Shown in pieces: positions 1 to 64,000 of a stretch of 64,000 nt of DNA. The notes under the pieces are model-generated. The model saw only the letters and a program-made list of their open reading frames with translations. It searched no databases and was not told the origin of the DNA. The first letter of the stretch is position 1; each line of letters begins with the position of its first letter. The DNA comes from Octopus vulgaris. Its lineage: Eukaryota. Both the position numbers and the translations under genes were made by a program. The DNA is taken from positions 50,716,001-50,780,000 of the forward strand of contig OX597829.1 in NCBI GenBank assembly GCA_951406725.2. The letters run 5' to 3'.

Positions 1-69
1 ATCAACTTACCTCCTCCTCTCCCTCCAGACTTCATTACTTTCTGCCTATAATAGAAAAGAATTATTAGC

Positions 70-1005
70 TGTTCAACTTTACTTTTCATCCTTTCAGGGT
101 TGATAAAATAAGTACCAGTTGAGTACTGAGATCGATGTAATCGACTATTCCCCCTCCCCCAAATTTCAGGCCTTGTGCCTATAATAGAAAGGATTATTAT
201 TATTGTTATTATTATTATTATTAGTAGTAGTAGTAGTAGCTGGCAGAATTGTTTGCATGCTGAACGAAATGCTTAGCGGTATTTCGCCTGTCACTATGTT
301 CTGAGTTCAAGTTCCACTGAGCTTGACTTTTCATCCTTTCAGGGTCAATAAAATAAGTACCAGTTGAGTACTGAGATCGATGTAATCGACTATCCCCCTC
401 CCCCAAATTTAAGGCCTTGTGCCTATAATAGAAAGGATTATTATTATTGTTATTATTATTATTATTATTAGTAGTAGTAGTAGTAGCTAGCAGAATTGTT
501 TGCATGCTTGGCAAAATGCTTAGTGGTATTTTGTCTGTATCTACGTTCTGAGTCAACTTTGCCTTTCATCCTTTCGGGGTTGATAAATTAAGTACCAGCG
601 AGTACTGGGGATGATGTGATTGACTATCCCCCTCCCCCAGATTTCAGGCCTTGTGCCTATAATAGAAAGGATTATTATTATTGTTATTATTATTATTATT
701 ATTATTAGTAGTAGTAGTAGCTAGCAGAATTGTTTGCATGCTTGGCAAAATGCTTAGTGGTATTTTGTCTGTCACTACGTTCTGAGTCAACTTTGCCTTT
801 CATCCTTTCGGGGTCGATAAATTAAGTACCAGTTGAGTACTGGAGATGATGTGATTGACTATCCCCCTCCCCCAAATTTCAGGCCTTGTACCTATAATAG
901 AAAAGAATTACTAGCAGCTTATATTTAAGGTGGTGAGCTGGCAGAATCGTTGGCATGCCAGGCAAAATGCTGATAAGCATTACACTCATTTTCATGTTCA
1001 GAGTC
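70..1005 (+). mobile_element. Head-to-tail cluster of about 5 SINE family C copies separated by (TTA)n(TAG)n
   Basis: The body gcctttcatcctttcggggtcgataaattaagtaccag and tail aggccttgtgcctataatagaaagg recur at roughly 240-bp spacing. Confidence 0.85.
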
Positions 1006-1109
1006 CAAGAAAATATCCAGGTTAGTCAAGTTTGAGGAGCGTGAAGGCCAGTTGACATTGCTGTAGCGGGAGATTATTCTCTCTCCAAAGCACTGCCGTA
1101 GCAACTGTA

Positions 1110-1540
1110 TTGTCTCTCTTGTGGTATGAGCAGTTGCCCCATCTTACTGGAACTATGTGTGAGGTCTACTTTGAATGGCCTTCACGTTCCCCGGACTTAA
1201 GTAGCCCAAATTTTTTCTTGTGGGGACACCTGAAAGAGAGGGTTTACATCAACAAACTGGAGACCCTGGTGCAACTGAAGGAGAACATCAATAGACAAAT
1301 CAGAGAAGTGGGGTCTGAAACTTTTGAGGGTCTAAAGTTTGGAAAGAGCACAGGCATGAAAAACCAAAAATGGTTGCCATTTAAGTGATGTCATTTTTCA
1401 TATGTGATGTGGTAGTGTTGCAAAATTTGACCATTTCCATTATGTCCTTTATATTGTATCAAATTTTCGTGCATTTATTTCTAAAGTTAAGGAAGTTATT
1501 AAAAATTGAAACCCATCAGTGACTTTTGGGACACCCTGTA
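1110..1540 (+). mobile_element. Tc1/mariner transposase C-terminal relic (rosa/DD41D-like) with right TIR
   Basis: WPSRSPDLSSPNFFLWGHLKERVY motif; ends gacttttgggacaccctg|ta. Confidence 0.8.
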
Positions 1541-1577
1541 TGTGTGTGTGTGTGTGTGCATGTGCATGTGCATAAAT

Positions 1578-1978
1578 CATCATCATCATCATCGTCTAAC
1601 GTCCGTTTTCCATGCTAGCATGGGTTAGACGGTTCGACCAGGGTCTGGGAAGCCAGGAGGCTGCACCAGGCTCCAGTCTGATCTGGCAGAGTTTCTACAG
1701 CTGGATGCCCTTCCTAACGCCAACCACTCCATGAATGTAGAGGGTGCTTTTTACGTGCCACCGGCATATGTGCCAGGATAGGCTGGCAACAGCCACAAAT
1801 GGTTGGTGCTTTTTATGTGCCACCTACATGGAAGCCAGTCAAGGTGGCGCTGGCATCAGCCACGTATGGATGGTGCTTTTTACATGCCACCGGCACAGGT
1901 GCCAGGGTAGGTTGGCAACTGCCATGAACGGTTGGTGCTTTTTACGTGCCACCGGCACGGAAGCCAGTCACGGTGGCG
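1578..1978 (-). mobile_element. RTE LINE 3'UTR fragment with ~60-bp subrepeats and (GAT)n tail
   Basis: ggatgcccttcctaacgccaaccact motif and (CAT)n; the same UTR is joined to RTE coding remnants at 4140-5200 and 63085-63663. Confidence 0.8.
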
Positions 1979-2010
1979 TTATATATATATATATGTATAT
2001 ATATATACAT

Positions 2011-2304
2011 GGAGGCGCAATGGCTCAGTGGTTAGGGCAGCAGACTCGCGGTCATAGGATCGTGGTTTCGATTCCCAGACTGGGCGTTGTGAGTGTTTAT
2101 TGAGCAAAAACACCTAAAAGCTCCACGACACTCCGGCAGGGGGTGGTGATCCCTGCTGTACTCTTTCACCACTCGTTCTCTCTTTTTTCTGTTGGCCTGC
2201 TCGCTTAGCCAGCGGGGTGGTGTCATTCGAAGGCTAAAACAATGCGAAGCGCATTGTGACCAGCGATGTGTAACAACATCTGATGGTCTGGTCGGTCACG
2301 TGAT

Positions 2305-2311
<7 letters not shown>
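2011..2311 (+). mobile_element. tRNA-derived SINE family A, tail type A1
   Basis: A box TGGCTCAGTGG, B-box-like GGTTTCGATTCC; ends cacgtgatcacgtgat; second copy at 5816-6128. Confidence 0.85.
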
Positions 2312-2363
<52 letters not shown>

Positions 2364-2810
2364 TAAATGTATGTATGTATATTCTGGCAAAGATGGTGGT
2401 GGTGGAGATTCCCTATTTTAAGAAAGAATTGTGTTATTGAGTTAGATTTTTTACTATTTGCAGCAGCGTGACTGATCACAGAGTAAGAGGGAAAAGAGAA
2501 AGAGGAGGGGAGAGAGGGAGAGAGAGAGGAGAGAGGGGGAGAAGGAGAGAGAGAGAGACTCCCTCATTGGTGTGTTGATAAAGATAAACTCAATGGAATC
2601 TAAAATTAGATTTTCTATGAATCCATGTTTCCTGTAGATGAGGAATATTCTACATAATTTCCTTGTAATTATGTGCAATATTCCGTGAGAAAAATTTAAT
2701 ACAGAACAGAAACGCTTGAAAAATAATTAAACATTCATAAATTAATTTCTTTTTTTCGAGAATTGCTTGAAAATAATTTTCACTAGAAAAATATATACTC
2801 ATACAGAATC

Positions 2811-2974
2811 ATGGCTGGGTGGTAAGAAGTTTGCTTCCCAACCACAGAGTTCCAGGTTCAATCCCACTGCAAGGCACTATGGACAAATGTCTTCCTCTAT
2901 CGCTGCAGGTTTGACCAAAGCTTTGTGAGTGAATAAAGCAGACAGTAGACAGAAACTGGAAGGAAGACTGTTGT

Positions 2975-2975
<1 letters not shown>
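2811..2975 (+). mobile_element. SINE family B, 5' part
   Basis: Matches the head of the full copy at 17891-18305. Confidence 0.75.
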
Positions 2976-3012
<37 letters not shown>

Positions 3013-3088
3013 ACACAAATCTCTGTTTTTTTCTCCAAAAGCATTAAATGACAGGACTCAATGCAAATGTAGAGTATTCGTTAATATG

Positions 3089-3470
3089 TAGAGGTGCAAT
3101 GGCCCAGTGGTTAGGGCAGTGGACTCACGGTCATGGGATCGCGGTTTCAATTCCCAGACCGGGCATTGTGAGTGTTTATTGAGTGAAAACACCTAAAGCT
3201 CTATGAAGCTCCAGCAGGGGGTGGTGGTGAATCCTGCTGTACTCTTTTGCCACAACTTTCTCTCTCTCTCTTTCTTCCTGTTTCTGTTGTACATGTATTT
3301 TCAAAGGGTCAGACTTATCACATTCAGTGTCACACTGAATCTCCTCAAGAACTACGTTAAGAGTACATGTGTCTATGGAGTACTCAGCCACTTACATGTT
3401 AATTTCACAAGCAGGCTGTTCCGTTGATCTGATCAACTGGAACCCTTGTCATTGTAACCGACAGAGTGCC
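3089..3470 (+). mobile_element. SINE family A, tail type A2
   Basis: Same tRNA-like head as 2011 but a different 3' half; flanked by attcgttaata / attctttaata. Confidence 0.85.
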
Positions 3471-3630
3471 ATGATTCTTTAATACATTATAACTGATACT
3501 CAGAGTTGCTCATTTCTGATCATCAACTGGTAAACTGAGCCTCTGGTTTTCTTTTGAATATCCACTGTCTGAATTCTTTAAAATATGAAATGAAAGTTCA
3601 AAGGAAATACTTATCCTGATGTTCTTTTGT

Positions 3631-3862
3631 TTAACCCTTTAGCATTCAAACCGACCATATCCGTCCTAAATATTCCATCTGTTTTGTGTTCAAACTGACC
3701 AGATCCACCTTCTTGTACCTACCCCACAATGTCATTCTAAAAGTATAACAATTGCATCATCAGAATCTCGAAGCTATGAGATAATGCATGATTAATTCCA
3801 AAAAAAATGTGAATGAATAAGGATTACATTTGACAAGAGTAATCAGAATGCCGGAGGGTTAG
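3631..3862. mobile_element. piggyBac-type MITE
   Basis: ttaa|CCCTTTAGCATTC ... GAATGCCGGAGGG|ttag; imperfect TIRs with TTAA-like flanks. Confidence 0.6.
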
Positions 3863-4139
3863 AAGCCTTTGTGAGCAACACATATGAAAATGGTTGCTTC
3901 AAGCTCACATTTTTGCTCTTCTGTTATTTTTCCCTGAGGTAATGTGATTATTATGTCATAAATTCCATTACAAGCGAAATCATGAAATTGTGTTGCTCTT
4001 TAAGCAATGTTCCAAAATAATATTTTTAAATAATGTTTTCCAAAAAGCGATACACTGGGTTTTCATTTTGTATGTGCCTATGCAGATGTATACATATACT
4101 CACAGACACACACACACACACACAGATATTTATATATAT

Positions 4140-5200
4140 CATCATCATCATCATCATCAACATCATTTAACATCTGCTTTCTATGCTGGCATGGGTTGGA
4201 TGGTTTGACTGAGGGCTGGCAAGCCAGAAGGCTGCACCAAGCTCCAATCTGATCTGGCAATGTTTCTACAGTTAGATGCCCTTCCTAACGCCAACCACTC
4301 CGAAAGTGTAGTGGATGCTTTTTACATGCCACCAGCATGGAGGCTAGTCAGGCAGCACTGGCATCAACCATGCACGAATGGTGCTTTTTACGTGCCCCTG
4401 GCATGGGAGCCAGTCAGGCAGCACTAGCAATGACCATGCTTGAGTGATGCTATTTCAGTGTCACCAGTATGGGACCAGTCAGGCAGCACTGGCATCGACC
4501 ATGCTCATATGGTGCTTTTTACATGTCACTCTCACAGGAGCCAGTTTGGTGGCACTGGCATCGACCACGCTCGAATAGTGCTTTTTTATGTGCCACCGGC
4601 ATGGGTGCCAGTCAGACAACACTGACATCGGCCACAACAATGATTTCACTTGACTCAACAGATCTTCTGAAGCACAAGATATTGCCCAATGATTGAAGGG
4701 TGCCTTTAAATGGGCCAGTTATGTGACATTGGCATAGGCCATGGCTACGGTCTCACTTGACTTGTCAGCTCTTCTCAAGCACATCATATCTTCAAAAACC
4801 TCAGTTGCTTGTCATCACCTCCGTAAGACCCAATATTTTTAGCCCATGCTTCACCACCTCATCACAGGTCTTCCTGAGTCTACCTCTTTTACAGATTCCC
4901 TCCATTTCTAGGATGTGACTCTTTTTCACACAACTGTCCTCATCCATATGCAACACATAACAGCGCAGTCATCTCTCTTGCACACCACATCAGCTTCTTA
5001 TGTCCAACTTTTCTCTCAGGATGCTTACACTCTGTTGTGTATGCATACTGACATTACACATCCAGCGGATCATACTAATTTCATTTCTTGCAAGCTTACA
5101 CATGTCCTCAGCAGTCACAGCCCATGTTTCACTGCTGTGTGGCATGGCTGTTCGCACACGTGTCATACAGGCTACCTTTCACTATGAGTGAGAGGCCCTT
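4140..5200 (-). mobile_element. 5'-truncated RTE LINE (degenerate ORF C-terminus plus 3'UTR)
   Basis: Degenerate RGRPRKTW-region homology near 4860-4900; 3'UTR subrepeats; (GAT)n tail. Confidence 0.8.
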
Positions 5201-5214
5201 TACACTTACTAAAA

Positions 5215-5520
5215 TAATATTCTGTATGCCTTTATCTCTACTAAATAATAGATGCAGATATGTTACCTAAGATCAATTTTGAGGATCTGATCAAAGATTT
5301 TGCAATTCAAAAAAGTAGGAGGAAACTTTTCCAATATAAATAAAGTGGAAAGAGACAAAAATAAACATTATTTTTCCCTTTTACTGTTTTGTTTTGTTTT
5401 GAAAAATAAAAATTTATTTTATGGTTTGTTATTGTTTATATTTTGAATTACATAATCTTTTATGGGGGCACCAAAATCTTTTAAGTGCTTAGGGCTTCGA
5501 TGGGTCTTAATCCAGCCCTG
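5215..5520 (+). mobile_element. hAT (Tip100-like) transposon 3' end
   Basis: Encodes DMLPKINFEDLIKDFAIQKSRRKLF, like the hAT C-terminal dimerisation end; TIR ttaatccagccctg. Confidence 0.6.
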
Positions 5521-5815
5521 TATATAGGGAGCTTTCCCTGGATGCTATCCCACAGCAAATTGGCATAAAAGCAAAACACATACATCATGAATGTGTGACA
5601 GATAGTTTGTAGTATTAGAGCTGCTTTTAATTCAGAATTTAATATAAATGGAAGAAGTGAGAGAGAGAGAGAGAGAGAGAGTAAAAGGGTCTACCTGTCT
5701 GTGTCATACAGTAGAGAGAGTGAAAGGTGTGTAGTCTCTCACATGAGCTGCTTCTTCCATTGGCACCGAAATGAAAGGAGGAAGGACTGAATTTGGGTTC
5801 TATACATGTACGTGT

Positions 5816-6128
5816 GGAGGCGCAATGGCCTAGTGGTTAGGGCAGCGGACTCACGGTCGCAGGATCGCGGTTTCGATTCCCAGACCGGGCGTTGTGAGTG
5901 TTTATTGAGCGAAAACACCCAAAAAAGCTCCACGAGGCTCCGTCAGGGGGTGGGGAGGTGATCCCTGCTGTGCTCTTTCACCATACTTTCTCCCACTCTT
6001 TCTTCTGTTGGTCTGCTCGCTTAGCCAGCGGGGTGGCGTCATTCGAAGGCTAAAACAATGCGAACGCATTGTGACCAGCGATGTGTAACAACATCTGATG
6101 GTCTGGTCGGTCACGTGATCACGTGATC
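5816..6128 (+). mobile_element. SINE family A, tail type A1
   Basis: Near-identical to 2011-2311. Confidence 0.85.
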
Positions 6129-6877
6129 ACATGTACGTACATGCATGTGTAAGGACTGGTGCCAATTTGAAGAACTAGACCCCTCAAGATGTTGCCTTGG
6201 GTTAGTCACAGACAAGTATAAGAATAAAAGGCTGAAGACATTTTTTACCATCAACAAAAATTGCTTATCAGCACAAAAAAAAACAAAAAAATCAAAGACT
6301 TTCTATTATTAATTGGTTTTCTCATTCTTGTAGGCATCATACTATTAGCCAATCAGTGATGTTGTCACAAGAGTATGCTGACCTTTATAGAATGATTGAC
6401 TAATCTCAATAGCTGTATTGTAATGTGGTTTAAGAGCAACACGTTTGCAATAACGCATAGTCAGCAGAATTTTAATTTTCATCAAATTTTTGCTAAATGC
6501 ATGATTTTTGTTTTGTTTTTGTTTTTGTCCCCCCCCCCCCCCCTGCCGCCTTCTGTGAAAAACTGTTTTATCACATTCAATAATGACAGCAGGAATTGAT
6601 TTGTGAACTTCTCAACAATGCCAATGAAATTCTGTTGCAAAGAAAATGAAATAGTCGCTGTGATCATGAAAGAGTTGGGAATTAATTTTTACAATGTAGA
6701 ATCAGGAATTTTGCTATGCAACCAACAAATTCCAATTCCAGCAATTACCAGAGTTGTTAATCAGCAGTTTTGTGATTATATCAACAAAACTTTTTACTAT
6801 TTGCAGCTGTAGGACCACGGCCATGATGGAGCAACACCAGCAGTTATTTTTCGGTTTAAAGTCTGATACTTATTTTT

Positions 6878-7165
6878 GAAGGCACATGGCTGAGCGGTTA
6901 AAGAGTCAGGCACACAATCACAAGGTAGTGAGTTCGATTCCCAGACTGGGCTGCGTGTTGTGTTCTTGAGCAAGACACTTTATTCCACATTGCTCCATTT
7001 CACTCATCTGTAGAAATGAGTTGCGATGTCACAGGTGCCAAACTGTATCGGCCCTTTTGCTTTTCCCTTGGACAACATCAGTGACCTTGCCTGGACTTGT
7101 GCCTTGGAAGATAACTTTCTAGGTGCAATCCCATGGTCATTCACGAATGAAGGGGGTTTTTACCC
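6878..7165 (+). mobile_element. SINE family D (tRNA head, tgtgttcttgagcaagacacttt core)
   Basis: B box GAGTTCGATTCC; other copies at 17183, 53458 and 62603. Confidence 0.8.
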
Positions 7166-7779
7166 TAGGGGGTCTTTACCATTTACTTATTTTATAAAGC
7201 ATTTTTTACAGAACCACAAAGCTGCACAGATGTAAAAAGAAAACAATAATGGTGATGTAGAGAACACACAAACAAACATATAGGTATTAATTGCTGGTAG
7301 GGACACTATATTTTGTTATGCAACCACAATATACAATCAAGTATATTAAAGGCTTGTAAGTCAGTACTATGCTTCACTTACGTTAGCAGTGCTATTAATT
7401 CGTTTTTTGAAGTTATCTCTACAGGTTTGATACTCTGTCCTACTTGTGTTAGCAGTGGAATTCAATCAGTTCTTAAAATTACCTCTACAGGTTTTCTATG
7501 GAAATTAGAGCCAGTCCTGAAAGTTACATTTCATATATGAAAACATCTAATGCAAACAATGCAATCAAAGACAGTAAAAATAGGTGATGGGTGTATATAC
7601 ATATTTCAGGAATTGTTGCTCCTTCTTCAGTACCACATCCAACCCATTAACCATCCACAAATTTACTGATTAAATAACCACCAAATATAATGGTGTAACA
7701 TGATTGGCTATATTAATTTTAGGCAATAAACACAGGAGCCATAAAAACTACAGATACTCAGGAAATTAATTTTCTCAAC

Positions 7780-8890
7780 TGCCTTGGAGGCTCTTTATAG
7801 GTAGTAGATAATTTCTTGCTACCTAGGAGACCAAATTAGTAGTGGAGGAGAATGTACAGAAAGTGTAATAGCTAGAATAAGCATAGGATGGAGAAAAATT
7901 GGACAGCTTTTATATCTGTTGGCAAACAAAGGTCTCTCTCTCTCTCTCTCTCTGAGTGAAAGGAAGAATGTATGATGCAGGTATATGAATAGCAATTCTT
8001 CATGGTAGTGAGACGTGGGCCCTGAATGCAAGAGGACGTGTGAAGGCTGGAGAGGAATGGTGCTAGTCTGCTTTGCTGGACATGAAATGTATGTGTACAT
8101 AGGCAACAGAGTTCTAGTATACCTATTTCTTTACTACTCACAAGGGGCTAAACACAGAGAAGACAAACAAGGACAAACAAACGGATGAAGTCGATTATAT
8201 TGACCCCAGTGTGTAACTGGAACTTTATTTAATCGACCCCGAAAGGATGAAAGGCAAAGTCGACAGCGGCGGAATTTGAACTCAGACTGTAGCGGCAGAC
8301 AAAATACCGCAAAGCATTTCGCCCGGCGTGCTAACATTTCTGCCAGCTCACAACAGAGTTCTAGTATACCAAGAGAAAATTTGCAGTGTGCAAGAGAGAA
8401 GACTGTGCTGATCACATGATGTGGATGGATGTAGACAACTCCATAAGTGCTGCTCACTCAAAGTGGACGGAACTCAAGGAATAGGGAGACCCAAGAAGAC
8501 GTGGGATGAAGTACTGAAAGACAATCTCAGGACATTGAACCATGCGGAGGCGATGAGAAGGGACTGAGATATCTGGCGCATTGCTGTATTCAAGAAGACC
8601 CATCGTCTACAGCAGAAGTGGTGATGCTGCTCCTTGTACTGAAGACGATTGGCCTACAAGAGCCCTGCCAGCACCACATAGAAACATCTGTGCCAGTGAC
8701 ATGTAAAAAGCAATCAGCAATCTCTGTAAAGTGGTTGGTATGAGGAAGGGCATCAAACAGAAAAAAAACCCAAAAAACAAGCTAAGTCAGACTGGAACTT
8801 GCTGTAGCTGTCCTGCTTGCCAGCTCTGGCGAAACCGTCCAATCCATGCCAGCATGGACAATGGATGTATGATGATGATGATGATGATGT
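7780..8890 (+). mobile_element. 5'-truncated RTE LINE interrupted by a SINE
   Basis: Remnants ISSGGECTESVIARISIGWRK and GRPKKTWDEVLKD, then 3'UTR and (GAT)n. Confidence 0.8.
8124..8350 (-). mobile_element. SINE family C (tail A) with 20-bp TSD
   Basis: TSD caacagagttctagtatacc at 8104-8123 and 8351-8370. Confidence 0.9.
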
Positions 8891-8966
8891 TTCCTGGCAA
8901 CTGGTACATACACATAAATTTCAAGTATGGACAATGTATTTCATCATGCAACCATAATATATGTGG

Positions 8967-9029
<63 letters not shown>

Positions 9030-9179
9030 GATAGACACACACACTCACACATACATACATATATACAGAGAGTGTTTTGGAAATTCCTTGATACAGTTAT
9101 TTGGAGAGAAGATTTTTTTTCTCAAAGAGTTAAGATTGAGAACACAACCTTTTTAGAAAGTCGAAAGACACTCTCTCTG

Positions 9180-9186
<7 letters not shown>

Positions 9187-9272
<86 letters not shown>
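9187..9272. repeat. (TA)n microsatellite
   Basis: Direct reading; one of many in the window. Confidence 0.95.
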
Positions 9273-9275
<3 letters not shown>

Positions 9276-9757
9276 TGTATGTATATACATATACACACAT
9301 ACACACACACACACTCACATACATGCACACTCACACCACTCACACACACATACATGCCTGTTTCAAATCCCTATACATTTACTGTTTTAACCAACTATTT
9401 TAAGACTTTGTTGCCAACACCAACAATCACTACCAGATAACGCCACTTAATCTTTTATTTTTCCTCACTTATCTCTCTCTTCTCTATCTTGATAAAGAGC
9501 CCAAGCTCAAAACATTGATATTTTTTTTTTCCTGTTCTTTACTACAGATACATTGACTTCACATTTAATTTTATTACTTTCTTCTACTATAGTAACGAGA
9601 TATTATCTATGTATGTATTTCTGTTTATACTCTCCATAAAATTTAATTACTTTCCTGTCGCTTTGCAGAAAACAACCCTGACAGCAAAGTAATATCATTA
9701 TATTTGTCATAGATTTCTTATATCAAGGCAAGAGACCACTAAATATATATGGTGTAC

Positions 9758-10280
<523 letters not shown>

Positions 10281-10644
10281 GACGTAGTTCTAAACTGCAT
10301 TTGGTATTGGGGCTCTGATTTGAAAGTTCCAGGGTTTTGAAGAGTTTGGAACCACCCCTTAGTTTCAATTGTTGCCAGGTGTGTTCTGATTCAGAATATT
10401 AGAACTTGCCAAAATCTCTGCAATTGGTAGAAAACAGCATGGTAATAGAATCCACCAGGAGTGAGGTAACCCTAGCTGTTATCACAACATCCTTCTAGGA
10501 GCAGGGCCCTTTGATGCCAGACCCACAGTTTCACATGTTTATTGGTCATCTCACTTCAGCCTGTCACTAGGTGCAAGGAGATGGTAATCATCTACAAAGA
10601 TGGAACAATCACCACATATTTTTTTTTTAGTTCATAAACCCAAT

Positions 10645-10795
10645 GTACAAAGGGCTGCTGAAAAGTTGCTAGTTTTAGGTGGAAGAAAATACAGGAGGAT
10701 CAATTATGATTTTATTCATCATATTCCCCTCTCCGATTCACATACTTATTGCAGCAGTCCTTCAGTTTTCCTATGTCCTGTCAAAAAACTCCACC
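10645..10795 (+). mobile_element. mariner-derived MITE fragment
   Basis: Homologous to 23102-23835. Confidence 0.6.
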
Positions 10796-10937
10796 TGTTA
10801 GTGTATATATATATATGTATGTATGTATGTATATTGTATAAAGGATCATGGGTAAGGCCAGAACAATGCAAAGTAAATGCAAGGCAACTCTCAAGAAAAC
10901 AAATATATGAATTCATGCAGACTTACCTTGCATTCAA

Positions 10938-11169
10938 AGGTGGTGAGCTGGCAGAATCGTTAGCACACCAGGTGAATTGCTTAGTGGTATTTCGTCTGCC
11001 GTTACATTATGATTTCAAATTTTGCCGAGGTCGACTTTGCCTTTTATCCTTTCGGGGTAGATTAAATAAGTACCAGTTAATCCCTAGGGTCGATGTAATC
11101 GACTTAATCCCCTTGTCTGTCCTTGTTTGTCCACTCTATGTTTAGCCCCCTGTGTGCAATAAAGAAATA
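10938..11169 (+). mobile_element. SINE family C (tail A)
   Basis: Runs from ggtggtgagctggcagaatcgttagc to aataaagaaata. Confidence 0.9.
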
Positions 11170-11339
11170 AATATTTCTTGAAAATGGGGTCATTACCCCA
11201 AAATACTGAATACAAGGTAATTCTACATTAATTCATATATTTGTTTTCTTGTGATTTGCCTTTTACCCACGATCCTTTATACAATATATTCTACACAATG
11301 CTTCATCGTAATTATTGCATTATAATATATATATATATG

Positions 11340-11545
11340 TGACCGTGTGTGTATCGTTGGCAATTTTTTTTCCTCCGTCTTCCCTTCCTTGGATCTTTCC
11401 TTTTTCTATGTTTCTGACGAAGAGCTCCACTCAAATCGTTAAATGCTCCTTCTTTCTTTCATTTCCTGAGCGTCCAATTATACTATACTTGTTCCACGTC
11501 CTTGCGTTGTTGTGTTTTGTCTTTGTGTTTTCATGTTTGGATTAA
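11340..11545 (+). mobile_element. Penelope-like pseudo-LTR remnant with degenerate minimal HHR
   Basis: ctgacgaagagctccactcaaatcgtt; homologous to 41840-42030. Confidence 0.55.
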
Positions 11546-12096
11546 AAGTAATTTGCATCGTAGATTTCTTTTTCCTTTCAAATTGCTTTCTTTCCTACAA
11601 TTGTATCAAAATGGACACCATAGAGAATCTGGCAAGTTCTGGTATTCTGAATCAGAACACACCTGGCAACAATTGTAGCTAAGGGGTGGTTCCAAACTCT
11701 TCAAAAACCATAGAGTTCTGACCATGCAACTTGTGGATATTTTCCATCAGAAGGCTGCTTGATGAGTTTGTTTATGAATATATGCACGTGAGTGTGTAGA
11801 TACCTCTGCGGAAATGTTCCTATATAATCTCACCTGTATTCTTTAGCTCAACTTTTCTATTATATTCTCTGTTATCATAGTATAAATGGTAATTACACAC
11901 ATCCGATTATATAACCATTATACAGCATGATGTATGTATGGATATATGTATGTATGTTCTGTTATTTAAATTCTTTCTTTGAGGAAGGAGCTGGTTTCTA
12001 ACAAAGATTACAAAGCTCCATCATTGGAATGTAGATGACAAAAACAACGTCACATTTTAAACTTGAGAGGAGTCTTGCATATTCTTATTATGTATA

Positions 12097-12414
12097 AGGT
12101 GGCAAGCTGGCAGAAACGTTAGCATGCCAGACGAAATGCTTAGCGGTATTTTGTCTGCTGTTACATTCTGAGTTCAAATTCCGCCGAGGTCGACTTTGCC
12201 TTTCATCCTTTCGGGGTCGATAAATTAAGTACCAGTTAAGCACTGGGGTCGATATAATCGACTTAATACCTATGTCTGTCCATGTTTGTCTCCTCTGTGT
12301 TTAGCCCCTTGTGGGTAATAAAGAAATAGGTATTTTGTCTGTCTTTACGTTCTGAGTTCAAATTCCACCAAGATCGACTTTGCTTTTCATTCTTTCGAGG
12401 TCGATAAATTAAGT
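12097..12414 (+). mobile_element. Nested or dimeric SINE family C
   Basis: ggtattttgtctg is duplicated at 12145-12157 and 12329-12341. Confidence 0.85.
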
Positions 12415-12804
12415 ATGCATGCATGTATATATGTGTGTGCATGCATGTAAGTATGCATGTGTGTATGTGAGTGTATGTATATGTGCGTACGTGTGAGTGC
12501 ATATGATTGTATAATTATGTGTGTATATGTGCATGTGTATGGATGTATGTATTAATCATATAGTGTGAGTTAGGTTTAAACTGGGTAGAAAGTAACCAGT
12601 ATCTAGAACTTCATGTGTATTCCTGTATATCCAAAGGAAAGCCGTGGAAAGGACTACCGTTATTTTTTTTAGTTCCATTTTATTGGAATCTGCAGCTGTG
12701 TAGGTCACAGAGTACATGTAGAAAATAAAATAAAACAAATAAAATAAACCAAATTGTTTATATGATATTGAGTTGAGTCAAAAGTTTTGTAATATTTGCA
12801 TAAG

Positions 12805-13015
12805 TGGAGCAAACTGGTAGAATCGTCAACAGCCCAAGCAAAATGCTTAGCAGCATTTCATCTGTCTTCGTGTTCTGAGTTCAAATTCTGCCAGGGTCAA
12901 CTTTGCCTTTCACCCTTCCAGGGTTGATAAAGTAAGTATACCAGTGAAACACTGGGTTTGATGTAATCGACTTACTCCGTTCCCCCACAAAAATTGCTGA
13001 CCTTGTGCCAAAATT
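12805..13015 (+). mobile_element. SINE family C, older copy
   Basis: ttctgagttcaaattctgccagggtcaactttgcctttca. Confidence 0.75.
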
Positions 13016-13799
13016 TGCATAAGTGCTAGTTTGTGGCATGTAGATCATGTGACCAAAGCAGTTCAAGCTGTGGAAAGTACTCACTGTGAGTACCATATGT
13101 AGTTTGAAAGCTTCACAGATGAATGTGAGGTGTTGCTTAATTTGGGAAATTGTGCTTTACAAGTTCAAACTGAGCCATAACGACACAGAAGCAACTTAAA
13201 CTATTTGTTGTGTAAAAGGTGAATGTGCAATTGATCACAGCAATCAAATCATTTGAGAAATTTCACATGAGTTGCAAGAACCTCAACAACCAGGCATAGT
13301 CAGGTAGGCCAAAAACCATGGATTCTAAAACTGTGTTCCAAGCCATAGAGACAAATCTGGTGAGTAGCACTTGGAGAATATCAGGAAGGTTTGATATTTT
13401 ATAGATGTATCCCATTGTGTGGTAAGAATACCCAGCATTGGTTAACAGAAAGTGAGCTCTTCTATAGTTAATTCCAGACCATTCAAATGATCCAGAATAA
13501 ACTCAAGAAACTTGAAGGAATCAAACTGATGCCACATCCAACATATAATCTGGACCTAACTCCTGCCAATTATTAATTGTTCTGTTCAATGGCTCACCTC
13601 TTTGTGCTTGTGACACTCCATCAATCAAGAGTAGGTGGAAGTTTTGGTGAAGGAGTTCTTCGCCTCATAAGACAAGAACTGGTATCAACATGGGGTCAAA
13701 GAATTGGAAGAAAGGTGGCTTCAGACAGTGCAGCACGATGGTCTCTCCTTTGAATGCATTCTCTGCTTTTGTTGTAACTTGACAAATACTCTATCTCTT

Positions 13800-14207
13800 T
13801 TATTCTTACTCTTTTACTCTTTTACTTGTTTCAGTCATTTGACCGCAGCCATGCTGGAGCACCGCCTTTAGTCGAGCAACTCAACCCCGGGACTTATTCT
13901 TTTTGTAAGCCCAGTACTTATCCTATCGGTCTCTTTTTGCCGAACTGCTAAGTGACGGGGACGTAAACACACCAGCATCGGTTGTCAAGCAATGCTAGGG
14001 GAACAAACACAGACACACAAACACACACACATACTTATATACACGACAGGCTTCTTTCAGTTTCCGTCTACCAAATCCACTCACAAGGCATTGGTCGGCC
14101 CGAGGCTATAGTAGAAGACACTTGCCCAAGATGCCCCGCAGTGGGACTGAACCCGGAACCATGTGGTTGGTTAGCAAGCTACTTACCACACAGCCACTCC
14201 TGCGCCT
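13800..14207 (-). mobile_element. SINE family B, full length
   Basis: Head ggcgcaggagtggctgtgtggtaag, internal (TA)(TG) tract, (AGTAAAAG)n tail. Confidence 0.9.
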
Positions 14208-14519
14208 ATAAAGCAAATAAGTTACCGAAATATAGCAAAACTATTGAGTCGACACAATAGTTATATCATCTTACATACATTTCATTGACAATGAATAAAT
14301 ATCAGTTATGTGAGGAAATGATCTCATTGTGTTGTCAAATCTTCAAAGATTGCATAACACTTATCACCTTTAGTATCCCTACTATCATCTACCTAACATG
14401 AATACAAAGGATTACTAAAAACTGCCATACGCTCTCTGAAGATTTCCAGTTGTAAATGAAATACGCTTAAGATGATGTATATAAATACAATATAAACAAA
14501 CTCTACTGTTTTGTTTCTA

Positions 14520-14641
14520 TCTATGAATGTATGGATATACATACATAAATATGTGTGTATGTATATATGTGTACGTATATTTATTTATATATATATTTCT
14601 ATGAATATACGTATCTCTCTCTATATATAAATGTGTATGTG

Positions 14642-14689
<48 letters not shown>

Positions 14690-14889
14690 GTATACATATT
14701 AATACTTATTTCTATGTTCAGTTATAATAAAAACAATTTTACTATAATCTGATGGGTTACTCCATACTTTTGTAGAGTACAAATTTATTATTCTTAAACA
14801 AAAATAGTAAATGTATATATGTATATATATTGTGCGTGTGTGTGTGTGTGCATGCACACGCATGTGGCGAATGTATGTTTGTTTGTATG

Positions 14890-14924
<35 letters not shown>

Positions 14925-15029
14925 ATATATACATACATATATATATATACTCACATATACATACAAACATAGACACATATATATATATATATATATATAT
15001 TCATGCAAACACACACACACACATGCATG

Positions 15030-15098
<69 letters not shown>

Positions 15099-15407
15099 GC
15101 ATGTGCATGCTTAGTGGCAGTGTCTGAGAATTAATGTTAGTAACAATGAGGAATGGTAAGATTTGGGGGTTTTCTGCAAACTATGGCATTTATTTAGAAA
15201 CTGATATTATTACACTGAAATTTGACCTGTAGCAGATTTGTTATTTTAAAATTAAAATACCCCAGGCTGTGAAACCTTATACGCCAAAACCGCTGCATTT
15301 ATATTTTTAAAAATCTCTCCGTCGTAATATAAACACATAATTTTCCTGAGATGAAAACATGATTTTACAAATGTATGTATATATGTGTGTGTTTACATAT
15401 ATATATT

Positions 15408-15465
<58 letters not shown>

Positions 15466-15805
15466 GTGTGTGTGTGTGTGCGTGTGTGTGTAAATATATA
15501 TATATATTTATATATATATGTAAATATATCTATATATATGTATATGTGTATATATATGTATAAGTATATATATATCTGTATATATAATATATACACATAC
15601 ACATATAGAGAGATACATATATATGCATAGAAATACGTACATAAATATATATATATACATATATATATATAAATATATATATATATACATATATATACAT
15701 ATATATATATATACGTATATATATGTGTGTATATATATGCATATAAATATATATATACATGCATATACACATATATACACATACATATATGTATGTATAT
15801 ACACA
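14520..15805. repeat. Degenerate (TA)/(TG)/(CA) microsatellite region
   Basis: Direct reading; unique sequence only at about 15120-15370. Confidence 0.85.
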
Positions 15806-15957
15806 TTTTTGCAAATGATGGTTTCTTGTTGTCTTTTATCAACTTAGAAATCTTAGGATATCCAACTTTTATATTTGAAGCAAGAAAATTCCAAACTTAC
15901 TCTAGAACAAAAAAAAAGTTAAATGCTTTTTGTAAATATTTCACATTTCATGTTTCC

Positions 15958-15998
<41 letters not shown>

Positions 15999-16247
15999 TT
16001 ACACATACAAACATATGTGCACATACATAAATGCGAACACATACATAAATGGTGATTGCCCCATTTTCACAGGTGATTGACGTCTGTTTCTGAGCTTCTT
16101 CATTGTCAATGGCACATCTGACCTTCCATTCATGACCTCTGAGATGACTAATTCAGTCCCACTGTAAATTTGCATGGTTTGAAATGTAGGTAACAAACAA
16201 AAGTTGTAATTTCCACTGGATTGACCCGATCACTTTGTGAGATGGGG

Positions 16248-16627
16248 GAAGCACTCTGTCGGTAACGACGACGAGGGTTCCGGTTGATCCGAATCAACAG
16301 AACAGCCTGCTCGTGAAATTAACGTGTAAGTGGCTGAGCACTCCACAGACACGTGTACCCTTAACGTAGTTCTCGGGGATATTCAGCGTGACACTGAGAG
16401 TGACAAGGCCGGCCTCTTGAAATACAGGTACAACAGAAACAGGAAGTAAGAGTGAGAGAAAGTTGTGGTGAAAGAGTACAGCAGGGATCACCACCATCCC
16501 CTGCCGGAGCCTCGTGGAGCTTTTAGGTGTTTTCGCTCAATAAACACTCACAACGCTCGGTCTGGGAATCGAAACCGCGATCCTATGACCGCGAGTCCGC
16601 TGCCCTAACCACTGGGCCATTGCGCCT
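16248..16627 (-). mobile_element. SINE family A (A2)
   Basis: Flanked by actttgtgagat on both sides (TSD). Confidence 0.9.
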
Positions 16628-16639
16628 CAACTTTGTGAG

Positions 16640-17880
16640 ATATGATCCCTTTGAATTGCCTTACCTCTCTTCAGACAAGAAATCGACTTCCAAGCCCTTT
16701 CATACGCTAAACATGTCGAACCATCTGGTCTAGGAGGAATGATGTTGTACAATCGATCTTTGAGGCAACTACAAATCGTTGACACACCCATCCTTGGAAA
16801 GGGGTACACAGCCATATGCTTCACACCTCCATCAATTTATGCCCTCATTGAGGTTCTCATGACAGCCCTTTCCAAAGACAGTGCTTTGAGCTTGGATGCT
16901 CAAAGCCACCTTCTTCAAAAGTTTTACAGTCTTTCCTTATATGCTTCCTCCACTCAGCTCTTTCAAAAGCTAGTTCTTCTTTCCAGAGCCAGTCTTTTAC
17001 ATTGATTTGCACTTTTCCTTCATATTGCTTTTTAGGCAGTCTTTTTGTTTTTGTTTTTTTTGCTACCATTTTTGTGGTTCATGCTGAGGATACCTTCTAG
17101 TGCACAACTCACTTTGTGAACATCTGTTCTAAAGTAGAACAGCTGCAGTGGATTCCTATTGCATTCTATATCCACAACATTTGAGACCCCCTTCGGTCAC
17201 GACACAGGCCATGGGATTGCACCTAGAAAGTTACCCTCCCAGGCATAAGTCCGGCCAGGATTGTTTATGGAAGACCAGCAGTCACCCATGCATACCAGCC
17301 TCCCCTCTTCACACCACCAATGTTATCCAAGGGAAAGGTAACGGCTGATACAGCTTGGCACCTGTGACATCGCAACTCATTTCTACAGCTGAGTGAACTG
17401 GAGCAACGTGAAATAAAGTGTCTTGCTCAAGAACACAATACACAGCCCGGTCTGGGATTCAAGCTCACAGCCTCACGATCATAAGCTCAACACTCTAACC
17501 ACTGAGCCATGCGCCTTCACATTATACATTATTACCTGCCCATCAAATCTGAGAAGCTATGCCAGGTGACTGTATGCTTGAGTATCCCACTTTTGCAAGG
17601 ACTTCTGTGTCAGGTGCTTTAATTTGCCACATGATGTTGAGTATGCATTTTAAACATTTTTGATAAAAGCACTTAAGCAGCTTGAGATGTCTACAATATA
17701 CTGTCCATATTTCAGAAGAATACAAGAGAGCCAAGCCTTGTAAATGCTCAGCAATTTGCCCAGTCTCTCTTTCCAAGATTCCTGAATGTTATAGATGCAT
17801 TTTTGCTTATAGGGAGCCATCTTTCAACAACATACTGCCCAGCTAAACAAAAGTATCAACTCCACCCAATCTTCTAACAT
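16640..17880 (-). mobile_element. RTE-BovB LINE fragments (degenerate ORF C-terminal half)
   Basis: LLYSSEIWTVY...CLKCILNIMWQ and ELAFERAEWRKHIR. Confidence 0.75.
17183..17518 (-). mobile_element. SINE family D
   Basis: Reverse complement of 53458-53792. Confidence 0.85.
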
Positions 17881-17890
17881 ATTCTACAAG

Positions 17891-18305
17891 AGGCACAGGA
17901 GTGGCTGTGTGGTAAGTAGCTTGCTTACTAACCACATGGTTCCGGGTTCAGTCCCACTGCGTGGCACCTTGGGCAAATGTCTTCTACTATAGCTTCGGGC
18001 CGACCAAAGCCTTGTGAGTGGATTTGGTAGATGGAAACTGAAAGAAGCCTGTCGTATATATGTATATACATATATGTATGTATGTGTGTGTTTGTGTGTC
18101 TGTGTTTGTCCCACCAACATTGTTTGACAGCTGATGCTGGTGTGTTTACGTCCCTGTCACTTAGCGGTTCGGCAAAAGAGACCGATAGAATAAGTACTGG
18201 GCTTACAAAGACTAAGTCCCGGGGTCGATTTGCTCAACTAAAGGCGGTGCCCCAGCATGGCCGCAGTCAAATGACTGAAACAAGTAAAAGAGTAAAAGAG
18301 TAAAG
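17891..18305 (+). mobile_element. SINE family B, full length
   Basis: caccttgggcaaatgtcttct core; (AGTAAAAG)n tail. Confidence 0.9.
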
Positions 18306-18349
18306 AGAGTAATATCTGGGTCAACATAGGGATCACCCGGTGCAAGGGT

Positions 18350-18560
18350 GAAAATTACCCTGGTATTTTTGGAATCGTTTTAAGACCAAAGGCTGTACAT
18401 AAAGCAGGTTACACACTCCTCTAGACTGGCAAACTAAAAGATGAATGACAAGAAGGTAATGTTGGCTTTGCGATTGTAACAACTTTGGTAGAACATTTGG
18501 AGCATATTTTTATTATCACTGATCGCATGAATATTATGCAACAATCTTGTCAATTTATAC
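18350..18560 (+). mobile_element. RTE apurinic-endonuclease N-terminal fragment
   Basis: AGYTLL*TGK...EGNVGFAIVTTLVEHLE. Confidence 0.6.
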
Positions 18561-18651
18561 TGTTTTACATACACACACCCATACATAGACAAACACTCAT
18601 ATGGACATCAATCCATCCATACATACATTCATACGTAATATTACAGGGTGG

Positions 18652-18858
18652 TTATCTACTCCTTATCCAGGGTCTGACCTTAGATCTATCATGGCATCCG
18701 AAGTGACTTTTTAAACCAGACAATGTTTTGAAAAGATACCCACATAGATTGCATATCTGCTTTGGACCACCAAGAGCTGCAGCTAAGTTCTGATCTTTGT
18801 GCATCTTACAATGTCTTTTGAGGCCTCCGTTAGATTTGCAGACTTTATGGCATATCAC
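18652..18858 (-). mobile_element. RTE-BovB-type 3' end with two C2H2 fingers
   Basis: CHKVCKSNGGLKRHCKMH and CNLCGYLFKTLSGLKSH; same pattern as the C-terminus of 44333-47273. Confidence 0.6.
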
Positions 18859-18859
18859 A

Positions 18860-19031
18860 CGCTACACACATTCCTTCCAAGCACTGCTGTAAACACTGAG
18901 CTAGAATGCTTAAAACTTAGTGTGCATGCACAGCAGAGTTCAAGGTCAATCTGTGCCACACAACTTCACTCTGCATGCTTTAGCTTCGTTACTATGGCAA
19001 CAGTCCGGATACTTATTGATCAGACCACATA
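18860..19031 (-). mobile_element. mariner 5' end with TIR
   Basis: Homologous to the arms of 33966-34836. Confidence 0.75.
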
Positions 19032-19499
19032 AACTTAAATATCCATCCCTATACTGAAACAGATATTGATAGATATAAATGCTTATATTCATATTAGAAT
19101 AAAGGCATGAGTATACATACATACGTACATGATGATGATGATGATGATACACATATATACATATATATATATATAATTAATAATATCAGGGTAATAAAAA
19201 TTTTAGAAATTTTTGCTACCTGTGGCCTAGCGTATAGAAAAATTAGTCAATAGGCTATATATTAATCATATAAAATACAGTGCACATTTAAACACATAAG
19301 AGGTATCCATCCATGGGATTCATCTTATGTGTTTAAATGTACACTGTATTTATATGAACATATATATATATATATATATCATCATCATCATCATCATCAT
19401 ATATATATATATATATACACACACATCAATCCATAGGCACAAACAAAGGTGTAAATATATACACATACAAATAGATATTCTAATAAACAAATATTTAAA

Positions 19500-19702
19500 G
19501 CTGGTAGAAACGTTAGCACACTGGGCGAAACGCTTGGCGGTATTTCATCTGTCTTTTACGTTCTCAGTTCAAACTGTGCTGAGGTCTACTTTGCCTTTCA
19601 TTCTTTTGGGGTCAATAAATTAACCACCAGTTGTGTACTGAGAATCAATCTAATCGACTGCCCCTCTCCCCAAAATTTTGGGCCTTATGCCTAGAATAGA
19701 AA
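19500..19702 (+). mobile_element. SINE family C (tail B)
   Basis: Family body plus ggccttatgcctagaatagaaaag tail. Confidence 0.8.
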
Positions 19703-19741
19703 AGTATATAACAAATATGTATACAGGTTCATGTATAAGCA

Positions 19742-19802
<61 letters not shown>

Positions 19803-19806
<4 letters not shown>

Positions 19807-20670
19807 TCATCCTCATCCTTATCGTTTAACATCTGTTTTCCATGCTGGCATGGGTTAGACAGTTCGACTGGGGTCTGGCCCCAATCTGATCTGGTAGGGT
19901 TTCTATAGCTGGTTACCCTTCCTAACACCAATCACTCTGAGTGTAGTGGGTGCTTTTTACGAGCCATCGGCACGGGGGCCAGAGGATCTGGCATCAACCA
20001 CGATCAGATGGTGTGTTTTACTTGCCGCTGGCATGGAAGCCAGTTAAGGCGGCACTGGTATCAGCTACGTTTGGATGGTGCTCTTTATGTGCCACTGGCA
20101 CAGGGGTCACAACTACAATTTCCATTTGATTGTAATTTGATTTGCTTTTGATATTGTATAGGGCCTGTACAGCCTTAATTAACCATTCGTCAATCCCCAG
20201 TTTCTGCATCACCCACCAAAAAAGGGATCGGGGGACCCTGACAAAGGCTTTCTCTAAGTCCACAAAAGCCAAGAATAGGGGTTTATCTTTGGCTAGGTAT
20301 TTCTCCTGCTGTTGCAGTACCAGAAAGCATCAGTGGTGCTTCTACTTGACACAAAACCATACTGCATCTCATCTAAGCAGACTCTCTCCATAATTGGTTG
20401 CACTATGACCCTCTCCGTGACCTTCATCACCTGATCCAACAATTTGATACCTCTGTCACTATTTCTATCTAAGAACCACCGTTTTTTCCTTTGTAGCAGT
20501 TGACTATGGTGCTGCTACGCCAGTCATTGGATATGACTCCATCATGAACTACCTAGTTTACAATATGGGTAACTAGGCCAAAGCCCACACCACCAGATGT
20601 TTTAAGCATCTCAGCAGTGATTCCTGATGGGCCAGGGGCTTTTCCTGGCTTCATACCCTTAATTGCTTTA
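19803..20670 (-). mobile_element. Internally deleted RTE LINE (RT fragment joined to 3'UTR)
   Basis: AFVDLEKAFVRVPRSLFWWVMQKLGIDEWLIKAVQALY runs directly into the UTR. Confidence 0.85.
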
Positions 20671-20674
20671 TCAC

Positions 20675-20872
20675 CTGTGCGGGTGGCACGTAAAAAGCAC
20701 CCACTACACTCACGGAGTGGTTGGCGTTAGGAAGGGCATCCAGCCGTAGAAACACTGCCAGATCTGACTGGGCCTGATGAAGCCTTCCAGCTTCACAGAC
20801 CCCAGTTGAACCTTCCAACCCATGCTAGCATGGAAAACGGACGCTAAATGATGATGATGATGATGATGATGA
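20675..20872 (+). mobile_element. RTE 3'UTR terminal fragment
   Basis: ggttggcgttaggaagggcatcc ... (GAT)n. Confidence 0.85.
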
Positions 20873-20876
20873 TATA

Positions 20877-20930
<54 letters not shown>

Positions 20931-21040
20931 GAAGGTTGAAAAGTAACACACAAGTTGTATATATGTATATATATACTTTATTATTAAGGCTGCAAAAACA
21001 TCACTAAACTATTACAAAAGAGCCGCTACTCAGAATCCCA

Positions 21041-21080
21041 ACTGTCTGATGAACGAGAACATGAAACTCTGAGTAGCAGT
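21041..21080 (+). ncRNA. Minimal type I hammerhead ribozyme motif (Penelope-like)
   Basis: ACTGT-CTGATGA-acgagaacat-GAAA-CTC t GAG-TA-GCAGT; stems I and III pair, stem II is weak. Confidence 0.6.
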
Positions 21081-21254
21081 TTTTTGCAATATTTTTGTAA
21101 TGTTTTTTGCAGCTTTAATAATAAACCATATTACTCTACCTCTGGTATTCAACTACTATTTTTTTCCACCTTGTTTCGCATTTATGTGCTTATTCTGGTA
21201 TATATGATGATGATGATGATACTTTATTTAAAGCAGCAGAAAATTCAACAAAAC

Positions 21255-21292
21255 CTGTTACTCTGAGTTTCCCGTTGCCATTCATCGGACAG
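21255..21292 (-). ncRNA. Minimal type I hammerhead motif, inverted partner of 21041
   Basis: Minus strand CTGT-CCGATGA-atggcaacgg-GAAA-CTC a GAG-TA-ACAG. Confidence 0.55.
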
Positions 21293-21652
21293 TTTTTGCT
21301 AGAATGGAACCGATATGTCAATTCTACCAAGACTATTACAAACGCTACACCTTTAAAAAAATGGACTTGTTTGATTGGCCCTTTAGAAATAACGGTCAAT
21401 TTTCGAGCAATAAACAAAGATGAGCTCAAAAATATATATATATATATATATAAAAATTATAAAAAATTATAAAATTCGAGGAAAAACCTTACATTGAATA
21501 AAATACATATTGACCTTAATGAAGGAAATATATATTGACCTTAATGAATAAATATAATTATATATATATATATATATAAATAGATGAGTGTATTTTTACC
21601 TTGTTAATAATTAACACGGAAAAACCTTAGGTAAATATATATATATATATAT

Positions 21653-21850
21653 TGGTAAAACGGTTAAGATAACAAAAGAAAGAAAGAGACCTCAATATTA
21701 TGTAAATAGAGGAAATTTATCTGTAAAATAATATGTGACAATTATTCAATGGCCAGATAACCGAAGAGATGGTGTTGTGGATTTCCACATCGGCATCCGA
21801 AACTCAGAGTTTTATCTTGGCTATTGAATAATTGTCATATATTATTTTAC

Positions 21851-21855
<5 letters not shown>
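21653..21855. mobile_element. Penelope-like inverted pseudo-LTR remnant in (TA)n, with HHR-like core at 21751-21821
   Basis: GCCAGATAA-CCGAAGA-GATG..CATC-CGAAACTCAGAGTT-TTATCTTGGC; same family as 35427-35778. Confidence 0.6.
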
Positions 21856-21895
<40 letters not shown>

Positions 21896-21896
<1 letters not shown>

Positions 21897-22275
21897 CATG
21901 CCGGTGACACGTAAAAAGCACCATCCGTTCGTGGCCGTTGCCAGCACTGCCCCGACTGGCCTCTGTGACGGTGGCACGTAAAAGCACCATCCATTCGTGG
22001 CCGTTGCCAGCACCGACCCGACTGGCCTCTGTGACGGTGGCATGTAAAAGCACCATCCGTTCGTGGCCGTTTGCCAGCTCCGTCTGGCTCCTGTGCGGGT
22101 GGCATGTAAAAAGCACCCACTACACTCACGGAGTGGTTGGCGTTAGGAAGGGCATCCAGCCGTAGAAACACTGCCAGATCAGACTGGGCCTGGTGCAGCC
22201 TTCTGGCTTCCCAGACCCCAGTTGAACCGTCCAACCCATGCTAGCATGGAAAACGGACGCTAAATGATGATGATG
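21896..22275 (+). mobile_element. RTE 3'UTR fragment with tandem subrepeats
   Basis: ggtggcacgtaaaaagcacc occurs 4 times; (GAT)n tail. Confidence 0.85.
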
Positions 22276-22633
22276 ATATATATATAGAAAAAGAGAGAGA
22301 GAGAGAGAGAAAGAGATTTTAATATGCCAAGCTGGATTAAGGCAGTGAGCTGACAGAACCCTTAGCATGCCAAGTAACATGTATTTTGTCCATTTTTACG
22401 TTCTAAGTTCAAATTCCACTGAGGTCATCTTTGTCTGTCACCCTTTTGGGATTGATTAAAGAAGCACCAGTTGAGCACAGGAGTCTGTGAAATCAACTTA
22501 CCCCTTTCCAATAATGAAACCAATATGTGAAGATGGAATGTGAAAGAACTAAATATGATATAGCAGGATTTTGATTCTGGTCGTCTGAAAATGTGCCTGA
22601 ATACAATTATTGTTGATTCATATAAATATGATA

Positions 22634-23029
22634 TCTTTATATATAAAAGTGAAGTTGTGTGTCTGTCTCCTACGATTTAGATTCCTAACCACTCCCACAT
22701 TTTGCGGTGCAGTTTAACCAAAACCGGGTATCTTATAGTCATGATTCATATCGAGCCCTTCTGGGTATTAGCGCGCATCTATGATGAGTCTACGATTTAA
22801 AAAAAATTTACCATAATTTTTTCCCATTTTTAATGCATTTCTTTTTGCTATTATATAAGGGAAGTAACTCTCTAAAAATGTATTATTAAATCTCAGAACG
22901 TAAAAAGCTACAGTAACACCCCCCTTTGTGGTTAGCCATATTGAGATGGCTATTATACTTTACATCTCTAAAAATGCTTATATAGTTATTTCCCTTACAA
23001 ACCCGAGCAACGCCGGGCGATACTGCTAG
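22634..23029 (+). mobile_element. Non-autonomous Helitron
   Basis: A|TC 5' end, subterminal hairpin cccgagcaacgccggg, CTAG|T 3' end, no TSD. Confidence 0.85.
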
Positions 23030-23101
23030 TTGTATATAAAATATGTAACATTTAGCAATTAACAATTGATGAAGATGTGTTAAAACAATTGTAGTGATTT
23101 G

Positions 23102-23835
23102 TAGAAGGGGTGCTGGAAAGTTCCTGGTTTTGGGTAAAAGAAAATAGAGGAGGATCAGTTAATTATGATTTTATTCAACACTAGCAGTATCGCCCGGCGT
23201 TGCTTGGGTTTGTAAGGGAAATAACTATATAAACATTTTTAGAGAGTTACTTCCCTTATAGATGCCAATTCGGGCTTTCTTAGCCATTTCTGTTTTGGTG
23301 TCTTCAAGCCATGAAGTCGTTGTTCTAAAAGAACGCTGGTCTCCTTGACAACGCTTTACGACGTTGATTTCCTTACACTCCCTTCCCCACAGCTTCACGA
23401 GGGAGGGAAGAAGGGGGAGAAGCAAACAGGTGCAGGTGTGACCATGGACGCCAACTCCGCCGCCATCGACACACGAAAAATTATGCATTAAAATGGAATA
23501 AAAAATTATGTTAAATTATTTTTAAAATCGTAGATTCATCGTAGACGCGCGCTAATACTCAGACGGGCTCAATATGAATCACGACTATAAGATACCCGAA
23601 TTTGGTTAAACTGCACCGCAAAATGTGGGAGTAGTTAGGAATCTAAATCGAAGGGGACAGACACTCACACAACTACAGTTTTATATATATAGATATTCCC
23701 CTCTTAGATTCACACACGTACTGCAGCAGTCCTTCAGTTTCCCTAAGCCCTGTAAAAGAACTGGGGAAGTCGGGCCTCCAACCAGTCCTTTCGCAATACC
23801 CTTAAAGCCATGAAGTTTTTCAGCACCACCTTGTA
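23102..23835. mobile_element. mariner-derived MITE interrupted by a Helitron
   Basis: aaggggtgctggaaag ... ttttcagcaccaccttgta TIRs; uninterrupted homologue at 10645. Confidence 0.7.
23181..23693 (-). mobile_element. Non-autonomous Helitron, same family as 22634
   Basis: A|CTAG...GA|T on the plus strand; inserted between A and T of ttattcaaca|tattccc. Confidence 0.85.
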
Positions 23836-24016
23836 ATAAACCCTGTTGAGTCCATCTTCTCGCATTAAAATTTTGTTTGTTTATACTCCATGGATATTTG
23901 CGGATTTTCCCATTTATATCCTGTAACAGGAGAAATCTTACTGTATTATAGCATTAGGTAATTGATAGCCAGAGAGGAGCTTTGCAAAGCACACCATATA
24001 TATATATATATATGTA

Positions 24017-24173
<157 letters not shown>

Positions 24174-24589
24174 ATGTATATGTTTATATATGTATATATA
24201 AACAGACATGTTTAAACATGCATATATCATGATGTTATTATCTGATTGTGCAATATACAAATATAAATATATGTATGTGCATGTTAGTGTATGTGTTTGT
24301 GCATGTGAATGCAAATGTATGCCAGAATGTGTGTGTGTGTGTGTTTGTGTATCACATAATCGGATAATTATGCCATTATGTTATATCATTGCATAAACAT
24401 CCCATTAGATAATATTACACGATAATGTTATAACATGTTGTGCTGTGTGTTTTATCTGATTGTATTTATTTTCCAGTCTGGCACAGTTCATGTGTCTCTC
24501 TCTGCCCTATGTGACAGTTTTGCTGTGAAGCTGGTTTAGGGATATCAAATTGTCTTTCCTTGTAGTTGTTGTTGTCGTCGTCGTTGTTG

Positions 24590-24992
<403 letters not shown>

Positions 24993-25568
24993 GCTTGATG
25001 AAATCTGAAATCACAGAAACACAAGCAAACAACTTCACAATCTGTAGATATTTCAGTTTCTTTCATGCGGGGTCACTCTAACCTTAGGTGAAAAAAAAAA
25101 CAAAAAAAAACCCCCCAGAAAAACTGAAAAACTTATCTATGTTGAGCAGATGTTAAAGTAAGAAGAATGGTCTGGTTAAAATGTAATCACTGGTGTGTAA
25201 GAATGGTGTAAGTGCGTGTGTGTGTGTGTGTGTGTTTTTGTATACATATGTCAGTTTGTCTATCTGTCTATCTGTCTTTCTGTCTTTCTGTCTGTCTGTC
25301 TCAAAAGGAAGTAAGAATAATCTCTAAGGGCGGAGTCAGGTGGGGAAGATGCAAAAAGTCTTGAGTTATTATTATTATTATTATTATTTCAAAGGATTGG
25401 AGTTCATTGGCAGAAATAGGGGTCTGCCTATTTGACTGAATGGCCTAAACCGTATTTTAGCTTTGGTTTTCCCCCTCCACTGCGGCATATTCTACGTTCG
25501 AAATTGTGCAAAGAGATGAACTTGTCCTTGATCTATCCAAGGTCAACATGTGTATGTATGTATGTGTA

Positions 25569-25601
<33 letters not shown>

Positions 25602-25625
25602 TGTACATGTGTATATGTACATATA

Positions 25626-25689
<64 letters not shown>

Positions 25690-25690
<1 letters not shown>

Positions 25691-25848
25691 TCTCTTTACT
25701 CTTTTACTCTTTTACCTGTTTCAGTCATTTGACTGCGGCCATGCTGGAGCACCGCCTTTTAATCGACCAACTCGACCCTGGGACTTATTCTTTTGTAAGC
25801 CCAGTACTTATTCTATCGGTCTCTTTTGCCGAACCGCTAAGTAACGGC
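25690..25848 (-). mobile_element. SINE family B, 3' part
   Basis: cagtcatttgactgcggccatgctggagcaccgcc. Confidence 0.85.
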
Positions 25849-25853
25849 TAAGT

Positions 25854-25887
<34 letters not shown>

Positions 25888-26163
25888 TAGTTGAATGAAT
25901 TATCCTACTATGGATAATTCGGTTAACCGATACTCGGGTAGCAACTTCACGTAAGAAAAACACGGTTGAAGCTACATGCCAAGGGCAGAGATCACGTGCT
26001 TTCGTGTGGAAATTTGTGTGTTCAACTCCATTCTTTCATTTATATATGTGTTCAACTCCATATCTTTCATTTATATATATATATATATTATATATATATA
26101 TGTATGTATGGTATGTGTGTTTGTGTATTTATATACATGCATACATGAATGCATATATGTTTA

Positions 26164-26196
<33 letters not shown>

Positions 26197-26229
26197 ATTC
26201 ATATTTATGTATATATGTGTATGTATATG

Positions 26230-26842
26230 CTGCTGTGCTTGATGAGACCTATTGTGTCAAGTACATCAACATCAAAATAAAAATCGAATGGATATTGTAG
26301 TTGTGATACCCATGCTGGTGGCACGTGGGGCCTCACAGAGGAAATGACGAAGACCGAGACATCTGAGATATGCTGTGACTGTGAAGACCCAACAAGTGAA
26401 GTGAGTTCATGGCTCGCATGACGGCCTGCTGTGCTAACCTTGGATCTTAGAGTGACCTGCTGTTCTTGAGGAGACCTATTGAGTCAAGTACATCAACACC
26501 AACATCAAAATGAAAATCAAATGGAAATTATAGTTAAGATACCCGTGCAGGTGACATGTAAAAAGCACCATCCGAATGTGGCGTCTGTGTTGGTGACACG
26601 TAAAAGCACCAACCAAATGTGGCCGTTTGCCAGCCTCCCCTGGCCCCTGTGCCAGTGGCACTTAAAAATCACTCACTACACTCACGGAGTGGTTGGCGTT
26701 AGGAAGGGCATCCAGCTGTAGAAACACTGCCAGATTAGACTGGAGCCTGGTGCAGTCTCCTGGCTTCCCAGACCCCGGTTGAACTGTCCAACCCATGCTA
26801 GCATGGAAAGCGGACGTTAAACGATGATGATGATTATGATGA
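26230..26842 (+). mobile_element. RTE 3' end fragments (partial duplication of the UTR)
   Basis: gagacctattg-gtcaagtacatcaaca at about 26244 and 26471; (GAT)n tail. Confidence 0.8.
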
Positions 26843-26898
26843 TATATAAAGTAGATAGATACAAACATACATACATATCCCTATATTTATATATATCA

Positions 26899-26934
<36 letters not shown>

Positions 26935-26940
26935 ATAATA

Positions 26941-27720
26941 TTAGGGAATAAATCCAAACTTACAAGGAAAAATTAGATTTAGGATTAAATCCAATTTTAT
27001 AGTATAAATATATTATATTATATTATATTAAATTAGAGATAAAACCACTATTAGGCAAATCAAACAGTGAAAAACATAAGCCAATACATAAAATTAATTT
27101 AAAATATAAAAGTTAAAAATAAAAAATTATTTAAATAATTTAAACTTATAAATTTTATATATATATACAAATATATATATATATGTATGTATGTATATTT
27201 TTATATTTATATATTATTTTATTAATTAATTAATTAACTTATTAATTTATTTATTTATTTATTTATTCATTTATTTACTTTTTTAAATATCAAATGTATT
27301 AAAAGTTTAATAAAAGATAAAGAGTAAAACACTACGATCGATTGATGGCTGTACCAATTCGAATAACTATAATTTAAATTCAATTAATAATTCGAGTTAT
27401 GGTTACAGTCAATCTTCAGGTTAATTGAGATATTCTAAAAATAATCAGAAATATTTAAACAATATTTTTAAGATATAAATAATATAATAATTTTACTTAT
27501 AATAAACTCTATTATCAAACTAGAAAATTAAAACTTAACAATTATGATTATATCAAAATCGATTATAATGTTAAATATTAATTTTAATTTATAAGGTAGG
27601 AAACCCACCAATAATCTAATATCGGTAATAGTCTATATCTAATTACATAAATATTTTTAAAAAAAGAAAAAAAAAAGATTTACCTAATAGTGGTTTTTAT
27701 CTCTAATTTAATATAATATA
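26941..27720. mobile_element. Very AT-rich Penelope-like remnant with inverted arms
   Basis: aaattagagataaaaccactattagg (27030) vs cctaatagtggtttttatctctaattt (27683); flanked by (TA)n. Confidence 0.45.
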
Positions 27721-27781
27721 ATATAATATATATATATATATATATATGTATTGAGACAGACAGAGACAGAGACAGGGAAAG

Positions 27782-27828
<47 letters not shown>

Positions 27829-28425
27829 TAAATGCATTTATATGAATATAATTGTGTTAAGTACCAATACACTAATCTCTCAGTATTTGAGTCACAGTAA
27901 CTTCTGCTGATTATTAATAAAGAATATGTGTGTGTGTTGTGTGTATGTATGTATATATGTGTGTGAATGTATATATATATATATATATATGTATGTACAC
28001 ACACATATGTATATTATATACTAGACATGTACTGGGGTTAATTTAATTGACCTCTATCCGTTACCCTATATACATGTGGCTGGGACACCAATGTGAGAAA
28101 TGGCAACTTCTTAAAGAAAAGGGTCAGAGTGGCAGGAACAGCTGTGCAGCAGATGAAAGACTTTATTGGTAATTAGTTCCCGAATGCTGCTGCTGGTGTT
28201 GATTTTGTCTTCCATTACTCGGGAGTCGACAGAACATGCACCAAACATGCACTGGCTTCAGTTTAAGTTGATACACAACGTCCTTAAAGAATGGGGAAGC
28301 ACCTGGGTAGTGTAGGTGTTGTGTTGTAGTTTGTATTGTAGTATAGGGAGGTGACTCTCATCATCATCATCATCATCGTTGTCATCATTATCACCGTCAT
28401 CATCATCATCCTTATCATCACCAAA

Positions 28426-28640
28426 GATGGCGAGCTGGCAGATTCGTTAGCACGCTGGCTGAAATGCTTAGCAGCATTTCGTTTGCTGTTACGTTCTGAG
28501 TTCAAATTCCGCCAAGGTTGAATTTATCTTTCATCCTTTCGGGGTCGATAAATTAAGTACCAGTGGAACACTGGGGGCCGATGTAACCGAAAAGTCTCCT
28601 CCCACTAAAATTTCAGGTCTTGTGCCTAAAGTAGAAAGGA
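28426..28640 (+). mobile_element. SINE family C (tail B)
   Basis: Family consensus match. Confidence 0.85.
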
Positions 28641-28850
28641 TTATTACCATCACCATTCTTATCATCATCAACACCATCATCATCATCATCCTCATCATCA
28701 GCATCATTATCATTGTCATCATCAATACCATCATCAGCATCGTCATCACCACCATCATTATCATCATCAACATCATTATCATCAGAATCATTATTACCAC
28801 CATCAATATCATCATCATCATCATCATCATCATCATTATCACCACCATCC
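28640..28850. repeat. Degenerate (CAT)n microsatellite
   Basis: Direct reading. Confidence 0.9.
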
Positions 28851-28851
28851 C

Positions 28852-28890
<39 letters not shown>

Positions 28891-29310
28891 GATATACACA
28901 CACACACACATATACACACACATACAGGTATATACATAATTATTTTTTACTTGTTTCAGTTGTTAGTCTGTGGCCATGCTGGGGCACCACAGTGAAGAAT
29001 CTTTATTTGAATGAACTGACCCACCCTCCCCCAGTACTTATTTTTTAAACCTGGCACTTATTATATCAGTCTCATTTGCTGAACTGCTAAATTACAGGGA
29101 TGTAAACACACCCACACCAGTTATTGAACAATATATATAATCAAAATAAGCAACGCGATATCCAGGATATTCCATTGCTTATTTTGCTTTTACTCACCTT
29201 ATTTTGAAATTGTATGGATAATACCACACTAATTTTTGGTACTTCAACTTAAGTACCATATCTATCAGAATCTAAATTATTTTGCTATATATATATATAT
29301 ATATATCTGT

Positions 29311-29533
29311 TACTCTTTTACTCTTTTACTTGTTTCAGTCATTTGACTGCGGCCATGCTGGAGCACCGCCTTTAATCAAGCAACTCGACCCCGGGACTTA
29401 TTCTTTTGTAAGCCAAGTACTTATTCTATCGGTCCCTTTTGCCGAACCACTAAATAGCGGGGACATAAACACACCAGCATCGGTTGTCAAGCAATGCTAG
29501 GGGGACAAACACAGACACACAAACACACACACG

Positions 29534-29565
<32 letters not shown>

Positions 29566-29724
29566 TACGATGGGCTTCTTTCAGTTTCCGTCCACCAAAT
29601 CCACTCACAAGGCTTTGGTCGGCCCGAGGCTATAGTAGAAGACACTTGCCCAAAGTGCCAAGCAGTGGGACTGAACCCGGAACCATGTGGTTGGTAAACA
29701 AGCTACTTACCACACAGCCACTCC
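29311..29724 (-). mobile_element. SINE family B
   Basis: Near-identical to 48953-49360 and 60216-60632. Confidence 0.9.
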
Positions 29725-29980
29725 ATATATATATATATGTATATATATATATAATAACTATATAATAATATATCATAATAATATATATATATATATATAT
29801 ATATACACTCTGATTAACGCAACATTATCTAAACAATTGAGTGAAAAATGATGAGCTTACCTTGGCTCATATACAGTTATTATTATATAGTTATTACTAT
29901 TGTATAAAAAAGACTTTCATAGTTGCTCTTTCTCCATAGCTTATCAAGCCTCCAGGTTTGTTTACAAATATTATATATGT

Positions 29981-30230
29981 CATCATCATCATCGTTTAAT
30001 GTCTGTTTTCCATGCTGGCATGGGTTGGACGGTTCGAACGGGGTCTGGTAAGCCAGGAGGCTGTACCAGTCTCCCGTCTGATCTTGCAGTGTTTCTACAG
30101 CTGGATGCCCTTCCTAACACCAACCACTCCGTGAGTGTAGTGGGTGCTTTTTACATGCCACTGGCACAGGGGCCAGAGGAGGCTGGCAATGACCATGATC
30201 GGTTGGTGCTTTCTACGTGCCACTGGCATG
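29981..30230 (-). mobile_element. RTE 3'UTR fragment
   Basis: Family motif and (CAT)n. Confidence 0.85.
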
Positions 30231-30237
30231 GATAAAA

Positions 30238-30286
<49 letters not shown>

Positions 30287-30287
30287 T

Positions 30288-30686
30288 CAGTTTGGTTTTG
30301 TGCCGGGTAGAAGCACCACTGATGCCATATTCCTGGTTTGACTACTGCAGGAGAAATACCTAGCTATAGATAAGCCCCTATACTTAGCTTTTGTGGACTT
30401 GGAGAAAGCCTTTGAAAGAGTCCCCCGATCGCTTATCTGGTGGGTGATGCGGAAACTGGAGATTAATGAATGGTTAATAAAGGCTGTACAGGCCCTGTAC
30501 AGAGAGGCCTTTAGTAAGGATAGGATTGGCAATGAGTATAGTGAAGAATTCCGGGTAGAAGTAAGGGTCCACCAAGGTTCAGCCTTCAGTCCCCTTTTAT
30601 TCATCATAGTCCTCCAGGCAATAACAGAGGAATTCAAGACGGGTTGCTCCTGGGAGCTCCTCTATGCTGATGACCTGGCCTTCTAA
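30288..30686 (+). pseudogene. RTE reverse transcriptase fragment
   Basis: QFGFVPGRSTTDAIF, DLEKAFERVP, VHQGSAFSPLLF, LLYADDL. Confidence 0.9.
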
Positions 30687-30954
30687 ATTGAATTTTTTCC
30701 CTGTAAGTTTGGAATAACATTCCCTCATATTCTTTCAGTATCTGTCTACCAAATCCACTCACAAGGCTTTGGTCGGCCTGAGGCTATAGTAGAAGATACT
30801 TGACCAAGATGCCATGCAGTGGGACTGAACCTGGAACCGTGTGGTTGGTGAGCAAGCTACTTACCACACAGCCACTCCTGTGCCTAAATATATATATATA
30901 TATATTTATGTGTGTATATATATATATATATATTAGGGTTTTTTTTGTTTTTTT

Positions 30955-31280
30955 GGGAGGCAGTTGCCGGCAACCGTGGAGAATGGCGACGTACAGTAAA
31001 AGAGGGAATACAAAAGAGTGACAGAGAGAGAGAGGAGAAAGGGAAAGAAAGGAAGAGACGTAAACAAGAGACTATGGCATTACAACCTGCCAGGAACAGT
31101 CTTCGCTACATTTGTGGTACCTGCCAGAGGGAGTGTTTGTCCAGGATAGGACTACACAGCCACAGCAGGAAATGTATCAGGACATGAAATATAAAAGCTG
31201 GACTAGACAACAAAAAAACCCAAAAAAAACAAAAAAACATGCGCAACTCCATTGTCTCCCGAGACAGAAAGGATGCCAAT
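30955..31280 (+). mobile_element. RTE-BovB 3' end with C-terminal zinc finger
   Basis: WEAVAGNRGEWRRTV ... YICGTCQRECLSRIGLHSHSRKC. Confidence 0.8.
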
Positions 31281-31302
31281 ACAATACAATATATATATAT
31301 AT

Positions 31303-31353
<51 letters not shown>

Positions 31354-31508
31354 CTAGGATATTTACACCCCCCCCCTGGATAATTACCTGCCAAGGATAA
31401 TTATCCTTAAGGACATCAGATGTTAATTTAAAACTTCTTAATTTTATTGGAGAAGAGGTAATTATCCAAGGTGGGTAATTGTTCTGATATGATATATATA
31501 TATAATAT

Positions 31509-31548
<40 letters not shown>

Positions 31549-32355
31549 AATTTAGTTCATGGAGTACCAGGAGTCCATGGACCCCAGGTTGGGAACCACT
31601 GATCTAAAACAACATTAATATGGCTTCATATTTATAAGATAACAGAATATGGTTAGATAGAGATTTAGCTGCTATTTCAAGCAGTATTATAATTGCAGTG
31701 GTGGTGGTGGTGGTGGTGGTGGTGGTGGTGGTGGTGGTGGTAGTGGCGGCAGTAGTGGTGGTGATGATGGTGACAGTACCACCACCACCACCACCACTAC
31801 CACCACCACCACCACCACTACCACCACCACTCTATTACCACCACCATCACCACCACTACTACTACTACTACTATTACAAATATCAGCAGGTGTTGATTGT
31901 GAATGGATTTCAAACTAATTGACAGGAGAATTTTTGTTTCAAAAAACAAAACAAAACAAAAACATACCCAGGAATATTGTTTCATGCTTAGCCATTTTCG
32001 CACAAAAGTTTTCGAGAGCTGGGGATATTTTGCTAAATATATATATCTGCTGCTGTATTTTATCATTACCATGACGACGATAACACCACAACAAGCAAGT
32101 TCTGTGATAAATTGAAAGTGTTAACTCAGAAAAAAAAAAAAAACGGTAGTTACATGATGTTTAAGTGTTTTCCAAGGCTTCTTCAAGAATCCACAAATTG
32201 AAAGGATTAAATGCTTACCGAGTTAATCCTGTGTCTTATGGGAAACATTGCAAAGCACACAAAGGTCAGCTTTACCTTTTGCATTCATTCCATAAAGTGG
32301 GGAAGGGATCAGTTTAATCAGCTACAAGACCAGCCATCCTTCATATTTAATGGTT

Positions 32356-33459
32356 AGCACGCTGGGTGAAATGCTTAGCAGTATTTCATCTGTCTTTACA
32401 TTCTGAGTTCAAGCTCTGCCGAGGTCGACTTTGCCTTTCATCCTTCCGGAGTCGATAAATTAAATACCAGTTGCGTACTGGGGTTGATCTAATTGACTGG
32501 CCTCCACCCCAAAAATTTCAGGCCTTGTGCCTAGAGTAGTCACACTAGGTGAAATGCTTAGCAGTATTTCATCTGTCTATATATTCTGCGTTCAAGTTCT
32601 GCCGAGGTCGACTTTGCCTTTCATCCTTCCGGAGTCGATAAATTAAATACCAGTTGCGTACTGGGGTTGATCTAATTGACTGGCCTCCACCCCAAAAATT
32701 TCAGGCCTTGTGCCTAGAGTAGTCACACTGGGTGAAATGCTTAGCAGTATTTCATCTGTCTATATATTCTGCGTTCAAGTTCTGCCGAGGTCGACTTTGC
32801 CTTTCATCCTTCCGGAGTCGATAAATTAAATACCAGTTGCGTACTGGGGTTGATCTAATTGACTGGCCTCCACCCCAAAAATTTCAGGCCTTGTGCCTAG
32901 AGTAGTCACACTGGGTGAAATGCTTAGCAGTATTTCATCTGTCTATATATTCTGCGTTCAAGTTCTGCCGAGGTCGACTTTGCCTTTCATCCTTCCGGAG
33001 TCGATAAATTAAATACCAGTTGCGTACTGGGGTGATCTAATTGACTGGCCTCCACCCCAAAAATTTCAGGCCTTGTGCCTAGAGTAGTCACACTGGGTGA
33101 AATGCTTAGCAGTATTTCATCAGTCTATATATTCTGCGTTCAAGTTCTGCCGAGGTCGACTTTGCCTTTCATCCTTCCGGAGTCGATAAATTAAATACCA
33201 GTTGCGTACTGGGGGTGATCTAATTGACTGGCCTCCACCCCAAAAATTTCAGGCCTTGTGCCTAGAGTAGTCACACTGGGTGAAATGCTTAGCAGTATTT
33301 CATCAGTCTATATATTCTGCGTTCAAGTTCTGCCGAGGTCGACTTTGCCTTTCATCCTTCCGGAGTCGATAAATTAAATACCAGTTGCGTACTGGGGGTG
33401 ATCTAATTGACTGGCCTCCACCCCAAAAATTTCGGGCCTTGTGCCAAGAGTAGTAAAGA
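32356..33459 (+). repeat. Tandem array of six ~183-bp units of 5'-truncated SINE family C
   Basis: Units start at 32358, 32541, 32724, 32907, 33089 and 33272. Confidence 0.95.
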
Positions 33460-33604
33460 ATATTTGATGGTTGCTTAAATTTTTGGAAACAATTACCAAA
33501 TTCCTCTAAAATCTGCTGCTTTTAAAAAGAAAAGAACTAAAGTGTGTGTGTGTGTACATGCATGCATTTGTGTGTGCGTGTGCAAGTATGTACATATGTA
33601 TATG

Positions 33605-33948
33605 TCACTGTGTGGTAAGAAGCTTGCTTACCAACTACATGGTTCAGGGTTCAGTCCCACTGCATGGCACCTTGGGCTGACCAAAGCCTTGTCAGTGGAT
33701 TTGGTAGATGGAAACTGAAAGAAGCCTGTCGTATATATGTGTGTGTTTGTGTGTCTGTGTTTGTCTCCCCAACATCGCTTGACAACTGATGTTGGTGTGT
33801 TTATGTCCCCGTAATTTAGCAGTTCAGCAAAAGAAACTGATAGAATAAGTACTAGACTTACAAAGAATAAATTCTGGAGTCGATTTGTTCGACTAAAGGA
33901 GGTGCTCCAGAATAGCCACAGTCAAATGACTCAAACAAATAAAAGAAT
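33605..33948 (+). mobile_element. SINE family B with internal deletion
   Basis: Family match. Confidence 0.8.
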
Positions 33949-33965
33949 ATGTGTATCTTTGCATA

Positions 33966-34836
33966 TATGTGGTCTGGTCAATAAGTATCCAAATTGTTGC
34001 CATAGTAACGAAGCTAAAGCACACAGAATCAAGCCACTTGGCACAGATTGACCTTGAATTCTTCTGTGCATGTACACTAAATTTTAACATTTTAACTCAC
34101 TTCCTTTGTTTACAGCAGTACTTGAAAGGAAGCTGTGTAGCATGTGGTCGTTGCACCGACCATGATAGAGAAAGTTGAGCAGAGAATCTGCATCAAATTT
34201 TGCCAAAAGCTTGGCGGTACCTGTTCATAGGCCTACGCAGAGTTTTCAGACAGTTTATATCATTCTCCACACAATTATGGAGATCTTGTACAACTGAAAC
34301 CCGAGTGTCTTTTTGGTCAGCTGAAAGCAGATTTCGCACAAACTTGGCAGACATTTGTCTCATACCCAAATCTTCAGTGATAATGGAGTGAACTGAACCG
34401 TAACTAATCTGCACATCCTCTGATTACTCATAGACGATGATTCAATGATTTCCCCTCACAGCTGCAAGCACATCTGTGATGTTTTTCTCAGTTCTGCTGG
34501 TTGCTGGTCTCCCAGAATGTTTGTTAATATCAATATTTTTTTGGCCATCTTTGAAATGTCTGAACCACTTGTACACTTGTGTGTAGCTCATACACTCCTC
34601 TCCATCCACTTTCTGCAACTTTGCACAGGCCTCTGAGCAGGTATTGCCATGACAACTTTCTCTGTCATGGTCAATGTGACGATCACATGCTACACACCTT
34701 CCTTCCAAACACTGCTGTAAACAGTAGAAATGAGCTAGAATGTTAAAACTTAGTGTGTATGCACAGCAGAGTTCAAGGTCAAGCTGTGTCAAGTAGCTTC
34801 ACTCTGCATGCTTTAGCTTTGTTACTATGGTGACAG
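33966..34836. mobile_element. mariner derivative with inverted duplication of the 5' end
   Basis: Minus-strand HTH remnant MSYTQVYKWFRHFKDG..SGRP; arms gcacagattgaccttgaattcttctgtgc / gcacagcagagttcaaggtcaagctgtg. Confidence 0.8.
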
Positions 34837-35049
34837 TACACATGTACATATGTATGCATATACACACACGCACACACACACACACACATATATAATTGAA
34901 AAAAGGTGTATGAGCTTTATACTGTGCTCTCCTACATTCATAACAGAACATACCATAACTATAACACATACATATAGTTGAAATTTAAAGAAAAACAAAA
35001 GACAAAGACAAGTGTATGAACAACAAAAAGGTGTATATATATATATGTG

Positions 35050-35373
35050 TGTGGCACATAAAAGACACCATTCGAGTGTGATCGTTACCAGCATTGCCTT
35101 ACTGGCACCTGTGCCAGTGGCATGTGTAAAAGATTTGAGCGAGGTCGTTGCCAGTACCGCCTGATTGGCCCTCATGCCAGTGGCACGTAAAAGCACCCAC
35201 TACACTCTCAGAGTGGTTGGCATTAGGAAGGGCATCCAGCCATAGAAACGCTGCCAGATCAAGACTGAAGCCTGGTGCAGCCATCTGGTTCGCCAGACCT
35301 CAGTCAAATCGTCCAACCCATGCTAGCACAGAAAGTGGACGTTAAACGACGATGATGATGATGATGATGATGA

Positions 35374-35377
<4 letters not shown>
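35050..35377 (+). mobile_element. RTE 3'UTR fragment
   Basis: Family motif and (GAT)n. Confidence 0.85.
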
Positions 35378-35430
<53 letters not shown>

Positions 35431-35491
35431 TAAAACGGTAAGATAACAAAAGAAAGAAAGAGACCTCAATATTATGTAAATAGAGGAAATT

Positions 35492-35778
35492 TATCTATAC
35501 AATAATATGTTACATTACTCGGTAGTCAAGATAAAACTCTGAGTTTCAGATGCTGAAGAGGAAATCCACAACACCATCTTTTCGGTTATCTGGCTATTTG
35601 AAAACGCTATGAAAAAAATTTTTTCATATGAAAAATTTTTTCATATGAAAAATTTTTTCATAGCGTTTTCAAATAGCCAGATAACCGAAAAGATGGTGTT
35701 GTGGATTTCCTCTTCAGCATCTGAAACTCAGAGTTTTATCTTGACTACCGAGTAATGTAACATATTATTGTATAGATA
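35492..35778. repeat. 287-bp near-perfect palindrome in a Penelope-like remnant
   Basis: Arms are exact reverse complements by eye; centre is (catatg A5-7 T6) reiterated. Confidence 0.95.
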
Positions 35779-36084
35779 TATATATATATACACACACACA
35801 CATATAAACATACTGTCAAGGCTAGATTTGTGGTTTCTTTCACAGCCTCTCGTCTCTCTTATTGATTTATTACTCATCCTTCTTATCATTCATCTTTCTA
35901 TTAGCCAACCCAACCCACTGTCAAGCAATATATTTCTGATTATGGCACTTATTATTGCCAGATTGATGATGATAGAATATACTCGCTCTGGTAGTAACTT
36001 CAAATGTACTTTTATTTATCAGTTTTGGACATCAGACTGATATATATATATGTATGTGTATGTATATATGTATGTATATATATA

Positions 36085-36312
36085 TGTATGTGGAAGAGAG
36101 TGTAATTCGGCAGGAGGACTTAAACGACATGCAAAGGTACATGAAGCCCAGTTACAACTACAGCCGGCTATTACCAGTAAAGGTTTTAGCTGCCAATTCT
36201 GTATAAGACATTGTAGATCTTTAGCTGGGCTAAAAAGTCACATTCGATCACAGCACCAGTAACAGTTAAGCTTCATGCAATGGCCATACTCAATAACGAG
36301 GGGGCAGCCATC
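36085..36312 (+). mobile_element. RTE-BovB-type 3' end with two C2H2 fingers
   Basis: CGRECNSAGGLKRHAKVH ... CQFCIRHCRSLAGLKSHIRSQH; followed by a (TATG)n tail. Confidence 0.65.
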
Positions 36313-36313
36313 A

Positions 36314-36690
36314 TGTATGTATGTATGTATGTATGTATGTATGTATGAATGTAAGTATGTATGTATGTATGTATGTGTATGTATGTATGTATGTATGTAT
36401 GTATGTATGTGTGTATGTATGTATGTATGTATGTATGTGTGTATGTATGTATGTATGAATGTAAGTATGTATGTATGTATGAATGTAAGTATGTATGTGT
36501 GTATGTGTATGTATGTATGTATGTATTGTATGTATGTATGTGTGTGTATGTATGTATGTGTGTATGTATGTATGTATTTATGTATGTATGTATGTATATA
36601 TGTATGTGCGTGTGTATGCATGTATGTATGTATGTATGTATGTATGTATGTATGTATGTGTGTGTGTGTGTATGTGTGTATGTATGTATA
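36314..36690. repeat. (TATG)n microsatellite
   Basis: Direct reading. Confidence 0.95.
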
Positions 36691-37039
36691 TAGTTGTAAA
36701 ACTATTAGTTCTAAATCTGAATGAGAAATAGCAGCAACATTCATCCTAACCAGGACTGCCACTTTATGCTGGCAAATAAACTTTACTTTATATAGTTGAA
36801 ATTTACAGAAAAACAAAAGACAAAGACAGGTGTATGAACAAGAAGTAGGCGTATTAGTTTGATGCTCGGGGGAAAAATGAAAAAGTGTTTTATGTTTCGA
36901 GCCTATGCTCTTCAGCACAAACGAATAAGAGAAAATAAACAGAGAGAGAATGAAAAAACTTGTAGATTTCAGTGGTCCAGCATATACCTGTGTATGTATG
37001 AAAATTTGTTATATACATTTGTATATCCATATGTTCATA

Positions 37040-37098
<59 letters not shown>

Positions 37099-37107
37099 GT
37101 GTGTATC

Positions 37108-37540
37108 TATTTCTTTAATGCCCACAAGGGACTAAACATAGAAGAGACAAACAAGGAATTAAGTCGATTACGTCGATCCCGAAAGGATGAAAGGCAAAGT
37201 CGACCTCAGCAGAATTTGAACTCAGAATGTAAAGACAGACGAAATACCTATTTCTTTATTACCCACAAGGGGCTAAACATAGAGGGGACAAACAAGGACA
37301 GACATAGGTATTAAGTCGATTACATCGACCCCAGTACGTAACTGGTACTTAATTTATCGACCCCGAAAGGATGAAAGGTAAAGTCGACCTCGGTGGAATT
37401 TGAACTCACAACGTAACGGCAGACGAAATACCACTAAGCATTTCGTCCGACGTGCTAACGTTTCTGGCAGCTCACCGCCTTCGCGAAATACCATTAAGCA
37501 TTTCACCTAGCATGCTAATGATTCTCCCAGCTCACCACCC
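37108..37540 (-). mobile_element. SINE family C inserted into the head of another family C copy
   Basis: Inner copy 37249-37481 flanked by cgaaatacc at 37240-37248 and 37484-37492. Confidence 0.85.
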
Positions 37541-37555
37541 TTGTGTGCATACATA

Positions 37556-37597
37556 TATGTATGTATGTATGTATGTGTGTATGTATGTATGTATGTA

Positions 37598-37632
<35 letters not shown>

Positions 37633-37633
37633 A

Positions 37634-37668
<35 letters not shown>

Positions 37669-38376
37669 ATGTATGTATGTATGTATGTATGTATGTGTGT
37701 GTGTAGGTATGTATGTATGTATGTATGTATGTATGTATGTATATATGTATGTATGTGTGTATGTATGTATGTATGTATGTATGTATGTGTGTATGTATGA
37801 ATGTATGATGTATGTATGTATGTATGTATGTATGTATGTATGTATGTATGGTATGTATGTGTGTGTGTAGGTATGTATGTATGTATGTATGTATGTATGT
37901 ATGTATGTATGTATGTATGTGTGTATGTATGTATGTATGTATGTATGTATGTATGTATGTATGTGTGTATGTATGTATGTATGTATGTATGTATGTATGT
38001 ATGTATGTATGTATGTATGTATGTATGTGTGTATGTATGTATGTATGTATGTATGTATGTATGTATGTATGTGTGTGTGTAGGTATGTATGTATGTATGT
38101 ATGTATGTGTGTATGTATGTATGTATGTATGTATGTGTGTATGTATGTATGTATGTATGTATGTATGTATGTATGTATGTATGTATGTATGTATGTATGT
38201 ATGTATGTATGTATGTGTGTATGTATGTATGTATGTATGTATGTATGTATGTATGTATGTATGTATGTATGTATGTATGTGTATGTATGTATGTATGTAT
38301 GTATGTATGTATGTATGTGTGTGTGTGTGTATACATGTGTGCATGCGTGCACATATGTTTATGTATGTATGTATGC
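37556..38376. repeat. ~820-bp (TATG)n/(TG)n microsatellite
   Basis: Direct reading. Confidence 0.95.
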
Positions 38377-38819
38377 ATGATTAAACAATTCAGAGGGTGA
38401 ATTTTACTGCTTCAACCTTCAGAAGATGAATAGCATGATAATGCCCAAGGATATTATACCTCCATTATGCATCTAAAGAATTATTCAAGCTAATGCCATC
38501 TTCTTAATTCTAAAGACAGTAAATACCTTCGTTGGAACTGTAGAACAGTTCCATAAAACATGCCGCTACAAATGAAAAGCGATTATTTTTAACACAATAC
38601 ATAAAGCGATACAAGCTTAATAGGCCATTTGCAACAGTGTTACATACACAAACATTATGTGCTGGCTGTGAGCTCTTGAATAATTTCGAATATAACTCCA
38701 TAAAATTAGGATTTTGCATAATTTTATAATCTAAATTTATGGCAGAATTAGAAAAGGAAAAATAATTTACAAAATTAATTAAGGTTATCTTCATCATAAT
38801 TAATATTTTTAGGATTATT

Positions 38820-39225
38820 ATGTATTGCTATCATTACCATCTTTGTCACTGCCATCGTCATCATCAACATCATCATGTTATCATCATCATCTTTAGCATC
38901 AGCATCATCATCGTCATCATCATCATTGTCATAATCATTGTCCTAGTTAACATCATCGTTGTTGTCATCATCATCCACCAGCCTCTTCCTCCTCCTCCTC
39001 CTCATCATCATCACCATCGTTACCATAATCATTGTCCTAGTTAACATCATCGTTGTTGTCATCATCAGCCTCTTCCTTCTCCTCATTGTCATCGTCATCA
39101 TCATCGTCGTCATCATCATCATCACCTTCATTACCATAATCTTTGTCCTAGTTAACATCAGTGTTGTTGTCATTATCAGCCCCTTCCTCCTCCTCATCGT
39201 CATCATCATCATCATCATCATCATG
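38820..39225. repeat. Degenerate (CAT)n tract with 3-copy higher-order unit
   Basis: ataatc(a/t)ttgtcctagttaacatca at about 38931, 39026 and 39136. Confidence 0.85.
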
Positions 39226-39348
39226 AGCCCAGTATTCTAACCACCAAGCCATGCATCTCCACCATTAAAATGATTTTAAATTATTTGCTTACTCTATTCT
39301 TCAATATTTGTCTGTATGTGTGTGTATATATGTATATTTGTATAAATA

Positions 39349-40830
39349 CAAGGTTATTCAAAAAGAATGAAGCGATTTCATTACGCAATATTTTAATAAG
39401 AAAAAGCAGTAGAAAACTCCAGCTAAGTCACAAGTATTTACTCACAATCAACTTTTATTTCCTGTCTTGCAAGTGTTCAATATGCCACCAACTGCAGCAT
39501 GGGCAACAACAATGTGATAAGAGGATTCCTCCCAGACACATATCAGCATATCATGATCCCCTGGTGGTGGTGTTTAAGGTATTGGGTAGTGGTGGAACAT
39601 AAACGGGATCTTTTACATAACCCCACAAGAAAAAATCACACACGGTGAGGTCTGGGGATCTCGCAGGCCAAGCACAAAGAGCAAAGTTTTGGGGCCCCTT
39701 TCTGACCAATCCATCACTGGGGCACTTTTCCATTTAAAAAAGTTCAAGCCATCAGGTGCTAACAGGGCGAAGCTCCATCTTGTTGAAAAATGAAGTCATG
39801 CGAATCTGCTTGCAGTGAAGTGAAGAGACAGTTTTGGAGCATCATCATCATCATCATCATCATCATTGTTTAACGTCCGCTTCCATGCTAGCATGGGTTG
39901 GACGGTTCAACTGGGGTCTGGGGAGCCAGAAGGCTGCACCAGGCCAGTCAGATCTGGCAGTGTTTCTACAGCTGGATGCCCTTCCTAACGCCAACCACTC
40001 TGAGAGTGTAGTGGGTGATTTTATGTGCCACCGACACAGGTGCCAGACGAGGCTGGCGAACGGCCACGCTCGGATGGTGTTTTTTATGTGCCACCGACAC
40101 AGGTGCCAGACGAGGCTGGCAGACGGCCACGCTCGGATGGTGTCTTTTATGTGCCACTGACACAGGTGCCAGACGAGGCTGGCGAACGGCCACGAAGATA
40201 AATTTGTCCTGTAATGGTGTTTCCTTCAAAGTAAAAGGGACCATAACCCTCGTCCTGAGACACAGTACAGAAGACGTTCACTTTAGGGGAATCTCTTTCA
40301 TGCTCAACTGTTTGCTCTGTTCTCCAAATATGCACATTGTGACGAGTGACTGTGCCACTCAAGTGAAAAGTTGCTTCATCACTAAAAATTAAACGTGAAA
40401 TGAAGGTTTCGTCTTCCTTCATTTCCTGCATCAATTCACAAAATTCCATCCGCTTCATCTTATTGTTGGTAAGTGCCTGAACAAGGCATAGTCTGTATGG
40501 TTTCAAATGTAGATGTCTTCTTAGCACATGTCAGATATTGGATTGAGAGATTGCAAGCTCACGGCTAGCTTAACTTGTGGACTTCCACAGACTCCCTTCA
40601 AATGCAGCAGGGATTCTTACCACTTGTTTCTCCAAAACTCATGATCATCCTGGACTTTTTCCTTTACGTAGGCACCCACTCTCTTGAAACTGTTGAAACC
40701 ATCATTGAATGTTCTTAGGAGAGAGTGGATTAATGTCAAATTGTCTTTGGAAAGCATGCTGCACCATGACAACCAAATTTGTTTTTGAAAATTCAAGAAT
40801 GCAGAACACCTTTTCTTGGGACGTCTACTA
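39349..40830 (-). mobile_element. Degenerate Tc1/mariner element (rosa/DD41D-like), split by an RTE UTR insertion
   Basis: LIFSDEATFHLSGTV, EHERDSPKVNV, WPARSPDLTVCDFFLWGYVKD; ta|caaggttattcaaaaaga TIR. Confidence 0.85.
39839..40195 (-). mobile_element. RTE 3'UTR fragment with three 62-63-bp subrepeats
   Basis: Units start at about 40014, 40076 and 40139. Confidence 0.9.
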
Positions 40831-41073
40831 TATTAGGACTTTAACCCACATGGATATAAGCAGGATTGCACCTAAAGACTTAAGCTCATGGATCTATGCA
40901 GGATTGCACCTAAGGACTCATGCTCTAGTTTCTATAATTTCAGAAAGTTGAACTTTGAACTTTTATGCCCTTCTTTTCTTCTCTCATTCCCTCTCCTTAT
41001 TCTTTTACTCCCTTCCTCTATGTTATCATCTTATTGATATATACCATTCTCATTTTCCATATTTTTTCCATTT

Positions 41074-41130
41074 GTCTCTGGTGATGGAATATCCTATGCC
41101 TGGAGGATATCCCAGAAACAACTGTAAGAC
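41074..41130 (+). ncRNA. Type I hammerhead motif with long stem II and a core substitution
   Basis: GTCT-CTGGTGA-TGGAATATCCT..AGGATATCCCA-GAAA-CA ac TG-TA-AGAC. Confidence 0.6.
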
Positions 41131-41361
41131 TTTGAATGTCTTTCTATAATAATATTGTATATGACTTGAGGTGTTTGCTTTACCTTAATGTTTGAGGTCC
41201 TCTTTAACAACTATATATCTGCTGCTTTGGAAATCTGTAATGGCCCTGTAACTACCATCTCGGCTATAACCTTGGAGCCCCAGTAATCCAGTACAGCACT
41301 TACCTAGCATACCTAATCGTTTAGATCACCTGTGAACTAAACCCCCATACTTTGTATATAT

Positions 41362-41430
<69 letters not shown>

Positions 41431-41498
41431 TATATATTGTCAGTAAATCACAAATCCGAAAGAGAAGCACACTCTAAGTTATGAAGCAGTAGAGAAAA

Positions 41499-41688
41499 AT
41501 AGTTATGGTTGGTTCATAGGGTTACCCAACATTTCATGTCCATAAAGCACTTACCTTTACACAGGTCTTGACAAACCCTAATGGCTAGTTATAATCCACT
41601 GACTGTTAGGGTCTGAAGAGACATATGTAAGGCTAAGTGCTTCATGAACACAACACCCTGGGTAACCCTATGAACAGGCCATAACTAT
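41499..41688. repeat. Fold-back element with ~90-bp imperfect arms
   Basis: atagttatgg..gttcatagggttaccca vs tgggtaaccctatgaac..ccataactat. Confidence 0.85.
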
Positions 41689-41896
41689 CTTTATCTATCT
41701 GTATATATGTGCATACATATATATATATATATATATATATAATAATAATATAAATAATATATAAATATATGCATATATACATACATATATGTACATACCT
41801 ATATATATGTGTGTGTGTGTATGTGTGTGTGTGTGTGTGTACCATTGGCGATTTTTTTCCTCTGTCTTCCCTTCTCTGGATCTTTCCTTCTCCTAT

Positions 41897-41931
41897 GTTT
41901 CTGACGAAGAGCTCCGCCCGAAACGTTAAAC
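41897..41931 (+). ncRNA. Minimal hammerhead motif in a Penelope-like pseudo-LTR remnant (41840-42030)
   Basis: GTTT-CTGACGA-A-GAGC tcc GCCC-GAAACGTT-AAAC; palindromic ACGT stem III. Confidence 0.55.
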
Positions 41932-42035
41932 CCTCCTTCTTTCCTTGTTTCATGAGTGTCCAATAATACTATATTTCTTCCACGTCCTCGAGTTGTTGTA
42001 ATTTTTTGTGCTTTCTTGTTTGGATTAACTATATA

Positions 42036-42107
<72 letters not shown>

Positions 42108-42285
42108 TATATGGATACAGGACATCAAACAAAATGCTAAACACAATGAAAAACGAAAACATAGAAACAAAAACATAGAAACAAACTTTTATTCAAACAA
42201 CGAAAACAGAGAAAAGAGATATACAACATAAAGAATATTCCCCTTCTTCAGTTGACCCTGTTTCATCTACTCCACGTTTCGAAGG

Positions 42286-42339
<54 letters not shown>

Positions 42340-42824
42340 ATTCTCTGATAAGTTACAGGACTCAGTACAAACGTAGAGTATTCTTTAATACATTATAACA
42401 AATAGGCTCCAATTTCCAATACTCAGAAAGGAAATCGAAAGTGTGAGCCTGAAGTAACCATTTGTGCACGTCATTCACAAAGGTTTTTAAAAATGAAAGA
42501 ACACAAGGATAATTCTTTCCTTTAAACTTTCATTTCGTGTTTCAAAAATTATTCAGACAGTGGATGTTTCTAAAGTGGCTCAGTTTACCTGCTAATGATC
42601 AGAAATGAGCAACTCTGAGTACTGGTTATCTCCGTTGTGTTTTTCGTTTTGTCTTCTTCTTTACCAGCATCTCTTGTTTTAAATGTTATCTGCTCAAAAG
42701 ACAACTGACAAATGACCTTGTTCTCCACTTCACAAATGACAAAATGAGCTATTATTTTAAACAGGAAACCGTAGGTAGCTGCATTTAACAAGATATGTGG
42801 GCATTTTATTATATAACCTGTTTG

Positions 42825-43290
42825 AGTCAGGTGAAATCATTGTTGTAGCCAATGCCAGTACCACCTGACTGGCACCCAAGCCGGTGGCATGTAAAAAACA
42901 CCATTCGAGTGTGGTCGATGCCAGTGCCACTTGACTGGTTTCCATGCCAGTGGCATGTAAAAAGCACCATTCAAGTGTGGTCAATGCCAGTGCTGCAGGA
43001 GTGGCTCCCGTGCAGGTGGCATGTAAAAAATTTAAAAATCACTATTCAAGTGTGGCCGATGCCAGTGCTGCCTGACTGGTTCCATGCTAGTGGCACATAA
43101 AAAGCACCCGCTACACTCTCTGAGTGGTTGGCGTTAGGAAGGGCGTCCAGCTGTAGAAACTCTGCCAGATCAGATTGGAGCCTGGTGCCGCTTCCTGGCT
43201 TGCTAGTGGTCCTCAGTCAAACCATCCAACCCATGCCAGCATAGAAAGCAGATGTTAAACGATAGTAATGATGATGATGATGATGATGCT
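42825..43290 (+). mobile_element. RTE 3'UTR fragment
   Basis: 4 subrepeats, family motif, (GAT)n. Confidence 0.85.
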
Positions 43291-43802
43291 GATAATGATG
43301 ATGAAGATGATAGGCAAGAGGATATTTTTTAATACTGACAAAAGAAAAGTGGTACTAATATTATTCTAGAAAGATGAGTGCAATGGCAATAAAGCTAGAA
43401 TTCCAAACTAGATTCACTAAATCACTAAATCACTAAAGTCTTTGTTCAAGTTTCAACTTTCTACATTCTGGGTTCAAATGCCAGCGAGGTCTGATTTCAT
43501 CTCTTACGTGGATGAAAAGAAACGGATGCACATCATTCGTGGTTGCTTGTTCATTTGTACTATGTCCGGGTGTATCATGTCACCTGCTTGTATGAGGCAG
43601 ATGAAGAATATGTTATTCAAGGCTTTGTTTTGCAGCCAGACGCCGTTCCATGGCACTGACCCCCTCACCTGTTTTTGAAGTAAAGAATTTCTCATTCTTC
43701 ATGGATTCAAACGTATGGAGTAACTAAATGGGCAACAATACCGTCTGTAGTTTCATACAAGCGATCTCTGATGTGAACAAACATTCACACACACATAGAC
43801 AG

Positions 43803-43846
<44 letters not shown>

Positions 43847-44332
43847 ATGCACTCATGCATGGACATGCATACACATACACACACAAGCACACACATGCTC
43901 ACACACACATGTGTATGCACACATACATGTGCACTCACATATGCACACACACACACACACGCGATGGTTTGCCTTCAGTTTTCATCTCTAACAAATTCAC
44001 TCACAAAGCTTTTGTTGGTCTGGGGTCCTTGTAGAAGACACCCGCCCATAGTGGGATTGAACTTGGAACCAAAGTGACCTTAACTTCACAGTTCTGTTGC
44101 CCATACTACACACACACACACACACACACACTCACACATACATGCATACATGCATATGCACATACATAAACATATTTACATACATACATGCATACATACA
44201 AACAAACAAACAAAAATATTCTGCTGTTGATGTTGAAAATCCAATGAAGGAATTTGGGTCTGTGTTACAAACTGACCCTTTCTCTATTGGCAAGAAATCT
44301 TGAAATAAAACTGAACAGTGACATACACACAT

Positions 44333-47273
44333 GACGATTGCTTTATCTTGAGAGATGATAGCCATCCCATCAACACACGTACCACACCCCTTTCACGTAG
44401 CACAATCACTCCGTTGATGCGCTCTTAGATGACTTTTAAGACCAACTGCTGACTGACAGGGTTTAAAACACAAGTGACAGATATTATTCAAGTGTCTTCT
44501 ATATCTTTGCCCTTTGGAATCTGATTCTGAACATATGTTTTTTGTGAACTAGCATATGTCTTATAAGTCCAGATATTGTCTAACAAGATTTTTAACATTT
44601 GGCACACATCGTAAGAGGCTGTTGGTGTCCAAGATCATTACCTATCTGGGCATTACGATTTTCATGTGATTTCATATGATTTATGTATCCTGCTTTTGAC
44701 AACAGAACATGATCACATATAATACATATCCAATGTTTACTGTTGATTACAGTTCCAATTGTTCCTTTGCGATGGGCCCTTTTAAGTTCAGAGTGCTGAA
44801 TCATCTTTTCCTCCCAAGCATTGCAACCAGTCCTAACAGTACCCCTCCACTTGTTCTGATCTAGAGCATCATTTTCCCAATCACATTTGTTCATATCTAG
44901 TTTCTTCAGGTTTTCCTTCACACTGTCTTTATACCTTTTCCTCGGCTTATGTTGTGGTCGCTTACCAGAGTTGATCTCACCATAAAAAAAGACACTTTGG
45001 TAAACGCTCATCTTTCATTCTAATAACACGTCCAGTCCATCTCTTTTGAGCCAAGATAACATGTTGTTTAATTGAGCTGCAACATGCCATGCACAAAATC
45101 TTTGACTCCTAAGATATGTCTGAGGCATTTTTGATGAAATCTCTCCAGCATTTCTATGCGATACTTATAATGGTCCGTGTTGCTCTTGAATAAACAAGTG
45201 CAGACAATACACACGCTTTAGACACTGATTTTTATCTGCAGGGAAATACCTCTATCTGCCCATACTCGCTTTTCGAGCTTTCCAAATGCAACACTCCCCT
45301 TCCCTATTTGATAGTATATCTCTGCATCAAGACCACCATCTCTAGACAGTGTGCGTCCAAGGTAAACAAAGGAGTCAATGACTTCTAACCTTGTTCCATT
45401 CACAAAAATGTTTGGTTCAGAAAATGCTTGTCCTGGCATGGGAGTAAACATTACTTTAGTTTTCCCCAAACTAATTGTGAGTCCGAAATGTACACATGCA
45501 GTGGGAAGGTTGCATCTCCACCTCTGTATGTGCCAACAAATCAGCATCATCAGCAGAAAGTAATTCTCTCACAAGTATTTTGAAAGTCTTTGCTTTGCAG
45601 CTAAACCGGGTCAAATTAAAAATATGACCAGATGTCTGGAATCTGATTCTGATTCCCCTGTTGCAATCCTTGAAAACTTACCAAAGCAATGCAGCAAAAT
45701 AAATAGAGAAAAGTGTTGGGGCAGGAATATCTCCCTCTTTGACACTGTTGTCCACCAAAAATTCGTGAGATAGCTCGCCATTAAAAATTACCTGAGCTTT
45801 CATGTTTCTGTGTAGTTCCTTAAAAATGCTCACAAAATGTGTCAGGCAACCAAGTTTACACAAAATAATCCACAGTGCCTTCCTGTTTACCATGTCAAAT
45901 GCCTTTGTTAAATCTATGAAGACCTGGTATAGTGGCATTTGTTTCATTAAGCATTTTTCTTGAACCTGCCTCACAGAAAATATCATGTCCATTGTTCTTC
46001 ACTCAGGTCAGAAACCACACTGTCCTTCAGGAATCACATGTAGACACACATTCTCAACAAGACAACCTAACATGATCCTTGAAAGTATCTTCCCAGTATG
46101 TGCCAGGAGAATTATCTCTCTAGAATTACCATACACTTTTGGGCCCTTACCCTGGTATACAGGGATTAGAATGCCATTTATCCATTCTTGTGGCACAGAA
46201 GATTCATTCCAAACTCGAGTTATTAGGTTATGAGTTTCAAATGAAATATGATTCCCATCTGCTTTCAGAATTTCAACTGGAATACCATCCAATCCAGGAG
46301 CTTTACCTGATCTCAGTTTACATAATGCCAGATTTGCTTCTTCAATGGAAGGTGTATCATCCATGTAGTGCACTTTCTCTCTCTGTGGAATATTGCTTAT
46401 GATATCCATGTTCACTACAGATAGATTGTGGAAAAGATATGCAGTGTTCTCTCAATCTATTCATTATTCCAGAAGGATCTTTAATAACCTCATTTCCATC
46501 TTTTGACTTCAAGGGAACAAATGATGATGAAAATTGCAGTCCAAAAGCTTGCCGCAATAAACTATAGAAACATTTAATGTCTTTCCTGTCATAGGCTGCC
46601 AGTACTTCCTCAGACATATTTCTCCACCATGTGTCTTTAAGCCTCCTGAGTTCTTTTTGTAAGTTAGCTTTCTGAGTTAATACAAAGTCAATCATGTGAC
46701 CTTGCTTTGATCTTGGGTGAATTCAGGTAATTTTATGCTTCATCTTATGATGAAAGAAAGTATTTCTAACAACCAGCCGCAGCTCAGAGAACCTTTGTAG
46801 CAGATGCAACTCATTGTTATTCGCTTTTCCTATTCCGTAACGCCCAAGTACATTCCAAGCACCATAGTCTATACCAACCCGTGTATTAAAGTCACCAAGC
46901 ACAACCAGCTTCTCATTCAAAAGAACTGACAGAATACTTCTTCTAAGCTCCTCATAAAATGCATCTATGTTTTCTTCACTAGCTGAAAGTATAGGAACAT
47001 AAATAGAGAAAACAGTTATGAAACATCCACAAGAAAGAGGGATTTTGAGTTTCATTATGCGTGTATTTATGCTTTGTGGTTGTTCTAGGTCTTTTAGCAA
47101 ATCACTTCTAATTGCAAACCCAACACCACCTTCCCTTTTCTCTCCCTTCAGCTTCCCAACCCAGAATAATGTGAAACCTGCTGCTCTTTCAACAAGATCA
47201 TCTTCATCTGAACATCTTTCAGAAAGAGCTGCAATATCAACATTAAGACGCTTTAGCTCCTTAGTTACTAGAG
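44333..47273 (-). mobile_element. Near full-length degenerate RTE-BovB LINE (APE endonuclease, RT, C-terminal C2H2 fingers)
   Basis: VDIAALSE, LVVLGDFNTRVG, KAPGLDGIP, FIDLTKAFDMVNR, FVYLGRTLS, CIICDHVLLSKAGYINHMKSH; multiple frameshifts. Confidence 0.92.
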
Positions 47274-47349
47274 GTTAGAAACTGGCTCTTTCTCTATTGG
47301 CAAGAAATCTTAAAATAAAACTGTACAATGACATGTATACATACATGTA

Positions 47350-47580
47350 TGTATGTCTGTGTGTCTGTGTTTGTCCCCCCCAACATCGCTTGACAGCTGA
47401 TGGTGGTGTGTTTACGTCCCCATAACTTAGCAGTTTGCCAAAAATAAAAAAAAACGATAGAATAAGTACTAGGCTTTCAAAGAATATGTCCTGGGGTCAA
47501 TTTGCTTCACTAAAGGCAGTACTCCAGCATGGCCACAGTCAAATGACTGAAACAAGTATAAGAGAAAAAGAGAAAAAGAG
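47350..47580 (+). mobile_element. SINE family B, 3' half
   Basis: Family match. Confidence 0.8.
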
Positions 47581-47607
47581 AATACATACATACACACCAT
47601 GTGTGTG

Positions 47608-47654
<47 letters not shown>

Positions 47655-48773
47655 ATGTGTGTAAAACAGACGTCAAAGCATGGTGCAGACTGTCAAACCA
47701 TCCAACCCATGCCAGCATGGAAGGAGGATGTTAAACGATGATGATGATGATGATGATGTGTGTGTGTGTGTACAGGAGCTTCTTTCAGTTTCCATCTATC
47801 AAACTCCACTCACAAGGTTTTGGTCGGCCCAAGTCTACAACTACAGAAGCAAACGCTTGCTTACAGTGCCACGTTGGTTACGTTGGAACATCTAACCGGA
47901 ATCTAATGGAATTTCACTTGAAACCAAGATTATCAAACAGATTATCTGCACGCTGCAGACATACGGCTGCTGAAACCAAACAACTAATAAAATTTAAAAC
48001 ATCTCCATGAATGAGCATGAATGACAAGAGATACCCTACAACACATGGAATTGGTAATTACAATATGGCAATGTTACCTGCATAATTTGGTAGCCTTAAG
48101 TCATTCTTTAGAAATAAATGAAATAAACCAAAACGGAACCAATTTCATTCATGTCAAAATTACATTTCTTTGAATGTTCTGGCTATGAATAATTCCTCGA
48201 TAACATTCCTTAGTTACATAAATTCTACACAACATAGAAGTTCCTGTTTATCATGCCATAGTTACCATATTGTATGATGTAGGATATCATTTCCTTTGTA
48301 TTATTCCGTAGTCACCATGATCTACGTAAGGCAGAAAAGTTCTTTTATAGCATTCCATGACGTCAGAAAAACTGTTACAGTTGGGTTACTACAGTACATC
48401 AATTTCCCTTTTCCTAATTTATAGATCTTTATCACGCATGCTTATATTGGCTTGTACGTAAATGTGAACATGCACATACATGCTCAGATGCACACGCACA
48501 CACACACACACACACTCTCTCTCTCTCTCACACACACACACTTGCACAAGTACATTATACGCACATTCCCATACATATATAATGCTATGCACAAAATTCT
48601 CAGACCGTGAGTTATTTTTTAAAACTTTTTGCTAATTAGAAATAATAATGTGTGTGTGTGTATGTGTGTGTGTATGTATATATATATATGTACAATAGCA
48701 GTCTATTCCTCCTGTTTGGGTCACCAAACCTGTATGTATGTGTATATATACGTATGCATGTGTGTATACATAT

Positions 48774-48809
<36 letters not shown>

Positions 48810-48916
48810 CATCATCATCATCATCGTTTAGCGTCCGTTTTCCATGCTAGCATGGGTTGGACGGGTCAACTGGGGTCTGTGAAGCTGGAAGGCTTCGTCA
48901 GGCCCAGTCAGATCAG

Positions 48917-48952
<36 letters not shown>

Positions 48953-48953
<1 letters not shown>

Positions 48954-49360
48954 TCTTTGCTCTTTTGCTCTTTTACTTGTTTCAGTCATTTGACTGCGGC
49001 CATGCTGGAGCACCACCTTTAATCGAGCAACTCGACCCCGGGACTTATTCTTTTGTAAGCCAAGTACTTATTCTATCGGTCCCTTTTGCCGAACCGCTAA
49101 GTAACGGGGACATAAACACACCAGCATCGGTTGTCATGCAATGCTAGGTGGACAAACACAGGCACACAAACACACATACGCATATATATACATATATACG
49201 ACGGGCTTCTTTCAGTTTCCGTCTACCAAATCCACTCACAAGGCTTTGGTCGGCCCGAGGCTATAGTAGAAGACACTTGCCCAAGGTGCCACGCAGTGGG
49301 ACTGAACCCGGGACCATGTGGTTGGTAAACAAGTCTTACCACACAGCCACTCCCGAGCCT
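48953..49360 (-). mobile_element. SINE family B
   Basis: Family match. Confidence 0.9.
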
Positions 49361-49571
49361 ATATATATATATATATACACACATGCATATATGTTGCTAA
49401 TGGGGCAGTTATCTACCCTGTCACAATATATAAATGTGCTTTTATGCAGCTGTAAGTGACTTAACTCTTATTTCTAGCAATGCATATGCTTGTAGTGCAT
49501 ACAGTCACAATTTGTGATGACTAGATTTTGAACATACAGTTTACATTGTTTGATTTTATACTTGTATATAA

Positions 49572-49650
<79 letters not shown>

Positions 49651-49673
49651 ACTCTCCCATTGGTTTCAATGTA

Positions 49674-50345
49674 CAGAGGTTGGACAAAATAATGGAAATA
49701 CCTTAAAATTTCAAACAAATTTATTTTAATATGGGGTAGTACTGCCTTTGGCAGTAATTACACCTTGAATTCTATGAGGTATGGACTTGTACAAAGTTTG
49801 AATTGTTTCCGAAAGAATTTGTCCATTCTTCAGCTAAAACAGTCTCCAGTTCTTGTAGTGATGATGGTGGAAGATATCGATTCCTTATTTGTTTTTCTAA
49901 AATGTACCATAAATATTCATTAATATAGAGATCTGGGGACTGTGGTGGCCAGATAAGATGTTCAACTTCACTAGAATGTTCCTCGTGCCATTCAGTAACA
50001 ACTTCAGCTGTGTGAATTGGTGCATTATCATCCTGAATGATTGCGTTTCCCTCTAGAAACAGTTCCACAACCATAGGATGAATTTGATCAGATAAAATGC
50101 TTAAATAGCCTTCACTATTAATTCTGCCACGAAGGGAAACCATTGGGCTGGTGGATTTCCAAGATATAGCCCCCCCCCCCTCCCCGATCATCACAGATCC
50201 TCCTCCATGTTTAATAGTTGGAAGAAGGCAGTCTGGGTCAAATGCTTCTTTTGGCTGTCTCCACACGTATACTTGGCCAGTGGTCGGAAATAAGGTAAAG
50301 AATGACTTGTCTGAGAAAATAACATTCTTCCACTGCTCCACTACC
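49674..50345 (-). mobile_element. Tc1-family transposon 3' half, catalytic domain with DD36E spacing
   Basis: VIFSDKS, QDDNAPIH, WPPQSPDLYINE; ta|cagaggttggacaaaataatggaaa TIR. Confidence 0.88.
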
Positions 50346-51030
50346 AGGCTGGTTGTACATGGAGACTTTGGGTATTCTTTCATCACTTATTCTGAAGACA
50401 TGGCCAGCCAAGCACAATTGTGACTGCATAAGGAAGCTCTCGATTCCACCAATCTTACACTTGCTAAACAGGTCGGTATTGGACACAGTCTTTTACTAAT
50501 AACCTCAGATTGTCCTGAGAGAGTCTTTGTGGAAGACATCAAGCTGGTTAATGTGCCATCTACAAGGTTTCCATGATTCTGTGCCATACAAGAGAGTAGT
50601 ATGAATGGCAGCTTTACAGACCTGTACTTTGGTGTCAGGTTTAATGCCCCCTTTCGTTTGATAGGTGATGACAAATTTTGGCAAAAAATGTGTTGGTTGC
50701 TTTTGGAAGATGGTTAAAGATTTCATCAGCAAGGGAAGTGTTTGAGTTCACTTCACTACCAAGATATGTAAATAACTTCATGTACTTTACATTTTTTTCC
50801 CACTGACCTTTATAGGAGTGTCAGGGAAATTGTGAACCAGTGGCCTCTTCTTGATTCCTTGAATTTGCTAGGAGTAGGGTAAGCTTGGTGGTTCTTGCCC
50901 ATCTTTGCAATGCTGTTAGTCAAGATGAAGGTTTTTACATGCAGCAGAAAACTGGTCAAGAAGTTCCTGAGATTCCTCTAAGGAAGTCACTACTAGTGAG
51001 TGCAGCACTGTCGGCAAAAAGTAGATCATG
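50345..51030 (-). mobile_element. RTE-BovB RT/C-terminal fragment
   Basis: TKVQVCKAAIHTTLLYGTESW; LAGHVFRISDERIPK. Confidence 0.8.
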
Positions 51031-51435
51031 AATGATATTGGTGTGTGTGTGTGAAAAGAGGTAAGCTAGAAATGGTCAGTATGGTAAACATGTAGTAGTG
51101 CTCAAATGATTTTAACTTAAACTCCTAAATCTTTATCAAAGAGCAACTCTGTGGGGTAAAACGTGGCTATAAGAGAAATCTAGGTGAGCTAGTATGGGGA
51201 TAGTGATGCAGATAAAAATAATTATGCTTTATTTGTATATATATGTATTTATAACAATAATCAATTGTTATAATTATAACAATAATTTTAGTTATAATTA
51301 TAATTGTTATAATTATATATAAAAAGACTTTTTGTATAAGGTTTTACCGAATATGGTTCTTTTCCATACCGCAAACTACTTGGTAAAATTTGTTAATTGT
51401 ATTAAATTAATAAATTTTTTACCCTATATCTAAAG

Positions 51436-51468
<33 letters not shown>

Positions 51469-51570
51469 TGGATACACAAAGATATACATGGAAAGAGAGA
51501 CATATATAGATCCATAAAACTAAAAATATTCAGAAGATAAACACATATGTACAAGCATATATTTTTATTA

Positions 51571-51965
51571 GGCCGTTGCCAGCTTCGCCTGCCCCCGTGC
51601 CAGTAGCACGTAAAAAGCACCATCCGTCCGTGGCCGTTTGCCAGCCTCGACTGGCCTCCGTGCCGGTGGCACATAAAAGAACCAACCAATCGTGGCCGTT
51701 GCCAGCCTCGCCTGGCCCCCGTGCCGGTGGCACATGAAAGCACAATCCATTTGTGGCCGTTTGCCAGCTTTGTCTGGCACCTGTGCGGGTGGCACGTAAA
51801 AAGCACCCACTACACTCACGGAGTGGTTGGCATTAGGAAGGGCATCCAGCCGTAGAAACACTGCCAGATCAGACTGGGCCTGATGCAGCCTTCTGGCTTC
51901 ACAGACCCCAGTTGAACCGTCCAACCCATGCTAGCATGGAAAGCGGACGCTAAAAAAATGATGAC
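51571..51965 (+). mobile_element. RTE 3'UTR fragment
   Basis: 4 subrepeats and family motif. Confidence 0.85.
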
Positions 51966-52103
51966 ATAAAAAATACAGAATACTAAGGAGAGCCTGCGTC
52001 ATTTTATAGCTCAACAGCTTTTTCTACAAGATTGGAATTCATAATAACCATAATGTTCATAACACACACATATATATACATCTAAATACTGGAATAAGCC
52101 CAT

Positions 52104-52137
<34 letters not shown>

Positions 52138-52141
<4 letters not shown>

Positions 52142-52360
52142 TGTCTTTGTGTCTGAGTTAGTTCCCCATCACTGCTTGGAAACTGGTGTTGGTGTGTTTA
52201 CGTTCCTGTAACTTAGCTGTTTGGCAAAAAGAGCCCAATAGAATACACAGTAAGCTTTAAAAAATTAGTCTTGGGATCAATTTGTTTGAGTAAAATCTTT
52301 CAAGGTGGTGCCACACCATGGCCACAATCTAATGACTGAAACAAGTAAAAGATAAAAAGA
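52138..52360 (+). mobile_element. SINE family B, 3' half, older copy
   Basis: Ends aatgactgaaacaagtaaaagataaaag. Confidence 0.75.
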
Positions 52361-52372
52361 TAATATAAATAC

Positions 52373-52405
<33 letters not shown>

Positions 52406-52837
52406 TACATTTATATGTGTGTATTTGTATCTGTGTGTTTTTGTATGTGTACGCATGTATAGAGGATAAATATAGGTACGTATGTATAGCATCATTATAT
52501 TATGAGAATTTAGTAACATACGCCATTTGAAATCTACACCGTATATGACCTGGTTTCAAAAAAGACATAATTACAACAACAAACAACAACAACAGAAGCA
52601 GCAGCAGTAACAGTAGCAGCAGTAAGAGTAGCAGCAGTAAGAGTAGCAGCATTGGCAGAAGCAAACTCGGTGGAGTTGTGGAGAGGGAGCACCGATTTGT
52701 TTTCCTTCCCCTTTTTTCTAATTAGAGTAGAAAGAATTTTCCTGGCAAAACTACTGAGGGAGAATAATTTGGAAAGAAATAACCAAATTTTTGGTAACAT
52801 GTTTGGCACTCTGTCATTACAACAGTTGATTTCCATG

Positions 52838-53005
52838 TAAGTGGCTGAGTGCACCACAGACACACACACTCTTAACGTAGTTCTCAGGGAAATTCAGTGT
52901 GGCACAGAGTGTGACAAGGGGCTGGCCCTTTTAAATACAGGTACTGCTTATTTTTGATAGCTTAGTGGATTGGAGCAATGTGAAGTAAAGTGTCTTGCTC
53001 AAGGA
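52838..53005 (-). mobile_element. Hybrid SINE fragment (family D core joined to A2 tail)
   Basis: aagtgtcttgctcaagga is contiguous with taagtggctgagtgcaccacagac. Confidence 0.65.
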
Positions 53006-53457
53006 TATAGTGTGCATGCATACACACACACACACACACATGATGGTCTTCTTTCAGTTTCCACCTGCCAAATCTACTAACAAAGCTTAGGTCAGCCCAA
53101 GGCTATAGTAGAAAAAACTTGCCCAAGGTGCCAAACTTGCAGTAGCACCAAGCTTGGAACCATGTGGTTGAGAAGCAAACTGCTTACCACACACCTATGC
53201 TTACACCTATGTGCATTTGGATTACATTATCCAATGTGTTCTTTCCGTTTTGTTTTAATAAATATAGAATGTGATTTGAAGGAGACTTTACTCTTATTTC
53301 TAGTAGGTCAAGAAAAACAAATCAAGTAGATGATTTCTCTTTAGCATGTCGTTGTTTAATCCTAGCTCAGCCCTGGTCAAGCAAATCGATGTTGAATATG
53401 TTCCATATCAGCTTTTATTTTTTTATTTCTTTTTATTTTAGATACAGTATTATGAGA

Positions 53458-53792
53458 GAAGGCGCATGGCTCAGTGGTTAGAGTGCCGAGCTTACGATCG
53501 TAAGGTTGTGAGCTCAAATCCCGGACAGGGATGCATGTTGTGTTCTTGAGCAAGACACTTTATTTCACGTTGCTCCAGTTCACTCAGCTGTAGAAATGAG
53601 TTGCGACGTCACGAGTGCCAAGCTGTATCGGCCTTTGTCTTTCCCTTGGATAACACTGGTGGCGTAGAGAGGGGAGACCGGTATGCATGGGCGACTACTG
53701 GTCTTCCATAAACAACTGTGCCTGGACTTATGCCTGGGAGGGTAACTTTCTAGGTGCAATCCCATGGACAGTGTCGTAACCGAAGGGGGTCT
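53458..53792 (+). mobile_element. SINE family D, full length
   Basis: A box TGGCTCAGTGG; TSD-like cagtattatgaga / cagtattttgaga. Confidence 0.9.
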
Positions 53793-53937
53793 CAGTATTT
53801 TGAGAACTACATTATCAAAACTGTCCTTAAATTTTAAAGACTATTGCCTCAGTTTTTTTAGAGGACAGTGAGGGATTCCTGATAGGTTACATGCATTAAT
53901 GCATTAATGCATTCAACCCCCAATATTACCCTAGCTT

Positions 53938-54780
53938 AGGGTGGCAAGCTGGCAGAACCATAAGCACGACAGGTAAAATAATTAGCAGCATTTCATCCAC
54001 CTTTACATTCTGAGTTCAAATTCCACTGAGGTTGGCTTTGCTTTTCATCCTTTAGGGTCAATAAAATAAGAACCAGTTGAATACTGGGGTCGATGTAACC
54101 AACTATCCCCCATCCCCCAAAATTTCAGGCCTTGTGCCTATAATAGAAAAGAAGATTACCTTAGCTTAAATGGTCAGGTAGTTAAATTGTTAGCACAGCA
54201 GGTAAAATGCTAAGCGGAATTCCATCTGTCTCTACAATCTGAGTTCAAATTCTGTGGAGATTGACTTCCCCTTTGATGCTTTTTAGGGTTGATAAAATAA
54301 ATATTATATCAACATGCAACCTCAGCCCCGAAATTACTGGCATTGTAAAAAGCACCCACTACACTCACGGAGTGGTTGGCGTTAGGAAGGGCATCCAGCT
54401 GTGGAAACACTGCCAGATAAGACTGGAGCCTGGTGCAGCCTTCTGGCTTCCCAGATCCCCGGTCGAACCATCCAACCCATGCTAGCACAGAAAGCGGACG
54501 TTAAACGATGATGATGATGATGATGATGATGTGCCACAATTTGAAACCTATATTACTCTAACTGAAAGCAGTGAACTGACAGAATCGTTGGTACAGTGGA
54601 AATATTGCTTTGTGACATTCCCTTTTGGCTCTCTACATTCTGAGTTCAAATTCCTCTGAGGTCGACGTTGCTTTTCATCTTTTTGGGGGTTGATAAAATA
54701 AATACCAGTTGAGCACTGGAGGAGATGTAATCAACCAGCCCCTTCCTTCAAAATTTCAGGCTTTGTGTTGATAAGAGAAA
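53938..54780 (+). mobile_element. Three older SINE family C copies plus an RTE tail (54340-54530)
   Basis: ttctgagttcaaattc recurs at about 54008, 54238 and 54638. Confidence 0.75.
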
Positions 54781-54833
54781 GAAATATTGCCTTATCTGCC
54801 AATAGGAAGAGACTACTAACATTATGGTTCATG

Positions 54834-55245
54834 TAGGCGCAGTAGTGGATGTGTGGTAAGTAGCTTGTTTACCAACCACATGGTTCCGGGTTCAGTCCCA
54901 CTGCGTGGCACCTTGGGCAAGTGTCTTCTAATATAGCCTCGGGCCGACCAAAGCCTTGTGAGTGGATTTGGTAGACGGAAACTGAAAGAAGCCCATCGTA
55001 TATATGTATATATATGTATGCATGTGTGTGTTTGTGTGTCTGTGTTTGTCCCCCTAACATTGCTTGACAACCGATGCTGGTATGTTTATGTCCCCGTTAC
55101 TTAGCGGTTCGGCAAAAGAGACTGATAGAATAAGTACAGGGCTTACAAAGAATAAGTCCTGGGGTTGATTTGCTCGACTAAAGGCGGTGCTCCAGCATGT
55201 CCACAGTCAAATGACTGAAACAAGTAAAAGAGTAAAAGAGAGAGT
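54834..55245 (+). mobile_element. SINE family B, full length
   Basis: Family match. Confidence 0.9.
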
Positions 55246-55540
55246 AGGGGTGCATCACTTAATGCTTTTAATTTCTGCAATGGACTCCTTCAGCATTTTG
55301 TCAGCAACCTTATGAATTCAATGATTTATAATTTCATCTGTACCCCTATTAAATCACATTATGGGTGGGCAGCTACTCTAGATTTATTGTGCTCTTAAAA
55401 AAAGTCAGAGACAATTTAAGTGTTTATTGTAAACCAGAAATACTAATGCACCAAAGCACCTCAAATTACTTGATTTGTAAATGTGAAAGACAGACCTTGG
55501 TAAAACTAATTTTCCTACGTTTTGTTGTATATTAGTTTAC

Positions 55541-55915
55541 AATGGCCCAGTGGTTAGGGCAGCGGACTCGCGGTCGTAGGATCGCGGTTTCGATTCCCAG
55601 ACCGGACGTTGTGAGTGTTTATTGAGCGAAAACACCTAAAAGCTCCACGAGGTTCCGGCAGGGGATGGTGGTGATCCCTGCTGTACTCTTTCACCACAAC
55701 TTTCTCTCACTCTTACTTCCTGTTTCTGTTGTACCTGTATTTCAAAGGGCTGGCCTTGTCACTCTCTGTGTCATGCTGAATATCCCCGAGAACTGCGTTA
55801 AGGGTACACGTGTCTGGGGAGTGCTCAGCCACTTACGCATTAATTTCACGAGCAGGCTGTTCCGTTGATTCGGATCAACCGGAACCCTCATCGTCGTAAC
55901 CGATGGAGTGCTTCC
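55541..55915 (+). mobile_element. SINE family A (A2)
   Basis: Family match. Confidence 0.9.
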
Positions 55916-56039
55916 ACAGTTTCCTTAATAATTTCCTTACTCTATTTCAGTTGAAATCCTCTACTGTTGTTTCACTTAATGTTGAAAATTATTAAGAATT
56001 CTGTAAGATAATGTTGCCATTACTAAACTAGTGTTTTAT

Positions 56040-56255
56040 GGTGGCAAACTAGCAGAATCGTTAGCATGTCAGGCAATGTTAGCATTTCGTCCTTAATTAC
56101 ATTCTGAGTTCAAATTCTGCTGAGGTCGACTTTGCCTTTCAGCCTTTTGGGAGTGATAAATTAAGTACCAGTAAAACACTGGGGGGGGGGGGGGGTTAAA
56201 TGTAATCAACTAGCCCCTCCCCACAAAATTTTAGGCCTTGTGCTTATTGTAGAAA
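56040..56255 (+). mobile_element. SINE family C (tail B)
   Basis: Family match. Confidence 0.8.
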
Positions 56256-56364
56256 ATGTTTTTAAACTGGCGTTTGGAACATAAATTAAGTGAAATTTTA
56301 ATGGAAGAAGATTTTTAGTTTGATCACTTTAACCATTTCGTTACCATATTTCTGTTGAAATACC

Positions 56365-56596
56365 TATTTCTTTACTACCCACAAGGGGCTAAACACAGAG
56401 AGGACAAACAAGGACAGACAAACGGATTAAGTCGATTACATTGACCCCAGTGCGTAACTGGTACTTAATTTATCGACCCCGAAAGGATGAAAGGCAAAGT
56501 CGACCTCGGCGGAATTTGAACTCAGAACGTAACGGCAGACGAAATACCGCGAAGCATTTCACCCGGCGTGCTAACGATTCTGCCAGCTCGCCACCT
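56365..56596 (-). mobile_element. SINE family C (tail A), full length with perfect 18-bp TSD
   Basis: tatttctgttgaaatacc at 56347-56364 and 56597-56614. Confidence 0.93.
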
Positions 56597-56890
56597 TATT
56601 TCTGTTGAAATACCGCACTGCCTTTATTTCAAATAATGCTGATAATAACAAAGAATTTAGTAAAATAACTTTGTCATTAATGATTATTTTCCAACATAAT
56701 ATGTCAGTCCTGGTTTAGGACAAATGTTTCTGTAATTAAGCCCCACGAGACATCGTCTCCAGCTGGCTATACGACAAGATATTTGTCCTTATATTTTCAA
56801 ACAAGGAAACCTAGCACCCCAACTCAGCTCAAAAGAATATCTGTGTATCATGATTTACAGATTATTTCCCTTCATCTGCACAGAATAATA

Positions 56891-57400
56891 ATGGAAAGCA
56901 AAACAGTAACATTCAGAACATTTTCGAATGAAAATGGGAGAATAGAACACTCGCCGCAGGAAGAGATAGAGGAAATGTTGGTGGTGAATATGGGAGAAAA
57001 GATAACGTTTTTTGAAAGAGGAGGGAGATACGGAACTATAGTAGTAATGTTTCTTTCAGAAGAGGAGGCAAAAAAATCTGGCAACATGATGTTACATGGA
57101 GAGAAATGGACATTGATGCCAGACTGTTGGGGCAAAAGAATCGTCAGGGTCAGGGTGGGAAGAATCCCACTGTCAATAGACCCAGAATGAGTAACAGCTG
57201 CAACATTTAATTCAGAGCTGAGGAAGAAAGGAGAAGACCTGAGGATTGGCATAGTAAGTAGAAAACAACAATTGAATTGCCGGGGTTATGGTATTGAAAT
57301 AATCTGTGCGGTAAGCCCAAAATATTATGATGAAATGGCAGAAACTTTGGAATTACCAAACAGTGAAAAACTGGAAATAATGTAGGAGGGAGACCCCCAA
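56891..57400 (+). pseudogene. ORF1 (Gag-like) pseudogene of element 1
   Basis: KTVTFRTFSN, RGGRYGTIVVMF, WTLMPDCWGKRIVRVRVGRI, GYGIEI align to 59253-59789; in-frame TGA at 57188. Confidence 0.75.
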
Positions 57401-58123
57401 AATGCCCTAGAGCAGCAGTGGAAATGGTGGAAGAGAGTGCTCAGGAAATATAGTGGTGGAAAAAAAGCAGAAACAAAAAATAGAACATGGTGGGAATTTT
57501 GCGGAGGTAAAACCCAGGAAATGAGAGAGAAGAAAGTCTCCGACGACAATGGACTTGAAGAAGAGTAAAGGAATGGAAGAAGAAACCCAACCCATGACGA
57601 GAAACGGAGAAAATTTACCAGTGGAAGTACTAGCAAAGGAGTTAAAAGTACAGAGTCATGCAGACCAGAAACAAGACAACCCAGAATTACAGAAACCTAA
57701 AAACATAGACACACAGATGGAACACATAGAGTTACGGTCAAACAAACACACAGACACTCAAATGCACGAACACACAGACTTAGAGACGAAAATATACAAG
57801 AACACACAAAACAGTGGGGAAATTAGAAACAAAAAGAGACAACATGAAAAACACAAACAAAAAGGAAATTATAGTGAGATAGGACAACCCAACTTAAAAG
57901 GATTGCATAATTGAAAGACATTGTGAGACACAGAAGAGGTAAGTCGACATAATCTTGTAAAGACGGTTACTGAGGAGAATATTTATTTGAACTTTTAAGG
58001 AAAAAAAGGAAAACTAAGGAAATTTTGTAATGGTTGAATGAACAGGTTTCCAAAATGTTTTTAAAAAATATTGTGATACTTTGGTTAAAAAAAAAAGGAA
58101 AAAATAAGAAGTAAATCCTGTAT

Positions 58124-58509
58124 TGGAAGCACTCCGTCGGTTACGACGATGAGGGTTCCGGTTGATCCGAATCAACGGAACAGCCTGCTCGTGAAATTAA
58201 CGTGTAAGTGGCTGAGCACTCCACAGACACGTGCATCCTTAATGTAGTTCTCAGGGATATTCAGCGTGACACAGAGAGTGACAAGGCCGGCCCTTTGAAA
58301 TACAGGTACAACAGAAACAGGAAGTAAGAGTGAGAGGAAGTTGCGGTGAAACAGTACAGCAGGGATCACCACCATCCCTTACCGGACCCTCGTAGAGCTT
58401 TTAGGTGTTTTCGCTCAATAAACACTCACAACGTCCGGTCTGGGAATCGAAACCGCGATCCTATGACCGCGAGTCCACTGCCCAAACCACTGGGCCATTG
58501 CGCCTCCAC
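58124..58509 (-). mobile_element. SINE family A (A2) inside element 1
   Basis: TSD aaatcctgtat at 58113-58123 and 58510-58520. Confidence 0.92.
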
Positions 58510-59059
58510 AAATCCTGTATGAACAATTGTTTAAAAGGTGAGTACTTGTAAGGCAAAAGCGAAAAGGGAAGTCGCGGTTTTGCCTTGGAGCGAGGCTAGA
58601 GGTTGTGTAAAAAGTTTAAGTGAAAAGGAATCCATGGTTTCATCTTGCAGTGGGAGCAAAATGGCCATCTCATTTGCATTGTAATTTTATTCATTTCGCA
58701 TTCATCCTTCATGTGTTTTCTGTTCCTGCATGTCTTTGTATGTCCCCTCTGTAATTAGGCCTTGTGCCTGTAATAAAGAATCAAGCTAGCAAGGCCACGT
58801 CTTTTCCTTCTGTGACACATTGTTGTCTTCAGTTTATTATCTGCAGTATGTGAGTTCGTTTTCTGTTCTGTTTATTGTAAATTTGTGTTATTTGAAGTGA
58901 AATATTTTAAATGAAATTGAACTGTTGTCCTTTGGAAAATGGTAATTTTCGCCCTGTGGGGTTGAAAAATTTCTGTAAATTTTGTGAACTGGGATTTTTT
59001 ACGAAAATATTTTCTGGAAATTTTCTTGTCATTTGTGACAAGTGTGAAGAAACGAAGTT

Positions 59060-59789
59060 ATGGAGACCCAACAAGCCATCAGCTATACTGCAGCAACGGA
59101 AAGAAGTTTGAATAACATGTTGCAGGTTAAAGAAGTGAAATTCAACGAGAGGAAATTGAAAAAGGCAAATGAACTTACAGTTACAGAAGGAAATAGCTTG
59201 AGGCTGACCCCACCAAAAGAGATAATGGAGGAACCAGCAAAAAAAAACTGTTGTGTATAGAACGCTATCAAACTCAAGTAAAAGGGTGGAAATAGCGACC
59301 GTTGAAGCAATGGAAGAATGTCTTAAGGACATTAAGCACCTAACGACAAACTACACCAGAGGCAAGAAGTATGGCACAGTGGAGGTACAGTTTGCGACCA
59401 AACAGGATGCAATAAAGTGCTCCACTGTGCCATTGAGGTTGGAAGAGTGGGCACTACTGCCAACCTACTGTGGCAAACATGCAGCCAGAATTAGGATTGG
59501 CAGAGTGACCCCAGAAATCGATGAAACGTGGCTAGTGGCAGCCATCCTCTTCAACAGGGAGGAGGAGACCAATGTGCCAATGGAGGTAAACTGGCTTGGA
59601 TATGGCCTTGAGGTGATGGTTCAAATCAGTTTGCCAGACCTGCATAAGATTGTAGACAAAATTATGTTGCCAGAGGATGTTAAACTTAGAGTGGTAGTAG
59701 AGGGAAGACCTTCCATCTGCTACCACTGTGGAGGACGGGGACACATGCAAGCAAGGTGTCCCCAGAAACAAGAAGTAGAACAGGAGTAG
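59060..59789 (+). pseudogene. ORF1 (Gag-like, CCHC zinc knuckle) of element 2
   Basis: EGRPSICYHCGGRGHMQARC fits CX2CX4HX4C; frameshift in the A-run near 59240 restores KTVVYRTLSN. Confidence 0.85.
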
Positions 59790-60215
59790 CAGGAGGAGGA
59801 GGTGGAACAAGGTGTGGTAGCAAAAAGGCCAAGTAAGTGAAGAGATGGAAAACGTAGAAGGAAAATATTCGGTTGGAAAAAGAAAGAAGAAAAGAGATGA
59901 AAATGCATATTTACCACCAAAAAAGGCCACAAAAAAAGAGAGAAAAGGCAATTTAGAGGAGATACAAATTGGAAGAACAGAAATAACGAAAAAGGGAATT
60001 ACAGAAGAAAAGACAAGTAAGCAGAAAGGAAAGGAAGCAAGAATAAAGAGTAAGATAGATAGAGATGGTTGAGACACAAAAACCAGGGGCACCGGGAGAG
60101 AATTGAGATGGAAAATGGAAAGGAGTATCCAAAGGAAAAAATGTGAGGATGATGGTAGAATATAAAAAGAGCGTATAAATAGAGAAACGGATAACTAAAA
60201 TGAAAAATGTAATCA

Positions 60216-60632
60216 GAGGTGCAAGAGTGGCTGTGTGGTAAGTAGCTTGTTTACCAGCCACATGGTTCCAGGTTCAGTCCCACTGCGTGTCACCTTGGGC
60301 AAGTGTCTTCTAATATAGCCTCGGGCCGACCAAAGCCTTGTGAGTGGATTTGGGAGACGGAAACTGAAAGAAGCCCGTCGTATATATGTGTATATATATA
60401 TATATATGCGTGTGTGTGTTTGTGTGTCTGTGTTTGTCCCCCTAGCATTGCTTGACAACTGATGCTGGTGTGTTTATGTCCCCGTTACTTAGCGGTTCGG
60501 CAAAAGGGACCGATAGAATAATTACCGGGCTTACAAAAGAATAAGTCCCAGGGTCGAGTTGCTCGACTAAAGGCGGTGCTCCAGCATGGCTGCAGTCAAA
60601 TGACTGAAACAAGTAAAAGAGTAAAAGAGAGT
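60216..60632 (+). mobile_element. SINE family B inside element 2
   Basis: Family match. Confidence 0.9.
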
Positions 60633-60877
60633 AAAATTGTCAGGGAGTGAGGCTAATGAAGACGACAGGGTAGTTTTGATAGAGAGAGAGAAAATAGAAA
60701 GACTAAAAGAAATAATTGGCAAACAAACTGTATTATCGGAGTTGTGGGTTCGATGCGACGAAGTACCACCAGTTGTGCCATTTGAAGACATAGTGGAGTA
60801 CATAGTCAAATGAAAAGAAGTGAAATTAATAAAATTAAAATTATGTTTTAAAAAAAGAACAATGAACTGTTCATGAA

Positions 60878-61280
60878 TATCATCATCATCATCATCATCG
60901 TTTAACGTCCGCTTTCCATGCTAGCATGGGTTGGACGGTTCGACCAGGGATCTGGGAAGCCAGAAGGCTGCACCAGGCTCCAGTCTGATCTGGCAGTGTT
61001 TCTACAGCTGGATGCCCTTCCTAACGCCAACCACTCCGTGAGTGTAGTGGGTGTTTTTTACGTGCCACCTGCACTGGTGCCAGGCGAGGCTGGCATCGGC
61101 CACAATCAGATTGGTGCTTTTTACATGCCACTGACACGGAAGCCAGTCGAGGCGGCGCTGGCATCGGCCACGATTCGGATAGTGCTTTTTGCGTATCTCC
61201 TGTCCAGGGGTCCTGGCATCTGCCGGGTGCCAGTCATAGGATTGGTTCAATTTCGATTCCGATTTCACTTGCCCCAACAG
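60878..61280 (-). mobile_element. RTE 3'UTR fragment inside element 2
   Basis: Family motif and (CAT)n. Confidence 0.85.
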
Positions 61281-61474
61281 GGGATATGTGTTGCATAAAC
61301 AGTTAAGTGACACTGTTTCTGTGTGTGGGATGCAAGTAAGACATTTCATTTTTCTCATTATATCACTATATTTATTCGATTTTTGTTTTATGTACCCCAC
61401 TGTATTGTGTTGCCTGTCTTTGTCCGTCCCTTCTTTGTAAGAGCTATATGCTCATAGTAAAGAATAAATCTAGC

Positions 61475-61538
61475 AAGCCATGCTACTCCAGACTGATGAT
61501 GGGCAATGACTCTGAAACTAGTCTCTGGTTGCTGGCTT
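61475..61538 (+). ncRNA. Type I hammerhead ribozyme with canonical core and extended stem I
   Basis: CCAGA-CTGATGA-tGGGcaatgaCTCt-GAAA-CTAG-TC-TCTGG; predicted GUC cleavage after 61523; aagcca/tggctt extends stem I. Confidence 0.7.
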
Positions 61539-62602
61539 TGCTGGGTGGAGGTGCTTATCTCCCCCTTTGAAAACATAAGGACACAGGAAATGTGTCAAGG
61601 CCGACAGGAAGCGGTGCTTCCTAGGGCTAAATAACAGTAGTATTATTCCCTTTCATGGGACTGTCACATTAAGTTGACAACATACCACCACTTTTCAGGA
61701 TATTTCTGTTGAAATTCACTAATTTTGTTTCAATTAATATTGAAAATAATGAAGGATTCAGTAAAATAACTTTGTCGTTATTAAACAGAAGTTCGGAACA
61801 TAAAGTAACACAAAATTTTGATGGAAGTTTCTAATTTAGACCACTTTAAACAGAGAGCTTGTGTCATAAAACTTAGCAGTAGTCTCTGACAGGTCTGATT
61901 TGTGTACTTGGAATTTAAGTTAACATGAAGTTTTGCTGGAAGGTTTGTAATTTAGATCATTTCAAAGCATAAAGTTTGCAACAGGAACCAGCAACAATCT
62001 CTGGTGGTTTTGCTACCAAAATGGTTAAAAAGCCACATTTGAGTACTTGTGGTTGGTTTCTCTTTCACATCAAAAGATCTGTAACAGCAATCCACATTAA
62101 CTAAATAGAATGTTGGGAACACAGTTAGGATCTTTTTCGCAACAGCCTATAATCCAGGATAAAGATTTGTAATTCAGTGGTGCAACCAATAATATTCTGA
62201 AATTGGAGATTCGATTTTTCATTGATTTTTAATTCAAGCAATTCTTGTAATCACTTGAAAAACAAAATAAGAAATTTTGAAAGAAGTTTCTATAAAATTA
62301 ATTTCTATACATAGAATGGCTATGAGGGTCTACCAGAATGAAATAGTAATCAAAGGGATTCATAAATAGAAAATGTTTGAAACCCCCTGCTTTAAATGTA
62401 TGTATCGCAAGAAACAGCTAGGTTTCTTTCTCTAACATTTTACATAATTCAACCTACACAAGTTAATGTGTGAAAAGCAAAATAGGAAATTTTGAAAGAA
62501 GATAAAACTAGTATTTAAACATAGAATGGCTATAGAGGTGTGTGTGCGTGCATGTGTGTGTGTGTGTGTGCGTGTGTTCACATCTGTGTATGTATGTATG
62601 TA

Positions 62603-62912
62603 TTAGAGCATTAGACTCACAATCATGAGGTATTGAGTTCGATTCCCAGAATAGGCTGTGTGTTGTGTTCTTGAGCGAGACACTTTATTTCGTGTTGCTC
62701 CAGTTCACTTAGCTGTAGAAATGAGTTGTGATGTCACTGGTGCCTAGTTGTGATGTCAGCTTTTGCCTTTCCCTTGGATAACATCCATAGAGAGGGGAGG
62801 CTGGTATGCATGGGTGACTGCTGGTCTTCCACAAAGCAACCTCACCCGGACTTATACCTTGGAGAGGAACTTTCTAGGTGCAATCCCATGGTCATTCATG
62901 ACCAAAGGGGTC
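62603..62912 (+). mobile_element. SINE family D
   Basis: Family match. Confidence 0.85.
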
Positions 62913-63084
62913 TTTATGTATGCATGCATGCATGCATGTATGTATGTATGTATGTATGTATGTATGTATGTATGTATGTATGTATGTATGTATGTATGTA
63001 TGTATGTGTGTATGTATGTATGTATGTATGTATGTATGTATGTATGTATGTATGTATGTGTGTATATATGTATGTATGTGACAA

Positions 63085-63663
63085 AGTGTAAGTGATTTGA
63101 GAGAAAAACTGGATATATGAGGCATGAGATGTAACGTGCAAGAGAGAAGACTGCACTGGTTTGGTCATGTGATGCAGATGAATGAAGGCAGTTGCATCAA
63201 GAGGTGCTGATCTCTAATTGTGGAGGGAACATGTGGAAGGGGTAGACCAAGGAAGACATGGGACACTGGTGAGAAAGGATCTACAAATGTCAGGAGTCAC
63301 AAAGGGGATGACAGGGGACTGAGACTTATGGCAGTTTGCTGTGCTTGAGAAAACACACCAAGCTATGTAAAAGCACGGTTGCCCTTGCACCCCTCTTCAG
63401 CTGAGTGATCCTAATCATGTGGGCTCGTGAGTGCTGGTGCCACATAAAAAGCACCAGTACTGGTGCCACATGAACATACCCATGCCAGCACTGCATAGAA
63501 GCACCCAGTGCACTTGGTTAAGTGGTTGGTGTTAAGAAGGGCATCAAACTGTAGAAACCATGCCAAAATAGACATGGAACCTGAGCAGCTCCTCAGCTGA
63601 CCAGCTCCTGTGAAACCATCCAGTCTATGCTAGCATGGAAAACAGATGTCAAATGATGATGAT
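63085..63663 (+). mobile_element. 5'-truncated RTE LINE (ORF end plus 3'UTR)
   Basis: RRLHWFGHVMQM ... EGTCGRGRPRKTW, then UTR and (GAT)n. Confidence 0.88.
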
Positions 63664-63774
63664 GTATGTATGCATATATGTATATATCTATCTATGTATA
63701 TAAATACACACATATATATGCATGTGTAAAGATTTGATATTTATACATGCATACACACACACACACACACACAT

Positions 63775-63925
63775 ATATCTCCTCGTTTTTTTCTGTGTAT
63801 CTTTCTGTAGAAGACCGTTGGCTCAAAACGAAAAAGACTTTTTCTATTCCTGTATGCTATACTAATACATTTGTTTGTTTGTACACCACCTGCCTTCGTC
63901 TTTTGTTTATTTTCGTAAACTTTCC

Positions 63926-63930
<5 letters not shown>
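63775..63930 (+). mobile_element. Penelope-like pseudo-LTR remnant with decayed HHR-like motif
   Basis: tcttt-ctgtagaagaccgttggctcaaaacga-aaaga; related minus-strand copies at about 36785-36975 and 34970-35035. Confidence 0.5.
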
Positions 63931-63971
<41 letters not shown>

Positions 63972-64000
63972 ACACAAAATGAAGCAATGACAAGATGACA

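Follow-up and report, generated by a model that had tools for sequence, protein, structure and literature searches.

Non-LTR retrotransposons of Octopus vulgaris insert at a fixed distance from a motif common to snRNA genes and retrozymes

A LINE of Octopus vulgaris and its ORF1-only derivatives insert about 59 bases past a motif common to snRNA genes and retrozymes. The insertion point is fixed, likely because an snRNA-type promoter (PSE) directs integration, and the inserted copy would be transcribed from the promoter it captures; we give this reading a probability of roughly 70%. The target is probably a promoter start site, a predicted one in the retrozymes, and not a ribozyme.

The window, the whole 64,000-nucleotide stretch that was analysed (contig OX597829.1, positions 50,716,001 to 50,780,000), holds two such elements (Table 1). 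As an earlier sequence-only reading had described, both tails precede an identical motif: element 1 ends in AATAAAGAATCA (last base 58783) and the motif follows at 58784/58786, while element 2 ends in AGTAAAGAATAA (last base 61467) with the motif at 61468/61470. The two are indeed target-specific non-LTR elements, stacked at a single site in a repeat that bears a hammerhead. Element 1 is without its first 256 nt, stops and frameshifts interrupt its ORF1, and its tail is of the AATAAA type; the duplication around its SINE-like repeat, AAATCCTGTAT, lies at 58113–58123 and 58510–58520. The family A retrozyme behind element 2 lacks its promoter half at this locus.

Table 1. Features of the insertion locus (positions within the window)
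Feature	Position	Strand	Basis or remark
Retrozyme family B fragment, antisense	56678..56889	-	219-nt alignment to L043/L044/L104, ~84%
Element 1, ORF1-only (HAL1-like) non-autonomous LINE	56884..58783	+	ORF1 homology
SINE-like repeat within element 1	58124..58509	-	11-bp target duplication, inverted pair
Target-derived spacer separating the stacked elements	58784..58799	+	duplicates retrozyme A +1..+16
Element 2, full-length ORF1-only non-autonomous LINE	58800..61467	+	carries two later insertions
Longest open stretch in the ORF1 of element 2	59226..59789	+	CCHC zinc knuckle, PF00098 E 3e-4, over cut-off
Common SINE-like repeat within element 2	60219..60627	+	one of the two later insertions
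Second common repeat within element 2	60880..61283	.	approximate boundaries
Retrozyme family A, downstream part from predicted +1	61468..61694	+	promoter half absent here
Minimal type I hammerhead motif (predicted)	61488..61528	+	predicted cut after 61523

The hammerhead proposed downstream of element 2 holds up in part. A type I hammerhead-like core is present, with stem I at 61488–92/61524–28, CTGATGA at 61493–99 and GAAA at 61514–17 followed by GUC, and it sits within a long predicted stem (z −2.3). Its stem III, however, is only 2 bp long with a palindromic loop, and Rfam returned no hammerhead model at the gathering score in the window and none at E<=10 in 61300–61800. The left half of the target was misread. 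What had been taken for it, gagacatcgtctccag, lies inside the antisense family B fragment, which comprises a degraded hammerhead core with the downstream part and directly adjoins the truncated element 1; this sequence precedes the hammerhead at 0/30 of the best hammerhead loci. Instead, 22 of these loci carry an arm ending in gataggcatcgacag, five an element tail and three an inverted retrozyme piece. The long stem said to be restored across the junction (−18.4 kcal/mol) is equalled by 13% of 2000 random 36-mers from the window. Empty sites do exist in the genome (48 exact matches), and the true 5′ arm pairs at −15.5 to −30.8 kcal/mol in 14 empty alleles; a long-stemmed empty allele is thus real, though different from the one first drawn. 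The history of the locus may be that element 2 entered an A retrozyme, that element 1 stacked in front of it, and that an inverted B fragment later replaced the promoter and the 5′ end.

No ORF2 match was found at 56.7–61.5 kb. An autonomous relative exists in the genome, as had been anticipated, and its ORF2 contains the Pfam domains Exo_endo_phos, RVT_1 and zf-RVT, that is an APE endonuclease, a reverse transcriptase (RT) and a C-terminal zinc-binding domain. The best PDB match of this ORF2 is human L1 ORF2 (E 1e-62; R2, 1e-25), which by sequence makes the autonomous partner an L1-group non-LTR retrotransposon. Preference for a repeated target, a trait of the Tx1 clade, is present as well; no labelled Tx1 reference turned up among 120 homologues, 10 clusters and the atlas names. 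The autonomous LINE has an upstream ORF1 with a CCHC knuckle and 14-bp duplications at paired junctions, and truncated copies occur. Compared by blastp with its ORF1, that of element 2 is 30% identical (E 9e-27) and that of the element 1 family (copy L130) 23% (E 1e-12). With a LINE-homologous ORF1, no ORF2, a LINE-like tail and multiple copies of about 1.7 kb, the window elements resemble HAL1 (half-L1), likewise an ORF1-only, non-autonomous derivative. HAL1 is of mammalian L1 origin, with no target specificity noted in the text available (PMC5753468), whereas the octopus elements form several independent families with one common target. They would presumably use the LINE ORF2 in trans.

The retrozymes entered by these elements are non-coding monomers of about 345–355 nt with a predicted type I hammerhead, in tandem or partial tandem copies (dimer spacing 354 and 358 nt), and by sequence they fall within non-LTR retrozymes (170–400-nt non-coding monomers with these same features). 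Their families are mutually homologous, and LINEs have entered at least five diverged ones.

Thirty loci were sampled from the family of element 1 (family 1), 30 from that of element 2 (family 2) and 30 from the autonomous LINE. The 3′ tail runs into a retrozyme start, a U2 start or the leader of a stacked element at 29/30, 20/30 and 27/30 loci, respectively; the junction seen in the window recurs across the genome far beyond chance, with 0 hits for reversed-pattern controls. At the other end, the promoter of a retrozyme or of U2 precedes 58 of the 90 copies and the tail of another element precedes 28, 86 in all. Insertions are all in sense orientation and at one base, with target duplications of 14–17 bp and tandem stacks, and the spacer after the tail varies with the target family (A, B, C, D, E, U2). 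In the youngest clade of the LINE tree, 21/21 copies are followed by the start of a retrozyme or of U2, or by the corresponding leader. Other flanks, with no Rfam match, occur at 10/30 family 2 loci, seven of them in a diverged subgroup, and at most of nine further distant copies.

The same LINE inserts at nucleotide +1 of U2 and U1 genes, neither of which has a hammerhead. Where U2 genes are filled, the native promoter and 3′ flank are retained, and these genes lie within U2 clusters; U1 +1 is joined by one LINE tail. Copies in U2 and in retrozyme E are 99.6–99.9% identical over 1.8 kb (229–231/232 in the endonuclease). In the U2 copies, the U2 duplication is followed by a 14-nt leader that differs at a single base from the start of retrozyme E2. 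No insertion was found in six U4 genes (of 20 loci), 26 U5, 20 U6 or the 30 best U1 loci. U4, U5 and the best U1 loci carry the ATCAGT motif described below, yet are without an insertion, which speaks against the promoter reading.

All targets hit (retrozyme families, U1 and U2) share ATCAGT, which lies at −55 to −61 in 27/30 U1, 27/30 U2, 20/26 U5 and 4/6 U4 loci and is absent before U6 at 20/20. A conserved element about 60 bp before the start and common to snRNA genes is what characterises an snRNA-type promoter, and from its position and its conservation before four snRNA types ATCAGT would be the PSE. A matrix trained solely on U1/U2 promoters was scanned before the 58 promoter-bearing 5′ junctions, with +1 placed by eye from the leaders and, in retrozymes, at the predicted start. 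The best site had a median of −59 in each of seven target classes and fell within −62 to −54 at 48/58 junctions, against 6.8% of 5000 random positions; ten junctions lie outside this range, and the P value is overstated, since all the junctions stem from U2 and some six related families of retrozymes and are not independent.

Whereas the distance to this motif is constant, that to the hammerhead core varies, being 25 or 26 nt in four families and 32 nt or more in families D and G. Family D, with six extra bases, is entered at −58/−59 from the motif (seven true junctions among eight pattern matches), with 0 insertions 6 nt further on at AGCTAG, as used in family A; family A has nine insertions at AGCTAG and at most one at ATCGAC (one unverified, control one). 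This comparison is weakened in that the D insertions stem from another subfamily than most of those in A. Given the U1 and U2 insertions, the varying distance to the core and the fixed distance to the motif, the ribozyme-targeting mechanism first suggested for the window is probably wrong.

Mechanistically, the insertion base is +1 in U1 and U2 genes; in the retrozymes it coincides with the predicted +1, where their transcription is expected to start. By standard TPRT, the APE endonuclease would make its bottom-strand nick at +1 and its top-strand nick near +14. Tethering, either by SNAPc or by the assembled initiation complex, appears somewhat more probable than direct reading of the PSE DNA (about 60:40). 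In a fuller version, which we advance tentatively and at less than even odds, this is a promoterless animal LINE that is tethered to SNAPc or the snRNA initiation complex and can enter any unit driven by a PSE, at +1; its main hosts would be thousands of selfish hammerhead retrozymes with snRNA promoters, and U1 and U2 genes occasional ones.

The best-placed alternative, although unlikely, is sequence specificity of the Tx1 type, in which the endonuclease of each subfamily reads the cut-site bases and target-derived RNA ends anneal, the constant promoter distance being a by-product of targets that are homologous or start alike. Target choice in Tx1 is reportedly set mainly by the endonuclease (PMC4494074). 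On the LINE tree, target labels cluster by subfamily (14 changes, against 26 when shuffled), the young-clade targets U2, E and E2 have TTY^ATCG-N6-GG in common, and the homology among retrozyme families points the same way. In alleles with altered spacing, moreover, the junction remains at the same base, as expected under local sequence recognition or later indels. However, the young-clade motif is expected 4e4–1e5 times per genome and also occurs in the LINE's own endonuclease sequence, compared with about 2400 retrozyme-E candidates; the element 1 family by itself enters A, B and C starts; and around +1, U1, U2 and retrozymes have little in common besides pyrimidine-A. Under promoter direction, homology between RNA leader and target overhang could bias subfamilies towards targets with similar first bases.

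Distinctly less probable is insertion without a tether, into DNA opened or exposed at active snRNA-type starts (bubble, R-loop or nucleosome-free gap), where a weak endonuclease preference picks the base. This would account for the +1 position and for many unlike targets with no new protein contact, but every insertion is in sense and at one base, and no sampled core-family copy lies at an evident tRNA or U6 start, nor seemingly at an mRNA start. We regard it as very improbable that what is recognised is the hammerhead or the long stem, whether as a DNA hairpin or as RNA: the targets are mostly hammerhead repeats, the core is at near-constant distance in four families and the site falls within a long predicted hairpin in empty family A alleles, yet the U1/U2 insertions already contradict it, families D and G speak against it, and the stem restored in the window is not real. 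Equally improbable is template jumping, in which RT, having reached the 5′ end of a retrozyme or snRNA template, jumps to the 3′ end of LINE RNA; it predicts joints precisely at RNA 5′ ends and fits inverted retrozyme pieces beside truncated elements, but is contradicted for full-length copies by the 58 junctions that retain untranscribed promoter and target duplication (L345 has a private base on both sides) and by the cluster flanks of filled U2 genes, and is possible only for some truncated copies.

The usual explanation for target-specific animal LINEs is sequence recognition by the endonuclease; yeast and Dictyostelium have elements known to target promoter complexes, at Pol III genes. 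Promoter-directed TPRT at snRNA-type starts, by analogy with Ty3 and TRE5, remains our best reading. Ty3 inserts 1–4 bp from the start, and the L1-type TRE5 has an ORF1 that binds TFIIIB (PMC5911963). In Ty3 and Dictyostelium TRE5/NLTR-A, too, position is fixed relative to a small-RNA promoter; theirs are Pol III tRNA/5S promoters with upstream insertion (antisense for TRE5), as far as that source describes (PMC5911963), whereas the octopus LINE, known from its sequence, enters PSE-type genes of an animal, in sense and at +1. Keno (Tx1 clade) and Utopia also target U2 genes specifically and form tandem copies, Keno with an APE endonuclease too, but the flank on their 3′ side starts with nucleotide 39 of U2 (PMC4640811) and that of the octopus LINE with +1, and the latter enters U1 and retrozymes as well. 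Identity with Keno was rejected because of the different U2 site. Tx1L/Tx1D and Tx1-Mar resemble the octopus LINE in targeting other mobile elements, and within the Tx1L/Tx1D, Tx1-Mar and SINEU group some Tx1-Mar carry U1/U2-derived heads; what they target are DNA transposons, and the text available reports no rule on distance to a promoter (PMC4494074).

We did not find snRNA-type promoter-start targeting described as a rule for animal LINEs. A literature search, with Repbase reports, most subscription papers and supplements outside its scope, returned no retrozyme- or PSE-targeted LINE; given these limits and a Tx1 tree legend that names the targets 'Sat' and 'U5' without positions (PMC4494074), an earlier description is possible. 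If correct, the proposal extends promoter-complex targeting to snRNA-type Pol II promoters and to an animal, and couples targeting to promoter capture. If the tethered version holds, the LINE is a parasite of a parasite's promoter and a natural insertion tool, single-base and sequence-flexible. The hypothesis is testable, since one copy (L148) has an open ORF2 of 1128 aa. The analysis also supplies a candidate cephalopod PSE (ATCAGT) and genomic evidence, with the start base predicted, for an snRNA-type promoter in invertebrate retrozymes, such as the hammerhead repeat newt satellite 2 is reported to have (PMC2220036, citing Coats 1994).

Known non-LTR retrozymes and newt satellite 2 share with the octopus targets the monomer size, type I hammerhead, partial tandems and inverted 5′ pieces; a LINE targeting them was not found in the parts of these sources available (PMC7229834, PMC8557442, bioRxiv 10.64898/2026.07.22.740005). 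One abundant PLE family, covered at 30 loci, had no pLTR that matched the retrozyme, and no autonomous Penelope partner was found. The inverted 5′ pieces and TA-repeat ends of the octopus retrozymes resemble PLE. Inverted retrozyme pieces adjoin truncated elements in the window and at L004, L064, L081 and L102, which suggests that composites were at times re-copied by Penelope-like machinery.

Each of the two AATAAA-type tails in the window is directly followed by (A)GCTAGCAAG(G)CCA, as a sequence-only reading had described when it proposed that LINEs target a hammerhead ribozyme. The window contains a minimal type I hammerhead motif, for which no Rfam score was obtained. A first look across the 2.8 Gb host genome gave 1692 candidates for this stretch, which is part of a ~345-nt monomer that occurs in partial tandem arrays, frequently with a 5' piece in inverted orientation. 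Judged by its sequence, the target repeat is built like the non-LTR retrozymes. Upstream of the best 30 hammerhead loci, we found the native retrozyme arm in 22, an element tail in 5 and an inverted piece in 3. The left flank previously thought to restore a long stem I occurred at none of these 30; it sits inside an antisense copy of another retrozyme family (B), and its stem pairing is no better than that of 13% of random 36-mers. The long hairpin is predicted to be completed by the native upstream arm. At the joint with the antisense family B piece, element 1 is truncated and lacks 256 nt.

Positions of features in the window and, in the last row, in locus L452
Feature	Position	Strand	Remark
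Element 1	56884-58783		
Element 2	58800-61467		
Minimal type I hammerhead motif	61488-61528		
Common repeat, left piece	56597-56679		80% identical to right piece
Common repeat, right piece	61700-61780		
Last 27 nt of element 1	58755-58781		78% like SINE 3' end
3' end of common SINE	56231-56257		
Weak RT-like fragment of another retroelement	~45732-46304	-	
Weak RT-like fragment of another retroelement	30300-30578	+	
Variant U6 sequence (L452)	1380-1560		directly after apparent 3' part of a retrozyme

The sole coding content of elements 1 and 2 is a decayed ORF1, with a CCHC knuckle in that of element 2; copies of both families are ~1.7 kb long and frequently stacked. An autonomous relative does exist: a LINE, to which another tail joined at this site led, carries an ORF1 homologous to that of both families and an open ORF2 of 1128 aa with EN, RT and zf-RVT domains. 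Human L1 ORF2 is the closest solved structure to this ORF2; the nearest named relative of this ORF2 comes from Argonauta, in keeping with an octopus-like cephalopod as host. Stacks at four loci (L349, L354, L356 and L391) hold at least one further ORF1-only family, together with target starts of retrozyme family G and one leader without an assigned source.

The 3' flanks were classified by eye in the best 30 loci per family, including the query locus, some of which share one stack or duplication. Family 1 is followed directly by the hammerhead repeat at 18 loci, and by a leader and the next element at 10; one more locus reaches such a sequence through a local duplication, and one has another flank. 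Family 2 has the hammerhead repeat at 12 loci, a leader and next element at 8, and other flanks at 10, seven of these in a diverged subgroup. The autonomous LINE runs into retrozymes A-E at 22 loci, U2 at 3 and leaders at 2 (tail missing, 2; unclear, 1). Around the insertion site, the retrozyme families differ strongly in sequence. A pattern search for the tail joined to U1 +1 returned two matches, one of them real. Flanks of the diverged subgroup (L080, L083, L085-L089, L361-L377) recur as pairs or triples of similar sequences, and a search for Rfam matches among them found none.

On the 5' side, 58 of 90 loci had a retrozyme or U2 promoter in front, 28 another element's tail, and 4 were truncated or unrelated. 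Target duplications were ~14 bp where both junctions could be paired. ATCAGT, a candidate PSE, lies at -55 to -61 in U1 (27/30), U2 (27/30), U5 (20/26) and U4 (4/6), and was absent upstream of U6 at the 20 loci examined. A matrix derived from U1/U2 promoters (35 distinct strings, grouped into 7 clusters) had its best site at a median of -59 in every target class. This site fell within -62..-54 at 48 of the 58 promoter junctions, the other 32 loci being excluded, versus 6.8% at random. Since these junctions share ancestry, they amount to an effective sample of about seven classes.

Most likely, the LINE RNP is recruited to PSE-bound promoters. Alternatively, the bases at the insertion site might direct targeting, as LINE subfamilies cluster by target and the junction base is unchanged in altered-spacer alleles. 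However, in family D, 7 real junctions place the insertion at ATCTTC, which is 58-59 nt away from the motif, and none lies at the AGCTAG 6 nt further on. Family A was entered at AGCTAG (9 exact junctions, against 48 exact sites still empty, whose existence had been anticipated) and at most once at ATCGAC. Moreover, LINEs resident in U2 share 99.6-99.9% identity with those in retrozyme E, their EN sequences hardly differ, and the motif common to their cut sites is too frequent to account for specificity. Against promoter-directed targeting count the other flanks of the diverged subgroup and the lack of filled copies among the 6 U4 genes and 26 U5 loci examined.

All four 5' ends associated with U2 begin with U2 +1..14, continue with a 14-nt leader and then enter the LINE. 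This leader matches the start of retrozyme E2 save one base, and in the LINE tree E2-resident copies branch just outside the U2-associated ones; at L360, too, the leader is unlike its own target. Such foreign leaders are expected if the donor's upstream promoter drives transcription starting at +1, and from these sequences we infer that it does. Under promoter recruitment, an APE nick at +1 would be followed by TPRT of the RNA, and a second nick near +14 would create the target duplication. The captured promoter would drive the new copy, later copies would stack, and ORF1-only families would be carried in trans. Retrozymes, with thousands of dispensable copies, would be the main host, and composites may at times be re-copied with 5' inversions in the manner of Penelope. 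The window arrangement fits such re-copying; yet its inverted piece belongs to family B, whereas its downstream target is of family A.

In the accessible parts of the literature, Keno and Utopia insert at nucleotide 39 of U2, whereas the LINE here enters at +1; TFIIIB determines the position of Ty3 and TRE5 at Pol III genes, in contrast to the PSE-type start sites proposed here; and newt satellite 2 has, according to a citing paper, an snRNA-type promoter. Our search, with Repbase outside it, found no description of LINEs that target retrozymes or the start sites of PSE promoters. The phenomenon is real, and its probable promoter-directed targeting takes a form that we did not find described.

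At L004, L064, L081 and L102, 5'-truncated elements adjoin inverted retrozyme pieces, twice with the LINE tail included; LINE fragments thus appear to hitch-hike on Penelope-type copying. Retrozyme E (L311-L340) is a young family with 2351 candidates and a UUGA core variant, and its copies often end in TA repeats, as in an abundant Penelope-like family (L459-L488). The common-repeat pieces border the composite as if ~80 bp had been duplicated around it, but could be two independent copies. The likeness between the SINE and element 1 hints that the two share a tail and that this SINE may have a LINE partner. In the U1 promoter at L209, the final 13 bases before +1 are almost the same as a segment of the retrozyme A promoter; one may ask whether an snRNA gene was the source from which retrozymes took their promoters. 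The U6 variant of L452 is also found in tandem at L447-L451, in a cluster that has a TATA-like box.
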